From a virus (taxonomy: Duplodnaviria; Heunggongvirae; Uroviricota; Caudoviricetes): a stretch of 35,267 nt of DNA. Every line of letters starts with the position of its first letter. Position 1 is the stretch's first letter. The notes under the pieces are model-generated. The model was given only the letters and a program-made list of their open reading frames with translations. It ran no database searches and had not been told where the DNA came from. Made by a program: the position numbers and the translations under genes. Positions 1 to 35,267 of this stretch are shown in pieces. The stretch is from IMG/VR virus record IMGVR_UViG_2737471818_000009. One strand, given 5' to 3'.

Positions 1-278
1 GGTCATAACTCCTCATGTGTGTGGGGTGCTCAATGGCTCTCGTTATCTGGTTAAGTGTTTTGCAGCGCGGACATTTTATTTCAATGTAGTGAAATGAGGC
101 GCGGGCAAGTAGTTTGTTGCAATTTTTGCATCGTACATTTTGCGTCATTTGCGGCACCTCTTGTGTGGTTACTGCTGCCGATATGATAACAAATCGATCG
201 TTTTTATCGATCGGATTTATTGCATCGATCTGTCATGCCTATTGCTTACGAATAGTGTCACCCTCATTTGTGAGGGCA

Positions 279-322
279 ACAAAAAGAAAACCCGCAGTTT
301 TTACGCTGCGGGTTTGTTGTTC
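279..322. terminator. Rho-independent terminator candidate, bidirectional
   Basis: Stem cccgcag / ctgcggg (291..297 and 306..312) with 8-nt loop, A-rich run 279..291 on plus (T-run on minus) and tttgttgtt after it on plus; lies downstream of the minus-strand hok-like ORF. Confidence 0.4.
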
Positions 323-400
323 ATGTCTGTGAGATAGGGTGCCACTTCAGCCAACCTTAGCAACCGATTGACGGGGGATTACTCCCCCGTCGCGGTTTCC

Positions 401-541
401 TTACTGTTTACACTGTAAGAACGCCGCAAACTCCGCTCCCCAGAATCTCATCCGTATCTCGCACAGCGAACCGTGCAGCATCCAGATGATGAGGATTGCC
501 GTCACGCAGAACGTGATGGCTATAAGCGATTTTTGCGACAT
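401..541 (-). CDS. hok: Hok/Gef-family type I toxin (46 aa, below the ORF-track size cutoff)
   Basis: Hand translation: MSQKSLIAITFCVTAILIIWMLHGSLCEIRMRFWGAEFAAFLQCKQ; single TM segment followed by the Hok signature SLCEIR...E(F/V)AAF; ATG at 539..541 preceded by GGAG 8 nt upstream; perfect 9-bp hairpin at 370..391 just past the stop. Confidence 0.7.
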   Translation of the reverse strand: MSQKSLIAITFCVTAILIIWMLHGSLCEIRMRFWGAEFAAFLQCKQ

Positions 542-805
542 AGCACTTGCTCCTTTTTTTGCAAAGGCGCTAAGCTCTTGCCCGCTTATTGATTACGTTG
601 TGAAACGCCCAGAGTTGAACATAAGGTTTAGTTGGGCCTTTTTACATCTGGCCTTCGTGTTTGCTGTCCAGCCATCAGTCGAAAGGTGTCCGCGTGAATT
701 CTAGCCTGCTTTTTTTTCTTGCTTCAATACGTTGACTAATTTCAACACTCTGTTGTGCATATCCTGAACGCAGACATTATTCAATCACGCATTTGATACA
801 TGCTT

Positions 806-830
806 CCGCCGGCGTTCGCGCCGGTTTTTT
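806..830 (+). terminator. Rho-independent terminator candidate
   Basis: Stem ccggcg (809..814) / cgccgg (819..824), loop ttcg, followed by tttttt (825..830). Confidence 0.45.
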
Positions 831-1065
831 CGTCCTGTTGCTGCGTAGATCGTCATGTGCGATCGAGGTGCGGTATTGATCCTTTTTTCAGTTTAATTTT
901 GACTCTTAATTTTACGCAGGCTGCGCCGCGTCTGGCTTCGTTGTTTGATGGTTGTTTAATGTGATCCTTTCGTGATCGTTTTTCGTCTCGCGTAAAGTAT
1001 GAAAACTCTTTTAATATCATGCTGTTTTATTGCTCCTGCCATTTGCGTGATCGTAAAAACCTCTC

Positions 1066-1170
1066 TGAAAACTGAAAAAAATTTCAAAGCGTGAAATTTC
1101 AGATCTTCGCTTTTCCCTCAGTTGCTGCGCGGGCTGGCTGTCATTTTTGCACGGCAGAAAACTGAAAAAC
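1066..1170. repeat. Two direct copies of GAAAACTGAAAAA about 90 bp apart
   Basis: gaaaactgaaaaa at 1068..1080 and 1158..1170 in the noncoding left flank. Confidence 0.35.
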
Positions 1171-1211
1171 TGTTTCGACACAAAACCCGCGGGTTGGAGG
1201 GGGGAGCGCGG

Positions 1212-1254
1212 TTTACGTCACCTCATGCTTTACGTCACACCGTTTACGTGGTGT
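1212..1254. repeat. Three direct TTTACGT(C/G) repeats with an embedded inverted repeat
   Basis: tttacgtcac at 1212..1221 and 1229..1238, tttacgtggt at 1243..1252; cacacc / ggtgtg inverted repeat flanks the third copy; cccgcggg palindrome just upstream. Confidence 0.4.
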
Positions 1255-1307
1255 GCGTATACAGCGCCGGAATGGCACGCAGAACGCATTAATCAGGTGG
1301 CAGATAT

Positions 1308-1333
1308 GAAAACGCACGACCGGAGCCGTGCGT
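1308..1333 (-). terminator. Rho-independent terminator candidate at the end of the late tail operon
   Basis: Stem acgcacg (1312..1318) / cgtgcgt (1327..1333) with 8-nt loop, followed on the minus strand by TTTTC (plus-strand gaaaa 1308..1312); 43 nt downstream of the last late gene stop. Confidence 0.45.
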
Positions 1334-1375
1334 TGTGTGATGGGGCGTTTATGGGGGGGGCTTTATGCCCGGTGA

Positions 1376-3073
1376 TCAGGCGATAAGGTCACCGTATTTT
1401 TCGCGCAGGCTCGTAGCCTGTTGGGCGTCTGCGGCAAGTTCGCTGCTGTTTGTTGGTGCGCCAGTATTGCTATGGGTATGGTTTGCAGTGTGTGTGGCCA
1501 GCAACTGAACCAGATCCAGAATATCAATCAACAACGTCAGCAGATTAAGTCCGGATTTTTCCCGTGAGCCACCGCGCCCAATAAATACAGTCGGGGCGGT
1601 AAATTCCAGGCCGCCGTCCGCCCGGCATGTTCTGCGGCCTCCCACGTTTTCGGTGAGGTTATGCTCGATGGTGGATGTCGCCCCTTTGAGTTTAGTCAGC
1701 AAATCCTGCGCTACCATCTGGATATGCTCACCGGCTGCGATCGCATAATGGCCAGTAGTAATGTGTTCTGTCTGACCTGTCATCAGCTTGCTGGTTCCCA
1801 GAACGCTGGTTATGTCGTTTGCCTGTACTGTTGTTGTTCTGGTTGTTGTTGTGCGTTCTTCCTGATCGCTGTTAATGGTTCGCCTGGCTGAATGCTCCCT
1901 GATTTGCTGGTCGGTTTCTCTGTGCCAGCTTCCGTCAGTCGTGACACGCTGAAACACCTCTGCGCGCTGTTGTTGCAATTGTTCGCCGGGCTTTACATCA
2001 GGCAAGTTATGACCAGCGGGTAAAATTTGCCTGATAACAGGCTTATCTGGGCGTCCTTCAATGTTGGATATTTCCACGATGGTGCCTGCTGGCGGGTAGG
2101 CAAAACATCCCGCCTCACTGCCAGCCATGGGGACGGGGAGTGGTACTGCCGGGTAAACAGGCGTATCGTTTTTATCGTTGCCGTTCTCATCAAGCAACTG
2201 CACATCGACGGCGTAGCGTGGGCGGAAACTGTCGGCTACATCGCCCAGGGTGACGGATTCCGTTGGGGCAATGACGCGCGCCAGCCGGGTATGAAGAGTA
2301 CCGCTGGCCAGTTCCGGGAACTGTGTTTCCATTTGTCTGCGTAATGGTGATTTGGAAACAGGGCTACCCGTGGCGGTAAGGCGCTCCCATGTCAGGGTCA
2401 TTTTCTCGTTGTTGAGGGCTACACGGGTAATGCGCCCGGCGGGAAGATTCACGCCCGGTCGCACAGTTTCCATAAACATGATGTCGATGCTGTTTCCGCC
2501 GCTTTGCCCGAGTGTGTACTGTTGCGGAATATCCGGCATGGTAATACTGGCAAACCGTGAATCAGCTGCGCTCCCCACAAATACAGAACCGTCCGGCATA
2601 GGGTGCCAGACGTAATCGCTGATACTGAATGCTCGCCCCAGTTGGCTGAGCAGTTGTGCTCCGCTGCCGCTGTGGGTGATGTAGGGAGTTGGTATACCGG
2701 CATAATCCGCATCCGGAGTGATAAAAACGATACCGCTTTGTCGCCCCAGATTATCGAGTACCCCCCGCAGCGTCGGGTGTTGCATGGAGCAGGGGAAATC
2801 AAAATCCAGCACAGCAGCTGCTTCACGGATAAAAAGGCGACGTGAGCCATTTTCAGCAGGTTGATCGCGCTCAATATAGCCGGAGAAATAGCGCCATGCT
2901 TCACCGTCACGACCGAGATCAATTTGTACCATTGCGCCGGCAAGGCTGTGTTCGGGTGACAGATTGTTAACAGAAATGAAGCCACGACCGGCAGCATTCA
3001 GGGTAAGAACAAGGCTTATATCGGCAATTTCCACCCGTTCGCCATTAATCATGCAGCGTTGTATCAATTTCAT
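1376..3073 (-). CDS. Putative baseplate hub/spike-like tail protein (gpD/gp27-like N-terminal region, tentative), 565 aa
   Basis: Last gene of the late operon, ATGA-coupled to the upstream ORF; N-terminal segment (VQIDLGRDGEAWRYFSGYIER) resembles late-control-D/VgrG hub proteins; PAGTIVEISNIEGRPDKPVI resembles a gpV/gp5 OB-fold motif; assignment by eye only. Confidence 0.4.
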   Translation of the reverse strand: MKLIQRCMINGERVEIADISLVLTLNAAGRGFISVNNLSPEHSLAGAMVQIDLGRDGEAWRYFSGYIERDQPAENGSRRLFIREAAAVLDFDFPCSMQHPTLRGVLDNLGRQSGIVFITPDADYAGIPTPYITHSGSGAQLLSQLGRAFSISDYVWHPMPDGSVFVGSAADSRFASITMPDIPQQYTLGQSGGNSIDIMFMETVRPGVNLPAGRITRVALNNEKMTLTWERLTATGSPVSKSPLRRQMETQFPELASGTLHTRLARVIAPTESVTLGDVADSFRPRYAVDVQLLDENGNDKNDTPVYPAVPLPVPMAGSEAGCFAYPPAGTIVEISNIEGRPDKPVIRQILPAGHNLPDVKPGEQLQQQRAEVFQRVTTDGSWHRETDQQIREHSARRTINSDQEERTTTTRTTTVQANDITSVLGTSKLMTGQTEHITTGHYAIAAGEHIQMVAQDLLTKLKGATSTIEHNLTENVGGRRTCRADGGLEFTAPTVFIGRGGSREKSGLNLLTLLIDILDLVQLLATHTANHTHSNTGAPTNSSELAADAQQATSLREKYGDLIA

Positions 3074-3645
3074 GTTTTCCCTTCCTCTTTCACGCTCCCG
3101 ATGCCAACAGCATCCAGACCAGACCCAACGGCATCATTGATTTTTTTCCAGAACGAACTTTGCGTATTCATGCCTTTGTCTGGTGCCTGTTCGCTGCCAT
3201 TCTGGGTCTGCTGTCTGGCGATGTTTTTTTGCGAGCCGCTGCGTGCGGATGCTTTCTCTGGCACGCTTAATTTTTCCCTGAGAGTAAAGGTGATCTGCCA
3301 GTGCATTTTTCCCTGTTGTTCCGTGGCATCAATGCCACCAGAAAATACCCCCTGTCGCATATTGATTGCCTTCGCGGTAGCGTTAGCAATGCGATATGTT
3401 TTTTTGGCTCCGTTGCTTTCTGTTGCCTCCGCAAGCTGAAAAATCCGGGTCAGAATAGCTTCATCGTTAAAATCAATAACCCCCGACACGCGCAGCTCTT
3501 TAGCCTTGTTTCCCTGCTGGGCGCTCGTGGTGCTGGTTGACTGTCCGGACATATCTTTGTCCGGTAGTTGCATGGTGGCGCTGACGGTGATGTTGCGCAG
3601 CAGAATGGCTTCCCCGTCAAGCGCAAGGACAATCATCTGGGTCAT
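3070..3645 (-). CDS. Hypothetical protein, 191 aa, probably tail/baseplate associated
   Basis: ATG at 3643..3645 (alternative 3634..3636); overlaps both neighbours; Ser/Thr/Gln-rich linker; no recognisable motif. Confidence 0.35.
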   Translation of the reverse strand: MTQMIVLALDGEAILLRNITVSATMQLPDKDMSGQSTSTTSAQQGNKAKELRVSGVIDFNDEAILTRIFQLAEATESNGAKKTYRIANATAKAINMRQGVFSGGIDATEQQGKMHWQITFTLREKLSVPEKASARSGSQKNIARQQTQNGSEQAPDKGMNTQSSFWKKINDAVGSGLDAVGIGSVKEEGKT

Positions 3646-4330
3646 GTAGTGCTTCCCTTAGTGATGAGAGATTATCGCCGACGAACAGCATCGCAGCTGT
3701 AAAAACCCACTCTGGGTGTGGGATATTTTTTTGTATCAGCACTGCAGCCTGGCTAAGGGCTCCCTTGTAGCAAAAGCGCCACACCGGGCAAAATTTTTGC
3801 CTGAGTGCGGCCTGCTGATCAGCGATTTCCTGCAGTGCTTTATCTCTCGCATGCATGAACTGATGCAGCGATGATGACAATGTTTCCAGTGATGTGACGG
3901 CAGGAGTGGCTGCCTGTGCAATGGTTGCTGCCAGCGACATGCTGCGAGTGGTCTGTGTCGACAGCATTATCGGTTCCGGAAGTGATGTTACCGGTCTGGC
4001 GGGGATTTGCATTCTGCTGATGGCCAGTGAAAGCTGGCTGGAGATCATGCGGGACATTCGTCCCACCTCTGGCAACGGAAATGCGCCTGAAAATTGCCTG
4101 GCGAGTGATAAAAACTCGCCAGCAGAAGGGGTGCAAAATAACAGCGCTACAATGTCCTTTTCTGTGCTTTCTTTCAGATAGGGTAAAAGTGCAGATACAG
4201 CATTTTTGGGGCTGAGATAACGCCCCGATGGTGTGATGTTTCCGGTATTCTCTGACCACGGATGAAGGCAAACCACAGAACATTTAATGTTCATGGCTGA
4301 CGGGCGCAGAATTGCCTTTTCCCATTTCAT
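3617..4330 (-). CDS. Hypothetical protein, 237 aa, function unknown
   Basis: ATG 4328..4330 overlaps the stop of the upstream tail fibre assembly gene (ATGA coupling); no recognisable motif. Confidence 0.35.
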   Translation of the reverse strand: MKWEKAILRPSAMNIKCSVVCLHPWSENTGNITPSGRYLSPKNAVSALLPYLKESTEKDIVALLFCTPSAGEFLSLARQFSGAFPLPEVGRMSRMISSQLSLAISRMQIPARPVTSLPEPIMLSTQTTRSMSLAATIAQAATPAVTSLETLSSSLHQFMHARDKALQEIADQQAALRQKFCPVWRFCYKGALSQAAVLIQKNIPHPEWVFTAAMLFVGDNLSSLREALHDPDDCPCA

Positions 4331-4902
4331 TGTGGCTCTCCAGCCTGAAAAGCGCGGATGTCGGCAAGATTATTCAGGTTTTCCAGCGCGTCTTTCATCT
4401 CTCGCTGACGTCGAAAAATTTCATCGTTGCGGTTAACCTGCGCCTGCGCCATAGCTGCAGCCAGCTCCTCCAGTTCTGTTATCGACAGTTTCACCTGCTG
4501 ATTATCAGCATCACTCCATGTCATAACGTCCCGCTGCGCTGTGTCAGATCCTGCAGCCATTACCAACGGGTAAAGGCGGGCCAGCGAGTCGGGGCCGGCA
4601 TTCCAGGTGTGACCGTTCCATTCAAACGTGAACGGCTGCGCTTCCTGTTCTGTGCGCCAGGCTTCGATTTCCCGCTTTTTGGCATCTTTTGCCACTGCGA
4701 TAAGTTCCGGCGTGACAGTAAACGGAGCGATTTCGCCCCATCTGCCACTCTGCAGTTCCCGCCAGATTTGCCGGCCCGTTTCTGCTGTATCATTTGCCGA
4801 AGCGGTGTATGGAACCGGCGTTTCCATACCTGAAAACACGACCATGCAGTCAACATCTCCGCTTTCAAGATACCGTTGTTCGCTGATTTTTTTTATTTCC
4901 AT
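4327..4902 (-). CDS. Tail fibre assembly chaperone (second copy)
   Basis: 191 aa, immediately downstream of a tail fibre gene; start overlaps the fibre stop; typical Tfa size and position. Confidence 0.65.
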   Translation of the reverse strand: MEIKKISEQRYLESGDVDCMVVFSGMETPVPYTASANDTAETGRQIWRELQSGRWGEIAPFTVTPELIAVAKDAKKREIEAWRTEQEAQPFTFEWNGHTWNAGPDSLARLYPLVMAAGSDTAQRDVMTWSDADNQQVKLSITELEELAAAMAQAQVNRNDEIFRRQREMKDALENLNNLADIRAFQAGEPQ

Positions 4903-6947
4903 TACATCGTCCTTATAAAGGCTGCAATAATGAACTCACCTTCTCCGGTGTAATCCGGTGTCCCGGAAAGTGCGCGGTAAACGCCTGGCAGTGTGTGTTT
5001 CTCTGCACCAGAAAGTCCAATTTTCGGCGACGATAACGCCCCTTCCGCAACACTGAATACTACAGGTGTCAGGGCGGAGCCCGGATAATATTGCCCTCGT
5101 CTGATACTGACCGTTTTATTACTGCCTCTGCCCTGAAGAGCTGCCAGCGTTATGCTTCCTGTATATGGGTCACCATAATCATCATTTGTGGTCCTGCTCA
5201 GAATTTGCGTAATATCATTCTGGTCAATATTTATTTTCCCCCACTCACTCAGTGAAGGACCATGTATGGCATCGTATGTTGCCCGGTACAGTTCACCGTT
5301 CATCCCGTAAAAAACAGCCATCTTCAGCATTACCGGGACAGTAAGGTTATTCCGCATCTCATCGGCAAAAAATAAATCAATCACACCTGTAAACTGTACT
5401 TCCGGTATAATTTCGCAGTCTGCGCTGACCGTATACCGCCCCGGTGTGGCATTTGAGATCCAGTCAAGAAGCACTTCCTTCGACGAAAAGCTGAGAACGT
5501 CACCTTTTGTGAAGATATGCCCGAATCCCAGACTGCCTGCAACTGCAGCCCGTCCCGGCGTTCTGTCATAAATGTCTGACTGGAGCTCATAATTTCCGCC
5601 CGATGCTGAATTTCCACTATTTCCACTGATACCCAGAACGTCACACATCTCTTCGGCTGTGGATTGTGACAGCAGCTGTTTCCCTTTTTCAGAAACAGGA
5701 ACCAGAGAACACTGCCCGTCACCGGTAAAACCGGGAAAACCGCTCCCGTCAGAAGGAAGATTACCTAACGCAGTCAGAACGGGACTTAACGGCTGTTTTC
5801 CGGCCAGCGCGTTCATCATTGTTGTCGCAAAGCTCGGGTCATTACCCAGCGCCTCCGCCAGTTCGTTCAGCGTGTCCAGGGCTTCCGGTGATGAATCAAC
5901 CAGTGCAGCAAGTAGTTTGCGGACAAACGCCGCATTAGCTATTTCATTACCTGCTGCATCATCCGGTGGTGTTGGCGTGGACGGCGTTCCAGTCAGCGCC
6001 GGGCTGTTCAGTGGGGCGCGGGTTTCAATCAGTGCCCGGAGTGTAGCCTCGTTGACTTTAAGGTTTTCCCAGCCAACCAGATAACCATCTCCGGTAGTCC
6101 AGTATCGGTTGTAATAAATATGGCCGTTAATACCGCAGAAAATAATAACTTTAGCTACATATGCCGGATTAGGATTGGTCTGATGTTCCGGCCAGATAAT
6201 TTCAATAGTGCCGCTGAACAGGACTTTAGGAATGATTTTATCTGCACCATAAACGATATAACGACCAGGTGTTGCCGTTTTTACCCACAGTAGAAAATCA
6301 GCCTCCGTTTTAAACTCGATCCTGTCACCACTGGAAAATATTTTCCCGAACCCGAACATGCCCGGAATTGCCAGACGGCCCGCGGTACGATCGTGGGTAC
6401 CGTCCTGCGACTCCATTGTGGCTGCGCTTTTTAGTCCAAGATTATCGCGGGATTCCTGCTGTGCTTCCGCGCCTGCTGCCGCAATTTCTGACAGATGGTT
6501 TGGAGCTTTCAACATTGTTTTCAGTTCCGGATAAATATCCACTTGCCAGCTTTGTGGGGGTACGGTGATTTGCGCAGACCGTGCTATGCCCTGATAAGTA
6601 ATCGTGAAGTTTCTGATCAGTGACTCGCCGGCATGTTTCTGTCTGACAGGTGTTTTTATTACGCCGCATAATGTTCCGCTGGCCTGATGAACCAGGCAAA
6701 TCCAGTCATAGCTGAATGCACAGTCATCAGGGACAACCGCGCTACACACAATATTGTTCGGGCTTAACTGGCCGTAGGTCAGTTCATTCACAGCATATGT
6801 GATTTTTTCTTCCGGAACGGTATTATCTTCGCGCGTTGGTTCCCGCTCCATCAGGGCAAAAATAATAGCGTCAGGGCGTGCAGGCAAATTACTGGCTGTG
6901 CATTCCGCAACCCACTTTTCAAATGCTTTCGTCAACAGTGCGCTCAT
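4902..6947 (-). CDS. Tail fibre protein (second fibre, 681 aa)
   Basis: N-terminus (MSALLTKAFEKWVAECTASNLPARPD) parallels that of the first fibre; Gly/Ser-rich repeats; followed by a Tfa gene. Confidence 0.7.
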   Translation of the reverse strand: MSALLTKAFEKWVAECTASNLPARPDAIIFALMEREPTREDNTVPEEKITYAVNELTYGQLSPNNIVCSAVVPDDCAFSYDWICLVHQASGTLCGVIKTPVRQKHAGESLIRNFTITYQGIARSAQITVPPQSWQVDIYPELKTMLKAPNHLSEIAAAGAEAQQESRDNLGLKSAATMESQDGTHDRTAGRLAIPGMFGFGKIFSSGDRIEFKTEADFLLWVKTATPGRYIVYGADKIIPKVLFSGTIEIIWPEHQTNPNPAYVAKVIIFCGINGHIYYNRYWTTGDGYLVGWENLKVNEATLRALIETRAPLNSPALTGTPSTPTPPDDAAGNEIANAAFVRKLLAALVDSSPEALDTLNELAEALGNDPSFATTMMNALAGKQPLSPVLTALGNLPSDGSGFPGFTGDGQCSLVPVSEKGKQLLSQSTAEEMCDVLGISGNSGNSASGGNYELQSDIYDRTPGRAAVAGSLGFGHIFTKGDVLSFSSKEVLLDWISNATPGRYTVSADCEIIPEVQFTGVIDLFFADEMRNNLTVPVMLKMAVFYGMNGELYRATYDAIHGPSLSEWGKINIDQNDITQILSRTTNDDYGDPYTGSITLAALQGRGSNKTVSIRRGQYYPGSALTPVVFSVAEGALSSPKIGLSGAEKHTLPGVYRALSGTPDYTGEGEFIIAAFIRTM

Positions 6948-6953
6948 TACTTC

Positions 6954-7505
6954 TTAATTCTCGCTAATGTTCTGCGGTAATTCTGGCCATACAATCGCGG
7001 CATACGATGCTCTATCTGTAACCTGGCTGAATGTCATCTCCCGTAACGTTTTTGTATAAATACGGCAGGCTTTCAGTTTTTCCCTGTCTTCGTCGCTGAT
7101 TAATCCCAGCAGCAGATCTTTTTCCCATTCGCTGGTCATGATGCTGACCTGTTTTAACAGTGCATCACGCTCATCTTCCGCTTTAAGTTTGTAGTCGAAA
7201 ACAAATTCATCATTGCGGTAAAACCAGTAACCCGGTGCGGTAATGCGGCGGTTAGCGGTAATATCAGGAACTTCAATAACACTGGCGTTACGGGGTTCAA
7301 TGCCTGTCACATCCTTACCGACCCACACCACGCGTCCGTCTCCGGTGTAAACCATTTTTATGGTGTCACTGGTAAAGTTCTTCTGTTCTTCATACCAGTT
7401 TTTGCCGTCTTCCGAAAAAAGCCAGGTGACATCATATTGTTTTGTCAGCTGATATTGTTCCGCGGTTTTCGGATTACCCGCAGTAATACTTTTTAAATGC
7501 AACAT
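6954..7505 (-). CDS. Tail fibre assembly chaperone (first copy)
   Basis: 183 aa directly downstream of the first tail fibre gene. Confidence 0.65.
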   Translation of the reverse strand: MLHLKSITAGNPKTAEQYQLTKQYDVTWLFSEDGKNWYEEQKNFTSDTIKMVYTGDGRVVWVGKDVTGIEPRNASVIEVPDITANRRITAPGYWFYRNDEFVFDYKLKAEDERDALLKQVSIMTSEWEKDLLLGLISDEDREKLKACRIYTKTLREMTFSQVTDRASYAAIVWPELPQNISEN

Positions 7506-7507
7506 TG

Positions 7508-9208
7508 TTAAACACTCGCCACGTTATACCAGGTGCCATTAATCAGTTTCTGAAGCGGTCGGTAATACACGCCGCCGATGTTATCCGCCGAATTACTTCC
7601 GGTTTCCTGCACATTAATGCCGGATAACCCGTGGCCTGAAGGTGAGCGAAATGTCCAGGATATCTGGTTACCTCCCGGGTTGTAATACATTTCGGAACCG
7701 TACCTTACATCCTGCACTCCCTCTGTTCGCTGCTTATACCTGGCATCAAAGTTTCCGTAATCTGACGGCGTTACCCGACCGGAAGTGTTCATGGCCCTGT
7801 TACTTTGTAACGTCCCGTTCTGAAAACGGAATATATGCTGGCCGTTGGCATAAATATCCAGCAGACCGTCGCCATTCTGCTTTATACCCGTATCGTTATC
7901 CCCGAAAGCAATTGAGTTTCCGCCCAGCGCGTTCTGAACGCCGATACCCAGCGCACCATTCACCTGAGAACCGCCACCAACAGACACTTTATGCGACATG
8001 GATATTTCACCCGTCCGCAAATTAATAGTGAACGGACGCAGGGGGCCAATATCGCCGTTTTCGCCCTGATTTTCCCGGGTGGGAATAAGATGCAGGCACT
8101 CTTCAGAACGACGAAAAATCAGGCCAAAAGCTTCGTTGAAAATCCTCAGTGCATTAACACCACGGATTTTCAGCTCCCCGGTCATGGTGTCGCCGTCGCG
8201 CTCAACAGCGTCTTTTGCTTTATCCATTGCGGCTTTTACTGCCTTTGATGTGGCGGCGCGGTCTTCTGCGTCGCTGTCGGTGGAGTTGCTGTACTGCGCA
8301 AAGCCTTTCTCCTTCAGTGTTGCGTCCGGATGATGGCGGGATTTTTCGTGCTCTGCCAGTGCATTGCTTTGTTCTTCGTCGGGTGTCTCCGGGCGCAGGT
8401 CCTGTGGGCCGTCTCCTGTCATTTTTGCAAGTGGCGCGACAAAGTGTCGGAAGCCGTTACCGTCTGTATAAGACGCATGTTCCTGGCGGGCGCAAAACGT
8501 AAAAACGGTATTCCATTCGCCGGTAACAAATCCCTGCCAGCTTGCATCAATCCAGAGGGTATCCCCGACCGCAGCCGGCAGGCTGTAAGGTTCGCGCAGA
8601 CTGACGCGCAGACCTCCCACATAACCCACGCCGGCGGCAACAGTAGCGGTACCGTCCTGATAGCTGACCTGAAAACCATCCCCCAGAAAAGCGGCTTCAC
8701 CGTAGTGATCAAACGCCAGCAGCCGGCGGGCCTCATCCATTCCTGCAAGGCGTGCAGTGAAATCAATCTGCCAGACATCAGCGCTGACATCGATATGCAT
8801 TGCTGCGGCTGCGCCGTCAAACTCCATGGAAAATGTGCGGATCAGGTTGTTTCCCTGCACGCCGTTCGCTGTTTTAATTTTTTGCTGACGAGGTGTGTGT
8901 GCAATCATGCAGAGCACGCCGCTTTCTTCGTTCAGCAGGCCGATCCAGTTGTATTCGAAGTCGCCGACTGTCGTGTCCAGAATGATGGAAAACGCGGTCG
9001 CGTTCGGGGACAGGAGGCCGTACTGGGTGACCGGCGCACGATACTGAATCATGGATTCATCAGGGAGTATCTCATCGCGGGGGATCTCTGCGGATTCATC
9101 CTGTCCCGGAATATATGCAAAAACAAATGTATCCGGGCGCGCAGGTTTTCCACTGATGATTTGATTTGCGCACCAGTGTTCGTACTGTTCAGTAATAATC
9201 GTGCTCAT
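7508..9208 (-). CDS. Tail fibre protein (first fibre, 566 aa)
   Basis: N-terminus MSTIITEQYEHWCANQIISGKPARPD related to the second fibre; internal SNSTDSDAEDRAATSKAVKAAMD block typical of myovirus tail fibres; ATGA-coupled to the upstream baseplate gene. Confidence 0.75.
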   Translation of the reverse strand: MSTIITEQYEHWCANQIISGKPARPDTFVFAYIPGQDESAEIPRDEILPDESMIQYRAPVTQYGLLSPNATAFSIILDTTVGDFEYNWIGLLNEESGVLCMIAHTPRQQKIKTANGVQGNNLIRTFSMEFDGAAAAMHIDVSADVWQIDFTARLAGMDEARRLLAFDHYGEAAFLGDGFQVSYQDGTATVAAGVGYVGGLRVSLREPYSLPAAVGDTLWIDASWQGFVTGEWNTVFTFCARQEHASYTDGNGFRHFVAPLAKMTGDGPQDLRPETPDEEQSNALAEHEKSRHHPDATLKEKGFAQYSNSTDSDAEDRAATSKAVKAAMDKAKDAVERDGDTMTGELKIRGVNALRIFNEAFGLIFRRSEECLHLIPTRENQGENGDIGPLRPFTINLRTGEISMSHKVSVGGGSQVNGALGIGVQNALGGNSIAFGDNDTGIKQNGDGLLDIYANGQHIFRFQNGTLQSNRAMNTSGRVTPSDYGNFDARYKQRTEGVQDVRYGSEMYYNPGGNQISWTFRSPSGHGLSGINVQETGSNSADNIGGVYYRPLQKLINGTWYNVASV

Positions 9209-9840
9209 GCTTCATCTGCCTGTAATGTGTAATGTTCCACGGACAGGCCGTAATGTCCTGCCTGTAGCGAAGCGGTTAACCAGATGGTATCCTTTCTCAC
9301 AGTTGCTTCTGCTGTGTGATACCTGTAATGGCCATCGAATGTGCCGGCTGTCATCCGGGCAGTGGTTGTATTGATTACCTGAAAGAAATAGCGCCTGCAG
9401 GTACGACCATACTGGCGCACGAGCTGCATCATCAGCGCGTTGTTTTCACTTAACTGGGTGTCATTAATGCGCAGTAAAATAACGTCCCAGTCATGCTGCA
9501 GTTGCCGTTCCAGTGTTTTAACGTCTCCCACGCCAAGACGCTTAAAGATGCGTTCGAAGCCGGCGCGTTCGCCCGAGTCCTGAGCGTTAATAAACGCGTG
9601 TTTCACTCTTAAGCGAAATAACGAAACCGGCTCACCTTTAAATCTGGTGATATTGCGCTGATAAGCCAGCAGGTTAAGTAAAGGCTCTGCGCAGGTGTCG
9701 ACATCAATCTGCTGTAGTGGCCACGTCAGCCAGCTGTATACCTTTTCCCAGTAGCGATGCGATGAATGTGCCAGCGTTAACGGCTCGCCTTTATTCATCC
9801 AGGTGGGGAGCGGGAATTCAGGGATCTCCGGAAGTTTCAC
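9205..9840 (-). CDS. Baseplate/tail protein, P2 gpI-like
   Basis: 211 aa between the J-like gene and the tail fibre; position 9838..9840 is GTG (internal ATG at 9796..9798); family assignment by eye. Confidence 0.55.
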   Translation of the reverse strand: MKLPEIPEFPLPTWMNKGEPLTLAHSSHRYWEKVYSWLTWPLQQIDVDTCAEPLLNLLAYQRNITRFKGEPVSLFRLRVKHAFINAQDSGERAGFERIFKRLGVGDVKTLERQLQHDWDVILLRINDTQLSENNALMMQLVRQYGRTCRRYFFQVINTTTARMTAGTFDGHYRYHTAEATVRKDTIWLTASLQAGHYGLSVEHYTLQADEA

Positions 9841-11021
9841 GCGCTCACCTCCACAGTAAGGGATTCCAGACGAGGAACAGCCAGATCACTGAGAATATCC
9901 GGAAGAGAAAATGTAACCGACTCCACCTGTGGAAATACCTGGTGGATCTCTTCGCCCAGTCTGGACATGCTGAAACGGCTATACGGCCATGTTTTCTGAA
10001 CGTCATAATCGCTGTTTTCTCGAAATGCACAGCGAACCAGATTTTCCACGTTGCGCAATAACGTCTGAATTTCCTCATCGCTGAGGTTCAGCGTTGCATA
10101 TAACCAGAGTGTCACGGTCAGGGTGTGGCGTGTTTCAGGCATGGAAAAACAGCGCAGATCATCACCGTGTCCGTGATGACCTTCATCGTTAATGAATGCG
10201 TTTACTGCATCAACGAACGGTTCGGATGCGATGCCAGTATCCAGCAGAATGTAAGCATTTGCTGTGCCGGGGCCGCGTGGTGCGTCATGCAGAAAATAGA
10301 TGCGGTCGGCACTGATGCCGGCAACGCCGGCAATTAATCCCCGGTAAACAGCATCTGTGTGATAAGCGCCGGCAAGATTAAACTGATTGCGAACACGATC
10401 ACGCAGCTCGTCATCGCTTTCTTCGTTGGCACCCGGTGTGGTCAGCCAGTTTTCATCGTTCTCAACACCGGCAATACCATCAATCGCCACCGGAAGGATG
10501 CGGTAATATCCCGGCGCAAGGTTAAAGCCGGCTCCGGCCTGTTCCGCAGAAGCATCGATGTTCATGCTGAGTGTTCCTGCCGGAATAACGGTATCCCTGA
10601 CAACGGTCAGCGTATAAATCACGCCGTTAATGCGTTCTGTCTGAATCTGCGTACCGGCCGGCACGGTAACTGCGTGATCAATGTCGTTTTTGGTGAAACG
10701 AATCACGCCGGCTGCGTGCGTGGCGGCCTTGCGTTGCAGGTTTACCGCCCAGGCAAAAACATCAACGAATACACCGCTGGCATCAGCCAGAAACAGGTTT
10801 TTCATCACCACATTAACCAGCGCATCTTTCAGCCACATTACGGGTTTTGTGGTGATAGCTGTAATCAGTCGCCAGAACGGCGACATGCGGGATGTGTTGG
10901 TGATAAGCCCTTCGTCTTTGACAATGGCTTCAAATTCAGCACGTGCCTGTTCTTCGGTTACCGGCATGCCATTATCAGCCAGAATGCGCTCGTAATCTGC
11001 GGTAGGTTTGCCGTTAATCAT
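9837..11021 (-). CDS. Baseplate J-like protein (gp47/J family)
   Basis: 394 aa; ATG at 11019..11021 (the track start at 11024 is TTG); position between the small baseplate gene and the I-like gene. Confidence 0.7.
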   Translation of the reverse strand: MINGKPTADYERILADNGMPVTEEQARAEFEAIVKDEGLITNTSRMSPFWRLITAITTKPVMWLKDALVNVVMKNLFLADASGVFVDVFAWAVNLQRKAATHAAGVIRFTKNDIDHAVTVPAGTQIQTERINGVIYTLTVVRDTVIPAGTLSMNIDASAEQAGAGFNLAPGYYRILPVAIDGIAGVENDENWLTTPGANEESDDELRDRVRNQFNLAGAYHTDAVYRGLIAGVAGISADRIYFLHDAPRGPGTANAYILLDTGIASEPFVDAVNAFINDEGHHGHGDDLRCFSMPETRHTLTVTLWLYATLNLSDEEIQTLLRNVENLVRCAFRENSDYDVQKTWPYSRFSMSRLGEEIHQVFPQVESVTFSLPDILSDLAVPRLESLTVEVSA

Positions 11022-11364
11022 CAAGAGATACCGTAAAAGTCAGGGGTTCAAAAAAATCTTCGGTGTGGGCGCTAATCAGCAGGCGACCAGAAAGCGGGGT
11101 TTCTTCTGTCACACTGACCGTGCCAGGTGTGATGCGCTCATCATCTTCAATCAGCAGTGTCATCTGCATCATGATGTCGGCACGAAGCGTCGGGCTTTTT
11201 TCAGCCAGCAGGCGCGTTGCCAGTCCGCTTTCAATGATGGCGTGCTGGCAGTCCTGGGCAATACTTTCCCTGTTGTTGCATAACACCGGCTCACTGGCGC
11301 TGTTCAGCGTGAGATTGCGGCCGGTGATGAGCAAATCAATGTAAAGCGGTTTATCAGTATGCAT
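11014..11364 (-). CDS. Small baseplate protein (gpW / Mu gp46-like position), 116 aa
   Basis: ATG at 11362..11364 overlaps the tape-measure stop by 11 nt; the track ORF 11014..11502 extends upstream inside the tape-measure gene and is probably over-called. Confidence 0.45.
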   Translation of the reverse strand: MHTDKPLYIDLLITGRNLTLNSASEPVLCNNRESIAQDCQHAIIESGLATRLLAEKSPTLRADIMMQMTLLIEDDERITPGTVSVTEETPLSGRLLISAHTEDFFEPLTFTVSLDD

Positions 11365-13450
11365 GCAGCTCCATCCACTCGTTAAGACGGGCAAGGGATG
11401 GATCCTGCACATTGACGTTAACCACACGACGGGAGTTGTCGATGGTGGTCTGGTTTTCGCTGTTGTTCTGCATCTCTGCCGCAATGCCGCCCGGTCCCGC
11501 ACTGATGGCTTTGCCGCCGGTTAATACGGAGCCTTCGCCACTTCCTGTGCTTTCCGGTGTGTCGATATTGACGCCGGGGATCATGTTGAGCTTGCCTACA
11601 ATCCAGCCCCATGAATCACTGAAGGACTGTTTCACCAGTTCCCAGAGGTTACTGAAAATATTCAGGATGCCGCCCGCGAGATCCTTCAGGGCATCCAGTG
11701 GTGAATGCGTGGAAAAATAGTTAACCAGTGCATTCCAGCCGTCCTGGATTGTGTTCCATGCATTGCCGAACCATGCCCCCATACTGCCGACCATTTCAGC
11801 CACCCACTGAAAGGCGGCGGTATCCATCAGCGCGGCTTTAATCTCATCCCAGCGGGTGATCAGGAAATAAATGCCCACGCCCAGCGCAGCCAGTGCCAGG
11901 ATGATTAATGTGATGGGGCTGAAAAGTAACTGTGTTGCAATTGCAGCTCCGCTGGTGACTGCGGTGTAGATTTTCATTGCTATGCCGGCGGCACCCAGCG
12001 CAACAGAATAAAGCCAGAGTCCGGCGCGCTGTAATTTCAGCAGCGCCAGCTGAATTTTTGCTTTGACGTTGTATGTTCCCATAGCAATGGACATGGCCAG
12101 ATACAGCGCCCTGACCGTTCTGGCAACTACAGTGAATGCCCACATGGTAGCCGTCAGTGTGCGTTTCAGCAGAATGAGAATCTTCAGCGGCGCAACGGCT
12201 GCCAGCCAGACCAGCCGCAGTCCTGTCCAGACAAACTTCGCCACACCCACCATAATGTTGACAACAGCACCCACTGCGGCAATGCCCAGCAGGGCGGCAG
12301 ACAGTAAACCAATGGCCCGTGTGATATTGGGATACAGACGTAACCAGGCAACAAAGGATTTACCGCCTTCGTTGCTTTTCTGGATAAACGGGTACAGAAC
12401 AGGCAGCAACTGCGTGCCAATTTCGATGCGAATGCCGTTAATAATTGCAGCGGCCTGTTCCCATGGATCAGCCATGGCCTGTGCCATTTCGACAGCCTTA
12501 TCCATACCTTTGATATTGCCCAGCGTGGCGATATTCTTTTCAAGTCCGCCAATGTCCGCATTGAGTAATTTAATCATGGCCACAGCTTCATCGGAGCCAA
12601 AGGCGCTTTTCAGCAAATCGGAATCAGCCACTTTTGACAGATCACCAAATTTACCCCTGATAAGTTTCATGATCTCGACAACACTTTTCATCGTGCCGTC
12701 TTTATTCACGAAATTAAGCCCCAGCTTTTTCTGGGCGCTGCCTACTGCGGCAAGAAATGCCTTGTACTTTGTCCCGGCCTCGCTGCCACTCATGGTGGCC
12801 TGCAGCTGTCCCAGCACGGCGAACTGTTCAGCCGCATCAATACCGGCCGCTTTTGCACTGGCACCCAGCGTGGTGAACGCCGCTGACATGTTATCGCCGG
12901 TTGTTTTAAACATTTGCACGGCGGTGGCGGTTTGCCCGGCGACCTGCTCCACCCATTTGCTTTTTCCCATGGCATCAGCCTGGTCTTTAAAGATGCCGTA
13001 CATGGTGCCCATGTAGGCGGTAATGGTCTGGCTGCTGGATTTGGTTGCTGCTGCCACCGTTGCTGATGCGGTGGTGAAGCGGGACAGCTCATCGTCAGTT
13101 AATCCGGCAATGGCTGACTGGATGTCGTAAGAAGCACGCACAAAATCCTGCGCAGCCCCGCCGTATTCCATAGTGAAATCAACGGCGGCGCGGCTGAGTT
13201 TACGCAATCCGGACTCTGCGACGCCCAGTGATTTCACCTCACCGAGCGCCCTGTCCATTTCAATGGCTGGCATCAGTGCCCCCTGAATGGCTGCACCGAC
13301 TCCCCAGAGCGCAGCGCCTCCGGTAGCAATGTCCCGAAAGGCTCCCCGACTTGTTGCAGCAAATCCCTGAACCTGTCGCCCGGCTGCACGCAACGGCCTT
13401 GTCAGGCGGTCTGTCAGTTCAAGAAGTAATTCAAGGCGCTGTTGTGACAT
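11354..13450 (-). CDS. Tail tape measure protein
   Basis: 698 aa; long Ala/Gly-rich helical protein with hydrophobic central segments; directly follows the frameshifted chaperone pair. Confidence 0.8.
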   Translation of the reverse strand: MSQQRLELLLELTDRLTRPLRAAGRQVQGFAATSRGAFRDIATGGAALWGVGAAIQGALMPAIEMDRALGEVKSLGVAESGLRKLSRAAVDFTMEYGGAAQDFVRASYDIQSAIAGLTDDELSRFTTASATVAAATKSSSQTITAYMGTMYGIFKDQADAMGKSKWVEQVAGQTATAVQMFKTTGDNMSAAFTTLGASAKAAGIDAAEQFAVLGQLQATMSGSEAGTKYKAFLAAVGSAQKKLGLNFVNKDGTMKSVVEIMKLIRGKFGDLSKVADSDLLKSAFGSDEAVAMIKLLNADIGGLEKNIATLGNIKGMDKAVEMAQAMADPWEQAAAIINGIRIEIGTQLLPVLYPFIQKSNEGGKSFVAWLRLYPNITRAIGLLSAALLGIAAVGAVVNIMVGVAKFVWTGLRLVWLAAVAPLKILILLKRTLTATMWAFTVVARTVRALYLAMSIAMGTYNVKAKIQLALLKLQRAGLWLYSVALGAAGIAMKIYTAVTSGAAIATQLLFSPITLIILALAALGVGIYFLITRWDEIKAALMDTAAFQWVAEMVGSMGAWFGNAWNTIQDGWNALVNYFSTHSPLDALKDLAGGILNIFSNLWELVKQSFSDSWGWIVGKLNMIPGVNIDTPESTGSGEGSVLTGGKAISAGPGGIAAEMQNNSENQTTIDNSRRVVNVNVQDPSLARLNEWMELHAY

Positions 13451-13452
13451 TA

Positions 13453-13647
13453 CGATCCCTTAAAAGCACGGATAATGCCGTTATTGACGGCGATGCTCAT
13501 ATTTTCCCAGTAGTGGTTATCCAGCCAGACGGCGGCAGCCAGTGACTGCGGCGAGTCATCCTCGCCGGGCAGCCAGTGGCGGCGCAGAATCAGCATCCTG
13601 GTAAGGTCATTGCGATCAATGGCCCCCAGATGGCTTTTTATTTTTTT
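13453..13647 (-). other. Programmed -1 frameshift site and extension ORF of the tail assembly chaperone
   Basis: Slippery A_AAA_AAA (complement of 13641..13647); the -1 frame stays open for 63 codons (IKSHLGAIDRNDLTRMLILRRHWLPGEDDSPQSLAAAVWLDNHYWENMSIAVNNGIIRAFKGS) and stops at 13450..13452, overlapping the tape-measure ATG. Confidence 0.6.
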
Positions 13648-13931
13648 ACGGTGATTTCCACTTCCGGCACAAACTCGTTATTCACGGCTGTTGCCAGGCT
13701 GGCCGGCATTCCTGGTTTTTCCAGCAACTGGTTCAGCAGATCGCGGTGCTCTTTAATCACGATACGGCGCAGGTAGTTTTTCAGCGGCGCGATTTTGTTA
13801 TCCGGCATGAAGTCGTTCTGCAGGTCATTGTAGGCTTTTACGGTCGGGATAAACGTCAGTTCATGTTCGCCGACCTGTAAAGTGATGGTGTTCTCTGCGG
13901 TAGTCTGGGTGTTTTTATCGTTCATCATCAT
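13638..13931 (-). CDS. Tail assembly chaperone (short, zero-frame product)
   Basis: 97 aa; AAGGA RBS; ends ...GTA AAA AAA TAA, i.e. a run of seven A on the coding strand immediately before the stop. Confidence 0.65.
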   Translation of the reverse strand: MMMNDKNTQTTAENTITLQVGEHELTFIPTVKAYNDLQNDFMPDNKIAPLKNYLRRIVIKEHRDLLNQLLEKPGMPASLATAVNNEFVPEVEITVKK

Positions 13932-13957
13932 TTCCTTTTAAAGTCAAGAATAAGAGG

Positions 13958-13989
13958 GCTTAATAAGCCTGCAGGAAGGCTTATTAAGC
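13958..13989 (-). terminator. Intra-operon hairpin between endolysin and tail chaperone genes (attenuator/terminator candidate)
   Basis: 12-bp stem gcttaataagcc (13958..13969) / ggcttattaagc (13978..13989), loop tgcaggaa; T-rich stretch follows on the minus strand. Confidence 0.35.
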
Positions 13990-13995
13990 GTAAAA

Positions 13996-14337
13996 TCAGC
14001 GCACGCCGTCGTGCTCAAGGCTGAAATGATTGCCATCCGGGCGGTTTTTAAAACGACCGCCCCATGCGCCACCAAGGGATTCCCAGTACTCGCCCAGCTC
14101 GCGGTAGGCCTCTGTGCGGGTCTGATATTCACCGTTAATAAACAGATTAAAATCCACGGCCAGCCGCTGGCAGTGCAGGCTGTTGGCAATGCCGGATCCC
14201 TTTTGTGCGTTGAGTTTTGCCTGTTCTGGCGTGCGGTACGCCTCACCGAACGTCAGGCCATAACCGCGCTGATGGGCAAACTGGATGAGTTTTCCGATCA
14301 TGACGGTAAATTGTTGTTGCTTATCGGAGAGTTTCAT
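13996..14337 (-). CDS. Endolysin, peptidase M15-type (L-alanyl-D-glutamate peptidase-like)
   Basis: 113 aa; zinc-ligand-like motifs SLHCQRLAVD and GNHFSLEH; sits after the holin. Confidence 0.75.
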   Translation of the reverse strand: MKLSDKQQQFTVMIGKLIQFAHQRGYGLTFGEAYRTPEQAKLNAQKGSGIANSLHCQRLAVDFNLFINGEYQTRTEAYRELGEYWESLGGAWGGRFKNRPDGNHFSLEHDGVR

Positions 14338-14441
14338 TTTTGCTCCTTATGAGGTTGCTGAGGTTTGCGCAGCCAGTACCACAGTGCCCGGATAATTTTC
14401 CAGGCAATGGCGGCAGCTTTTTGTTCCCTGCGGGACAGCAT
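14334..14441 (-). CDS. Small basic amphipathic ORF (35 aa) between holin and endolysin
   Basis: Hand translation MLSRREQKAAAIAWKIIRALWYWLRKPQQPHKEQK; GAGGAG RBS 8 nt upstream of ATG 14439..14441; stop TGA overlaps the endolysin ATG. Confidence 0.35.
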   Translation of the reverse strand: MLSRREQKAAAIAWKIIRALWYWLRKPQQPHKEQK

Positions 14442-14446
14442 TGCTG

Positions 14447-14743
14447 TTACTCCTCTTTGTTCTCTTTCTCGCCCAGCTTCCGGCGCATATGACGCAGGAA
14501 GATTTCAACAATCTGGTAACCGGCAACGCCCATTGCGGTGCCTGCGCCGGCAATGGCCAGTGGGTCAAGGTTCGGGTAGCGAACCAGCAGGGCAGCGGCA
14601 GAAACACCCAGCGCGCTCCCCAGCAGGGTTCGGCCCACAAACAACCGCAACGTAATCGGCTCTGCGCCAGCCAGCACCCGACTTGCGGCAGCGATTCCGC
14701 CCAGAATGCCCAGAGTGATAATGGTGCGCTCATGCTCCTGCAT
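14447..14743 (-). CDS. Holin
   Basis: 98 aa with three hydrophobic segments and a charged C-terminus (RHMRRKLGEKENKEE); directly upstream of the endolysin. Confidence 0.65.
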   Translation of the reverse strand: MQEHERTIITLGILGGIAAASRVLAGAEPITLRLFVGRTLLGSALGVSAAALLVRYPNLDPLAIAGAGTAMGVAGYQIVEIFLRHMRRKLGEKENKEE

Positions 14744-14746
14744 GGT

Positions 14747-15202
14747 TCACCCCATCAGTCCGCGCACGTCGTTCTCTGAGAGAACGGGCACGCCGTTGAT
14801 ACGCACAAAGTCAGGGCTTGCCACCACGTACTTGATTTTGTGCGTGGTCAGATCTGCGCTCTCGGTGTCAATGCTTAACAGGCCGGAAAGCATCAGCTCA
14901 CAACCGAAGGCTTCAACGCGGATTTCTTCGGTTCCCGTATTGGCGTAAAACACAAAATCCATTGGCGGCAGGTCACGCCACGATCCCGCCTGAGCAGCCA
15001 CTTCCCCGAGCTGGTTAAAGCTGCGGGTACTCATTTCGATTTCACCTTCGGCACTGACAGGGCCGCGCAGTTTGCCGTCAGGGATGCCACGGGTTTTGGC
15101 AACGGCGCTTTCATCGCTGATGTCCAGTGAGATGCTTTTCACATGGATATCCGTTCCACCGATAAAGGTGTCAAACGCCATGCCGTTAATACGGGTCGTC
15201 AT
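14747..15202 (-). CDS. Tail tube protein
   Basis: 151 aa immediately downstream of the sheath gene with ATGA overlap; size and position typical of contractile-tail tube proteins. Confidence 0.6.
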   Translation of the reverse strand: MTTRINGMAFDTFIGGTDIHVKSISLDISDESAVAKTRGIPDGKLRGPVSAEGEIEMSTRSFNQLGEVAAQAGSWRDLPPMDFVFYANTGTEEIRVEAFGCELMLSGLLSIDTESADLTTHKIKYVVASPDFVRINGVPVLSENDVRGLMG

Positions 15203-16347
15203 GCGTTTTCCTCCAGAGATTTATCCAGCTGAATGCCCACTTTGATGGTTTTAGGGCAGGCGTAAGGGCGGACGACAATGCTGATACTGACCGTCTTTTC
15301 GTCCTGCCAGGTGATAACCACGTCGCCTTTCCGGGGCGATTTCACTTCGCCCGGAAACGTGATGCCGTTAAGTTGCGTGGATTTCGCCATGGCACGCAGT
15401 GGGCGGGCAAACAGCGTTTCATGTGCGGCAATGCTGCCCGGCGTGCTATTCAGTGAGCGATCGGCAATTTTGGGGATGGCCATCAGTCGCACGCGGCGTG
15501 CCACCTTATCAGCAATGCGGACATGCTCAATGACGTTGTAGTCCCCGCCTTCCACCTCAAGTGTCACACCATCAGCCCAGTAAAGGCCGTCATAGTCGGC
15601 ATACCACATGGGTACGCTGTAGCGGGCGGTTGCCAGTGCCTGCAGGGTGGCGAGATCAATTACCTGCCCTGCGCTGTCCTTCGGGCGCTCTGTGGTTTTC
15701 AGTGCGGACAGCGCCCCGGTTGCCACACGCGCTGGACTGTCAGCAATGGTGACGGCGCTGTTACACAAACGGCCGGCAAGAACGCCCGGTTCAAATCCAA
15801 AAATTTCCGGAACCAGCATGATTTGTGGGGCGGCGATGCCTTCCTGTAGCGTGGTCAGTTCAGCAACGTAATCTGCCCAGGTTTTGCTGCAGTTATTGGC
15901 GGCAATGGTCAGAATGAACCAGATGCGGCGCTGATATTTATTGATGATGGTCTGACGTAACGCCTGTATGGCGTTGATGTCATCCTTCGTGCTGACCGGC
16001 TCGGTGATCACCACACCTTCAACTGAAACAGTTTCCTGAGCCGCCAGAATGGCGTTCTGCCATGCCTGACAGGCTGGCGTTGCTTCTTTGCCTTTGCCGG
16101 CTTCCGGCAGAACGGCAACATAGAAAAAGGCATTCTGTCCGGCATTGGTCAGCGCAGACTGAAGGAAATTCTTCAACGGGCTGGCGTTTGTTCCCAGCAG
16201 TTCATCCAGATCGCTGTTGGCATTAACCGGCAGAACCTTACCTTTGTTGTTTTGTGCATTGCCCACAAACAGCAGTGTATTTTCCACGCCGTCCGGTGAA
16301 CTGCTGAATGTGTTGTACTGTTCAATTGTGACAGATGGCCAGGTCAT
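15199..16347 (-). CDS. Tail sheath protein (not P2 FI-like)
   Basis: 382 aa; AGGAG RBS; precedes the tube gene; no obvious similarity by eye to P2 FI. Confidence 0.6.
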   Translation of the reverse strand: MTWPSVTIEQYNTFSSSPDGVENTLLFVGNAQNNKGKVLPVNANSDLDELLGTNASPLKNFLQSALTNAGQNAFFYVAVLPEAGKGKEATPACQAWQNAILAAQETVSVEGVVITEPVSTKDDINAIQALRQTIINKYQRRIWFILTIAANNCSKTWADYVAELTTLQEGIAAPQIMLVPEIFGFEPGVLAGRLCNSAVTIADSPARVATGALSALKTTERPKDSAGQVIDLATLQALATARYSVPMWYADYDGLYWADGVTLEVEGGDYNVIEHVRIADKVARRVRLMAIPKIADRSLNSTPGSIAAHETLFARPLRAMAKSTQLNGITFPGEVKSPRKGDVVITWQDEKTVSISIVVRPYACPKTIKVGIQLDKSLEENA

Positions 16348-16366
16348 GATTTATCTCCTGATTTTG

Positions 16367-17080
16367 TTATCTCGTGCCGCCGTAATGCAGGCTGCGCAAT
16401 TGCGCCTCCAGAATGCGGGCAAATTCAGCGTTGCTGACTCCCAGAAATGCGCGGGAGGGGATTTTGATTTCCCATACACGTTTTTTCTGCTCGCCTTTCA
16501 GAATGCTGATCACCAGTCCGGCCTGCGCCATACTCATGTTTTCCATAATCCATTTCAGAGAAGGCTTTCTGCGTCCCCTGCGTCCGGTTTTTTTGCTGAC
16601 TGCGCCGACGGGGGCGCGAAAGCCCAGAGAAAGAAGGCGTTCTGCCTGCCGTCGTGTGGCGGGACGGGTGCGCATGGCTTCGCTGTCCCGGCGTTTTGTG
16701 GCGCGGCCTTTGATGGTTGCGCCGTGCTGTTGCACCCACGCGACCGCCCCACCATGAGAGCCGGTGTTGTAATCCCCTTTTTTGAAGAAAAGGCGGACAC
16801 TTTTCCCGCTGCCGTCAACCCTGATGGCCAGCAGTTTCGGCAGTCCCAGCAGCATTTTGTTTTTATACCTGCCGCTGGCTTTATCCGGTCTTTTTCGTGG
16901 TGCCCAGGCTGCCCCCTCCGGTGTTCGCTGTGCTTTCACATTGCGTCGTGCAGCCGGTATCAGGCCGTATTTCGCAATGCGAACCAGCAGCTTTCTGGCC
17001 TTTGCCGGCGGAAGTTCTGCCTCTCTGATGGCGCGACGAACCTGCCGGAGTTGTGACTCGTTAATCACTGGGCGCGTCAT
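16367..17080 (-). CDS. Virion morphogenesis / tail completion protein (P2 gpS-like)
   Basis: 237 aa, basic; ATGA-coupled to the upstream gpR-like gene; position after the head completion gene as in P2 R-S. Confidence 0.55.
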   Translation of the reverse strand: MTRPVINESQLRQVRRAIREAELPPAKARKLLVRIAKYGLIPAARRNVKAQRTPEGAAWAPRKRPDKASGRYKNKMLLGLPKLLAIRVDGSGKSVRLFFKKGDYNTGSHGGAVAWVQQHGATIKGRATKRRDSEAMRTRPATRRQAERLLSLGFRAPVGAVSKKTGRRGRRKPSLKWIMENMSMAQAGLVISILKGEQKKRVWEIKIPSRAFLGVSNAEFARILEAQLRSLHYGGTR

Positions 17081-17550
17081 GGCATCACCTGACAGTGAAG
17101 CTGATGCGCCTGAGCCACCCAGATTTCAGGCTTTTCCAGCTGGTAACGTTTCCCGCCTCTGGGGATGGGGCCGTTTTCGTCCTCAACCAGGGTGATGGGA
17201 TCAACCAGCGGCAGACTGATTTCCAGCCATGCCACTTCATTTTCATCATCCACTTCGACGTCAACGGTTGGCGCATCCGGTGCCAGGCGCTGGCGCAGGT
17301 CGCCGCCGTTGTCTGCCAGCCAGGCTTCAACCAGAGAAAACACCAAATCCGGATTGAGCTGACGATAGGGCCATGCGTCCCATCGCAGAAAAGCCGTATA
17401 TTTTCGGACCTGCGTGCATAACTGCCCGTGCCCCAGCGACTTCGTAAACGGAATGAGCGTGATGTCATCCATGTCACTGGTGAACGGAATGCGTGCGCGT
17501 GCCGGCAGATTGTTTTCAATGAATGCCGTCAGGCTGGCGAGTTGCGTCAT
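17077..17550 (-). CDS. Tail completion protein (P2 gpR-like position)
   Basis: 157 aa between the gpL-like and gpS-like genes; assignment by synteny. Confidence 0.45.
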   Translation of the reverse strand: MTQLASLTAFIENNLPARARIPFTSDMDDITLIPFTKSLGHGQLCTQVRKYTAFLRWDAWPYRQLNPDLVFSLVEAWLADNGGDLRQRLAPDAPTVDVEVDDENEVAWLEISLPLVDPITLVEDENGPIPRGGKRYQLEKPEIWVAQAHQLHCQVMP

Positions 17551-17559
17551 ACCATTTCC

Positions 17560-18117
17560 TTAATCAATCAGTGCAATGGAGGCGCGCGGTCGGCCCAGCA
17601 GCGCCCGCACCGCCATGGCTGCTTCAGCCAGCAACGTCCGGCGGCTCTCGCTGGCTTCTGTTGATGACTGCGCCTCGCGCCGCCCCACGCTGGCAGATTC
17701 CGGCAAAAGATCGGCCTTTGCGCGTGCATACACAGCCTTGGTGTACAGTGCTGTAATGTGGTTCTGCATCCGTTGAGGTTGTGCATCCGTGTTGCGCGGC
17801 TCTGGTTGCAACACGGTGTAACCCGGAATATCAGTGGCCCGGATGTAGCCCTGTTCCTGCCAGTATTCACGGCGTGCAGCCAGTTCAGTGTTAATCTCTG
17901 TCACCGCGCAAAGCAGCGCCGTCAGCACCGTTTCGTGTGACGTGACGGCGGGGATACTGCGGCTCTTTTCAAAATCACCGGCATCAATATCCGGCCAGAA
18001 TCCATCGTTCTGAATAATGGCCTGCTGATAGTGAATGCTTTTCCCGTCAAACATGCTCACTCCGTGGAAAGGCGGACTGACCGGTTTCCGCAGTGTGCTG
18101 ATGGCTTTTGCCGGCAC
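17560..18117 (-). CDS. L: Head completion/stabilisation protein (P2 gpL-like)
   Basis: Follows the small terminase as in the P2 O-N-M-L operon; contains an FWPDID motif; position 18115..18117 is GTG, first ATG at 18052..18054. Confidence 0.55.
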   Translation of the reverse strand: MPAKAISTLRKPVSPPFHGVSMFDGKSIHYQQAIIQNDGFWPDIDAGDFEKSRSIPAVTSHETVLTALLCAVTEINTELAARREYWQEQGYIRATDIPGYTVLQPEPRNTDAQPQRMQNHITALYTKAVYARAKADLLPESASVGRREAQSSTEASESRRTLLAEAAMAVRALLGRPRASIALID

Positions 18118-18152
18118 ACCTCCACCGCGCCCGCCCGGTTGTTGGGAGTCGT

Positions 18153-18863
18153 TTACGTGCCCTGCAACGCGCGCAGTCTTGCAGCAATGCGCTGGCGCAG
18201 GGTTTTCACCTGAATTTTTGGATGCAGCCAGGCAGCCCGCTCCAGATACTGATCAGCCTGTTGCAGTATCCCCGTATCATTAATTGCACTGGCCAGTGGT
18301 TTGCCGTCATCGCCGCGCAGCAGCTGGACGCCTGCAAAGCGCCAGTAGCGGGCAGCAAGACGTTCATTCACACGCCATTTGTCGCGGATTTTTTCAAACA
18401 CCTGCTGAAAATATGGCGCGATACTGTTCCCGCGTTCAGCTTCGGTTTCTGCCCATTCAAGAATGAAATGGGCCACAAACGTTGGCAGCTCGCTTTTGAA
18501 GTTCTCCGGCGTCTTCTGTCCCTGCTCAATGGCAATGTCAGTCCACCGCAGCGCCAGCTCAAACTGCCCGGTATCGAACAGCCAGATGATGCAGTACACC
18601 AGAATGGGATTCTGATAGACGCGTTCCCCCTCCAGATAAGCCTGTGCGTGTGGCAGCCAGCGGGGCAGCAGCGTGTTCCGCTTGAATTCCAGCTTGTCAG
18701 ACAGCAGCTCCATGTTGTGCAGTTGTCTGATGTCGTTATTCAGTGCCAGCAGCTTAATGTGCTGGCTCTCTGTACTGACGGCGCTCCCGTCCGTTCTGGT
18801 CATGAGTGCTGCACGGCGCTCATCCATCTGTCGGGCACGTTGTCGCTGCATTGGCGTTGGCAT
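18153..18863 (-). CDS. M: Terminase small (endonuclease) subunit, P2 gpM-like
   Basis: 236 aa; position after the major capsid gene in the O-N-M-L operon. Confidence 0.7.
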   Translation of the reverse strand: MPTPMQRQRARQMDERRAALMTRTDGSAVSTESQHIKLLALNNDIRQLHNMELLSDKLEFKRNTLLPRWLPHAQAYLEGERVYQNPILVYCIIWLFDTGQFELALRWTDIAIEQGQKTPENFKSELPTFVAHFILEWAETEAERGNSIAPYFQQVFEKIRDKWRVNERLAARYWRFAGVQLLRGDDGKPLASAINDTGILQQADQYLERAAWLHPKIQVKTLRQRIAARLRALQGT

Positions 18864-18880
18864 ACCGCGCGCTCCGTTTA

Positions 18881-19894
18881 TCAGGCGATGGTTACCGCAG
18901 ACTCATCCACGGCAGCATATAAATCTGGATCGCCCAGGGCGTAACCCTCATAACGCCAGTATGAGTTTTCGAACTGTTTGCGATCGCCCACATCTTCTGC
19001 CTTACGACGGCGGGACCCTTTCAGCGTCAGGATCTGCAGATTTGGCAGCATGGTCACTACCATACGCTTGCCCGGCATAAACGGCGGAATGATGGCCTTG
19101 CGGCCTGCGATGTTCTTCGTCAGCAGCTGTGCGGCCACTTTTTCGGTAGGCTTGTCCTCTTTGTTGTAGAGGCGTAGTTCTTCAGCAGCCACAAGGTCTG
19201 CGCCAACCAGCACGGTAAGGCGAGGATCGTTGTGATACTGCGCCGGGATGTAAGTGCGGATCAGGTCTGAGGCCATAGCGTCAAGACCGACATAATCACC
19301 GCCTTCGCCCAGGGTAACGGCGTCTGTCAGAATACGGGAGGTATTGCCGGGCTGTTCTCCCCACTTTTTGGCGATTTCATGCCAGCCGATGTTGACGTCT
19401 TCGCCGTTCGGGTGACTTTCGGGGTCAGAGTTTTCCGCTACTGTTTTACCGTTAAAGCCAATGCGCAGCATATCCAGCGCAAAGTTGGTGACGGCGGCGG
19501 AGTTCATCAGGTTGAAAAATTCCTGCGGGCTGCCGGCATTCGCCCAGATGGCGAGTTGTTCCCAGGTGATCACGCAGCAGGAATCAGTTTCAACGAGTTT
19601 AAATTCGTTGCCTTTGATGCCCGAACCTTTAGCGAAACGACCGCTTTTCACGCGACCGGTGCGCAGCGTGGATTCGCCCACGGTGACGACCTGCCCTTGC
19701 GGGTGCGGAACGTCCATGCAGGTGGTGAAATTCAGAAATTCCGTGCTTTCCAGCAGGGCTTTACGCAGGGCAATGCTGCGCGGTTCGGTCAGGGAAAAAG
19801 CGCGATCACCTGAGGCAGCGCAGTCACTGAATGTTTTTTGCAGTTCGCTGAGGTACTGATTAACCAGCTTTTGTGCTTCTGGTGTCATGTTCAT
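18881..19894 (-). CDS. N: Major capsid protein, P2 gpN-like
   Basis: 337 aa directly after the scaffold gene; ATG at 19892..19894. Confidence 0.8.
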   Translation of the reverse strand: MNMTPEAQKLVNQYLSELQKTFSDCAASGDRAFSLTEPRSIALRKALLESTEFLNFTTCMDVPHPQGQVVTVGESTLRTGRVKSGRFAKGSGIKGNEFKLVETDSCCVITWEQLAIWANAGSPQEFFNLMNSAAVTNFALDMLRIGFNGKTVAENSDPESHPNGEDVNIGWHEIAKKWGEQPGNTSRILTDAVTLGEGGDYVGLDAMASDLIRTYIPAQYHNDPRLTVLVGADLVAAEELRLYNKEDKPTEKVAAQLLTKNIAGRKAIIPPFMPGKRMVVTMLPNLQILTLKGSRRRKAEDVGDRKQFENSYWRYEGYALGDPDLYAAVDESAVTIA

Positions 19895-19908
19895 TGCGTT
19901 CTCTCCGG

Positions 19909-20799
19909 TTACACCAGGTTAAAAGTTTCGCCACCGGCCGGATTGTTGCCCGGCAGTTTGGTGGCATCCTTGCTGAGTTCAGCAAATGCGGTTTCCATAC
20001 TGGTGACTTTCTCCGCGATGGCGTTCACCGTGGAGAACAGCTTTTCGCCCTGCTCGGTGGTCAGCGTGAAGGTTTTGTCGTCCTTGTTGTTCTGTTCTGC
20101 GTTGTCCTGCCCCTGATCGCCGGTGCTGCCTTCCGGCTTGTTATCACCGGTATCTTTCGGGGCATCCTTCGCGCTGAACTGCGCGACGTTTTCTTCCAGT
20201 TTGCCCAAGCGTTCGCCGGTTTTGTTGATGGCGTCCATCAACTGACCGAACTGTTTTTCGTTCATATCGTTTTCCTGTTTGTTGCGTCCCACGGAGAAAA
20301 GGCCGGAAAAGAAACTGCGTTTGGCCTGCTCGTCGTCAGACTGCAGCGTGAAATTCAGTTCTTCTGCATTCCCCATGTGAATGGAGTCTCCCTGCGAAAA
20401 TTGCAGGCGGGTGGTGTTGATGCTGGCCGGAGTGTCAGTTACAGCGATGCCGGATACAAAGAATTTGCCTGTTCCCAGGTAGTTTTCCTTTACCTCTATG
20501 GAGGTGAAAAGTTTTTGCCCGGCCTCGTTGGCTTCGGTCAGAAAGCGGTTGGGTATCAGGCGGGCTTTCAGTTGCACTTTATCACCGACTTTTTCTGCCT
20601 TCAGTGCATCAACAAGACCATAGTTATTGGTGAAAGCACGCCAGCCGGCGCTGGCATGAAACGGCCAGAGCATGGCGGTGTGTTCGTCCGGGTTATAAAC
20701 CTCGGCGGCATCCGTCAGCCACTTTGGATCAATTTCCCGACCGTCGATGGTGGGGCCTGAAGTGGCTACGACCACCCAGTCTGTTTTCAGTTTCGACAT
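19909..20799 (-). CDS. O: Capsid scaffolding protein, P2 gpO-like
   Basis: 296 aa, acidic Lys/Glu-rich C-terminal half; first gene of the operon divergent from the terminase gene. Confidence 0.75.
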   Translation of the reverse strand: MSKLKTDWVVVATSGPTIDGREIDPKWLTDAAEVYNPDEHTAMLWPFHASAGWRAFTNNYGLVDALKAEKVGDKVQLKARLIPNRFLTEANEAGQKLFTSIEVKENYLGTGKFFVSGIAVTDTPASINTTRLQFSQGDSIHMGNAEELNFTLQSDDEQAKRSFFSGLFSVGRNKQENDMNEKQFGQLMDAINKTGERLGKLEENVAQFSAKDAPKDTGDNKPEGSTGDQGQDNAEQNNKDDKTFTLTTEQGEKLFSTVNAIAEKVTSMETAFAELSKDATKLPGNNPAGGETFNLV

Positions 20800-20993
20800 C
20801 TGAATTAACCCGCTGATAAAAATTAAACTGGCGTTATTTAACGGAGAAATGAAAACGTCGTCATCTGATTAATTTCCGGTACTTTCGGATATGCGTATAT
20901 ATCCGAAAAATACCGAAAAGCGATATTCGTTTTTAAAAAAGCCTTTGCTGAAAATGCATAAATTAAAATTGCATCAGCAGGTGAGGTTTATTT
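20800..20993. promoter_or_regulatory. AT-rich divergent late promoter region between the scaffold and terminase genes
   Basis: 194-bp AT-rich intergenic region; palindrome ttcggatat (20884..20892) / atatccgaa (20899..20907) plus a third CCGAAA copy; no TGT or ACA triplet present, so no canonical P2 TGT-N12-ACA box. Confidence 0.5.
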
Positions 20994-22781
20994 ATGGCGT
21001 ATTCTGATGAGGTGATTGCTACTGCAAAATCGCTCTATCTGAAAAGACACACACCAAAAGAAATACAAAAGAAGCTCGGACTGAACAGCCCGCGAATTGT
21101 TTATTACTGGGCGACAAAGTTTGAGTGGTACACACAGCTTAATACTGAAGGCGTGGAGGATGTTATCGCCCGGCGTCTCGCTGTACTGGCGGAGCGTGAC
21201 CATAAAACCCAGGAAGAACACGATGAACTCGATCGCCTGATTGGCCACCACGTCAAACTGATGTCGGTCAGGAACAAGCACACAGAACGCATGGCTGAGA
21301 TTGCGCGAATGGGAGTGGACATTCCCCAGCCTGGCCGTTATGGAAAAGAAGAACGCGGAGAAAAAGGTGCAGGCAAGAAAGAGCGCCCCCGTAAAGCTAA
21401 TGACGTTACCGGACTGACTGCTGAAAGTTTTGAGCCGTTTACGAAGAAACTGTTTGCTTATCAGTTGCGCCTGCGTGAAAACAAATTCCGCCGTGTACGC
21501 AATCTGCTTAAATCCCGCCAGATTGGGGCGACGTATTACTTCGCGTTTGAGGCGTTTGAAGATGCGGTATTAACCGGCGACACACAGATATTTTTATCGG
21601 CATCAAAACGTCAGGCCGAAGTGTTCCGTACTTATATTGTAAAAATTGCACAAACAGAGTTTGGCATTCCCATTAAAGGCAATCCGGTTAAGTTAAGTAA
21701 TCTGGCTGAACTGTATTTTCTGGCGACCAACAGTAACACAGCGCAGTCAAACAGCGGCCACCTGTATATTGATGAATACCTGTGGATCCCCGGTTTTCGC
21801 CGTCTCAATGAAGTGGCATCAGGGATGGCCACCCATAAACACTGGCGCATTACCTATTTCTCCACGCCGTCATCCAAAACACACCAGGGTTACCCGTTCT
21901 GGTCTGGCGATGAATGGTGCAAAGGCGATCCGAAACGAAAAGGGGTTGAGTTTCCGTCCTTTGATGAGCTGCGCGATGGTGGGCGTGAATGTCCGGATGG
22001 TCAGTGGCGCTATGTGGTTACGCTGGAAGATGCCATTGCCGGCGGCTTTAACCTTGCTGATATCAACGAGCTGCGCGAGCGATACAACGAAACAGCGTTC
22101 AATATGCTGTTTATGTGTGTGTTTGTGGATGACAAAGAGAGCGTCTTTAAATTCGATGATCTTGTGCGTTGTGGTGTTGATGTCAGTACGTGGGAGGATT
22201 TTCACCCGGAAGAGTCTATGCCATTTGGTAACCGTGAGGTGTGGGGCGGCTTTGACCCGGCGCGCTCCGGCGATAACGCCACATTTGTTGTGCTGGCACC
22301 GCCGCTGGTTGCGGCAGAACGATTCCGCGTGCTGGAAAAACACCACTGGCGCAGCATGTCATTCCAGTTTATGGCAGAGCGTATCCGCAGCATTAAGGCG
22401 CGCTATAACATGACGTTTATCGGCATTGACGTCACCGGTCTTGGTTACGGTGTCTTTGAGCTGGTTCAGGGATTTGCCCGCCGTGAAACAGTGGCCATTC
22501 ATTACAGCGTGGAATCCAAAAACCGCCTGGTGATGAAGATGCTGGATCTGATTTACGCCAACCGTATTGAGTGGGATGAGGAAGCCACGGATATTCCGGC
22601 ATCGTTCCTGGCCATTCGTCAGGAGTCTACCAACAGCGGCAATAAAGTCACTTTCACCGCCGAACGTAGCGAAGAAACCGGGCACGCTGACATCTTCTTT
22701 GCCATAGCTCATGCCGCAAGTAATGAACCCCTGAACTATAAGCACAAGCGCAAATCAACATGGATCCTGTCAGATGAGTAA
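20994..22781 (+). CDS. P: Terminase large (ATPase) subunit, P2 gpP-like
   Basis: 595 aa; divergent from O; overlaps the portal gene by 8 nt. Confidence 0.85.
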   Translation: MAYSDEVIATAKSLYLKRHTPKEIQKKLGLNSPRIVYYWATKFEWYTQLNTEGVEDVIARRLAVLAERDHKTQEEHDELDRLIGHHVKLMSVRNKHTERMAEIARMGVDIPQPGRYGKEERGEKGAGKKERPRKANDVTGLTAESFEPFTKKLFAYQLRLRENKFRRVRNLLKSRQIGATYYFAFEAFEDAVLTGDTQIFLSASKRQAEVFRTYIVKIAQTEFGIPIKGNPVKLSNLAELYFLATNSNTAQSNSGHLYIDEYLWIPGFRRLNEVASGMATHKHWRITYFSTPSSKTHQGYPFWSGDEWCKGDPKRKGVEFPSFDELRDGGRECPDGQWRYVVTLEDAIAGGFNLADINELRERYNETAFNMLFMCVFVDDKESVFKFDDLVRCGVDVSTWEDFHPEESMPFGNREVWGGFDPARSGDNATFVVLAPPLVAAERFRVLEKHHWRSMSFQFMAERIRSIKARYNMTFIGIDVTGLGYGVFELVQGFARRETVAIHYSVESKNRLVMKMLDLIYANRIEWDEEATDIPASFLAIRQESTNSGNKVTFTAERSEETGHADIFFAIAHAASNEPLNYKHKRKSTWILSDE

Positions 22782-23808
22782 AAAGAAAAAATACCCCGTG
22801 TTACACGATGGCGTAGCAAAAAAAACAGCCAGCAAAATGACGTTTATTGAATTTGGTGACCCGGAACCGGTCGCTGCATGGGGCTGTTATTACGGCTCGC
22901 TCTGGGATGGTTATAACGGCTGGTACACGCCACCCATTGAGCGCATGGATCTCGCTATGTTGGCCAATATCGCACCGTATCACGGCGCGGTACTGCGTGC
23001 GCGCGTCAATATGATCATGCAGGGTTTTCGTGGGGGTGGTGGTATGACACACGCCGCCATGGCGGCAGCGGTGACCAATCTGCTGATATTCGGGGATATG
23101 GGACTGCTTAAAGTGCGCAATGGCTTCGGGCGGGTGGTGCGCCTGCATACGTTGCCTTCTCTGTACCTGCGGCGTAACAACGAGGGTGGCACGGTGATTG
23201 TGCAGGCGTCACTGGAAGATCTCGTTTACCCGCCAGGCGAAGTGGTGTTCGTGGCCATTTATGACCCGCAACAGCAGGTTTACGGTGTCCCGGATTATAT
23301 TCACGGGATGGAATCTGCCATGCTGAATGTGGATGCCACCCGCTTTCGCCGCAAGTATTACAAGAACGGCGCACATCTGGGTTATATCCTGTATTCCACT
23401 GACCCGGACATGGATCCCGAGCTCGAGGCGGAATTCCGTAAAAAGATAGAGGCGTCAAAAGGGGCGGGCAATTTTAAATCCATGTTTATCAATATACCTG
23501 GCGGAGACAAAGAAGGCGTTAAGGTGATCCCTATCGGGGATTCAGGTACAAAAGATGAGTTCCTGAATATAAAAACCATCAGTGCCCAGGATCAGCTCGT
23601 TGCGCACCGTTTTCCACCCGGACTTGCCGGCATCATCCCCGCAAATACGGCCGGGCTTGGTGATCCGCTGAAATCCCGCGAGGCATATTACAGAGATGAG
23701 GTTATTCCGATGCGCCGTCTGATTATGGAGGGTATCAACAGCGATCCGGATATCAGACGGCTGGGGCAGGTGGAATTTATTCTTGAATTTAACGAATCCA
23801 CGGAGTGA
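22774..23808 (+). CDS. Q: Portal protein, P2 gpQ-like
   Basis: 344 aa, the same length as P2 gpQ; P-then-Q order on one strand as in P2. Confidence 0.85.
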   Translation: MSKKKKYPVLHDGVAKKTASKMTFIEFGDPEPVAAWGCYYGSLWDGYNGWYTPPIERMDLAMLANIAPYHGAVLRARVNMIMQGFRGGGGMTHAAMAAAVTNLLIFGDMGLLKVRNGFGRVVRLHTLPSLYLRRNNEGGTVIVQASLEDLVYPPGEVVFVAIYDPQQQVYGVPDYIHGMESAMLNVDATRFRRKYYKNGAHLGYILYSTDPDMDPELEAEFRKKIEASKGAGNFKSMFINIPGGDKEGVKVIPIGDSGTKDEFLNIKTISAQDQLVAHRFPPGLAGIIPANTAGLGDPLKSREAYYRDEVIPMRRLIMEGINSDPDIRRLGQVEFILEFNESTE

Positions 23809-23809
23809 T

Positions 23810-23835
23810 GTGCGGTATGGGGAAAGAGCGGGTAA
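23810..23835. other. Candidate cos (cohesive end) site
   Basis: cggtatggggaaagagcgg just past the portal stop shares a GGGGAAAG core with the P2/186 cohesive-end sequence as I recall it; P2-family cos lies beside the 3' end of Q. Confidence 0.3.
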
Positions 23836-23873
23836 AATCGGCGGCAGTAAAACGCTGTTCCGGGAGGTGGAAA

Positions 23874-24131
23874 ATGCGCAGACAGAAAGCGCGATGTCAT
23901 TGCTGCGGTGCACATGCAGTGATTGAGAAAACAGCCTGGAAAACCGATCAGTTTGCTGATGTGTATTACCGTTGCACCCGTCTCGAGTGCGGACATACCT
24001 GGGTGATGAATCTGACCTACTCGCACACACTGGTGCCCAGCGGGCTGGATAACGGTGTGTTAAAGCTGTTGATTGAACGGATGCGCCCAGAAGAAAAACA
24101 GATGGCGCTGGAGCTGTTGCAGGCTGGATAG
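23874..24131 (+). CDS. ogr: Late gene transcriptional activator, Ogr/Delta zinc-finger family
   Basis: 85 aa from ATG 23874 (GGAGG RBS); C-x2-C ... C-x4-C arrangement (CHCCGAH ... CTRLECGH); the track ORF 23805..24131 is over-extended upstream. Confidence 0.7.
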   Translation: MRRQKARCHCCGAHAVIEKTAWKTDQFADVYYRCTRLECGHTWVMNLTYSHTLVPSGLDNGVLKLLIERMRPEEKQMALELLQAG

Positions 24132-24153
24132 CTGACGCGCTTCGCTTGTCCAA

Positions 24154-24199
24154 CCCGGAACGGGCACACAAAGAATTTGCGCACCCGTTCCGGGTTTTC
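24154..24199 (+). terminator. Rho-independent terminator shared by the convergent ogr and rrf2-like genes
   Basis: Perfect 11-bp inverted repeat cccggaacggg (24154..24164) / cccgttccggg (24184..24194) followed by ttttc. Confidence 0.6.
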
Positions 24200-24571
24200 T
24201 TATTCAATGGCAGACAACTGATAATTTGTGTCTTCCTGCAGGCTGGTTAAAGAAATATTATCCAGTGCAGCCAGAATAACGTGCTGTGTATATAATCCGG
24301 AACATTTCATTGCCCGAACAACATCACCAACACTGTAATTTTCTTTTGTTGGGATATATCCACCACCCGGGCCGCGTGTGGCTTTTACCAGGCTACTTTC
24401 CCGTAAATATCTGAATATTTGCTCCAGATATGACAGTGAAACGGTTTCTTTGCTTAATTGCCGGAGCGAGATTGGCTTTCCGGTGTACTGTTTCACAAAT
24501 TTAATCATTACCATAACTGCAACTGATGCACGCTGGCTTCCGGAATTATCTTTCATCATGATTACTTCCAT
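24200..24571 (-). CDS. Rrf2-family winged-helix transcriptional regulator (no Cys cluster ligands)
   Basis: ISLSYLEQIFRYLRESSLVKATRGPGGGYIPTK matches the Rrf2/IscR recognition helix-wing signature; only one Cys downstream; ATG 24569..24571 overlaps the upstream stop by 1 nt. Confidence 0.65.
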   Translation of the reverse strand: MEVIMMKDNSGSQRASVAVMVMIKFVKQYTGKPISLRQLSKETVSLSYLEQIFRYLRESSLVKATRGPGGGYIPTKENYSVGDVVRAMKCSGLYTQHVILAALDNISLTSLQEDTNYQLSAIE

Positions 24572-24876
24572 TAATGGCATAAATTGATGGAGCGGGTCAG
24601 TGAATAAAGAGGCAATACATTCCATCCCTTAGAGCGCCAGCTGTCTGCAACATCTTTACTTCTTGTTATCGCCGGTATTCCAATAGGATTATTTGCGTGC
24701 ATCCATGCCACTGGCTCTGCTTCCAGTGATGCAAGTGCGATTTCCAGTGCGATTAACATATTGTGATCGTCTTCATCAAGACCGAACGGGATGTCTTCGC
24801 GCCACGATTTAAACTCTGTGATTTTACGTTGTAACCATTCTTTGGTAATGGTGGACATAGTTACTCCTGTTTTCAC
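24571..24876 (-). CDS. Hypothetical small protein (95-101 aa) coupled between parR and the Rrf2 gene
   Basis: Position 24874..24876 is GTG overlapping the parR stop; first ATG at 24856..24858; no recognisable motif. Confidence 0.4.
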   Translation of the reverse strand: MKTGVTMSTITKEWLQRKITEFKSWREDIPFGLDEDDHNMLIALEIALASLEAEPVAWMHANNPIGIPAITRSKDVADSWRSKGWNVLPLYSLTRSINLCH

Positions 24877-25187
24877 TTCGGGAAAAACGCCTGAATATTC
24901 TTTTTCACCTGCTGCATATGGGGGGCGCTGTCTGCTGCTGGTTGCGCCGGTTTTTCAGGCTGTACTGGTAGCGGTGGCATCCGTATTTCGTCTTCTGACC
25001 ATTCTGCCAGCGAATACGCCAACGCGGGGGTGCGTTTTATAAGAGCCAGTCCGGCCAGAAAAGCCGCGCGTTGTGCGCGGCTGCGTTCGGAGGCTGGCAG
25101 GCTGTCGAGGTAACTGCACGCCTCCCGTTCGCTCTTGACGACGGTGGGCTTCAGATAGAAACTTATCCGTCTGGTTGGTGTCGTCAT
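24873..25187 (-). CDS. parR: ParR-like centromere-binding protein (type II partition adaptor)
   Basis: 104 aa from ATG 25185..25187 (AGGAG RBS); RRISFYLKP...YLDSLPASERSRAQRAAFLAGLAL parallels plasmid R1 ParR (RRTIAFKLNP...TLDSIPQGERSRLNRAALTAGLAL, recalled); 5 nt after the parM stop. Confidence 0.7.
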   Translation of the reverse strand: MTTPTRRISFYLKPTVVKSEREACSYLDSLPASERSRAQRAAFLAGLALIKRTPALAYSLAEWSEDEIRMPPLPVQPEKPAQPAADSAPHMQQVKKNIQAFFPK

Positions 25188-25191
25188 TGAT

Positions 25192-26151
25192 TTACTCCTG
25201 GTCCATTGCGTACAGCCCATTAACCAGAGCAAACTGTGGCACCCCGTCCGCGATGAAAGTCGCATTAACTCCGCAGGCTTCGCAGATAGCGGGTGCCACA
25301 ATCTCCGCTCCTCCACCTACAACCATCACCCGCCCGTAACCCGAAAAACCCGCCAGCGCGCGGATCACGCGTTGTTTCAGTGTTTCTTCCTTTTCACGAA
25401 TAACTGCCATCAGGCTGGCGTAATGCGCGTCATTGTGGATGTGCTGGCGCAGCCAGGCTTCATCGTGGCGATGTTCGATAATGGTATTGGCGATGTGGTG
25501 ACTGGTGCGCATACCGTTGGTGGCCATCACCGACAGCACGGCATCGGCCATCAGAGAAACGCCTACGTGTGGATCGCAAAACACCTGGCTGATACCTGCC
25601 AGCTGCCCCTGAACCTTTGCCACATCCAGCGTGGTTCCGCCCAAATCCACAATCAGCAGGGATTCAAACGGACTCATGTCGGCCAGTGCTTTAAAGCCAG
25701 CCGGAATGGATTCAGGCATAACCCGCACGTTACGGATAGTGAATGCTTCGCCGTTCTGGTACTCCACCGGGCGCATAACGTTCGCTTTTTTGCGGTTGAT
25801 GTTGGCCATGTCCGGCTGTGCGTTTGTGTCGAAATACTCGCTCAGTGGCAGGGTGACAACCACATCCACCTCCTGTGGCGTGATGCCTGATTTGACCAGC
25901 GCGTGATGAATGGCAATGACATTCACATCGCTGTACTGGTATTGCGTGTCGGTCGTCTGGACAAAGCGATCGCTGACCGGATCAAAACCATAGCGCACAC
26001 CATCAAGCATGTAGTTCGCGGGCTGCGTGCCACCGAACGGCGCAGACCATTCCGACTTGAAGCTGTTCGGGCTGATGGCGTTGCGGCGTTCGCCGTTCTC
26101 AGTCCATGCCAGCTTGATGTTGGTGGAGCCGTCGTCGATACAAATTTTCAT
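25192..26151 (-). CDS. parM: ParM/StbA-like actin-fold partition ATPase
   Basis: 319 aa with IDDGSTNIKL, ISPNSFK, YSDVNVIAIHHAL, RKKANVMRPVE, MPESIPAG, DLGGTTLD and GGGAE motifs, collinear with plasmid R1 ParM. Confidence 0.85.
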   Translation of the reverse strand: MKICIDDGSTNIKLAWTENGERRNAISPNSFKSEWSAPFGGTQPANYMLDGVRYGFDPVSDRFVQTTDTQYQYSDVNVIAIHHALVKSGITPQEVDVVVTLPLSEYFDTNAQPDMANINRKKANVMRPVEYQNGEAFTIRNVRVMPESIPAGFKALADMSPFESLLIVDLGGTTLDVAKVQGQLAGISQVFCDPHVGVSLMADAVLSVMATNGMRTSHHIANTIIEHRHDEAWLRQHIHNDAHYASLMAVIREKEETLKQRVIRALAGFSGYGRVMVVGGGAEIVAPAICEACGVNATFIADGVPQFALVNGLYAMDQE

Positions 26152-26180
26152 GTCGCTTTTCCTTATGTTGATTAATTAAT

Positions 26181-26288
26181 CGTTTACGGGATTTTTAAAT
26201 CCCGTTTTTGCCTGTTTTATGCGCGCTTCATATATCGCGGCGCGTTTTTTGCTCATTTACGGGATTTGTGAATCCCGTTTCTGTCTGT
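26181..26288. repeat. Two ~38-bp direct repeats with 20-bp palindromic cores upstream of parM (parC-like centromere/operator candidate)
   Basis: ACGGGATTTTTAAATCCCGT at 26186..26205 and ACGGGATTTGTGAATCCCGT at 26259..26278, each in a tttacggg...cccgttt..ctgtttt context; the second copy lies in the last codons of gene A. Confidence 0.45.
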
Positions 26289-29053
26289 TTTTTGTTTCCA
26301 CTTGTCAGGCCACCCCGCAGCAGGTCTGCTTTGCGGCGGGCGCGTTCAGTGGTTTCACTGATTCTCTGTGCATGCTCTGCGTCGCGGATGGCGCGCAGCA
26401 TGTCAGAAAGCACGGTAACGGGGGTTTTCATGGTGTTCTGGTCCTGCTGAAGTGTGGATGCCAGACGTGCGGCGGCTTCGGGGTCTGATGCCCCCAGCTG
26501 TTCCAGATAGCTGGCGGCCGGGTTATGGCGGATCTCCGTGCTGCTTACGCCGTGATTACGGCTCAGGCGCTGCCAGAGCTGCGTGATTCGGCTGTCCGGG
26601 CGGGTATCCGGTTTGCGTACAATTTCAAATCCCTGCGGTGCAATGATGCTGCCGTCAACGTACAGACTGCCGCCCCGTAACAGGTGCTGCATCTGCTGTT
26701 CACCAATATGCAGGCCGAGAGATTCAGCAGACTCCCGCCATTCTTTAGCGAGTAATTCGTGGTTATCAGGCAAAGGCCGCTGCTGTTTGCGGCTCTGTGT
26801 CCAGCTTTGCATTTCATCACTGCTGTTTTTTGCCTGTTTGTCACGAAGCGAACGCATCAGCGCCCGGCGTTCGTGCCGTTTCAGTGAGCGCATCCATTCA
26901 TTCACTTCAACGCCGTCAGGAATCTGCGGCCACGGTGCTGGCCGTTCTTCCGGCTGTTCTGTCCCGTTGTTGCCTGTTTCCTGTACACGGGGACAGTTAT
27001 TGCCACGAGTCCAAGGGGCGGCAGGGCCGCCCTGAAGGTCAAAACCATTTTCGCGGGTGCTGTCTTCCGCTTCCGGTTTACGTCTTACCAGCTTCCAGTT
27101 ATCCGGATGCGTGCACACACGGGAGGATTCCCCGATGAGTGGTGACCAGATCCCGTAAATCTGTACACTCTGCTCGCCGTAATCGTTCAGCTCATCTGCG
27201 AGGTCGTAGGCGGTACGAATCAGGTAGTCTTTGCGTGGAACAAGTACGCCGCCCTGTTTCTCTATGTAGGTGGCAAAACATCCGGCATCGGCGGCAGCGA
27301 GTACCGCATCCATTGCGTCATTTTCCAGACGTTGCGGTCCCTGTGGGTTACGTGCCATCTGACAGGCAAGGCGGCGCAGTTCACGCCACACCTGACGGGA
27401 GGGGATGCCAAAGAACTGGAACTGGCGGACCCGGTGAAGGCGCGCCCAGCCGATGGCGCGTTCCACGCTTTCTGCCATCGTCTTTCCTGATTCGTCGTCG
27501 ATGCGCGGTTTGCCTGTTTTCGGGTCAATGCCATCCACGGCGCGGCTGTCCAGGTTCTTTCCGATGTAGGTGGCGATGTAGCTGGTCGGCGTACCTTTCG
27601 AACCGTCGACGTACTCTGCCTTAAAGCGCGGAGTTATGTCATTGCCCAGCTCGTGGCGGTCTTCGCGAATGGCAATATCACGGGTGATGTCCACGATGCT
27701 GTCGATTTCTTCAGGATGTGCAAAGACCATCATGTGCCAGTGCACGGTGCCGTCATGGTGAGGCTCCACCGTGCGAATGCCATACCAGCGCAGGCCGTCG
27801 CGGTTCAGTTTTTTGCGGACCGCCTTAAAAAACGTGTTAACCAGGTAATCGCTGGAATCGCGCATGGTGGCCCCGTTCCATTTGGGATTCGGATTACCGT
27901 TCTCTGTTGTGGCGTGGTATTTTGACGGGCAGGTGACAGTCAGAAACACCGCTCTGTCGCCACGGGCTTCGGCCAGAAGTTCCAGCCCCTTCATGGTGGC
28001 CATCATTTCTGCCTTACGGTGAACCGGGTTACTTACTCCCGCGTAATACACTGTCTCGAGATCAATCGTGAACCCGTCTTCGTTTTCCAGCATGAAACTT
28101 TTCAGGTAATCGCGTGTTTTCTCGCGCTGTGCGCGAAACTCGCTTAACGCGTCCTGGCTCAGATAAGGCGATGTTTTTCTGGAAACCAGACAGGCGGCGC
28201 GGAGTTGTTCTTCTCTCCACTCGCAACGTAACAGCCACAGTTTGCGTTTCCACCAGTCCGCACAGGTCAGGCGAAGGATTGCGCCCGGCAGCAGTTCCGT
28301 ATCCGGTTCGCTCTTGTTCAGGGCTTCGTAATGTGGCGGCATGATGTGCAGGCGTAATGCGATACGAGCCAGCATCCGGTAAGCCTTCAACATTACATCC
28401 ATGGTCAGCTCGCCATCTCTGGCACCAAAGCCATCGCAGAGTGTTTCGAAGGTGCTGCTGAACATCGCCGCGGTCATGGTGGCCAGCGTCTGTATCTGGT
28501 GCTTGTTGAGCTGCGGCAGGTAAAGCAAATCGTCCAGGCGTTCGCGCCCGGCAAGGGAGCGATAACCCGGTGTCAGCCAGCGATGATCGGTGCGGTCCAG
28601 ACGTTCGAATATTTTGCGCAGGGTCCCACGCGCATAGCGTTCTGCCTGCCTGGCGTTTTTTCCTTTCTGACGATCGGCTTCCTGTTTTTTGCGCAGGAAG
28701 GAGAGGTGGCGGCTCAGTGGTTCACGCAGATAAACAGGTAGTGCCTTTAGTGTGGCAAAGGCACGGGCTACTGGGTCTTGTTCTGTTGCCCGGCGCTTAC
28801 TGATGATGCTCTGTGCCAGCTTTTCACGCTGTCCGGCTTCCTCAAGGGATGCCATGAGTTTTTTACCCATGGCGGATTGTGCGAAAAAGGCTTCTTCCTT
28901 CGCTTCCTGTTCTTCCCGTGCCCTTTTGTCTGCCTCAAGGTAGTAACGGATGGCGCGTTGCAGGTCGGTTTCAGTTTCCTGCCTGCGCTCCGTAAATCTG
29001 GCCGGATCAATGGCTGGCCGTGGTTCATTCCAGCTCCATGCAAACTCGCTCAT
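26228..29053 (-). CDS. A: Replication initiation protein A (HUH rolling-circle endonuclease, P2/186 gpA family)
   Basis: 941 aa from ATG 29051..29053 (ATGA overlap with the upstream ORF; alternative start 29080); HUH motif TVHWHMMVF and paired-tyrosine motif YIATY. Confidence 0.85.
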   Translation of the reverse strand: MSEFAWSWNEPRPAIDPARFTERRQETETDLQRAIRYYLEADKRAREEQEAKEEAFFAQSAMGKKLMASLEEAGQREKLAQSIISKRRATEQDPVARAFATLKALPVYLREPLSRHLSFLRKKQEADRQKGKNARQAERYARGTLRKIFERLDRTDHRWLTPGYRSLAGRERLDDLLYLPQLNKHQIQTLATMTAAMFSSTFETLCDGFGARDGELTMDVMLKAYRMLARIALRLHIMPPHYEALNKSEPDTELLPGAILRLTCADWWKRKLWLLRCEWREEQLRAACLVSRKTSPYLSQDALSEFRAQREKTRDYLKSFMLENEDGFTIDLETVYYAGVSNPVHRKAEMMATMKGLELLAEARGDRAVFLTVTCPSKYHATTENGNPNPKWNGATMRDSSDYLVNTFFKAVRKKLNRDGLRWYGIRTVEPHHDGTVHWHMMVFAHPEEIDSIVDITRDIAIREDRHELGNDITPRFKAEYVDGSKGTPTSYIATYIGKNLDSRAVDGIDPKTGKPRIDDESGKTMAESVERAIGWARLHRVRQFQFFGIPSRQVWRELRRLACQMARNPQGPQRLENDAMDAVLAAADAGCFATYIEKQGGVLVPRKDYLIRTAYDLADELNDYGEQSVQIYGIWSPLIGESSRVCTHPDNWKLVRRKPEAEDSTRENGFDLQGGPAAPWTRGNNCPRVQETGNNGTEQPEERPAPWPQIPDGVEVNEWMRSLKRHERRALMRSLRDKQAKNSSDEMQSWTQSRKQQRPLPDNHELLAKEWRESAESLGLHIGEQQMQHLLRGGSLYVDGSIIAPQGFEIVRKPDTRPDSRITQLWQRLSRNHGVSSTEIRHNPAASYLEQLGASDPEAAARLASTLQQDQNTMKTPVTVLSDMLRAIRDAEHAQRISETTERARRKADLLRGGLTSGNKKQTETGFTNPVNEQKTRRDI

Positions 29054-29439
29054 GGCTGGTATCCCGTCACGCGCTGCCACTCCTGCGAGAAGATGGCGGA
29101 AAGGCGGTTAAATTCAGCGGTGTATTCACTCAGCGAGGCACACCCGCCAGCAGTGCGATGCGCCAGCATTGCCGCGAATACGGAGGCCGGGGAGTCGTAA
29201 TACGCCAGCAGTGATTCGCCGTGTGGTGTCAGGCAGTGCAACGCCAGCCCGTGTGGTGTGAAGTCCACGCGGTAGCAGTCGTCTACTGTGAAATAAAGGG
29301 TGTCCGCATTCTCCGGTTTTGTAGTGCGTGCTCTGTTGTCACGACCACGGATGTAAAGATCAAATAATCCCTGAAGAACGGGAGCCAGACGGGTGTCCTG
29401 TGTGCGCACCCATCTTGTGAAGTCATGAGCGTCAATCAT
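29050..29439 (-). CDS. Hypothetical early protein, 129 aa
   Basis: ATG 29437..29439; stop overlaps the A start; no recognisable motif. Confidence 0.4.
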   Translation of the reverse strand: MIDAHDFTRWVRTQDTRLAPVLQGLFDLYIRGRDNRARTTKPENADTLYFTVDDCYRVDFTPHGLALHCLTPHGESLLAYYDSPASVFAAMLAHRTAGGCASLSEYTAEFNRLSAIFSQEWQRVTGYQP

Positions 29440-29511
29440 GCTGCAATTCTCTTTACTACAGATGTGCGAAGGCCTCCCGCCGCAAGGTGCAGGAAAGGCC
29501 CGGAACAGGAA

Positions 29512-29742
29512 TTAATGGAGTTTGTTTTGCTGCTGGATGAGCTGCTGAAGCTCGCGCAGATCATCCGCCAGATAGCTGAAAACAGCGGATGAATAGAGGT
29601 TTGAAAGTTCGCAGCTACGCTCATGCAGCATATTGATGTGCATGATTTTAGCGACGCGGAATGCGCGGGAAAGTCTGCGGTTGATTTCAGTCTGGATGTG
29701 ACGACGCTCCGCGATAGCGCGGTGCTGTTTGCGGTTTGCCAT
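29512..29742 (-). CDS. Hypothetical early protein, 76 aa, basic
   Basis: ATG 29740..29742; first ORF downstream of a 370-bp structured noncoding region. Confidence 0.35.
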   Translation of the reverse strand: MANRKQHRAIAERRHIQTEINRRLSRAFRVAKIMHINMLHERSCELSNLYSSAVFSYLADDLRELQQLIQQQNKLH

Positions 29743-29921
29743 GGTGTGGCCTCGTGTATAGTAAGTTTTGAAAACTCACCATCCAGAGGTGGAAAACTCG
29801 GGGTGGTGAGACGTACAGGGTTTCCACAACCGGCTATACACGAACCCGGCCCGACCGAAGTCGGCCCCATACGCCCCACCATAATTCTGACGCGAAAAAG
29901 ACGTGGCGATACGGTACGCAC

Positions 29922-29942
29922 AAAAAAACCGCTGGCGCGGTT
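29922..29942 (-). terminator. Rho-independent terminator candidate in the early region
   Basis: plus-strand aaaaaaa then accgc tggc gcggt; on the minus strand the hairpin is followed by a run of T. Confidence 0.35.
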
Positions 29943-30109
29943 GTGCGCGTGTATAGTCAGCGGGGTGGAAATCCCGGCACCCGTTTTATGAGGTGCAGCG
30001 GAAATGTAACCTGACTGATTGCGGCATGGCAAGCGGTTTTTTTGTGAGAACGGCATACTAAAAAATCCTGATGCTGCTCCGGCCAGCGGTTTCCACTGGC
30101 CGGGTTTAA

Positions 30110-30940
30110 TTACTTCACCGGAACAAACGGAACAGCGGTATTACTGGTCATGTATTGCGGCAGCGTGCCGTTCCATTTGTTGATAGCTTCCAGCTCCATA
30201 ACGCCGGGGTTCTGGCGCAGAGCTTCACCGCGCAAACGAATGGCGTCGGCTTCAGCCTGGGCTTTTGTGCGAATGGCATCAGCCTGTCCGGCTGCTTCTG
30301 CGCGTAGCATGTTGGCTTCTGCTTCGCGCTGCTTGACTTCCTGTTCGCGTTGCAGAGTTTTCTGGTTTGCCGTGACTTTGGCATTAATGCTGTCGATAAC
30401 GGTTGGTGGGTATTCCGGTTTACCGACATAAGAGAGGCTCATTACCTGAATGCCGATAGGTGTCATTTCTGCCTGAATGTCTTTAAGTGCTGAATCCAGC
30501 AGTTCAGACTTGCCGCCGTCGATAAATTTATCGGTGGTCATTTTGCTGGCCAGTCGGTTGAGTGCGTCGGCGATCTTCTGGCGCAGGTCAGTGTCGGTAA
30601 TGTCATCCACGCCTTTGCGGTAGGTCTGAAACACTGTAGTAACTTTGGATGGATCAACCTTGTAGGCCACACCGATGTGATAGCCGATGGTTGTGCCGTC
30701 ACTCATCTGAAAGCTGAACGGCTCATCGTAGGTCTTCATTTGTTTGAAGGTTGGGAAGATGTAAACCTCTGTATTCCAGCCTGTCCAGTAGCGGCCAACG
30801 CCAACTACTTCGCCGACGCCTTTGTCGTCGCCCAGCTTGTTGACTTTGATGCCCACATTACCTGGCTCAACGCGATCGCAACCAACCAGCAGGATGGCGG
30901 CAAAAAGCGGGAGAATCTGAAAGAGTTTGAATTTCTTCAT
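30110..30940 (-). CDS. SPFH/band-7 (stomatin/prohibitin-like) lipoprotein
   Basis: 276 aa; signal peptide with lipobox LLVGC; SPFH-like core; C-terminal Ala/Glu/Gln-rich coiled-coil (QREQEVKQREAEANMLRAEAAGQADAIRTKAQAEADAIRLR). Confidence 0.75.
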   Translation of the reverse strand: MKKFKLFQILPLFAAILLVGCDRVEPGNVGIKVNKLGDDKGVGEVVGVGRYWTGWNTEVYIFPTFKQMKTYDEPFSFQMSDGTTIGYHIGVAYKVDPSKVTTVFQTYRKGVDDITDTDLRQKIADALNRLASKMTTDKFIDGGKSELLDSALKDIQAEMTPIGIQVMSLSYVGKPEYPPTVIDSINAKVTANQKTLQREQEVKQREAEANMLRAEAAGQADAIRTKAQAEADAIRLRGEALRQNPGVMELEAINKWNGTLPQYMTSNTAVPFVPVK

Positions 30941-31140
30941 TGTTTGATTTCCTTGATGTACTTACTGAAAAGGCGAACAACGCCTGCCGGGTACAGCATG
31001 GCAATGAAAATGCCCAGCAATACCAGGAAGGAGCTGTCTGATGAAATCATTCGGGGGAGTAGTCCTGCATACAGAATGAGAGAGACGAGGACGCATACCA
31101 GCGCCCACATGTATGCGCGAAACCAGGTCTTTTTGTTCAT
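30937..31140 (-). CDS. Small membrane protein (two TM segments) coupled to the SPFH gene
   Basis: 67 aa, two hydrophobic helices; its stop overlaps the SPFH start (ATGA). Confidence 0.5.
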   Translation of the reverse strand: MNKKTWFRAYMWALVCVLVSLILYAGLLPRMISSDSSFLVLLGIFIAMLYPAGVVRLFSKYIKEIKQ

Positions 31141-31151
31141 ATCGCGGTCCT

Positions 31152-31451
31152 TTACTGGTTAAGGAAAAAATCGAAAACGTTGTCGATGCGTTGCAGCAGC
31201 TCCTGCTGCATTGCTTCCGGCGTTTCTGATTCACCTGGTGACTCCAGCGTCGCGCAAAAATCCTTGATTTCATGATGGAGCGTCAGACGAATGGCAGGAG
31301 CCGTGGTTCTGGCGTGCTCCAGCTCATCCAACAGTGCCAGCACAGCAGACGGCGAGAGCATTGCGCGAAACGCCAGTAATTTTTGATGCGTTGCCATTCG
31401 TTGCAGGGCAAATGCCAGTTCGCGTAGCTTCTGGTGGTTGATGGTGCTCAT
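31152..31451 (-). CDS. Hypothetical early protein, 99 aa
   Basis: ATG 31449..31451; helical, no recognisable motif. Confidence 0.35.
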   Translation of the reverse strand: MSTINHQKLRELAFALQRMATHQKLLAFRAMLSPSAVLALLDELEHARTTAPAIRLTLHHEIKDFCATLESPGESETPEAMQQELLQRIDNVFDFFLNQ

Positions 31452-31537
31452 GCTCTGGCTTCCTTCAGTAGCTGGTTAAACATGTGAGTAAGTGGATTGC
31501 TACACCCGAACGGCATCGGGTTTACGTGGTAAGAAGC

Positions 31538-31714
31538 CTAGCCTCCTGTTTTGCGAGCGCGACCACCTGTGCTGCGGTTTGTTCTGATGACTAAGCCGCC
31601 GCGCCAAAGTCGGCGTAACTCAGCATTAATGGCTGTGGTTGGGGTATTCAGTGCTGCGGCGATTTCTCCACCGCTACACCCCGGATTGGCGGCGATATAG
31701 TCCAGAATGGTCAT
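31538..31714 (-). CDS. Hypothetical small protein (58 aa), possibly DNA-binding
   Basis: ATG 31712..31714 with AGGAG RBS; basic C-terminal tail; the track ORF start at 31774 is probably over-extended. Confidence 0.3.
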   Translation of the reverse strand: MTILDYIAANPGCSGGEIAAALNTPTTAINAELRRLWRGGLVIRTNRSTGGRARKTGG

Positions 31715-31739
31715 CTTCGTGGCTCCTGTACCCTGATCG

Positions 31740-31940
31740 TTAGTTGCCTGCTTTTTTGCGCAGAACCTGTACATACATCACGTTAGTAGCCGTGTAATGC
31801 TTCCCGTTCTTAAGCCAGATGTGATGAATACCGGGCTCGCTGCGGGAGGGGGCTGTTCTGTCGTGATCGATCAGGCTGTCTTCCACGTCGTATTCAATGC
31901 CGCCCGATGTGAAATGTACGGTTAAGAATGATTTGATCAT
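31740..31940 (-). CDS. Hypothetical early protein, 66 aa
   Basis: ATG 31938..31940 with AGGAG RBS 7 nt upstream. Confidence 0.3.
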   Translation of the reverse strand: MIKSFLTVHFTSGGIEYDVEDSLIDHDRTAPSRSEPGIHHIWLKNGKHYTATNVMYVQVLRKKAGN

Positions 31941-31968
31941 CGCTGTGCTCCTTTGGTTTTTCATGGGG

Positions 31969-32382
31969 TTATGCGTTAAATGGGGAAGAGGTTGCTATGT
32001 CGATGAACGCAATCCGGTCGCGTCTGATGATGTGTACATCACTCAGCGGTTCGCTCTCATTTGCCGGAACCGCAGCAATCATGTAGCTCCCCTGCAGGTC
32101 TGCCAGGATGATGTATTCCTGTTGTGGGTTGTTGATGATAAAGACCCGTTTCCCAATGCTGGGGGAAGAAGTGTTGGTGCCGGCTAATTGAGCTTTGAGA
32201 GTGCTGATTTCGTTGTTCAGGCTTTCAATAAGTCCAGCAGCACTTGCGGTGACTTCTGCTATAGCCATTGAACGAACATAAAAGGGAATAAGCCCTTCTC
32301 TCAGTGCCTGCCTGGCTAATGCATCTTCCATTTCTGATATTTTTTTCAGTTTGGTGATGGTGACTGTATCTTTAGCGTTCAT
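31969..32382 (-). CDS. Hypothetical early protein, 137 aa
   Basis: ATG 32380..32382; no recognisable motif. Confidence 0.35.
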   Translation of the reverse strand: MNAKDTVTITKLKKISEMEDALARQALREGLIPFYVRSMAIAEVTASAAGLIESLNNEISTLKAQLAGTNTSSPSIGKRVFIINNPQQEYIILADLQGSYMIAAVPANESEPLSDVHIIRRDRIAFIDIATSSPFNA

Positions 32383-32474
32383 TTTGTATCCTCGTTATTT
32401 GTGTGTGCGAATACCTCCGCGAGTGCGGATTGTTTTCACGTTTTCTTGTTTAATGTGGTGTTTTATTTGTGCTG

Positions 32475-32588
32475 TTATTCGTCAGAGAAAAAACGCTCAA
32501 TCTTTTTCACTGAATGAATAATTCGCATAATCCCAATAGCGCAGGCCACCGAAATAATCAGAACAAGCCATGAGATAAATATGCTCAT
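32475..32588 (-). CDS. Small hydrophobic peptide (37 aa, single TM), not in the ORF track
   Basis: Hand translation MSIFISWLVLIISVACAIGIMRIIHSVKKIERFFSDE; its ATG overlaps the stop of the upstream 80-aa ORF (ATGA). Confidence 0.35.
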   Translation of the reverse strand: MSIFISWLVLIISVACAIGIMRIIHSVKKIERFFSDE

Positions 32589-32827
32589 GCGATATTCCCC
32601 AGGTTATACGGTTCAATGTGGTCCCCGTTTTCTGCGGCGCAGACGAGTATGGAAAGCTCGTCGAGCGCGTCCGGATCGTCAATGTAAAAAGCCGTGTCGT
32701 ATATACTCTTGATGGCCCTGGTCAATGACTCTTGAGCTGCGCGTTCAGCATGAGTGCCTGATGCGCTTAAGCGAAAATGAAAGCGCTCAAGTGCTTTATT
32801 GACGAGAGTTTTATATTCTTTATCCAT
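32585..32827 (-). CDS. Hypothetical early protein, 80 aa
   Basis: ATG 32825..32827; acidic. Confidence 0.3.
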   Translation of the reverse strand: MDKEYKTLVNKALERFHFRLSASGTHAERAAQESLTRAIKSIYDTAFYIDDPDALDELSILVCAAENGDHIEPYNLGNIA

Positions 32828-32838
32828 CGCAACGCCCT

Positions 32839-33117
32839 TTAATCTGCCTTCTGGATTTCTGCTTCTGAATCCATGCAGATAATTTCGATATATGGTTCAT
32901 CGCCATTAACCTGACGTGCTTTTTCAGCTTCGCTAATAATTTCGCGTACGGTCTGGTACGGAAGTTCCACAAACAATCGCGTGCCGTTCAGATAAAGGTA
33001 AGTAGCCACATCTTTTGCTGCCGGGACTACAGCATCAATAGCCGATGCGCGTAATAACAGTTCACCGCGAAAATCAATAAAACGGATAAATACACCTTGT
33101 GCATGCTCTTTGGTCAT
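32839..33117 (-). CDS. Hypothetical early protein, about 93 aa
   Basis: ATG 33115..33117 chosen to avoid a 50-bp overlap with the upstream gene; the track gives 33177. Confidence 0.3.
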   Translation of the reverse strand: MTKEHAQGVFIRFIDFRGELLLRASAIDAVVPAAKDVATYLYLNGTRLFVELPYQTVREIISEAEKARQVNGDEPYIEIICMDSEAEIQKAD

Positions 33118-33127
33118 AAAGCACCTG

Positions 33128-33469
33128 TTATAAATCAGCCTGTTTAATAAAACTTTGCCCGCGAAGCAGACGATCAACCGTGCGTAGTGCTTCGTATAAT
33201 GTGAAATCCTGCCCGAACTGATTGTCGCCGCAGCTCAATGCAAAAATGCGGTTTCCGGTAAACGGATTGCGTGGGCATTTGTGAACCACGATTCCAGCTT
33301 TCTCAATCAGCCAGGCATGCTCGCCGATTTGTTTTACAGCGTGGCCATCCGGTGTTGCGTGTGTTTCGCTCAGGCTGTAGCGAGAGCTGCTGCGTGATGC
33401 ACTGGTGGCGAAACGGTTAGCGTGGCGTTCAGCCCCATTACGAAAGCGTGAATTACGTTGCTGTTTCAT
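33128..33469 (-). CDS. Hypothetical early protein, 113 aa, first gene after cox
   Basis: ATG 33467..33469; basic N-terminus; no recognisable motif. Confidence 0.35.
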   Translation of the reverse strand: MKQQRNSRFRNGAERHANRFATSASRSSSRYSLSETHATPDGHAVKQIGEHAWLIEKAGIVVHKCPRNPFTGNRIFALSCGDNQFGQDFTLYEALRTVDRLLRGQSFIKQADL

Positions 33470-33487
33470 ATCAAAACTCCCTGCATC

Positions 33488-33814
33488 TCATGCAGCAAAA
33501 TTAAGGAAGCCTAATCCCAAATCTTCCGCCAGCTTCTTGGCTTTATTAAGCCAGTGGTTGCGCCAATCTTTACGCTCAGGAGGAAGCTGTTTCGTTGCGT
33601 CATAGACCATTTCGAGCCACTCGTTCCATAGAATGAGAAGGCGGCGTGAACTTCCTTCCTCGCCTAAAACTTCACGCTCAGTGGCCAGAGGGATGAGTCG
33701 ACGTTCCACCAACTTTCTTACGGCTGATTCGGTCTTGCCCGTGCGGCGAGCAAATTCATCGACGGTGATGGCGTCTGGGATCTTAAACAATGCCCTCAAT
33801 AGTTCTTCATTCAT
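33488..33814 (-). CDS. cox: Cox-like excisionase / early-operon regulator
   Basis: 108 aa, divergent from C; EFARRTGKTESAVRKLVERRLIP and WNEWLEMVYDATK...RKDWRNHWL parallel the architecture of P2 Cox (recalled). Confidence 0.65.
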   Translation of the reverse strand: MNEELLRALFKIPDAITVDEFARRTGKTESAVRKLVERRLIPLATEREVLGEEGSSRRLLILWNEWLEMVYDATKQLPPERKDWRNHWLNKAKKLAEDLGLGFLNFAA

Positions 33815-33908
33815 GTGATAATCTCCCTGTTTGGGGTATAGGTGAGATATTTACCCCATAGTTCAACTCATTGTTTGCATAATGCACTACATATTTGGAG
33901 AATGCAAT
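33815..33908. promoter_or_regulatory. Divergent Pe/Pc-type immunity switch region between cox and C
   Basis: 94-bp intergenic region between divergent genes; inverted repeat TGGGGTA (N14) TACCCCA; GGAG RBS for C. Confidence 0.5.
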
Positions 33909-34211
33909 ATGATTTTGGAGATTGGTGAAAAACTAAAACTAATGCGTGAAAGTGAGCGCATTACAAGTCGCAATGAGGCTGCGGAGTTAATAGGTATTCC
34001 GCATAACGCGCTATGGCGTTATGAGACTGGCGAATCCATACCCAAAGGGGATGTAATGATGAAAATCTTAAATTGTCCGCGGTTCGAAAAATATGCCTTG
34101 TGGTTTATGACTGGAAAAATTGCGCCTGAATCCGGGCAGATAGCTCCGGCTCTCGCACACTATGGGCAAGAGCCAACGGATTTACCCCCATCCGAAAGGA
34201 AAATTGGTTAA
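33909..34211 (+). CDS. C: Immunity repressor C (P2 C family)
   Basis: 100 aa from ATG 33909; C-terminal GDVMMKILNCPRFEKYALWFMTGKIAPESGQIAPALAHYGQ closely matches P2 C as recalled; the track start at 33882 is probably over-extended. Confidence 0.85.
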   Translation: MILEIGEKLKLMRESERITSRNEAAELIGIPHNALWRYETGESIPKGDVMMKILNCPRFEKYALWFMTGKIAPESGQIAPALAHYGQEPTDLPPSERKIG

Positions 34212-34277
34212 CCCTTTATTATTCTTACGTTTTACAAACTGGAAATGTCTTTCCTCGTTTCACCGGAGGGCTTGCCA

Positions 34278-35267
34278 ATGGCAATTAAAGCGCTCGATGG
34301 TGGACGGTATAAAGTGGATGTTAGACCGCGTGGCCGAAGTGGACGTCGGATTCAGCGGATTTTTAAGAAAAAGGCAGATGCAGTGGCCTTTGAGCGTTAT
34401 GTTCTCAGCCACATGCACGATAAGGAATGGCTTGAAAAGCCAACAGAGCAACGTCATCTCTCAGATCTGCTTCCGTTATGGTGGGAATTGGGTGGACGCA
34501 ATAAGCCATATGCTAACGGCGTTCTAACCAGGTTGAAAAAAATCATCAAAGAAATGAATGATCCAAGGGTTAGCCAGATTAATGCTCGTTTCATGGCAGC
34601 TTATCGAAGCTCCCGTTTATCCTTGGGAGTAAAAGAGTCTACTGTTCGGCGTGATGAGTCGGATCTCGGAGGAATGTTTACACTCTTGGCAAATGCCGGA
34701 GAATTTCACGGAGAAAATCCACTCCGCGCCCTCCCCTCTTTGAAACGAAAATCACCCGAAATGACGTACCTCACTACGGAAGAAATCGCCAAATTGCTGG
34801 ATGCAGTAAGCGGTGATGCTCGGCGGATTACGCTACTTTGTCTCAGTACTGGGGCGAGATGGGGAGAAGCGAAAAATCTGCGCGCGGAACACATCATCAA
34901 TAATCGCGTGACGTTTAACAAAACTAAAAACGGAAAAGTTCGAATTATTCCTGTCTCTGATGAAGTTGTTAGTGAGATCAAAACAAAGAAATCCGGCCTT
35001 TTGTTTGACGTCAATTATGAGGAATATCGCAAGGTGCTTCGCAGTGTTAAGCCAGACCTACCAAAAGGACAGGCTGTACATGTTCTACGCCATACCTTTG
35101 CTGCTCACTTTATGATTAATGGAGGAAATATACTTACGCTCCAGCGAATTATGGGGCACGCCACGATCCAGCAAACTATGACCTATGCGCACCTCGCTCC
35201 TGATTTCCTCCAGGATGCAATTTCACTTAATCCGTTAAAAGGAGGCATCCACATTTCATCCACATAA
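34278..35267 (+). CDS. int: Tyrosine integrase (P2 Int family)
   Basis: 329 aa from ATG 34278 (GGAGGG RBS); N-terminus MAIKALDGGRYKVDVRPRGRSGRR like P2 Int; C-terminal catalytic motifs HVLRHTFA and MTYAHLAP; stop codon is the last codon of the window. Confidence 0.9.
   Translation: MAIKALDGGRYKVDVRPRGRSGRRIQRIFKKKADAVAFERYVLSHMHDKEWLEKPTEQRHLSDLLPLWWELGGRNKPYANGVLTRLKKIIKEMNDPRVSQINARFMAAYRSSRLSLGVKESTVRRDESDLGGMFTLLANAGEFHGENPLRALPSLKRKSPEMTYLTTEEIAKLLDAVSGDARRITLLCLSTGARWGEAKNLRAEHIINNRVTFNKTKNGKVRIIPVSDEVVSEIKTKKSGLLFDVNYEEYRKVLRSVKPDLPKGQAVHVLRHTFAAHFMINGGNILTLQRIMGHATIQQTMTYAHLAPDFLQDAISLNPLKGGIHISST

Follow-up and report, generated by a model that had tools for sequence, protein, structure and literature searches.

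Proteins of the SPFH group, which include HflK/C, the prohibitins, the stomatins, the flotillins and the erlins, are known from recent work to assemble into closed cages on membranes, and to our knowledge the client and purpose of most of the bacterial members are unclear. The cages of prohibitin and erlin face the compartment opposite that of their partner AAA protease or ERAD machinery, and E. coli QmcA faces the cytoplasm and is held by a transmembrane (TM) anchor of its own. Among phage lipoproteins, T5 Llp, Cor of phi80 and N15, and lambda Bor are small outer-membrane proteins that have neither an SPFH domain nor a membrane partner. Literature searches on phage SPFH proteins returned annotation remarks and a paper on Pasteurella PM0222 and found no functional study; three papers offer only speculation on their role (PMC8540360, PMC10269572, PMC13239085). 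The stretch of DNA analysed here (the window, 35,267 nucleotides) holds an SPFH gene of this kind, joined to a second, much smaller gene.

The window is a P88-like (Xuanwuvirus), P2-like prophage with an integrase and an HTH repressor encoded on the plus strand and, on the minus strand, early genes for Cox, DUF4761, DUF4754, a MarR-wHTH protein, an Ead/Ea22-like protein, the gene pair described here and the replication protein GPA. The pair sits between the Ead/Ea22-like gene and GPA on the minus strand, so that the early-operon position claimed in an earlier note on this DNA is correct, as is that note's description of two ATGA-coupled genes; both ORFs lie on the minus strand. The first is the gene for a small inner-membrane protein of 67 aa (30937..31140, minus strand, ATG start, PHROG 1130), recognized from the ORF, its hydropathy and its PHROG match; the second encodes an SPFH/Band-7 lipoprotein of 276 aa (30110..30940, minus strand, ATG start, PHROG 200), recognized from the ORF together with Pfam, PHROG, AlphaFold2 (AF2) and Foldseek results. 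The junction reads AAACAATGAAGAAA, in which the small gene ends (TGA) within the four letters that open the larger one (ATGA, 30937..30940, minus strand), a stop/start overlap by which translation of the two is coupled; phiP27, Fraca, Pylas, phi1026b and two metagenomic loci show an identical 4-nt overlap. An AAGGA Shine-Dalgarno sequence stands 8-9 nt 5' of each start, and that of the small gene (31148..31152, minus strand) follows the stop of the Ead/Ea22-like gene by only 11 nt, which leaves no room for a separate intergenic promoter.

Alignment of the window with an 'empty' P88-like prophage sets the boundaries of a mobile cassette of about 1.1 kb (30047..31140) that comprises the small gene, the SPFH gene and a 3' hairpin. 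The GC-rich hairpin, CCGGCCAG-N9-CTGGCCGG (30079..30103, minus strand), is missing from the empty site, lies directly 3' of the SPFH stop codon and has no U-tract; it may be an RNA 3' end or a stabiliser. Scans for promoters and terminators near the cassette, made on the window and on RCS47 and phiP27, gave results at or below shuffle expectation. Two further ORFs at 29436-30056, one of 206 aa on the minus strand and one of 122 aa on the plus strand, overlie two Rfam RNAs and are probably not genes. The cassette is carried by the window and by phage P88, whose gp12 and gp11 are the same pair (95.6% DNA identity; 99.6% protein identity for the lipoprotein), and is missing from most related prophages. 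At least 80% of the tested 2.35-kb region is present in 117 E. coli genomes, and in most other E. coli matches the flanks are adjacent (about 1.19 kb versus 2.28 kb); in Shae_phiSM a different gene occupies the slot.

The SPFH-like core that the earlier note had read in the lipoprotein was recovered by the profile search it proposed: Pfam Band_7/SPFH (PF01145) matches residues 23-209 (30314..30874, minus strand) at E=7.6e-31, with 107.9 bits against a cutoff of 23.6, over profile positions 2-176 of 176, and PHROG 200 matches the protein at E=4.9e-112. The AF2 model (pLDDT 91.3) consists of an alpha/beta SPFH domain (residues 21-176), a 65-residue helix (179-243) and a short helix (245-255). 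The two helices (30176..30406, minus strand) account for the predicted coiled-coil tail, and the first, rich in Ala and Glu, corresponds in structural alignments to the helix of which the cage walls of solved SPFH assemblies are made. Behind them lies a C-terminal motif, K-W-N-G-x-L-P (residues 255-261; 30158..30178, minus strand), found in two alignments of relatives in which Trp256 and Gly258 are invariant and Pro261 nearly so. The best solved matches in Foldseek, PHB1/2, HflK/C, erlin1/2 and stomatin (E 1e-13 to 1e-11), are without exception cage formers; these alignments cover 250-300 columns with the wall helix included, and those with HflK/C, prohibitin and erlin chains run over the full length. 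The match probability is 1.00 for these four groups and also for flotillin and major vault protein. At the level of sequence, profile searches and searches against PDB chains ranked HflC/HflK first, weakly, and the NCBIfam equivalog cutoffs were missed, for HflC (TIGR01932) with 24.8 bits versus 134.4 and for HflK (TIGR01933) with 22.7 versus 159.4. The likeness to HflK/C is one at the level of the superfamily, and nothing ties the lipoprotein specifically to FtsH.

The protein begins with a lipoprotein signal peptide, MKKFKLFQILPLFAAILLVGC (residues 1-21; 30878..30940, minus strand), in which a basic n-region and a hydrophobic h-region lead to the lipobox LVGC (30878-30889, minus strand; pattern [LVI][ASTVI][GAS]C), with a predicted mature start at Cys21-Asp22-Arg23. 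The lipoprotein signal read in the earlier note is confirmed, and Cys21 is invariant in an alignment of 50 relatives of 31-61% identity; a simple pattern recognizes a lipobox in 109 of 150 family representatives. The SPFH domain is predicted to start directly after the lipidated Cys, and the AF2 model has no flexible tether between them. Asp at +2 is a Lol-avoidance signal in E. coli. It occupies that position in the enterobacterial-phage members examined (the window, phiP27, RCS47, Fraca, Pylas, SSU5 and Munch), with Glu in GAP31; outside enterobacterial phages the residue is not conserved, and T, S and G are common among the 150 representatives. The Asp in these members, together with the fusions described below, argues for probable retention in the inner membrane, which Arg at +3 may weaken. 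Given the variable +2 residue and Arg+3, some members could reach the outer membrane after cleavage.

The 67-aa protein has hydrophobic stretches at about residues 9-30 and 37-57, in keeping with the two TM helices proposed for it, and basic residues at both ends, which predict an N-in/C-in orientation. The predicted periplasmic turn between them, LLPRMISSDSS, is conserved, Pro29 and Ser33 being invariant in the family. G43 of the protein is nearly invariant. The ORF is a real gene: it matches PHROG 1130 at E=1.3e-22, and among 24 DNA variants of it from close relatives 20 of the 36 variable sites fall at codon position 3, with 50% of codon changes synonymous against 23.5% expected (25% and 11% in the other two frames). 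PHROG 1130 is matched by all 22 family members compared, the N-terminal extensions of fused proteins included. A suggested NfeD-like identity for the partner did not survive the profile check, in which NfeD was matched neither by the 67-aa protein nor by any of 22 partner sequences, and no other Pfam family was matched consistently; with two TM helices in 67 aa there is no room for the NfeD OB-fold. A weak match to RseC_MucC (E=0.032) was set aside as a composition-level resemblance of TM helices.

The two genes recur together. In most phages sampled the small gene precedes the SPFH gene, either immediately or at a short distance, as in P88, phiP27 (where it is present but unannotated), RCS47, Fraca, Pylas, GAP31, SSU5, Munch, Ab22, Mx1 and Lak-B9, and five metagenomic relatives of 37-54% identity also have an upstream partner; these contexts are those of individually sampled phages and contigs rather than a whole-database co-occurrence. 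One or two genes intervene in GAP31, Ab22 and M7, and the partner is weak or undetected in three sampled phages (M7, phi1026b and CcrSwift). Word-index searches with the small protein and its profile returned 20-30 short relatives and say little about the exclusivity of the partnership. In about 19 of the 150 best 50%-identity representatives the SPFH protein is lengthened at its N-terminus by a segment alignable with the small proteins, so that a single chain runs from TM1 through the Pro-x3-Ser turn to TM2, a linker, the lipobox helix and the SPFH domain; one such fused ORF was verified on its contig, and the model of a fused protein shows three helices followed by the SPFH domain (pLDDT 87.7). 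The PHROG 1130 protein is, to judge from sequence, the cognate partner of the SPFH lipoprotein. Annotation of the genes is already known, neither PHROG family carrying an assigned function; the obligate partnership appears to be undescribed, and literature searches found no paper describing the pairing of PHROG 200 with PHROG 1130.

Hundreds of unrelated phages have the pair, either as neighbouring genes or as a fusion, and it is therefore probably cage-building. The reading that we favour, at a probability of roughly 60%, is a two-component SPFH cage that stands on the inner membrane and faces the periplasm. The pair would be a single accessory phage module that provides the two subunits of an SPFH-type membrane cage, physically associated and, as the fusions and the coupling suggest, present in 1:1 stoichiometry. 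With a third helix crossing from inside to outside after the N-in/C-in hairpin, the SPFH domain would come to lie in the periplasm, the side that the lipoprotein signal also sets. The lipoprotein would form the ring base, wall and cap as in HflK/C and prohibitin, and the transmembrane 'fence', for which HflK/C and prohibitin use their own N-terminal helices, would come from the small protein. In the P2-like phage the module would most simply be co-transcribed with the early operon, which would date its production to the first part of lytic growth and not to the lysogen, a timing deduced from gene order. In what is the weakest step of the proposal, the cage would fence off a patch of inner membrane and control access to an inner-membrane client. 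As to purpose, an HflK/C-like action on FtsH or on other envelope quality control is our first choice, at well short of even odds.

Any proposal on purpose has to accommodate the distribution of the family, which was found in 379 of 50,697 phage genomes (about 0.75%) and, by DNA match, in about 10% of complete E. coli genomes. Its carriers are unrelated phages, both lytic and temperate, and include Schitoviridae (N4-like), Vequintavirinae, Bruynoghevirus, Ounavirinae, jumbo phages and Lak megaphages, groups regarded as strictly lytic. In phages so regarded the pair lies among early and nucleotide-metabolism genes, those for an RNAP subunit, dUTPase, DNA pol A, NADAR and exonuclease. Labels met in the family include 'serine protease', 'transposase', 'peptidyl-tRNA hydrolase' and 'high frequency of lysogenization C protein'. 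One paper discusses whether presence of the family in therapeutic phages may point to a temperate lifestyle, and cautions that it is no proof (PMC8540360); the distribution found here supports that caution.

Our second choice of purpose, which we regard as doubtful, is the blocking of entry of competing phage DNA. Under superinfection exclusion a cage made early would occupy or sequester sites or proteins of the inner membrane on which incoming phage DNA depends, and so protect the infected cell, or the lysogen if the pair has its own promoter, in the manner of T4 Imm/Sp, P22 SieA and HK97 gp15. The cassette is optional and patchy, with clean presence or absence among close relatives, as expected of such a function, and its predicted envelope location, early position, occurrence in both lytic and temperate phages and the PHROG category of the partner ('moron, auxiliary metabolic gene and host takeover') all fit. 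In RCS47 (P1-like) the pair faces a divergent neighbour and must have its own promoter, which also counts in favour. In the window prophage, however, apparent dependence on a repressed early promoter would leave the lysogen unprotected, we know of no phage-excluding SPFH protein, and when the pair and five genes next to it were compared with PADLOC-DB 2.0, there was no meaningful match to a defence model (no match for the SPFH protein; 14 bits and E=0.008, the chance level, for the small protein). The SPFH gene of Bruynoghevirus is likewise patchy in its presence and absence (PMC8540360).

A regulated pore or abortive-infection system, in which the two-TM protein is a holin- or viroporin-like effector that the SPFH lipoprotein restrains or triggers, is improbable. 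SPFH proteins such as stomatin do regulate channels (for example fold match 9zd2), and the size and N-in/C-in two-TM topology of the small protein resemble those of class II holins and pinholins. The pair is nevertheless some 16 kb from the endolysin gene (13996-14337), stable 1:1 fusions would be unusual for a toxin and its regulator, the conserved residues lie in the periplasmic turn and not along a polar pore-lining face, and the PADLOC models gave no match. Still less likely is the proposal, made in the earlier note and voiced in the literature (PMC8540360, PMC10269572), of an HflK/C mimic that tunes degradation of CII/CIII-type regulators by FtsH and thereby the frequency of lysogenisation. 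Among proteins of solved structure HflK/C come first by sequence, and the periplasmic orientation is common to both, but the logic is specific to lambda: the phage here is P2-like with a C/Cox switch, the early genes that were checked showed none of CII/CIII type, and the NCBIfam HflK and HflC cutoffs were missed by more than 100 bits. Since many carriers belong to groups regarded as strictly lytic, as several Pseudomonas phages with the gene are (PMC8540360), tuning of lysogeny through CII/CIII cannot be the general role.

Equally remote is a surface lipoprotein of lysogenic conversion, likened to Bor, Cor, Llp or the 'HflK/C-like' PM0222 of a Pasteurella prophage, that would reside in the outer membrane or in vesicles and act on an animal host, serum or phage receptors. 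PM0222, encoded in a prophage island, is reported to occur in outer-membrane vesicles, activates TLR1/2 and contributes to virulence (PMC9872710), a precedent by likeness of description to which the S, T or G at +2 in many family members adds. Against it stand the Asp+2 of the enterobacterial members examined, the fusion of many relatives to inner-membrane helices and the lack of a tether between lipid anchor and SPFH domain in the AF2 model, and the abundance of the family in phages regarded as lytic makes host conversion impossible there. A two-component spanin of the Rz/Rz1 type, in which the lysis cassette encodes an inner-membrane protein with a periplasmic coiled coil and, as its counterpart, a small lipoprotein of the outer membrane, was rejected, as here the large coiled-coil subunit is itself the lipoprotein and the endolysin gene is so far away.

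A two-component cage facing the periplasm remains the reading that we prefer, and it can be extended, at odds somewhat short of even, to the claim that phages of Gram-negative bacteria share a dedicated two-subunit, periplasm-facing nanocage that assembles early in infection. It would be a new architectural class of SPFH complex and, among viral ones, the first to which a role could be assigned. If so, P2-, lambda-, P1- and N4-like E. coli phages, Myxococcus Mx1 and Prevotella Lak megaphages would have in common a lipid-anchored SPFH complex with a split or fused non-NfeD partner marked by a Pro-x3-Ser turn, and its role might be, for example, to hijack FtsH-type quality control or to seal the membrane against rival phages or membrane-targeting defences. 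The system is small, with 276 + 67 aa that are in some cases joined in one chain; it is also abundant, and prophages that are otherwise near-identical differ naturally in having or lacking it, so that it is unusually tractable. A periplasm-facing cage would offer a minimal model for SPFH assembly with a new type of partner besides NfeD, and a direct route to what a phage gains from fencing off inner membrane, whether protease control, exclusion of rivals or protection from defence. The family is often mis-annotated, a practical point for phage annotation and for lifestyle calls on therapeutic phages.

Comparison with known systems places the pair between several of them. Like T5 Llp, phi80 and N15 Cor and lambda Bor, the protein is a phage lipoprotein carried as an accessory gene, and no homology to Llp, Cor or Bor was detected. 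As in SPFH-NfeD operons such as E. coli QmcA-YbbJ (PDB 8z5g), the SPFH gene is co-transcribed with a small membrane-protein gene, partner first, and the small membrane protein is likely a stoichiometric cage subunit, but the phage partner is without the NfeD OB-fold domain and QmcA ranked only 34th in the fold search with the phage lipoprotein. The best overall structural matches are the eukaryotic prohibitins PHB1/2 and erlin1/2 (E about 1e-13, TM 0.5-0.6), which differ in having their own TM anchors, in being heteromeric and in sequence (14-19% identity). With E. coli HflK/HflC the phage protein shares the SPFH fold, the long wall helix and the predicted periplasmic orientation on the inner membrane; the identity is 17-19%, the C-terminal region is shorter, a single SPFH paralogue takes the place of the K/C heterodimer, and anchoring would be by lipid plus a separate two-TM protein, whereas HflK/C are anchored by their own N-terminal helix. 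The closest relatives of all are PHROG 200 ('lipoprotein') and PHROG 1130 ('membrane protein'), with gp12 and gp11 of P88, of which the two proteins are direct members, not set apart from them in sequence.

The small two-TM protein encoded in the window is, as sequence comparison indicates, the cognate partner of the phage SPFH lipoprotein family, and this is the main new result of the analysis. Its gene (67 aa; 30937..31140, minus strand) matches PHROG 1130 'membrane protein' (E=1.3e-22) and is joined by an ATGA overlap to the gene for the SPFH lipoprotein (276 aa; 30110..30940, minus strand), with an AAGGA ribosome-binding site 8-9 nt upstream of both start codons. A classical lipoprotein signal (MKKFKLFQILPLFAAILLVGC|DR) opens the large protein, which matches PHROG 200 'lipoprotein' (E=4.9e-112) and Pfam Band_7/SPFH (E=7.6e-31; 107.9 bits, well above the cutoff of 23.6), while the two hydrophobic helices and basic ends of the small protein point to an N-in/C-in hairpin. 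In 24 DNA variants of the small ORF taken from close relatives, codon position 3 accounts for 20 of the 36 variable sites, and half of the codon changes in its frame are synonymous, versus 23.5% expected and 25% and 11% in the other two frames, which indicates purifying selection in its own frame. Given the profile matches and this in-frame selection, both genes are real and neither is a chance ORF. The earlier note's description of an SPFH lipoprotein coupled to a two-TM gene is thus upheld by the Band_7 match and lipoprotein signal on the one side, and by the overlap and paired hydrophobic helices on the other. Annotation of the SPFH gene is already public, as RefSeq 'SPFH domain-containing protein' and as PHROG 200.

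The partnership rests on fusion and on adjacency. An exhaustive HMMER search for the SPFH family returned 2,891 cluster representatives at E<=1e-3 (221 at E<=1e-30); most of the best 150 carry a lipobox, and about 19 of these 150 are 320-390 aa long by virtue of an N-terminal extension to which the small proteins encoded by the window, RCS47, phiP27 and Fraca can be aligned. The fused order is TM1, a turn of the form [LV]-P-x-[LM]-[IV]-S-[AS]-x-[DS]-[ST], TM2, a variable linker, the lipobox helix and the SPFH domain, and the fused ORF was continuous on its contig in the one case checked. In all five metagenomic loci with unfused relatives (37-54% identity), a gene of 63-72 aa bearing this motif lies directly upstream, with a 4-nt overlap or a few nucleotides of spacing. 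The partner is a clear HMM match in the phage-plasmid Salmonella SSU5, the jumbo phage Munch, Myxococcus Mx1 and the Prevotella megaphage Lak-B9, and in the N4-like Klebsiella phage Pylas it is annotated '2 TMDs N in C in'; one gene separates it from the SPFH gene in Cronobacter phage GAP31 (Vequintavirinae) and two in Pseudomonas Ab22 (Bruynoghevirus). The match is weak in Erwinia M7 and Burkholderia phi1026b, where a two-TM protein with the proline is retained. The partner HMM misses gp243 of the phiCbK-like Caulobacter phage CcrSwift (828-1178 of its record, L100), a different, 116-aa multi-TM protein upstream of the SPFH lipoprotein, which may have taken the place of the usual partner or be a far-diverged form of it. 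An alignment of 22 partner sequences shows no variation at Pro29 or Ser33 and almost none at Gly43. All 22 match PHROG 1130, none matches NfeD and no Pfam family matches consistently, so an NfeD-like identity of the partner is not supported. Recurrent fusion and conserved adjacency are classical evidence for a physical, stoichiometric partnership, and the apparently obligate pairing of PHROG 1130 with PHROG 200, the invariant Pro/Ser turn and the recurrent fusions go beyond current annotation. In the public records of phiP27 (L002, 3291-3479, minus strand) and RCS47 (L003, 3309-3545, minus strand) the partner gene is present and unannotated; a Stx2a phage record (L005) has an unannotated gap of about 370 bp where that gene sits in the other two.

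At 95.6% identity, the region matches Escherichia phage P88 (P2-like, Peduoviridae, genus Xuanwuvirus), whose gp11 and gp12 are the same pair. The plus strand carries integrase and an HTH repressor, and the minus strand, in order, Cox, DUF4761, DUF4754, a MarR-type wHTH gene, an Ead/Ea22-like gene, the pair and GPA, the rolling-circle replication protein, an arrangement that places the pair inside the early operon, as had been claimed. The gap between the Ead stop codon and the start of the small gene is just 11 nt, and co-transcription from the early promoter is therefore the simplest reading. Directly downstream of the SPFH stop are, in tandem on the minus strand, an isrK Hfq-binding RNA (29922-29996; Rfam, 63.5 bits, cutoff 50) and a C4 antisense RNA (29799-29886; Rfam, 77.3 bits, cutoff 45), with a promoter-like site (30032..30003) and a terminator (29942..29927) nearby, followed by a 76-aa ORF (29512-29742, minus strand; PHROG 3688) named 'derepression protein' in P88. 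This group resembles the P1 immI (c4-ant) or Gifsy-1 isrK-type antirepressor control module, here within a P2-like phage. Two ORFs that overlie the RNA genes, of 206 aa (29436-30056, minus strand) and 122 aa (29623-29991, plus strand; partly P88 gp13 'hypothetical protein'), are probably not genes. This integrase-bearing P2-like prophage also carries, immediately after its replication gene, a plasmid-type partition pair (24873-26151, minus strand). One member is an actin-like ATPase of the ParM type, with matches to StbA_N at E=1.8e-82 and to the ParM C-terminal domain at E=1.6e-67; the other is a ParR-like protein that matches Plasmid_stab_B, and P88 annotation agrees for both.

The pair is a cassette, both mobile and optional. 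Among complete E. coli genomes, 117 have 80% or more of the 2.35-kb stretch surrounding it, and in most other matching genomes the flanks are joined (a span of about 1.19 kb versus 2.28 kb). Alignment with one 'empty' prophage puts the boundaries at about 30047 and 31140, so that a unit of about 1.1 kb takes in both genes and a 3' hairpin. In the sister Citrobacter phage Shae_phiSM an unrelated 'DNA binding protein' gene occupies the slot. Similar T-rich strings lie by both ends, GCGGTTTTTTTGTG at the left boundary (30034-30046) and CAGGTCTTTTTGTT just inside the right (31124-31137), and may reflect microhomology left by an insertion or deletion, or chance. In lambdoid Stx2 phages and phiP27, where the gene adjoins int/xis, and in P1-like phage-plasmids such as RCS47, the part of the SPFH gene that encodes the mature protein recurs at 87-93% DNA identity; that of Fraca (Hendrixvirinae) is more distant (79.1%). 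In the Stx2, phiP27 and P1-like elements the signal-peptide codons and upstream small gene are exchanged for other variants; across the P2-like, lambdoid and P1-like phages together, these parts fall into at least two divergent types (LLPRMISSDSS and LVPFLISMKDT). Comparison of 30143-30880 with these records places mosaic breakpoints inside the cassette. By DNA match the SPFH gene occurs in 531 of 5,426 complete E. coli genomes, and 195 of the 612 matching places are plasmid-borne.

By tblastn the family is found in 379 of 50,697 phage genomes, including phages of Pseudomonas, Klebsiella, Erwinia, Escherichia, Burkholderia, Caulobacter, Salmonella, Prevotella and Stenotrophomonas. Such uneven, optional occurrence agrees with a role in competition or host takeover, and the candidate roles, which are guesses, are control of inner-membrane clients (FtsH first), exclusion of superinfecting DNA and membrane protection; PADLOC defence models gave no match for the pair. 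Many carriers belong to groups that we take to be strictly lytic (Schitoviridae, Vequintavirinae, Bruynoghevirus, Ounavirinae, phiCbK-like and jumbo phages), where the pair lies among early or nucleotide-metabolism genes, which makes it unlikely that the family generally serves to control lysogeny or to convert lysogens. The same carriers, together with a C/Cox rather than CII/CIII switch in the window phage, leave the earlier note's CII/CIII rationale unsupported. A spanin or holin role is argued against by the roughly 16 kb to the endolysin gene. The clean presence/absence polymorphism of the cassette makes its function testable. Previous authors noted the phage SPFH gene and speculated on HflK/C-like lysogeny control, remarking that obligately lytic phages carry it too (PMC8540360, PMC10269572), and adsorption or DNA entry has also been suggested (PMC13239085). 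PM0222 of a Pasteurella prophage, 'HflK/C-like' by description, is reported to be a virulence factor and TLR1/2 agonist and to occur in outer-membrane vesicles (PMC9872710). A full-text literature search found no functional study of phage SPFH proteins and, in the library covered, no description of the two-TM partner or the fusions. Family records bear misleading product names ('serine protease', 'transposase', 'peptidyl-tRNA hydrolase', 'high frequency of lysogenization C protein').

In an AlphaFold2 model of the SPFH protein built with a 50-sequence alignment (pLDDT 91.3, pTM 0.72), a signal helix precedes the predicted alpha/beta SPFH domain (residues 21-176), which begins at the lipidated Cys with no tether and leads into a helix of 65 residues (179-243), then a short one (245-255) and a C-terminus that is flexible. 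In alignments of relatives the sequence K-W-[ND]-G-x-L-P near the C-terminus is conserved, and its Trp256 and Gly258 never vary. In a Foldseek search of the PDB, hits at E 1e-13 to 1e-11 that spanned 250-300 aligned columns were the prohibitin complex of humans, HflK/C of E. coli (both with FtsH and without it), erlin1/2 and stomatin, with flotillin, QmcA-YbbJ and major vault protein ranked lower; all are ring or cage formers. HflC and HflK also rank first in sequence-level searches, yet far below family cutoffs. The model of P0144, a natural fused relative, has three helices and then the SPFH domain (pLDDT 87.7). On topology and cage assembly we infer throughout. An N-in/C-in hairpin plus a third, in-to-out helix would place the SPFH domain of the fused form in the periplasm, and the lipoprotein signal would do likewise in the split form, so that the two agree. 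The +2 residue after the Cys is Asp in the enterobacterial members examined (Glu in one); Asp+2 in E. coli is a Lol-avoidance, inner-membrane retention signal, which Arg+3 may modulate. Lacking a tether, the SPFH domain would lie flat on the membrane holding its lipid. From the agreement in topology, the +2 residue and the missing tether, it is proposed that the pair could assemble 1:1 into a two-component cage standing on the inner membrane's periplasmic face, a lipid-anchored architecture that would go beyond current annotation. HflK/C is to our knowledge the sole characterised periplasm-facing SPFH cage in E. coli, and since FtsH is its client, FtsH-type quality control is, by analogy, the first candidate client of the phage cage. 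The lipoprotein would supply the base, wall and cap, and the two-TM protein the transmembrane fence; whereas HflK/C and the prohibitins build this fence from their own N-terminal helices, the phage pair would, by this proposal, use a separate two-TM protein.

Follow-up and report, generated by a model that had tools for sequence, protein, structure and literature searches.

A conserved 37-residue predicted membrane protein of the P88 gp07 family encoded at the end of the first early block of P88-like prophages

The window analysed here, a stretch of 35,267 nucleotides taken at its full length, carries on its minus strand a 37-aa ORF (MSIFISWLVLIISVACAIGIMRIIHSVKKIERFFSDE, TAA stop included) that is a bona fide gene under protein-level purifying selection. 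Judged by its sequence relationships, the product is a small single-pass membrane protein of the P88 gp07 family, found in P88-like prophages, with a predicted location in the membrane. The gene is one that short-ORF cut-offs hide (a 60-aa cut-off would conceal it) and it already stands in public annotation, where no function is attached to it. A preliminary description of this DNA had pointed to the ORF, and its reading from the sequence agrees with the interval given there; the strand, which had been left unstated, is the minus strand. The coordinates of the features discussed are given in Table 1.

Table 1. Features of the early block and of the peptide gene in the window
Feature	Position	Strand	Basis or remark
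Integrase	34245 to window end	+	divergent from early block
HTH repressor (C)	33882-34211	+	divergent from early block
Cox, head of early block	33488-33814	-	
DUF4761	33128-33469	-	
phrog_3800 protein, 92 aa	32839-33117	-	
DUF4754 / phrog_2549 protein, 80 aa, predicted three-helix bundle	32585..32827	-	Pfam 4e-53, full length
SD-like GGGGAA, 7-12 nt 5' of the peptide ATG	32595..32600	-	within the last DUF4754 codons
ATGA start/stop overlap of the peptide gene with the DUF4754 gene	32585..32588	-	identical in all related loci
Peptide gene, P88 gp07 family, RefSeq WP_041329713.1	32475..32588	-	53/53 loci, sole open frame
Predicted TM helix IFISWLVLIISVACAIGIM, codons 3-21	32526..32582	-	hydropathy, continuous helix, conservation
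Predicted cytoplasmic amphipathic tail RIIHSVKKIERFFSDE, codons 22-37	32478..32525	-	conserved MRII..K.IE, distal residues variable
Conserved hairpin, inner stem UCCGC-ACUC-GCGGA at 32416-32429	32407..32439	-	intergenic, closes early block

The window is a P88-like prophage (Peduoviridae, Xuanwuvirus; P2 family). Over 31900-33500 it is 99.9% identical to a prophage of E. coli ECL27977 that adjoins pheL/pheA and differs downstream, and the related isolated phages are P88, P884B11, 520873, PhiR44_2, vB_EcoM-569R5 and the Citrobacter phage Shae_phiSM. On the minus strand the early block runs from Cox through DUF4761, the phrog_3800 protein and DUF4754 to the peptide gene, which is the last; variable genes follow and finally the gene of the gpA replication endonuclease. 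The peptide gene lies within the conserved block and outside the variable hot-spot region downstream of it, and its upstream neighbour, which had been taken for an early gene, does belong to a Cox-led early operon of a P2-family prophage.

Several other elements of this part of the prophage were recorded. Two RNAs matched Rfam at the gathering threshold, the C4 antisense RNA (RF01695, 77 bits) and isrK (RF01394, 63.5 bits), in tandem positions 29799-29886 (-) and 29922-29996 (-) of the early-operon strand, and the ORF overlapping them (29436-30056) gave a sub-threshold match to Phage_ASH (24.0 bits, cut-off 26). In the ECL27977-type prophage, the RefSeq annotation has a 'derepression protein' in the region that differs from the window, after the early genes and before gpA. 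These observations suggest an RNA-controlled antirepressor module like P1/P7 immI in a P2-family prophage. Further along, a 276-aa lipoprotein with an SPFH/Band 7 domain (Pfam 7.6e-31) and an N-terminal lipobox-like LLVGC (30110-30940, -) is encoded by a gene overlapping by 4 nt the preceding ORF for a 67-aa hydrophobic protein (30937-31140, -). This pair, without a match in PADLOC, is inserted in the early operon as gp11/gp12 are in P88, is absent from the ECL27977 prophage, and is probably a moron or accessory membrane module. Two minus-strand ORFs at 24873-26151, between the portal/terminase region and the gpA gene, correspond to phage partition (ParB-like) PHROGs (phrog_2515 and phrog_691), which is unusual for a classical P2-type genome.

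The start of the peptide gene is embedded in the end of its neighbour. The plus-strand tcat at 32585-32588 reads ATGA on the minus strand, so that the ATG of the peptide gene (32588-32586) overlaps the TGA of the DUF4754 gene (32587-32585), as had been proposed for the stop of the 80-aa ORF. A purine-rich, Shine-Dalgarno-like run precedes the ATG by 7-9 nt in every subfamily; at this position the divergent subfamilies show GAGGAG, AGGAGGAA or GGAGA, and the run is retained while the DUF4754 residues that overlap it vary (LGN, IEE, IQEE or LEM, according to the subfamily). With the ATGA overlap present in every locus and the SD-like run in all subfamilies, the structural arrangement expected of a gene coupled to its upstream neighbour is borne out.

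To assess whether the frame is conserved we used 53 related loci, comprising 49 IMG/VR contigs reached through DUF4754 together with L001-L004. All 53 had the ORF with its ATG in the ATGA overlap, and three more distant loci had it too, again overlapping by 4 nt, which answers in the affirmative the conservation check that the preliminary description had put forward. Among 24 unique in-frame nucleotide variants, the peptide frame is free of stops in every one and the other sense frames in none. The pN/pS of the gene is 0.28 (bootstrap 95% CI 0.14-0.53), with 0.29 for DUF4754 and 0.95-1.16 for the two other sense frames over the peptide gene; for the antisense frame with third positions in common the value is 0.37, as expected, and just 8 of the 24 variants leave that frame open. 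By part, pN/pS is 0.20 for codons 1-21 and 0.40 for codons 22-37. Comparison with the divergent locus L054 (60% nucleotide identity, pS 0.83, pN 0.27) shows that the SW and MRII motifs and the hydrophobic helix have been kept despite saturated synonymous sites. The conserved positions are M1, S6, W7, the small residues at 13, 17 and 19, M21-R22-I-I, K28 and I30; within the helix S6-W7 is invariant and the small residues S/A13, A17 and G19 are conserved.

An exhaustive phmmer search of 1.84 billion representative proteins returned only 7 matches, all from the same family or its 41-aa subfamilies (54-62% identity) and none from a characterised family. On the contigs of these subfamilies the order int, C, cox, DUF4761, 80-aa gene, small ORF is found again, with the 4-nt overlap unchanged. 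We infer that the gene is translated.

The peptide gene is followed at its 3' side by an intergenic region of 92 nt (32383-32474) which is conserved even where the next gene is different. The hairpin within it, of the form (A)UCCGC-N4-GCGGAGG, recurs in L054, L058 and L059, all of them divergent loci, and its stem shows compensatory changes (CCGC/GCGG, CCGU/ACGG, CUGC/GCAG), with four pairs changed on both sides. In the alignment 91.7% of the cells are paired, and on the operon strand the MFE is -14.5 kcal/mol (z -4.0). The position is that of the first early terminator (tR1) in P2 and 186. We rejected the hairpin as a canonical terminator of the early operon, considering that its operon strand has no U-run; only when read on the opposite (+) strand, outside the peptide ORF, does it look like an intrinsic terminator. 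Possible roles are in RNA processing or stability, in termination of an atypical or regulated kind, or as a palindrome bound by a protein.

A conserved non-coding hairpin directly after the ORF, together with a tail that tolerates frameshifts, would be in keeping with a peptide that has no function of its own, where either translation itself matters (for example by preventing Rho-dependent polarity up to the hairpin) or the stretch acts as a DNA or RNA element. We regard this as most improbable, given that selection acts at the amino-acid level, over the whole gene and more so in the TM part, and that the helix and the SW and MRII motifs persist in L054. Moreover, a search of 32200-32900 against Rfam gave no match at the gathering threshold or at E<=10.

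The tail of the gene contains homopolymer runs (window 32478-32510, -), namely A5-A7 at the K28-K29 codons and T6 at F33-F34. Slippage in the A-run yields 30-aa forms in 3 loci and slippage in the T6-run yields common forms of 45 to 50 aa on many contigs. Overall, natural frameshift alleles of 30, 45, 50 and 59 aa were seen (L025, L026, L045, L058), several of them on dozens of contigs. Either the last residues of the peptide are dispensable or the tail is under slippage-driven variation; the commonness of these variants implies that the extreme C-terminus is not essential.

The preliminary description had called the peptide unannotated, which does not hold. In the near-identical prophage RefSeq/PGAP carries a 100% identical hypothetical protein, WP_041329713.1, the O157:H7 counterpart is the hypothetical protein WP_000021655.1, and every E. 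coli row inspected bears the same PGAP label. P88 gp07 (YP_009113050.1), 94.6% identical, is named 'membrane protein', and URC09552.1 of vB_EcoM-569R5, the same gene, is named 'putative membrane protein'; UniRef cluster mates are called 'Prophage membrane protein' and include Salmonella and Shigella entries. P88 gp07, WP_041329713.1 and WP_000021655.1 represent one gene, at 95-100% identity, with 37 aa and the same position and 4-nt overlap after DUF4754. The peptide of the window has in common with P88 gp07 its homology, the ATGA overlap after an 80-aa DUF4754(-like) gene and the Cox-led block, and also the architecture of one N-terminal TM helix with the invariant S6-W7, followed by MRII..K.IE. 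In the protein collection the exact peptide sequence is present on 321 contigs, and the 114-nt ORF occurs at >=90% identity in 997 of 5426 complete E. coli genomes (about 18%), O157:H7 included.

Functional assignments were sought in several ways. No model of Pfam, PHROG, NCBIfam or PADLOC matches the peptide, and PDB searches, by single sequence or by profile, returned no relative; no characterised inhibitor, toxin, holin or defence protein emerged as a homologue from these family-library and PDB searches. The literature yielded nothing on DUF4754 or on the peptide sequence, and the P88 paper is silent on the gene.

The sequence of the peptide is that of one hydrophobic helix, as had been claimed. 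Residues 3-21 are strongly hydrophobic (Kyte-Doolittle mean 2.68, summed Hessa scale -2.9 kcal/mol), carry no charged or strongly polar residue and include an interfacial Trp, and AlphaFold2, supplied with the family alignment, predicted a single unbroken helix over residues 2-35 (pLDDT 87.5). The 'basic tail' of the preliminary description is correct only for the segment next to the membrane: residues 22-37 hold 4 K/R, 1 H and 3 D/E, a mixed charge with a net value of about +1, basic beside the membrane and acidic at the extreme end. This tail has a hydrophobic moment of 0.7-0.84 and a heptad-like hydrophobic face. Following the positive-inside rule, the N-terminus (about 2 residues) would be periplasmic and the Arg/Lys-rich tail cytoplasmic.

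The partner gene upstream offers little guidance. The DUF4754 product is modelled with confidence as a three-helix bundle (pLDDT 89, predicted), and Foldseek comparison of this model with PDB and BFVD gave matches at E >= 0.2 throughout, none of them meaningful; the neighbour therefore gives no functional hint. Database proteins of 104-128 aa labelled 'DUF4754' were considered as natural fusions with the peptide and rejected as mis-called variants: in five, reading continues from DUF4754 across the peptide gene in the wrong frame, and P0090 and P0091 have N-terminal extensions from upstream.

The two proteins diverge at very different rates. In three comparisons the identities of peptide and DUF4754 were 51 vs 26%, 70 vs 43% and 86 vs 44%. 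A mosaic locus was also observed, L053 (IMGVR_UViG_2547132274_000005, 2501-2850), in which a DUF4754 gene with 44% protein identity is followed by a peptide gene with 91% nucleotide and 86% peptide identity, and in which the downstream intergenic region and the next gene are nearly identical to the window. This mosaic suggests that recombination joined the two parts at the ATGA overlap or close to it.

These data bear on the possibility that the peptide serves the DUF4754 bundle as its membrane anchor or partner, joined to it through the tail in a fixed-ratio complex that would tether a phage function to the inner membrane, and that it lacks any host target itself. The two genes always occur together with the 4-nt overlap, including loci where DUF4754 has only 26-43% identity, the predicted DUF4754 fold is a small all-helical bundle that a heptad-like tail of high hydrophobic moment could suit, and both families share the same narrow distribution in Escherichia prophages. 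Against this, the peptide has diverged much less than DUF4754, which gives no indication of the two co-evolving, L053 combines a well conserved peptide with a divergent DUF4754, and frameshift variants of the tail are tolerated. On balance we consider an anchor of this kind rather unlikely.

The size of the peptide and its single hydrophobic helix invite comparison with several groups of small membrane proteins. AcrZ, MgrB, MgtS and CydX are proteins of 30-50 aa with one TM helix, by which they pack on a larger membrane protein, and CydX, like the peptide, has 37 aa, together with an N-terminal TM helix and an acidic end. The peptide shares the length and the single helix of this group; its members are chromosomal whereas the peptide is phage-borne, and a PDB sequence search revealed no similarity in sequence. 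Regulatory small membrane proteins of E. coli have been reviewed (PMC12648545).

The type I toxins (Hok, TisB, Ibs, Ldr, ShoB) are likewise of similar size, with a single hydrophobic helix in the inner membrane, and the peptide has their general character of a small hydrophobic membrane peptide. A membrane-damaging toxin, of type I or holin-like, would oligomerise and depolarise the inner membrane, serving host shutdown or the timing of lysis, and the size, the one hydrophobic helix and the charged C-terminus of the peptide do correspond to type I toxins and small holins (PMC8309996, PMC12648545). The genetic setting is different. The start overlaps the upstream stop in every locus, which is not the layout of an independent transcription unit with a regulatory 5' UTR, and neither an antisense RNA gene nor a dedicated promoter was found; promoter-like sites numbered 3, with 4.0 expected by chance, one being a weak antisense site that is within chance and none serving the peptide gene. 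For these reasons we rejected a type I toxin-antitoxin system. The TM helix also differs from the toxins in having no charged or strongly polar residue, and early depolarisation would presumably harm the replication of the phage itself.

As regards lysis, at least one TMD with a charged C-terminus is a feature of holins, antiholins and spanins that the peptide also has, although it is generic and does not discriminate. A role in a lysis cassette was rejected since the peptide gene, at 32.5 kb in the early operon, is distant from the tail/endolysin region: the tail genes checked and an endolysin-like ORF occupy about 13.6-17.5 kb, roughly 15-19 kb away, and larger ORFs, putatively including the head genes, extend to about 23 kb. 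Taken together, a membrane-damaging activity appears quite improbable, and we think that binding to a partner is more likely than pore formation or lysis.

Small phage inner-membrane proteins are a classic exclusion device, as in T4 Imm and HK97 gp15, and the peptide could by its nature be a superinfection exclusion or anti-phage protein that blocks DNA entry or aborts infection, either in the lytic phase or through leaky expression in lysogens. That the gene is kept in such a large share of complete E. coli genomes, and that P2-family prophages carry the defence genes old and tin, would fit this role. Against it, the gene lies inside the repressor-controlled early lytic operon and not in a lysogenic-conversion slot with its own promoter like old and tin, no promoter-like site serves it, and it belongs to the conserved block instead of a variable hot-spot. 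In addition, PADLOC assigned 0 families to the peptide and only weak matches to its neighbours, none better than E about 1e-4. We consider an exclusion function improbable.

The closest positional parallel was found in phage 186. In P2 the first early block comprises cox, orf78 and B and ends at a putative terminator; in 186 it comprises apl, cII, fil and dhr, followed by tR1. The fil product (75 aa) blocks cell division and the dhr product (66 aa) inhibits host replication, and both are small, overlapping, non-essential genes that close the Cox/Apl-led first early block ahead of a structured element. The DUF4754/peptide pair occupies the same position, at the end of the first early block and before a structured intergenic element, but the element here has no U-run where 186 has tR1. 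Homology to Fil, suggested by IMRIIHSVKK in the peptide and IIRIVHFVIK at the Fil C-terminus, was rejected as being at chance level: BLASTP of the peptide against 186 Fil gave no alignment, by Smith-Waterman the score is 29, with p 0.03-0.04 in shuffling, p rises to 0.25-0.64 for divergent homologs of the peptide, and the match is absent from these homologs. On plain reading of the sequences, neither Fil nor Dhr shows an N-terminal hydrophobic stretch like that of the peptide. The analogy of the pair to fil/dhr is accordingly a weak one of position. A stronger version, in which DUF4754 and the peptide would form a two-gene host take-over module like fil/dhr, with the highly conserved peptide binding and inhibiting a conserved essential inner-membrane machine of E. 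coli (such as the divisome, or lipid II synthesis and flipping), seems to us unlikely; if true, it would establish a new family of phage-encoded micro-inhibitors present in roughly a fifth or more of E. coli genomes.

Small membrane-anchored inhibitors of division or cell-wall synthesis are known from elsewhere, including SPO1 Gp56 and Caulobacter SidA. Like the peptide, these two and Gp11 of PhiNM1 are very small single-pass membrane proteins; they are made early in phage development or after DNA damage and bind membrane proteins of the divisome or the lipid II pathway. They come from other organisms and their sequences are unrelated to the peptide, which makes the comparison an analogy of the 'works like' kind only. 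PhiNM1 Gp11, from a temperate phage of S. aureus, is a small early membrane protein that inhibits host division and peptidoglycan synthesis (PMC11237401).

Considering these comparisons, the reading that we favour, tentatively and at somewhat under an even chance, is that of a translated single-pass inner-membrane protein of the lytic phase, which packs on a host membrane partner and is probably inhibitory. Its topology, the timing of its expression and a host-directed, inhibitory role are what we infer. As the last cistron of the first early lytic block, the gene would be translated in coupling with DUF4754; its expression would follow infection or induction and be repressed in the lysogen, and this lytic-phase expression is proposed by analogy with P2 and 186. 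The helix of residues 3-21 would lie in the inner membrane, its N-terminus on the periplasmic side and the amphipathic tail in the cytoplasm. The small-residue face (S/A13, A17, G19) and the juxtamembrane MRII..K.IE may pack against a conserved membrane-embedded partner of the host. Such packing may serve host take-over in the lytic phase by modulating or inhibiting some process of the envelope.

A host-directed modulator or inhibitor is favoured because of the apolar TM helix, the small-residue face, the interfacial Trp and a peptide that is conserved next to a drifting neighbour; better conservation than that of DUF4754 fits a conserved target. Several points weigh on the other side. Given its tight coupling to DUF4754, the peptide might just as well work for a phage protein, the pair has no homology to fil and dhr, the hairpin is not a canonical terminator on the operon strand, there is no homology to any characterised protein, and frameshift variants of the tail are common. 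As an idea built on analogy, a host inhibitor is plausible.

If this proposal is true, the peptide would explain one conserved 'hypothetical' early gene of a prophage family that is present in about 18% of complete E. coli genomes. With about 30 functional residues it would also be a very compact natural inhibitor of a defined, conserved E. coli target, of use as a probe or as an antibacterial lead.
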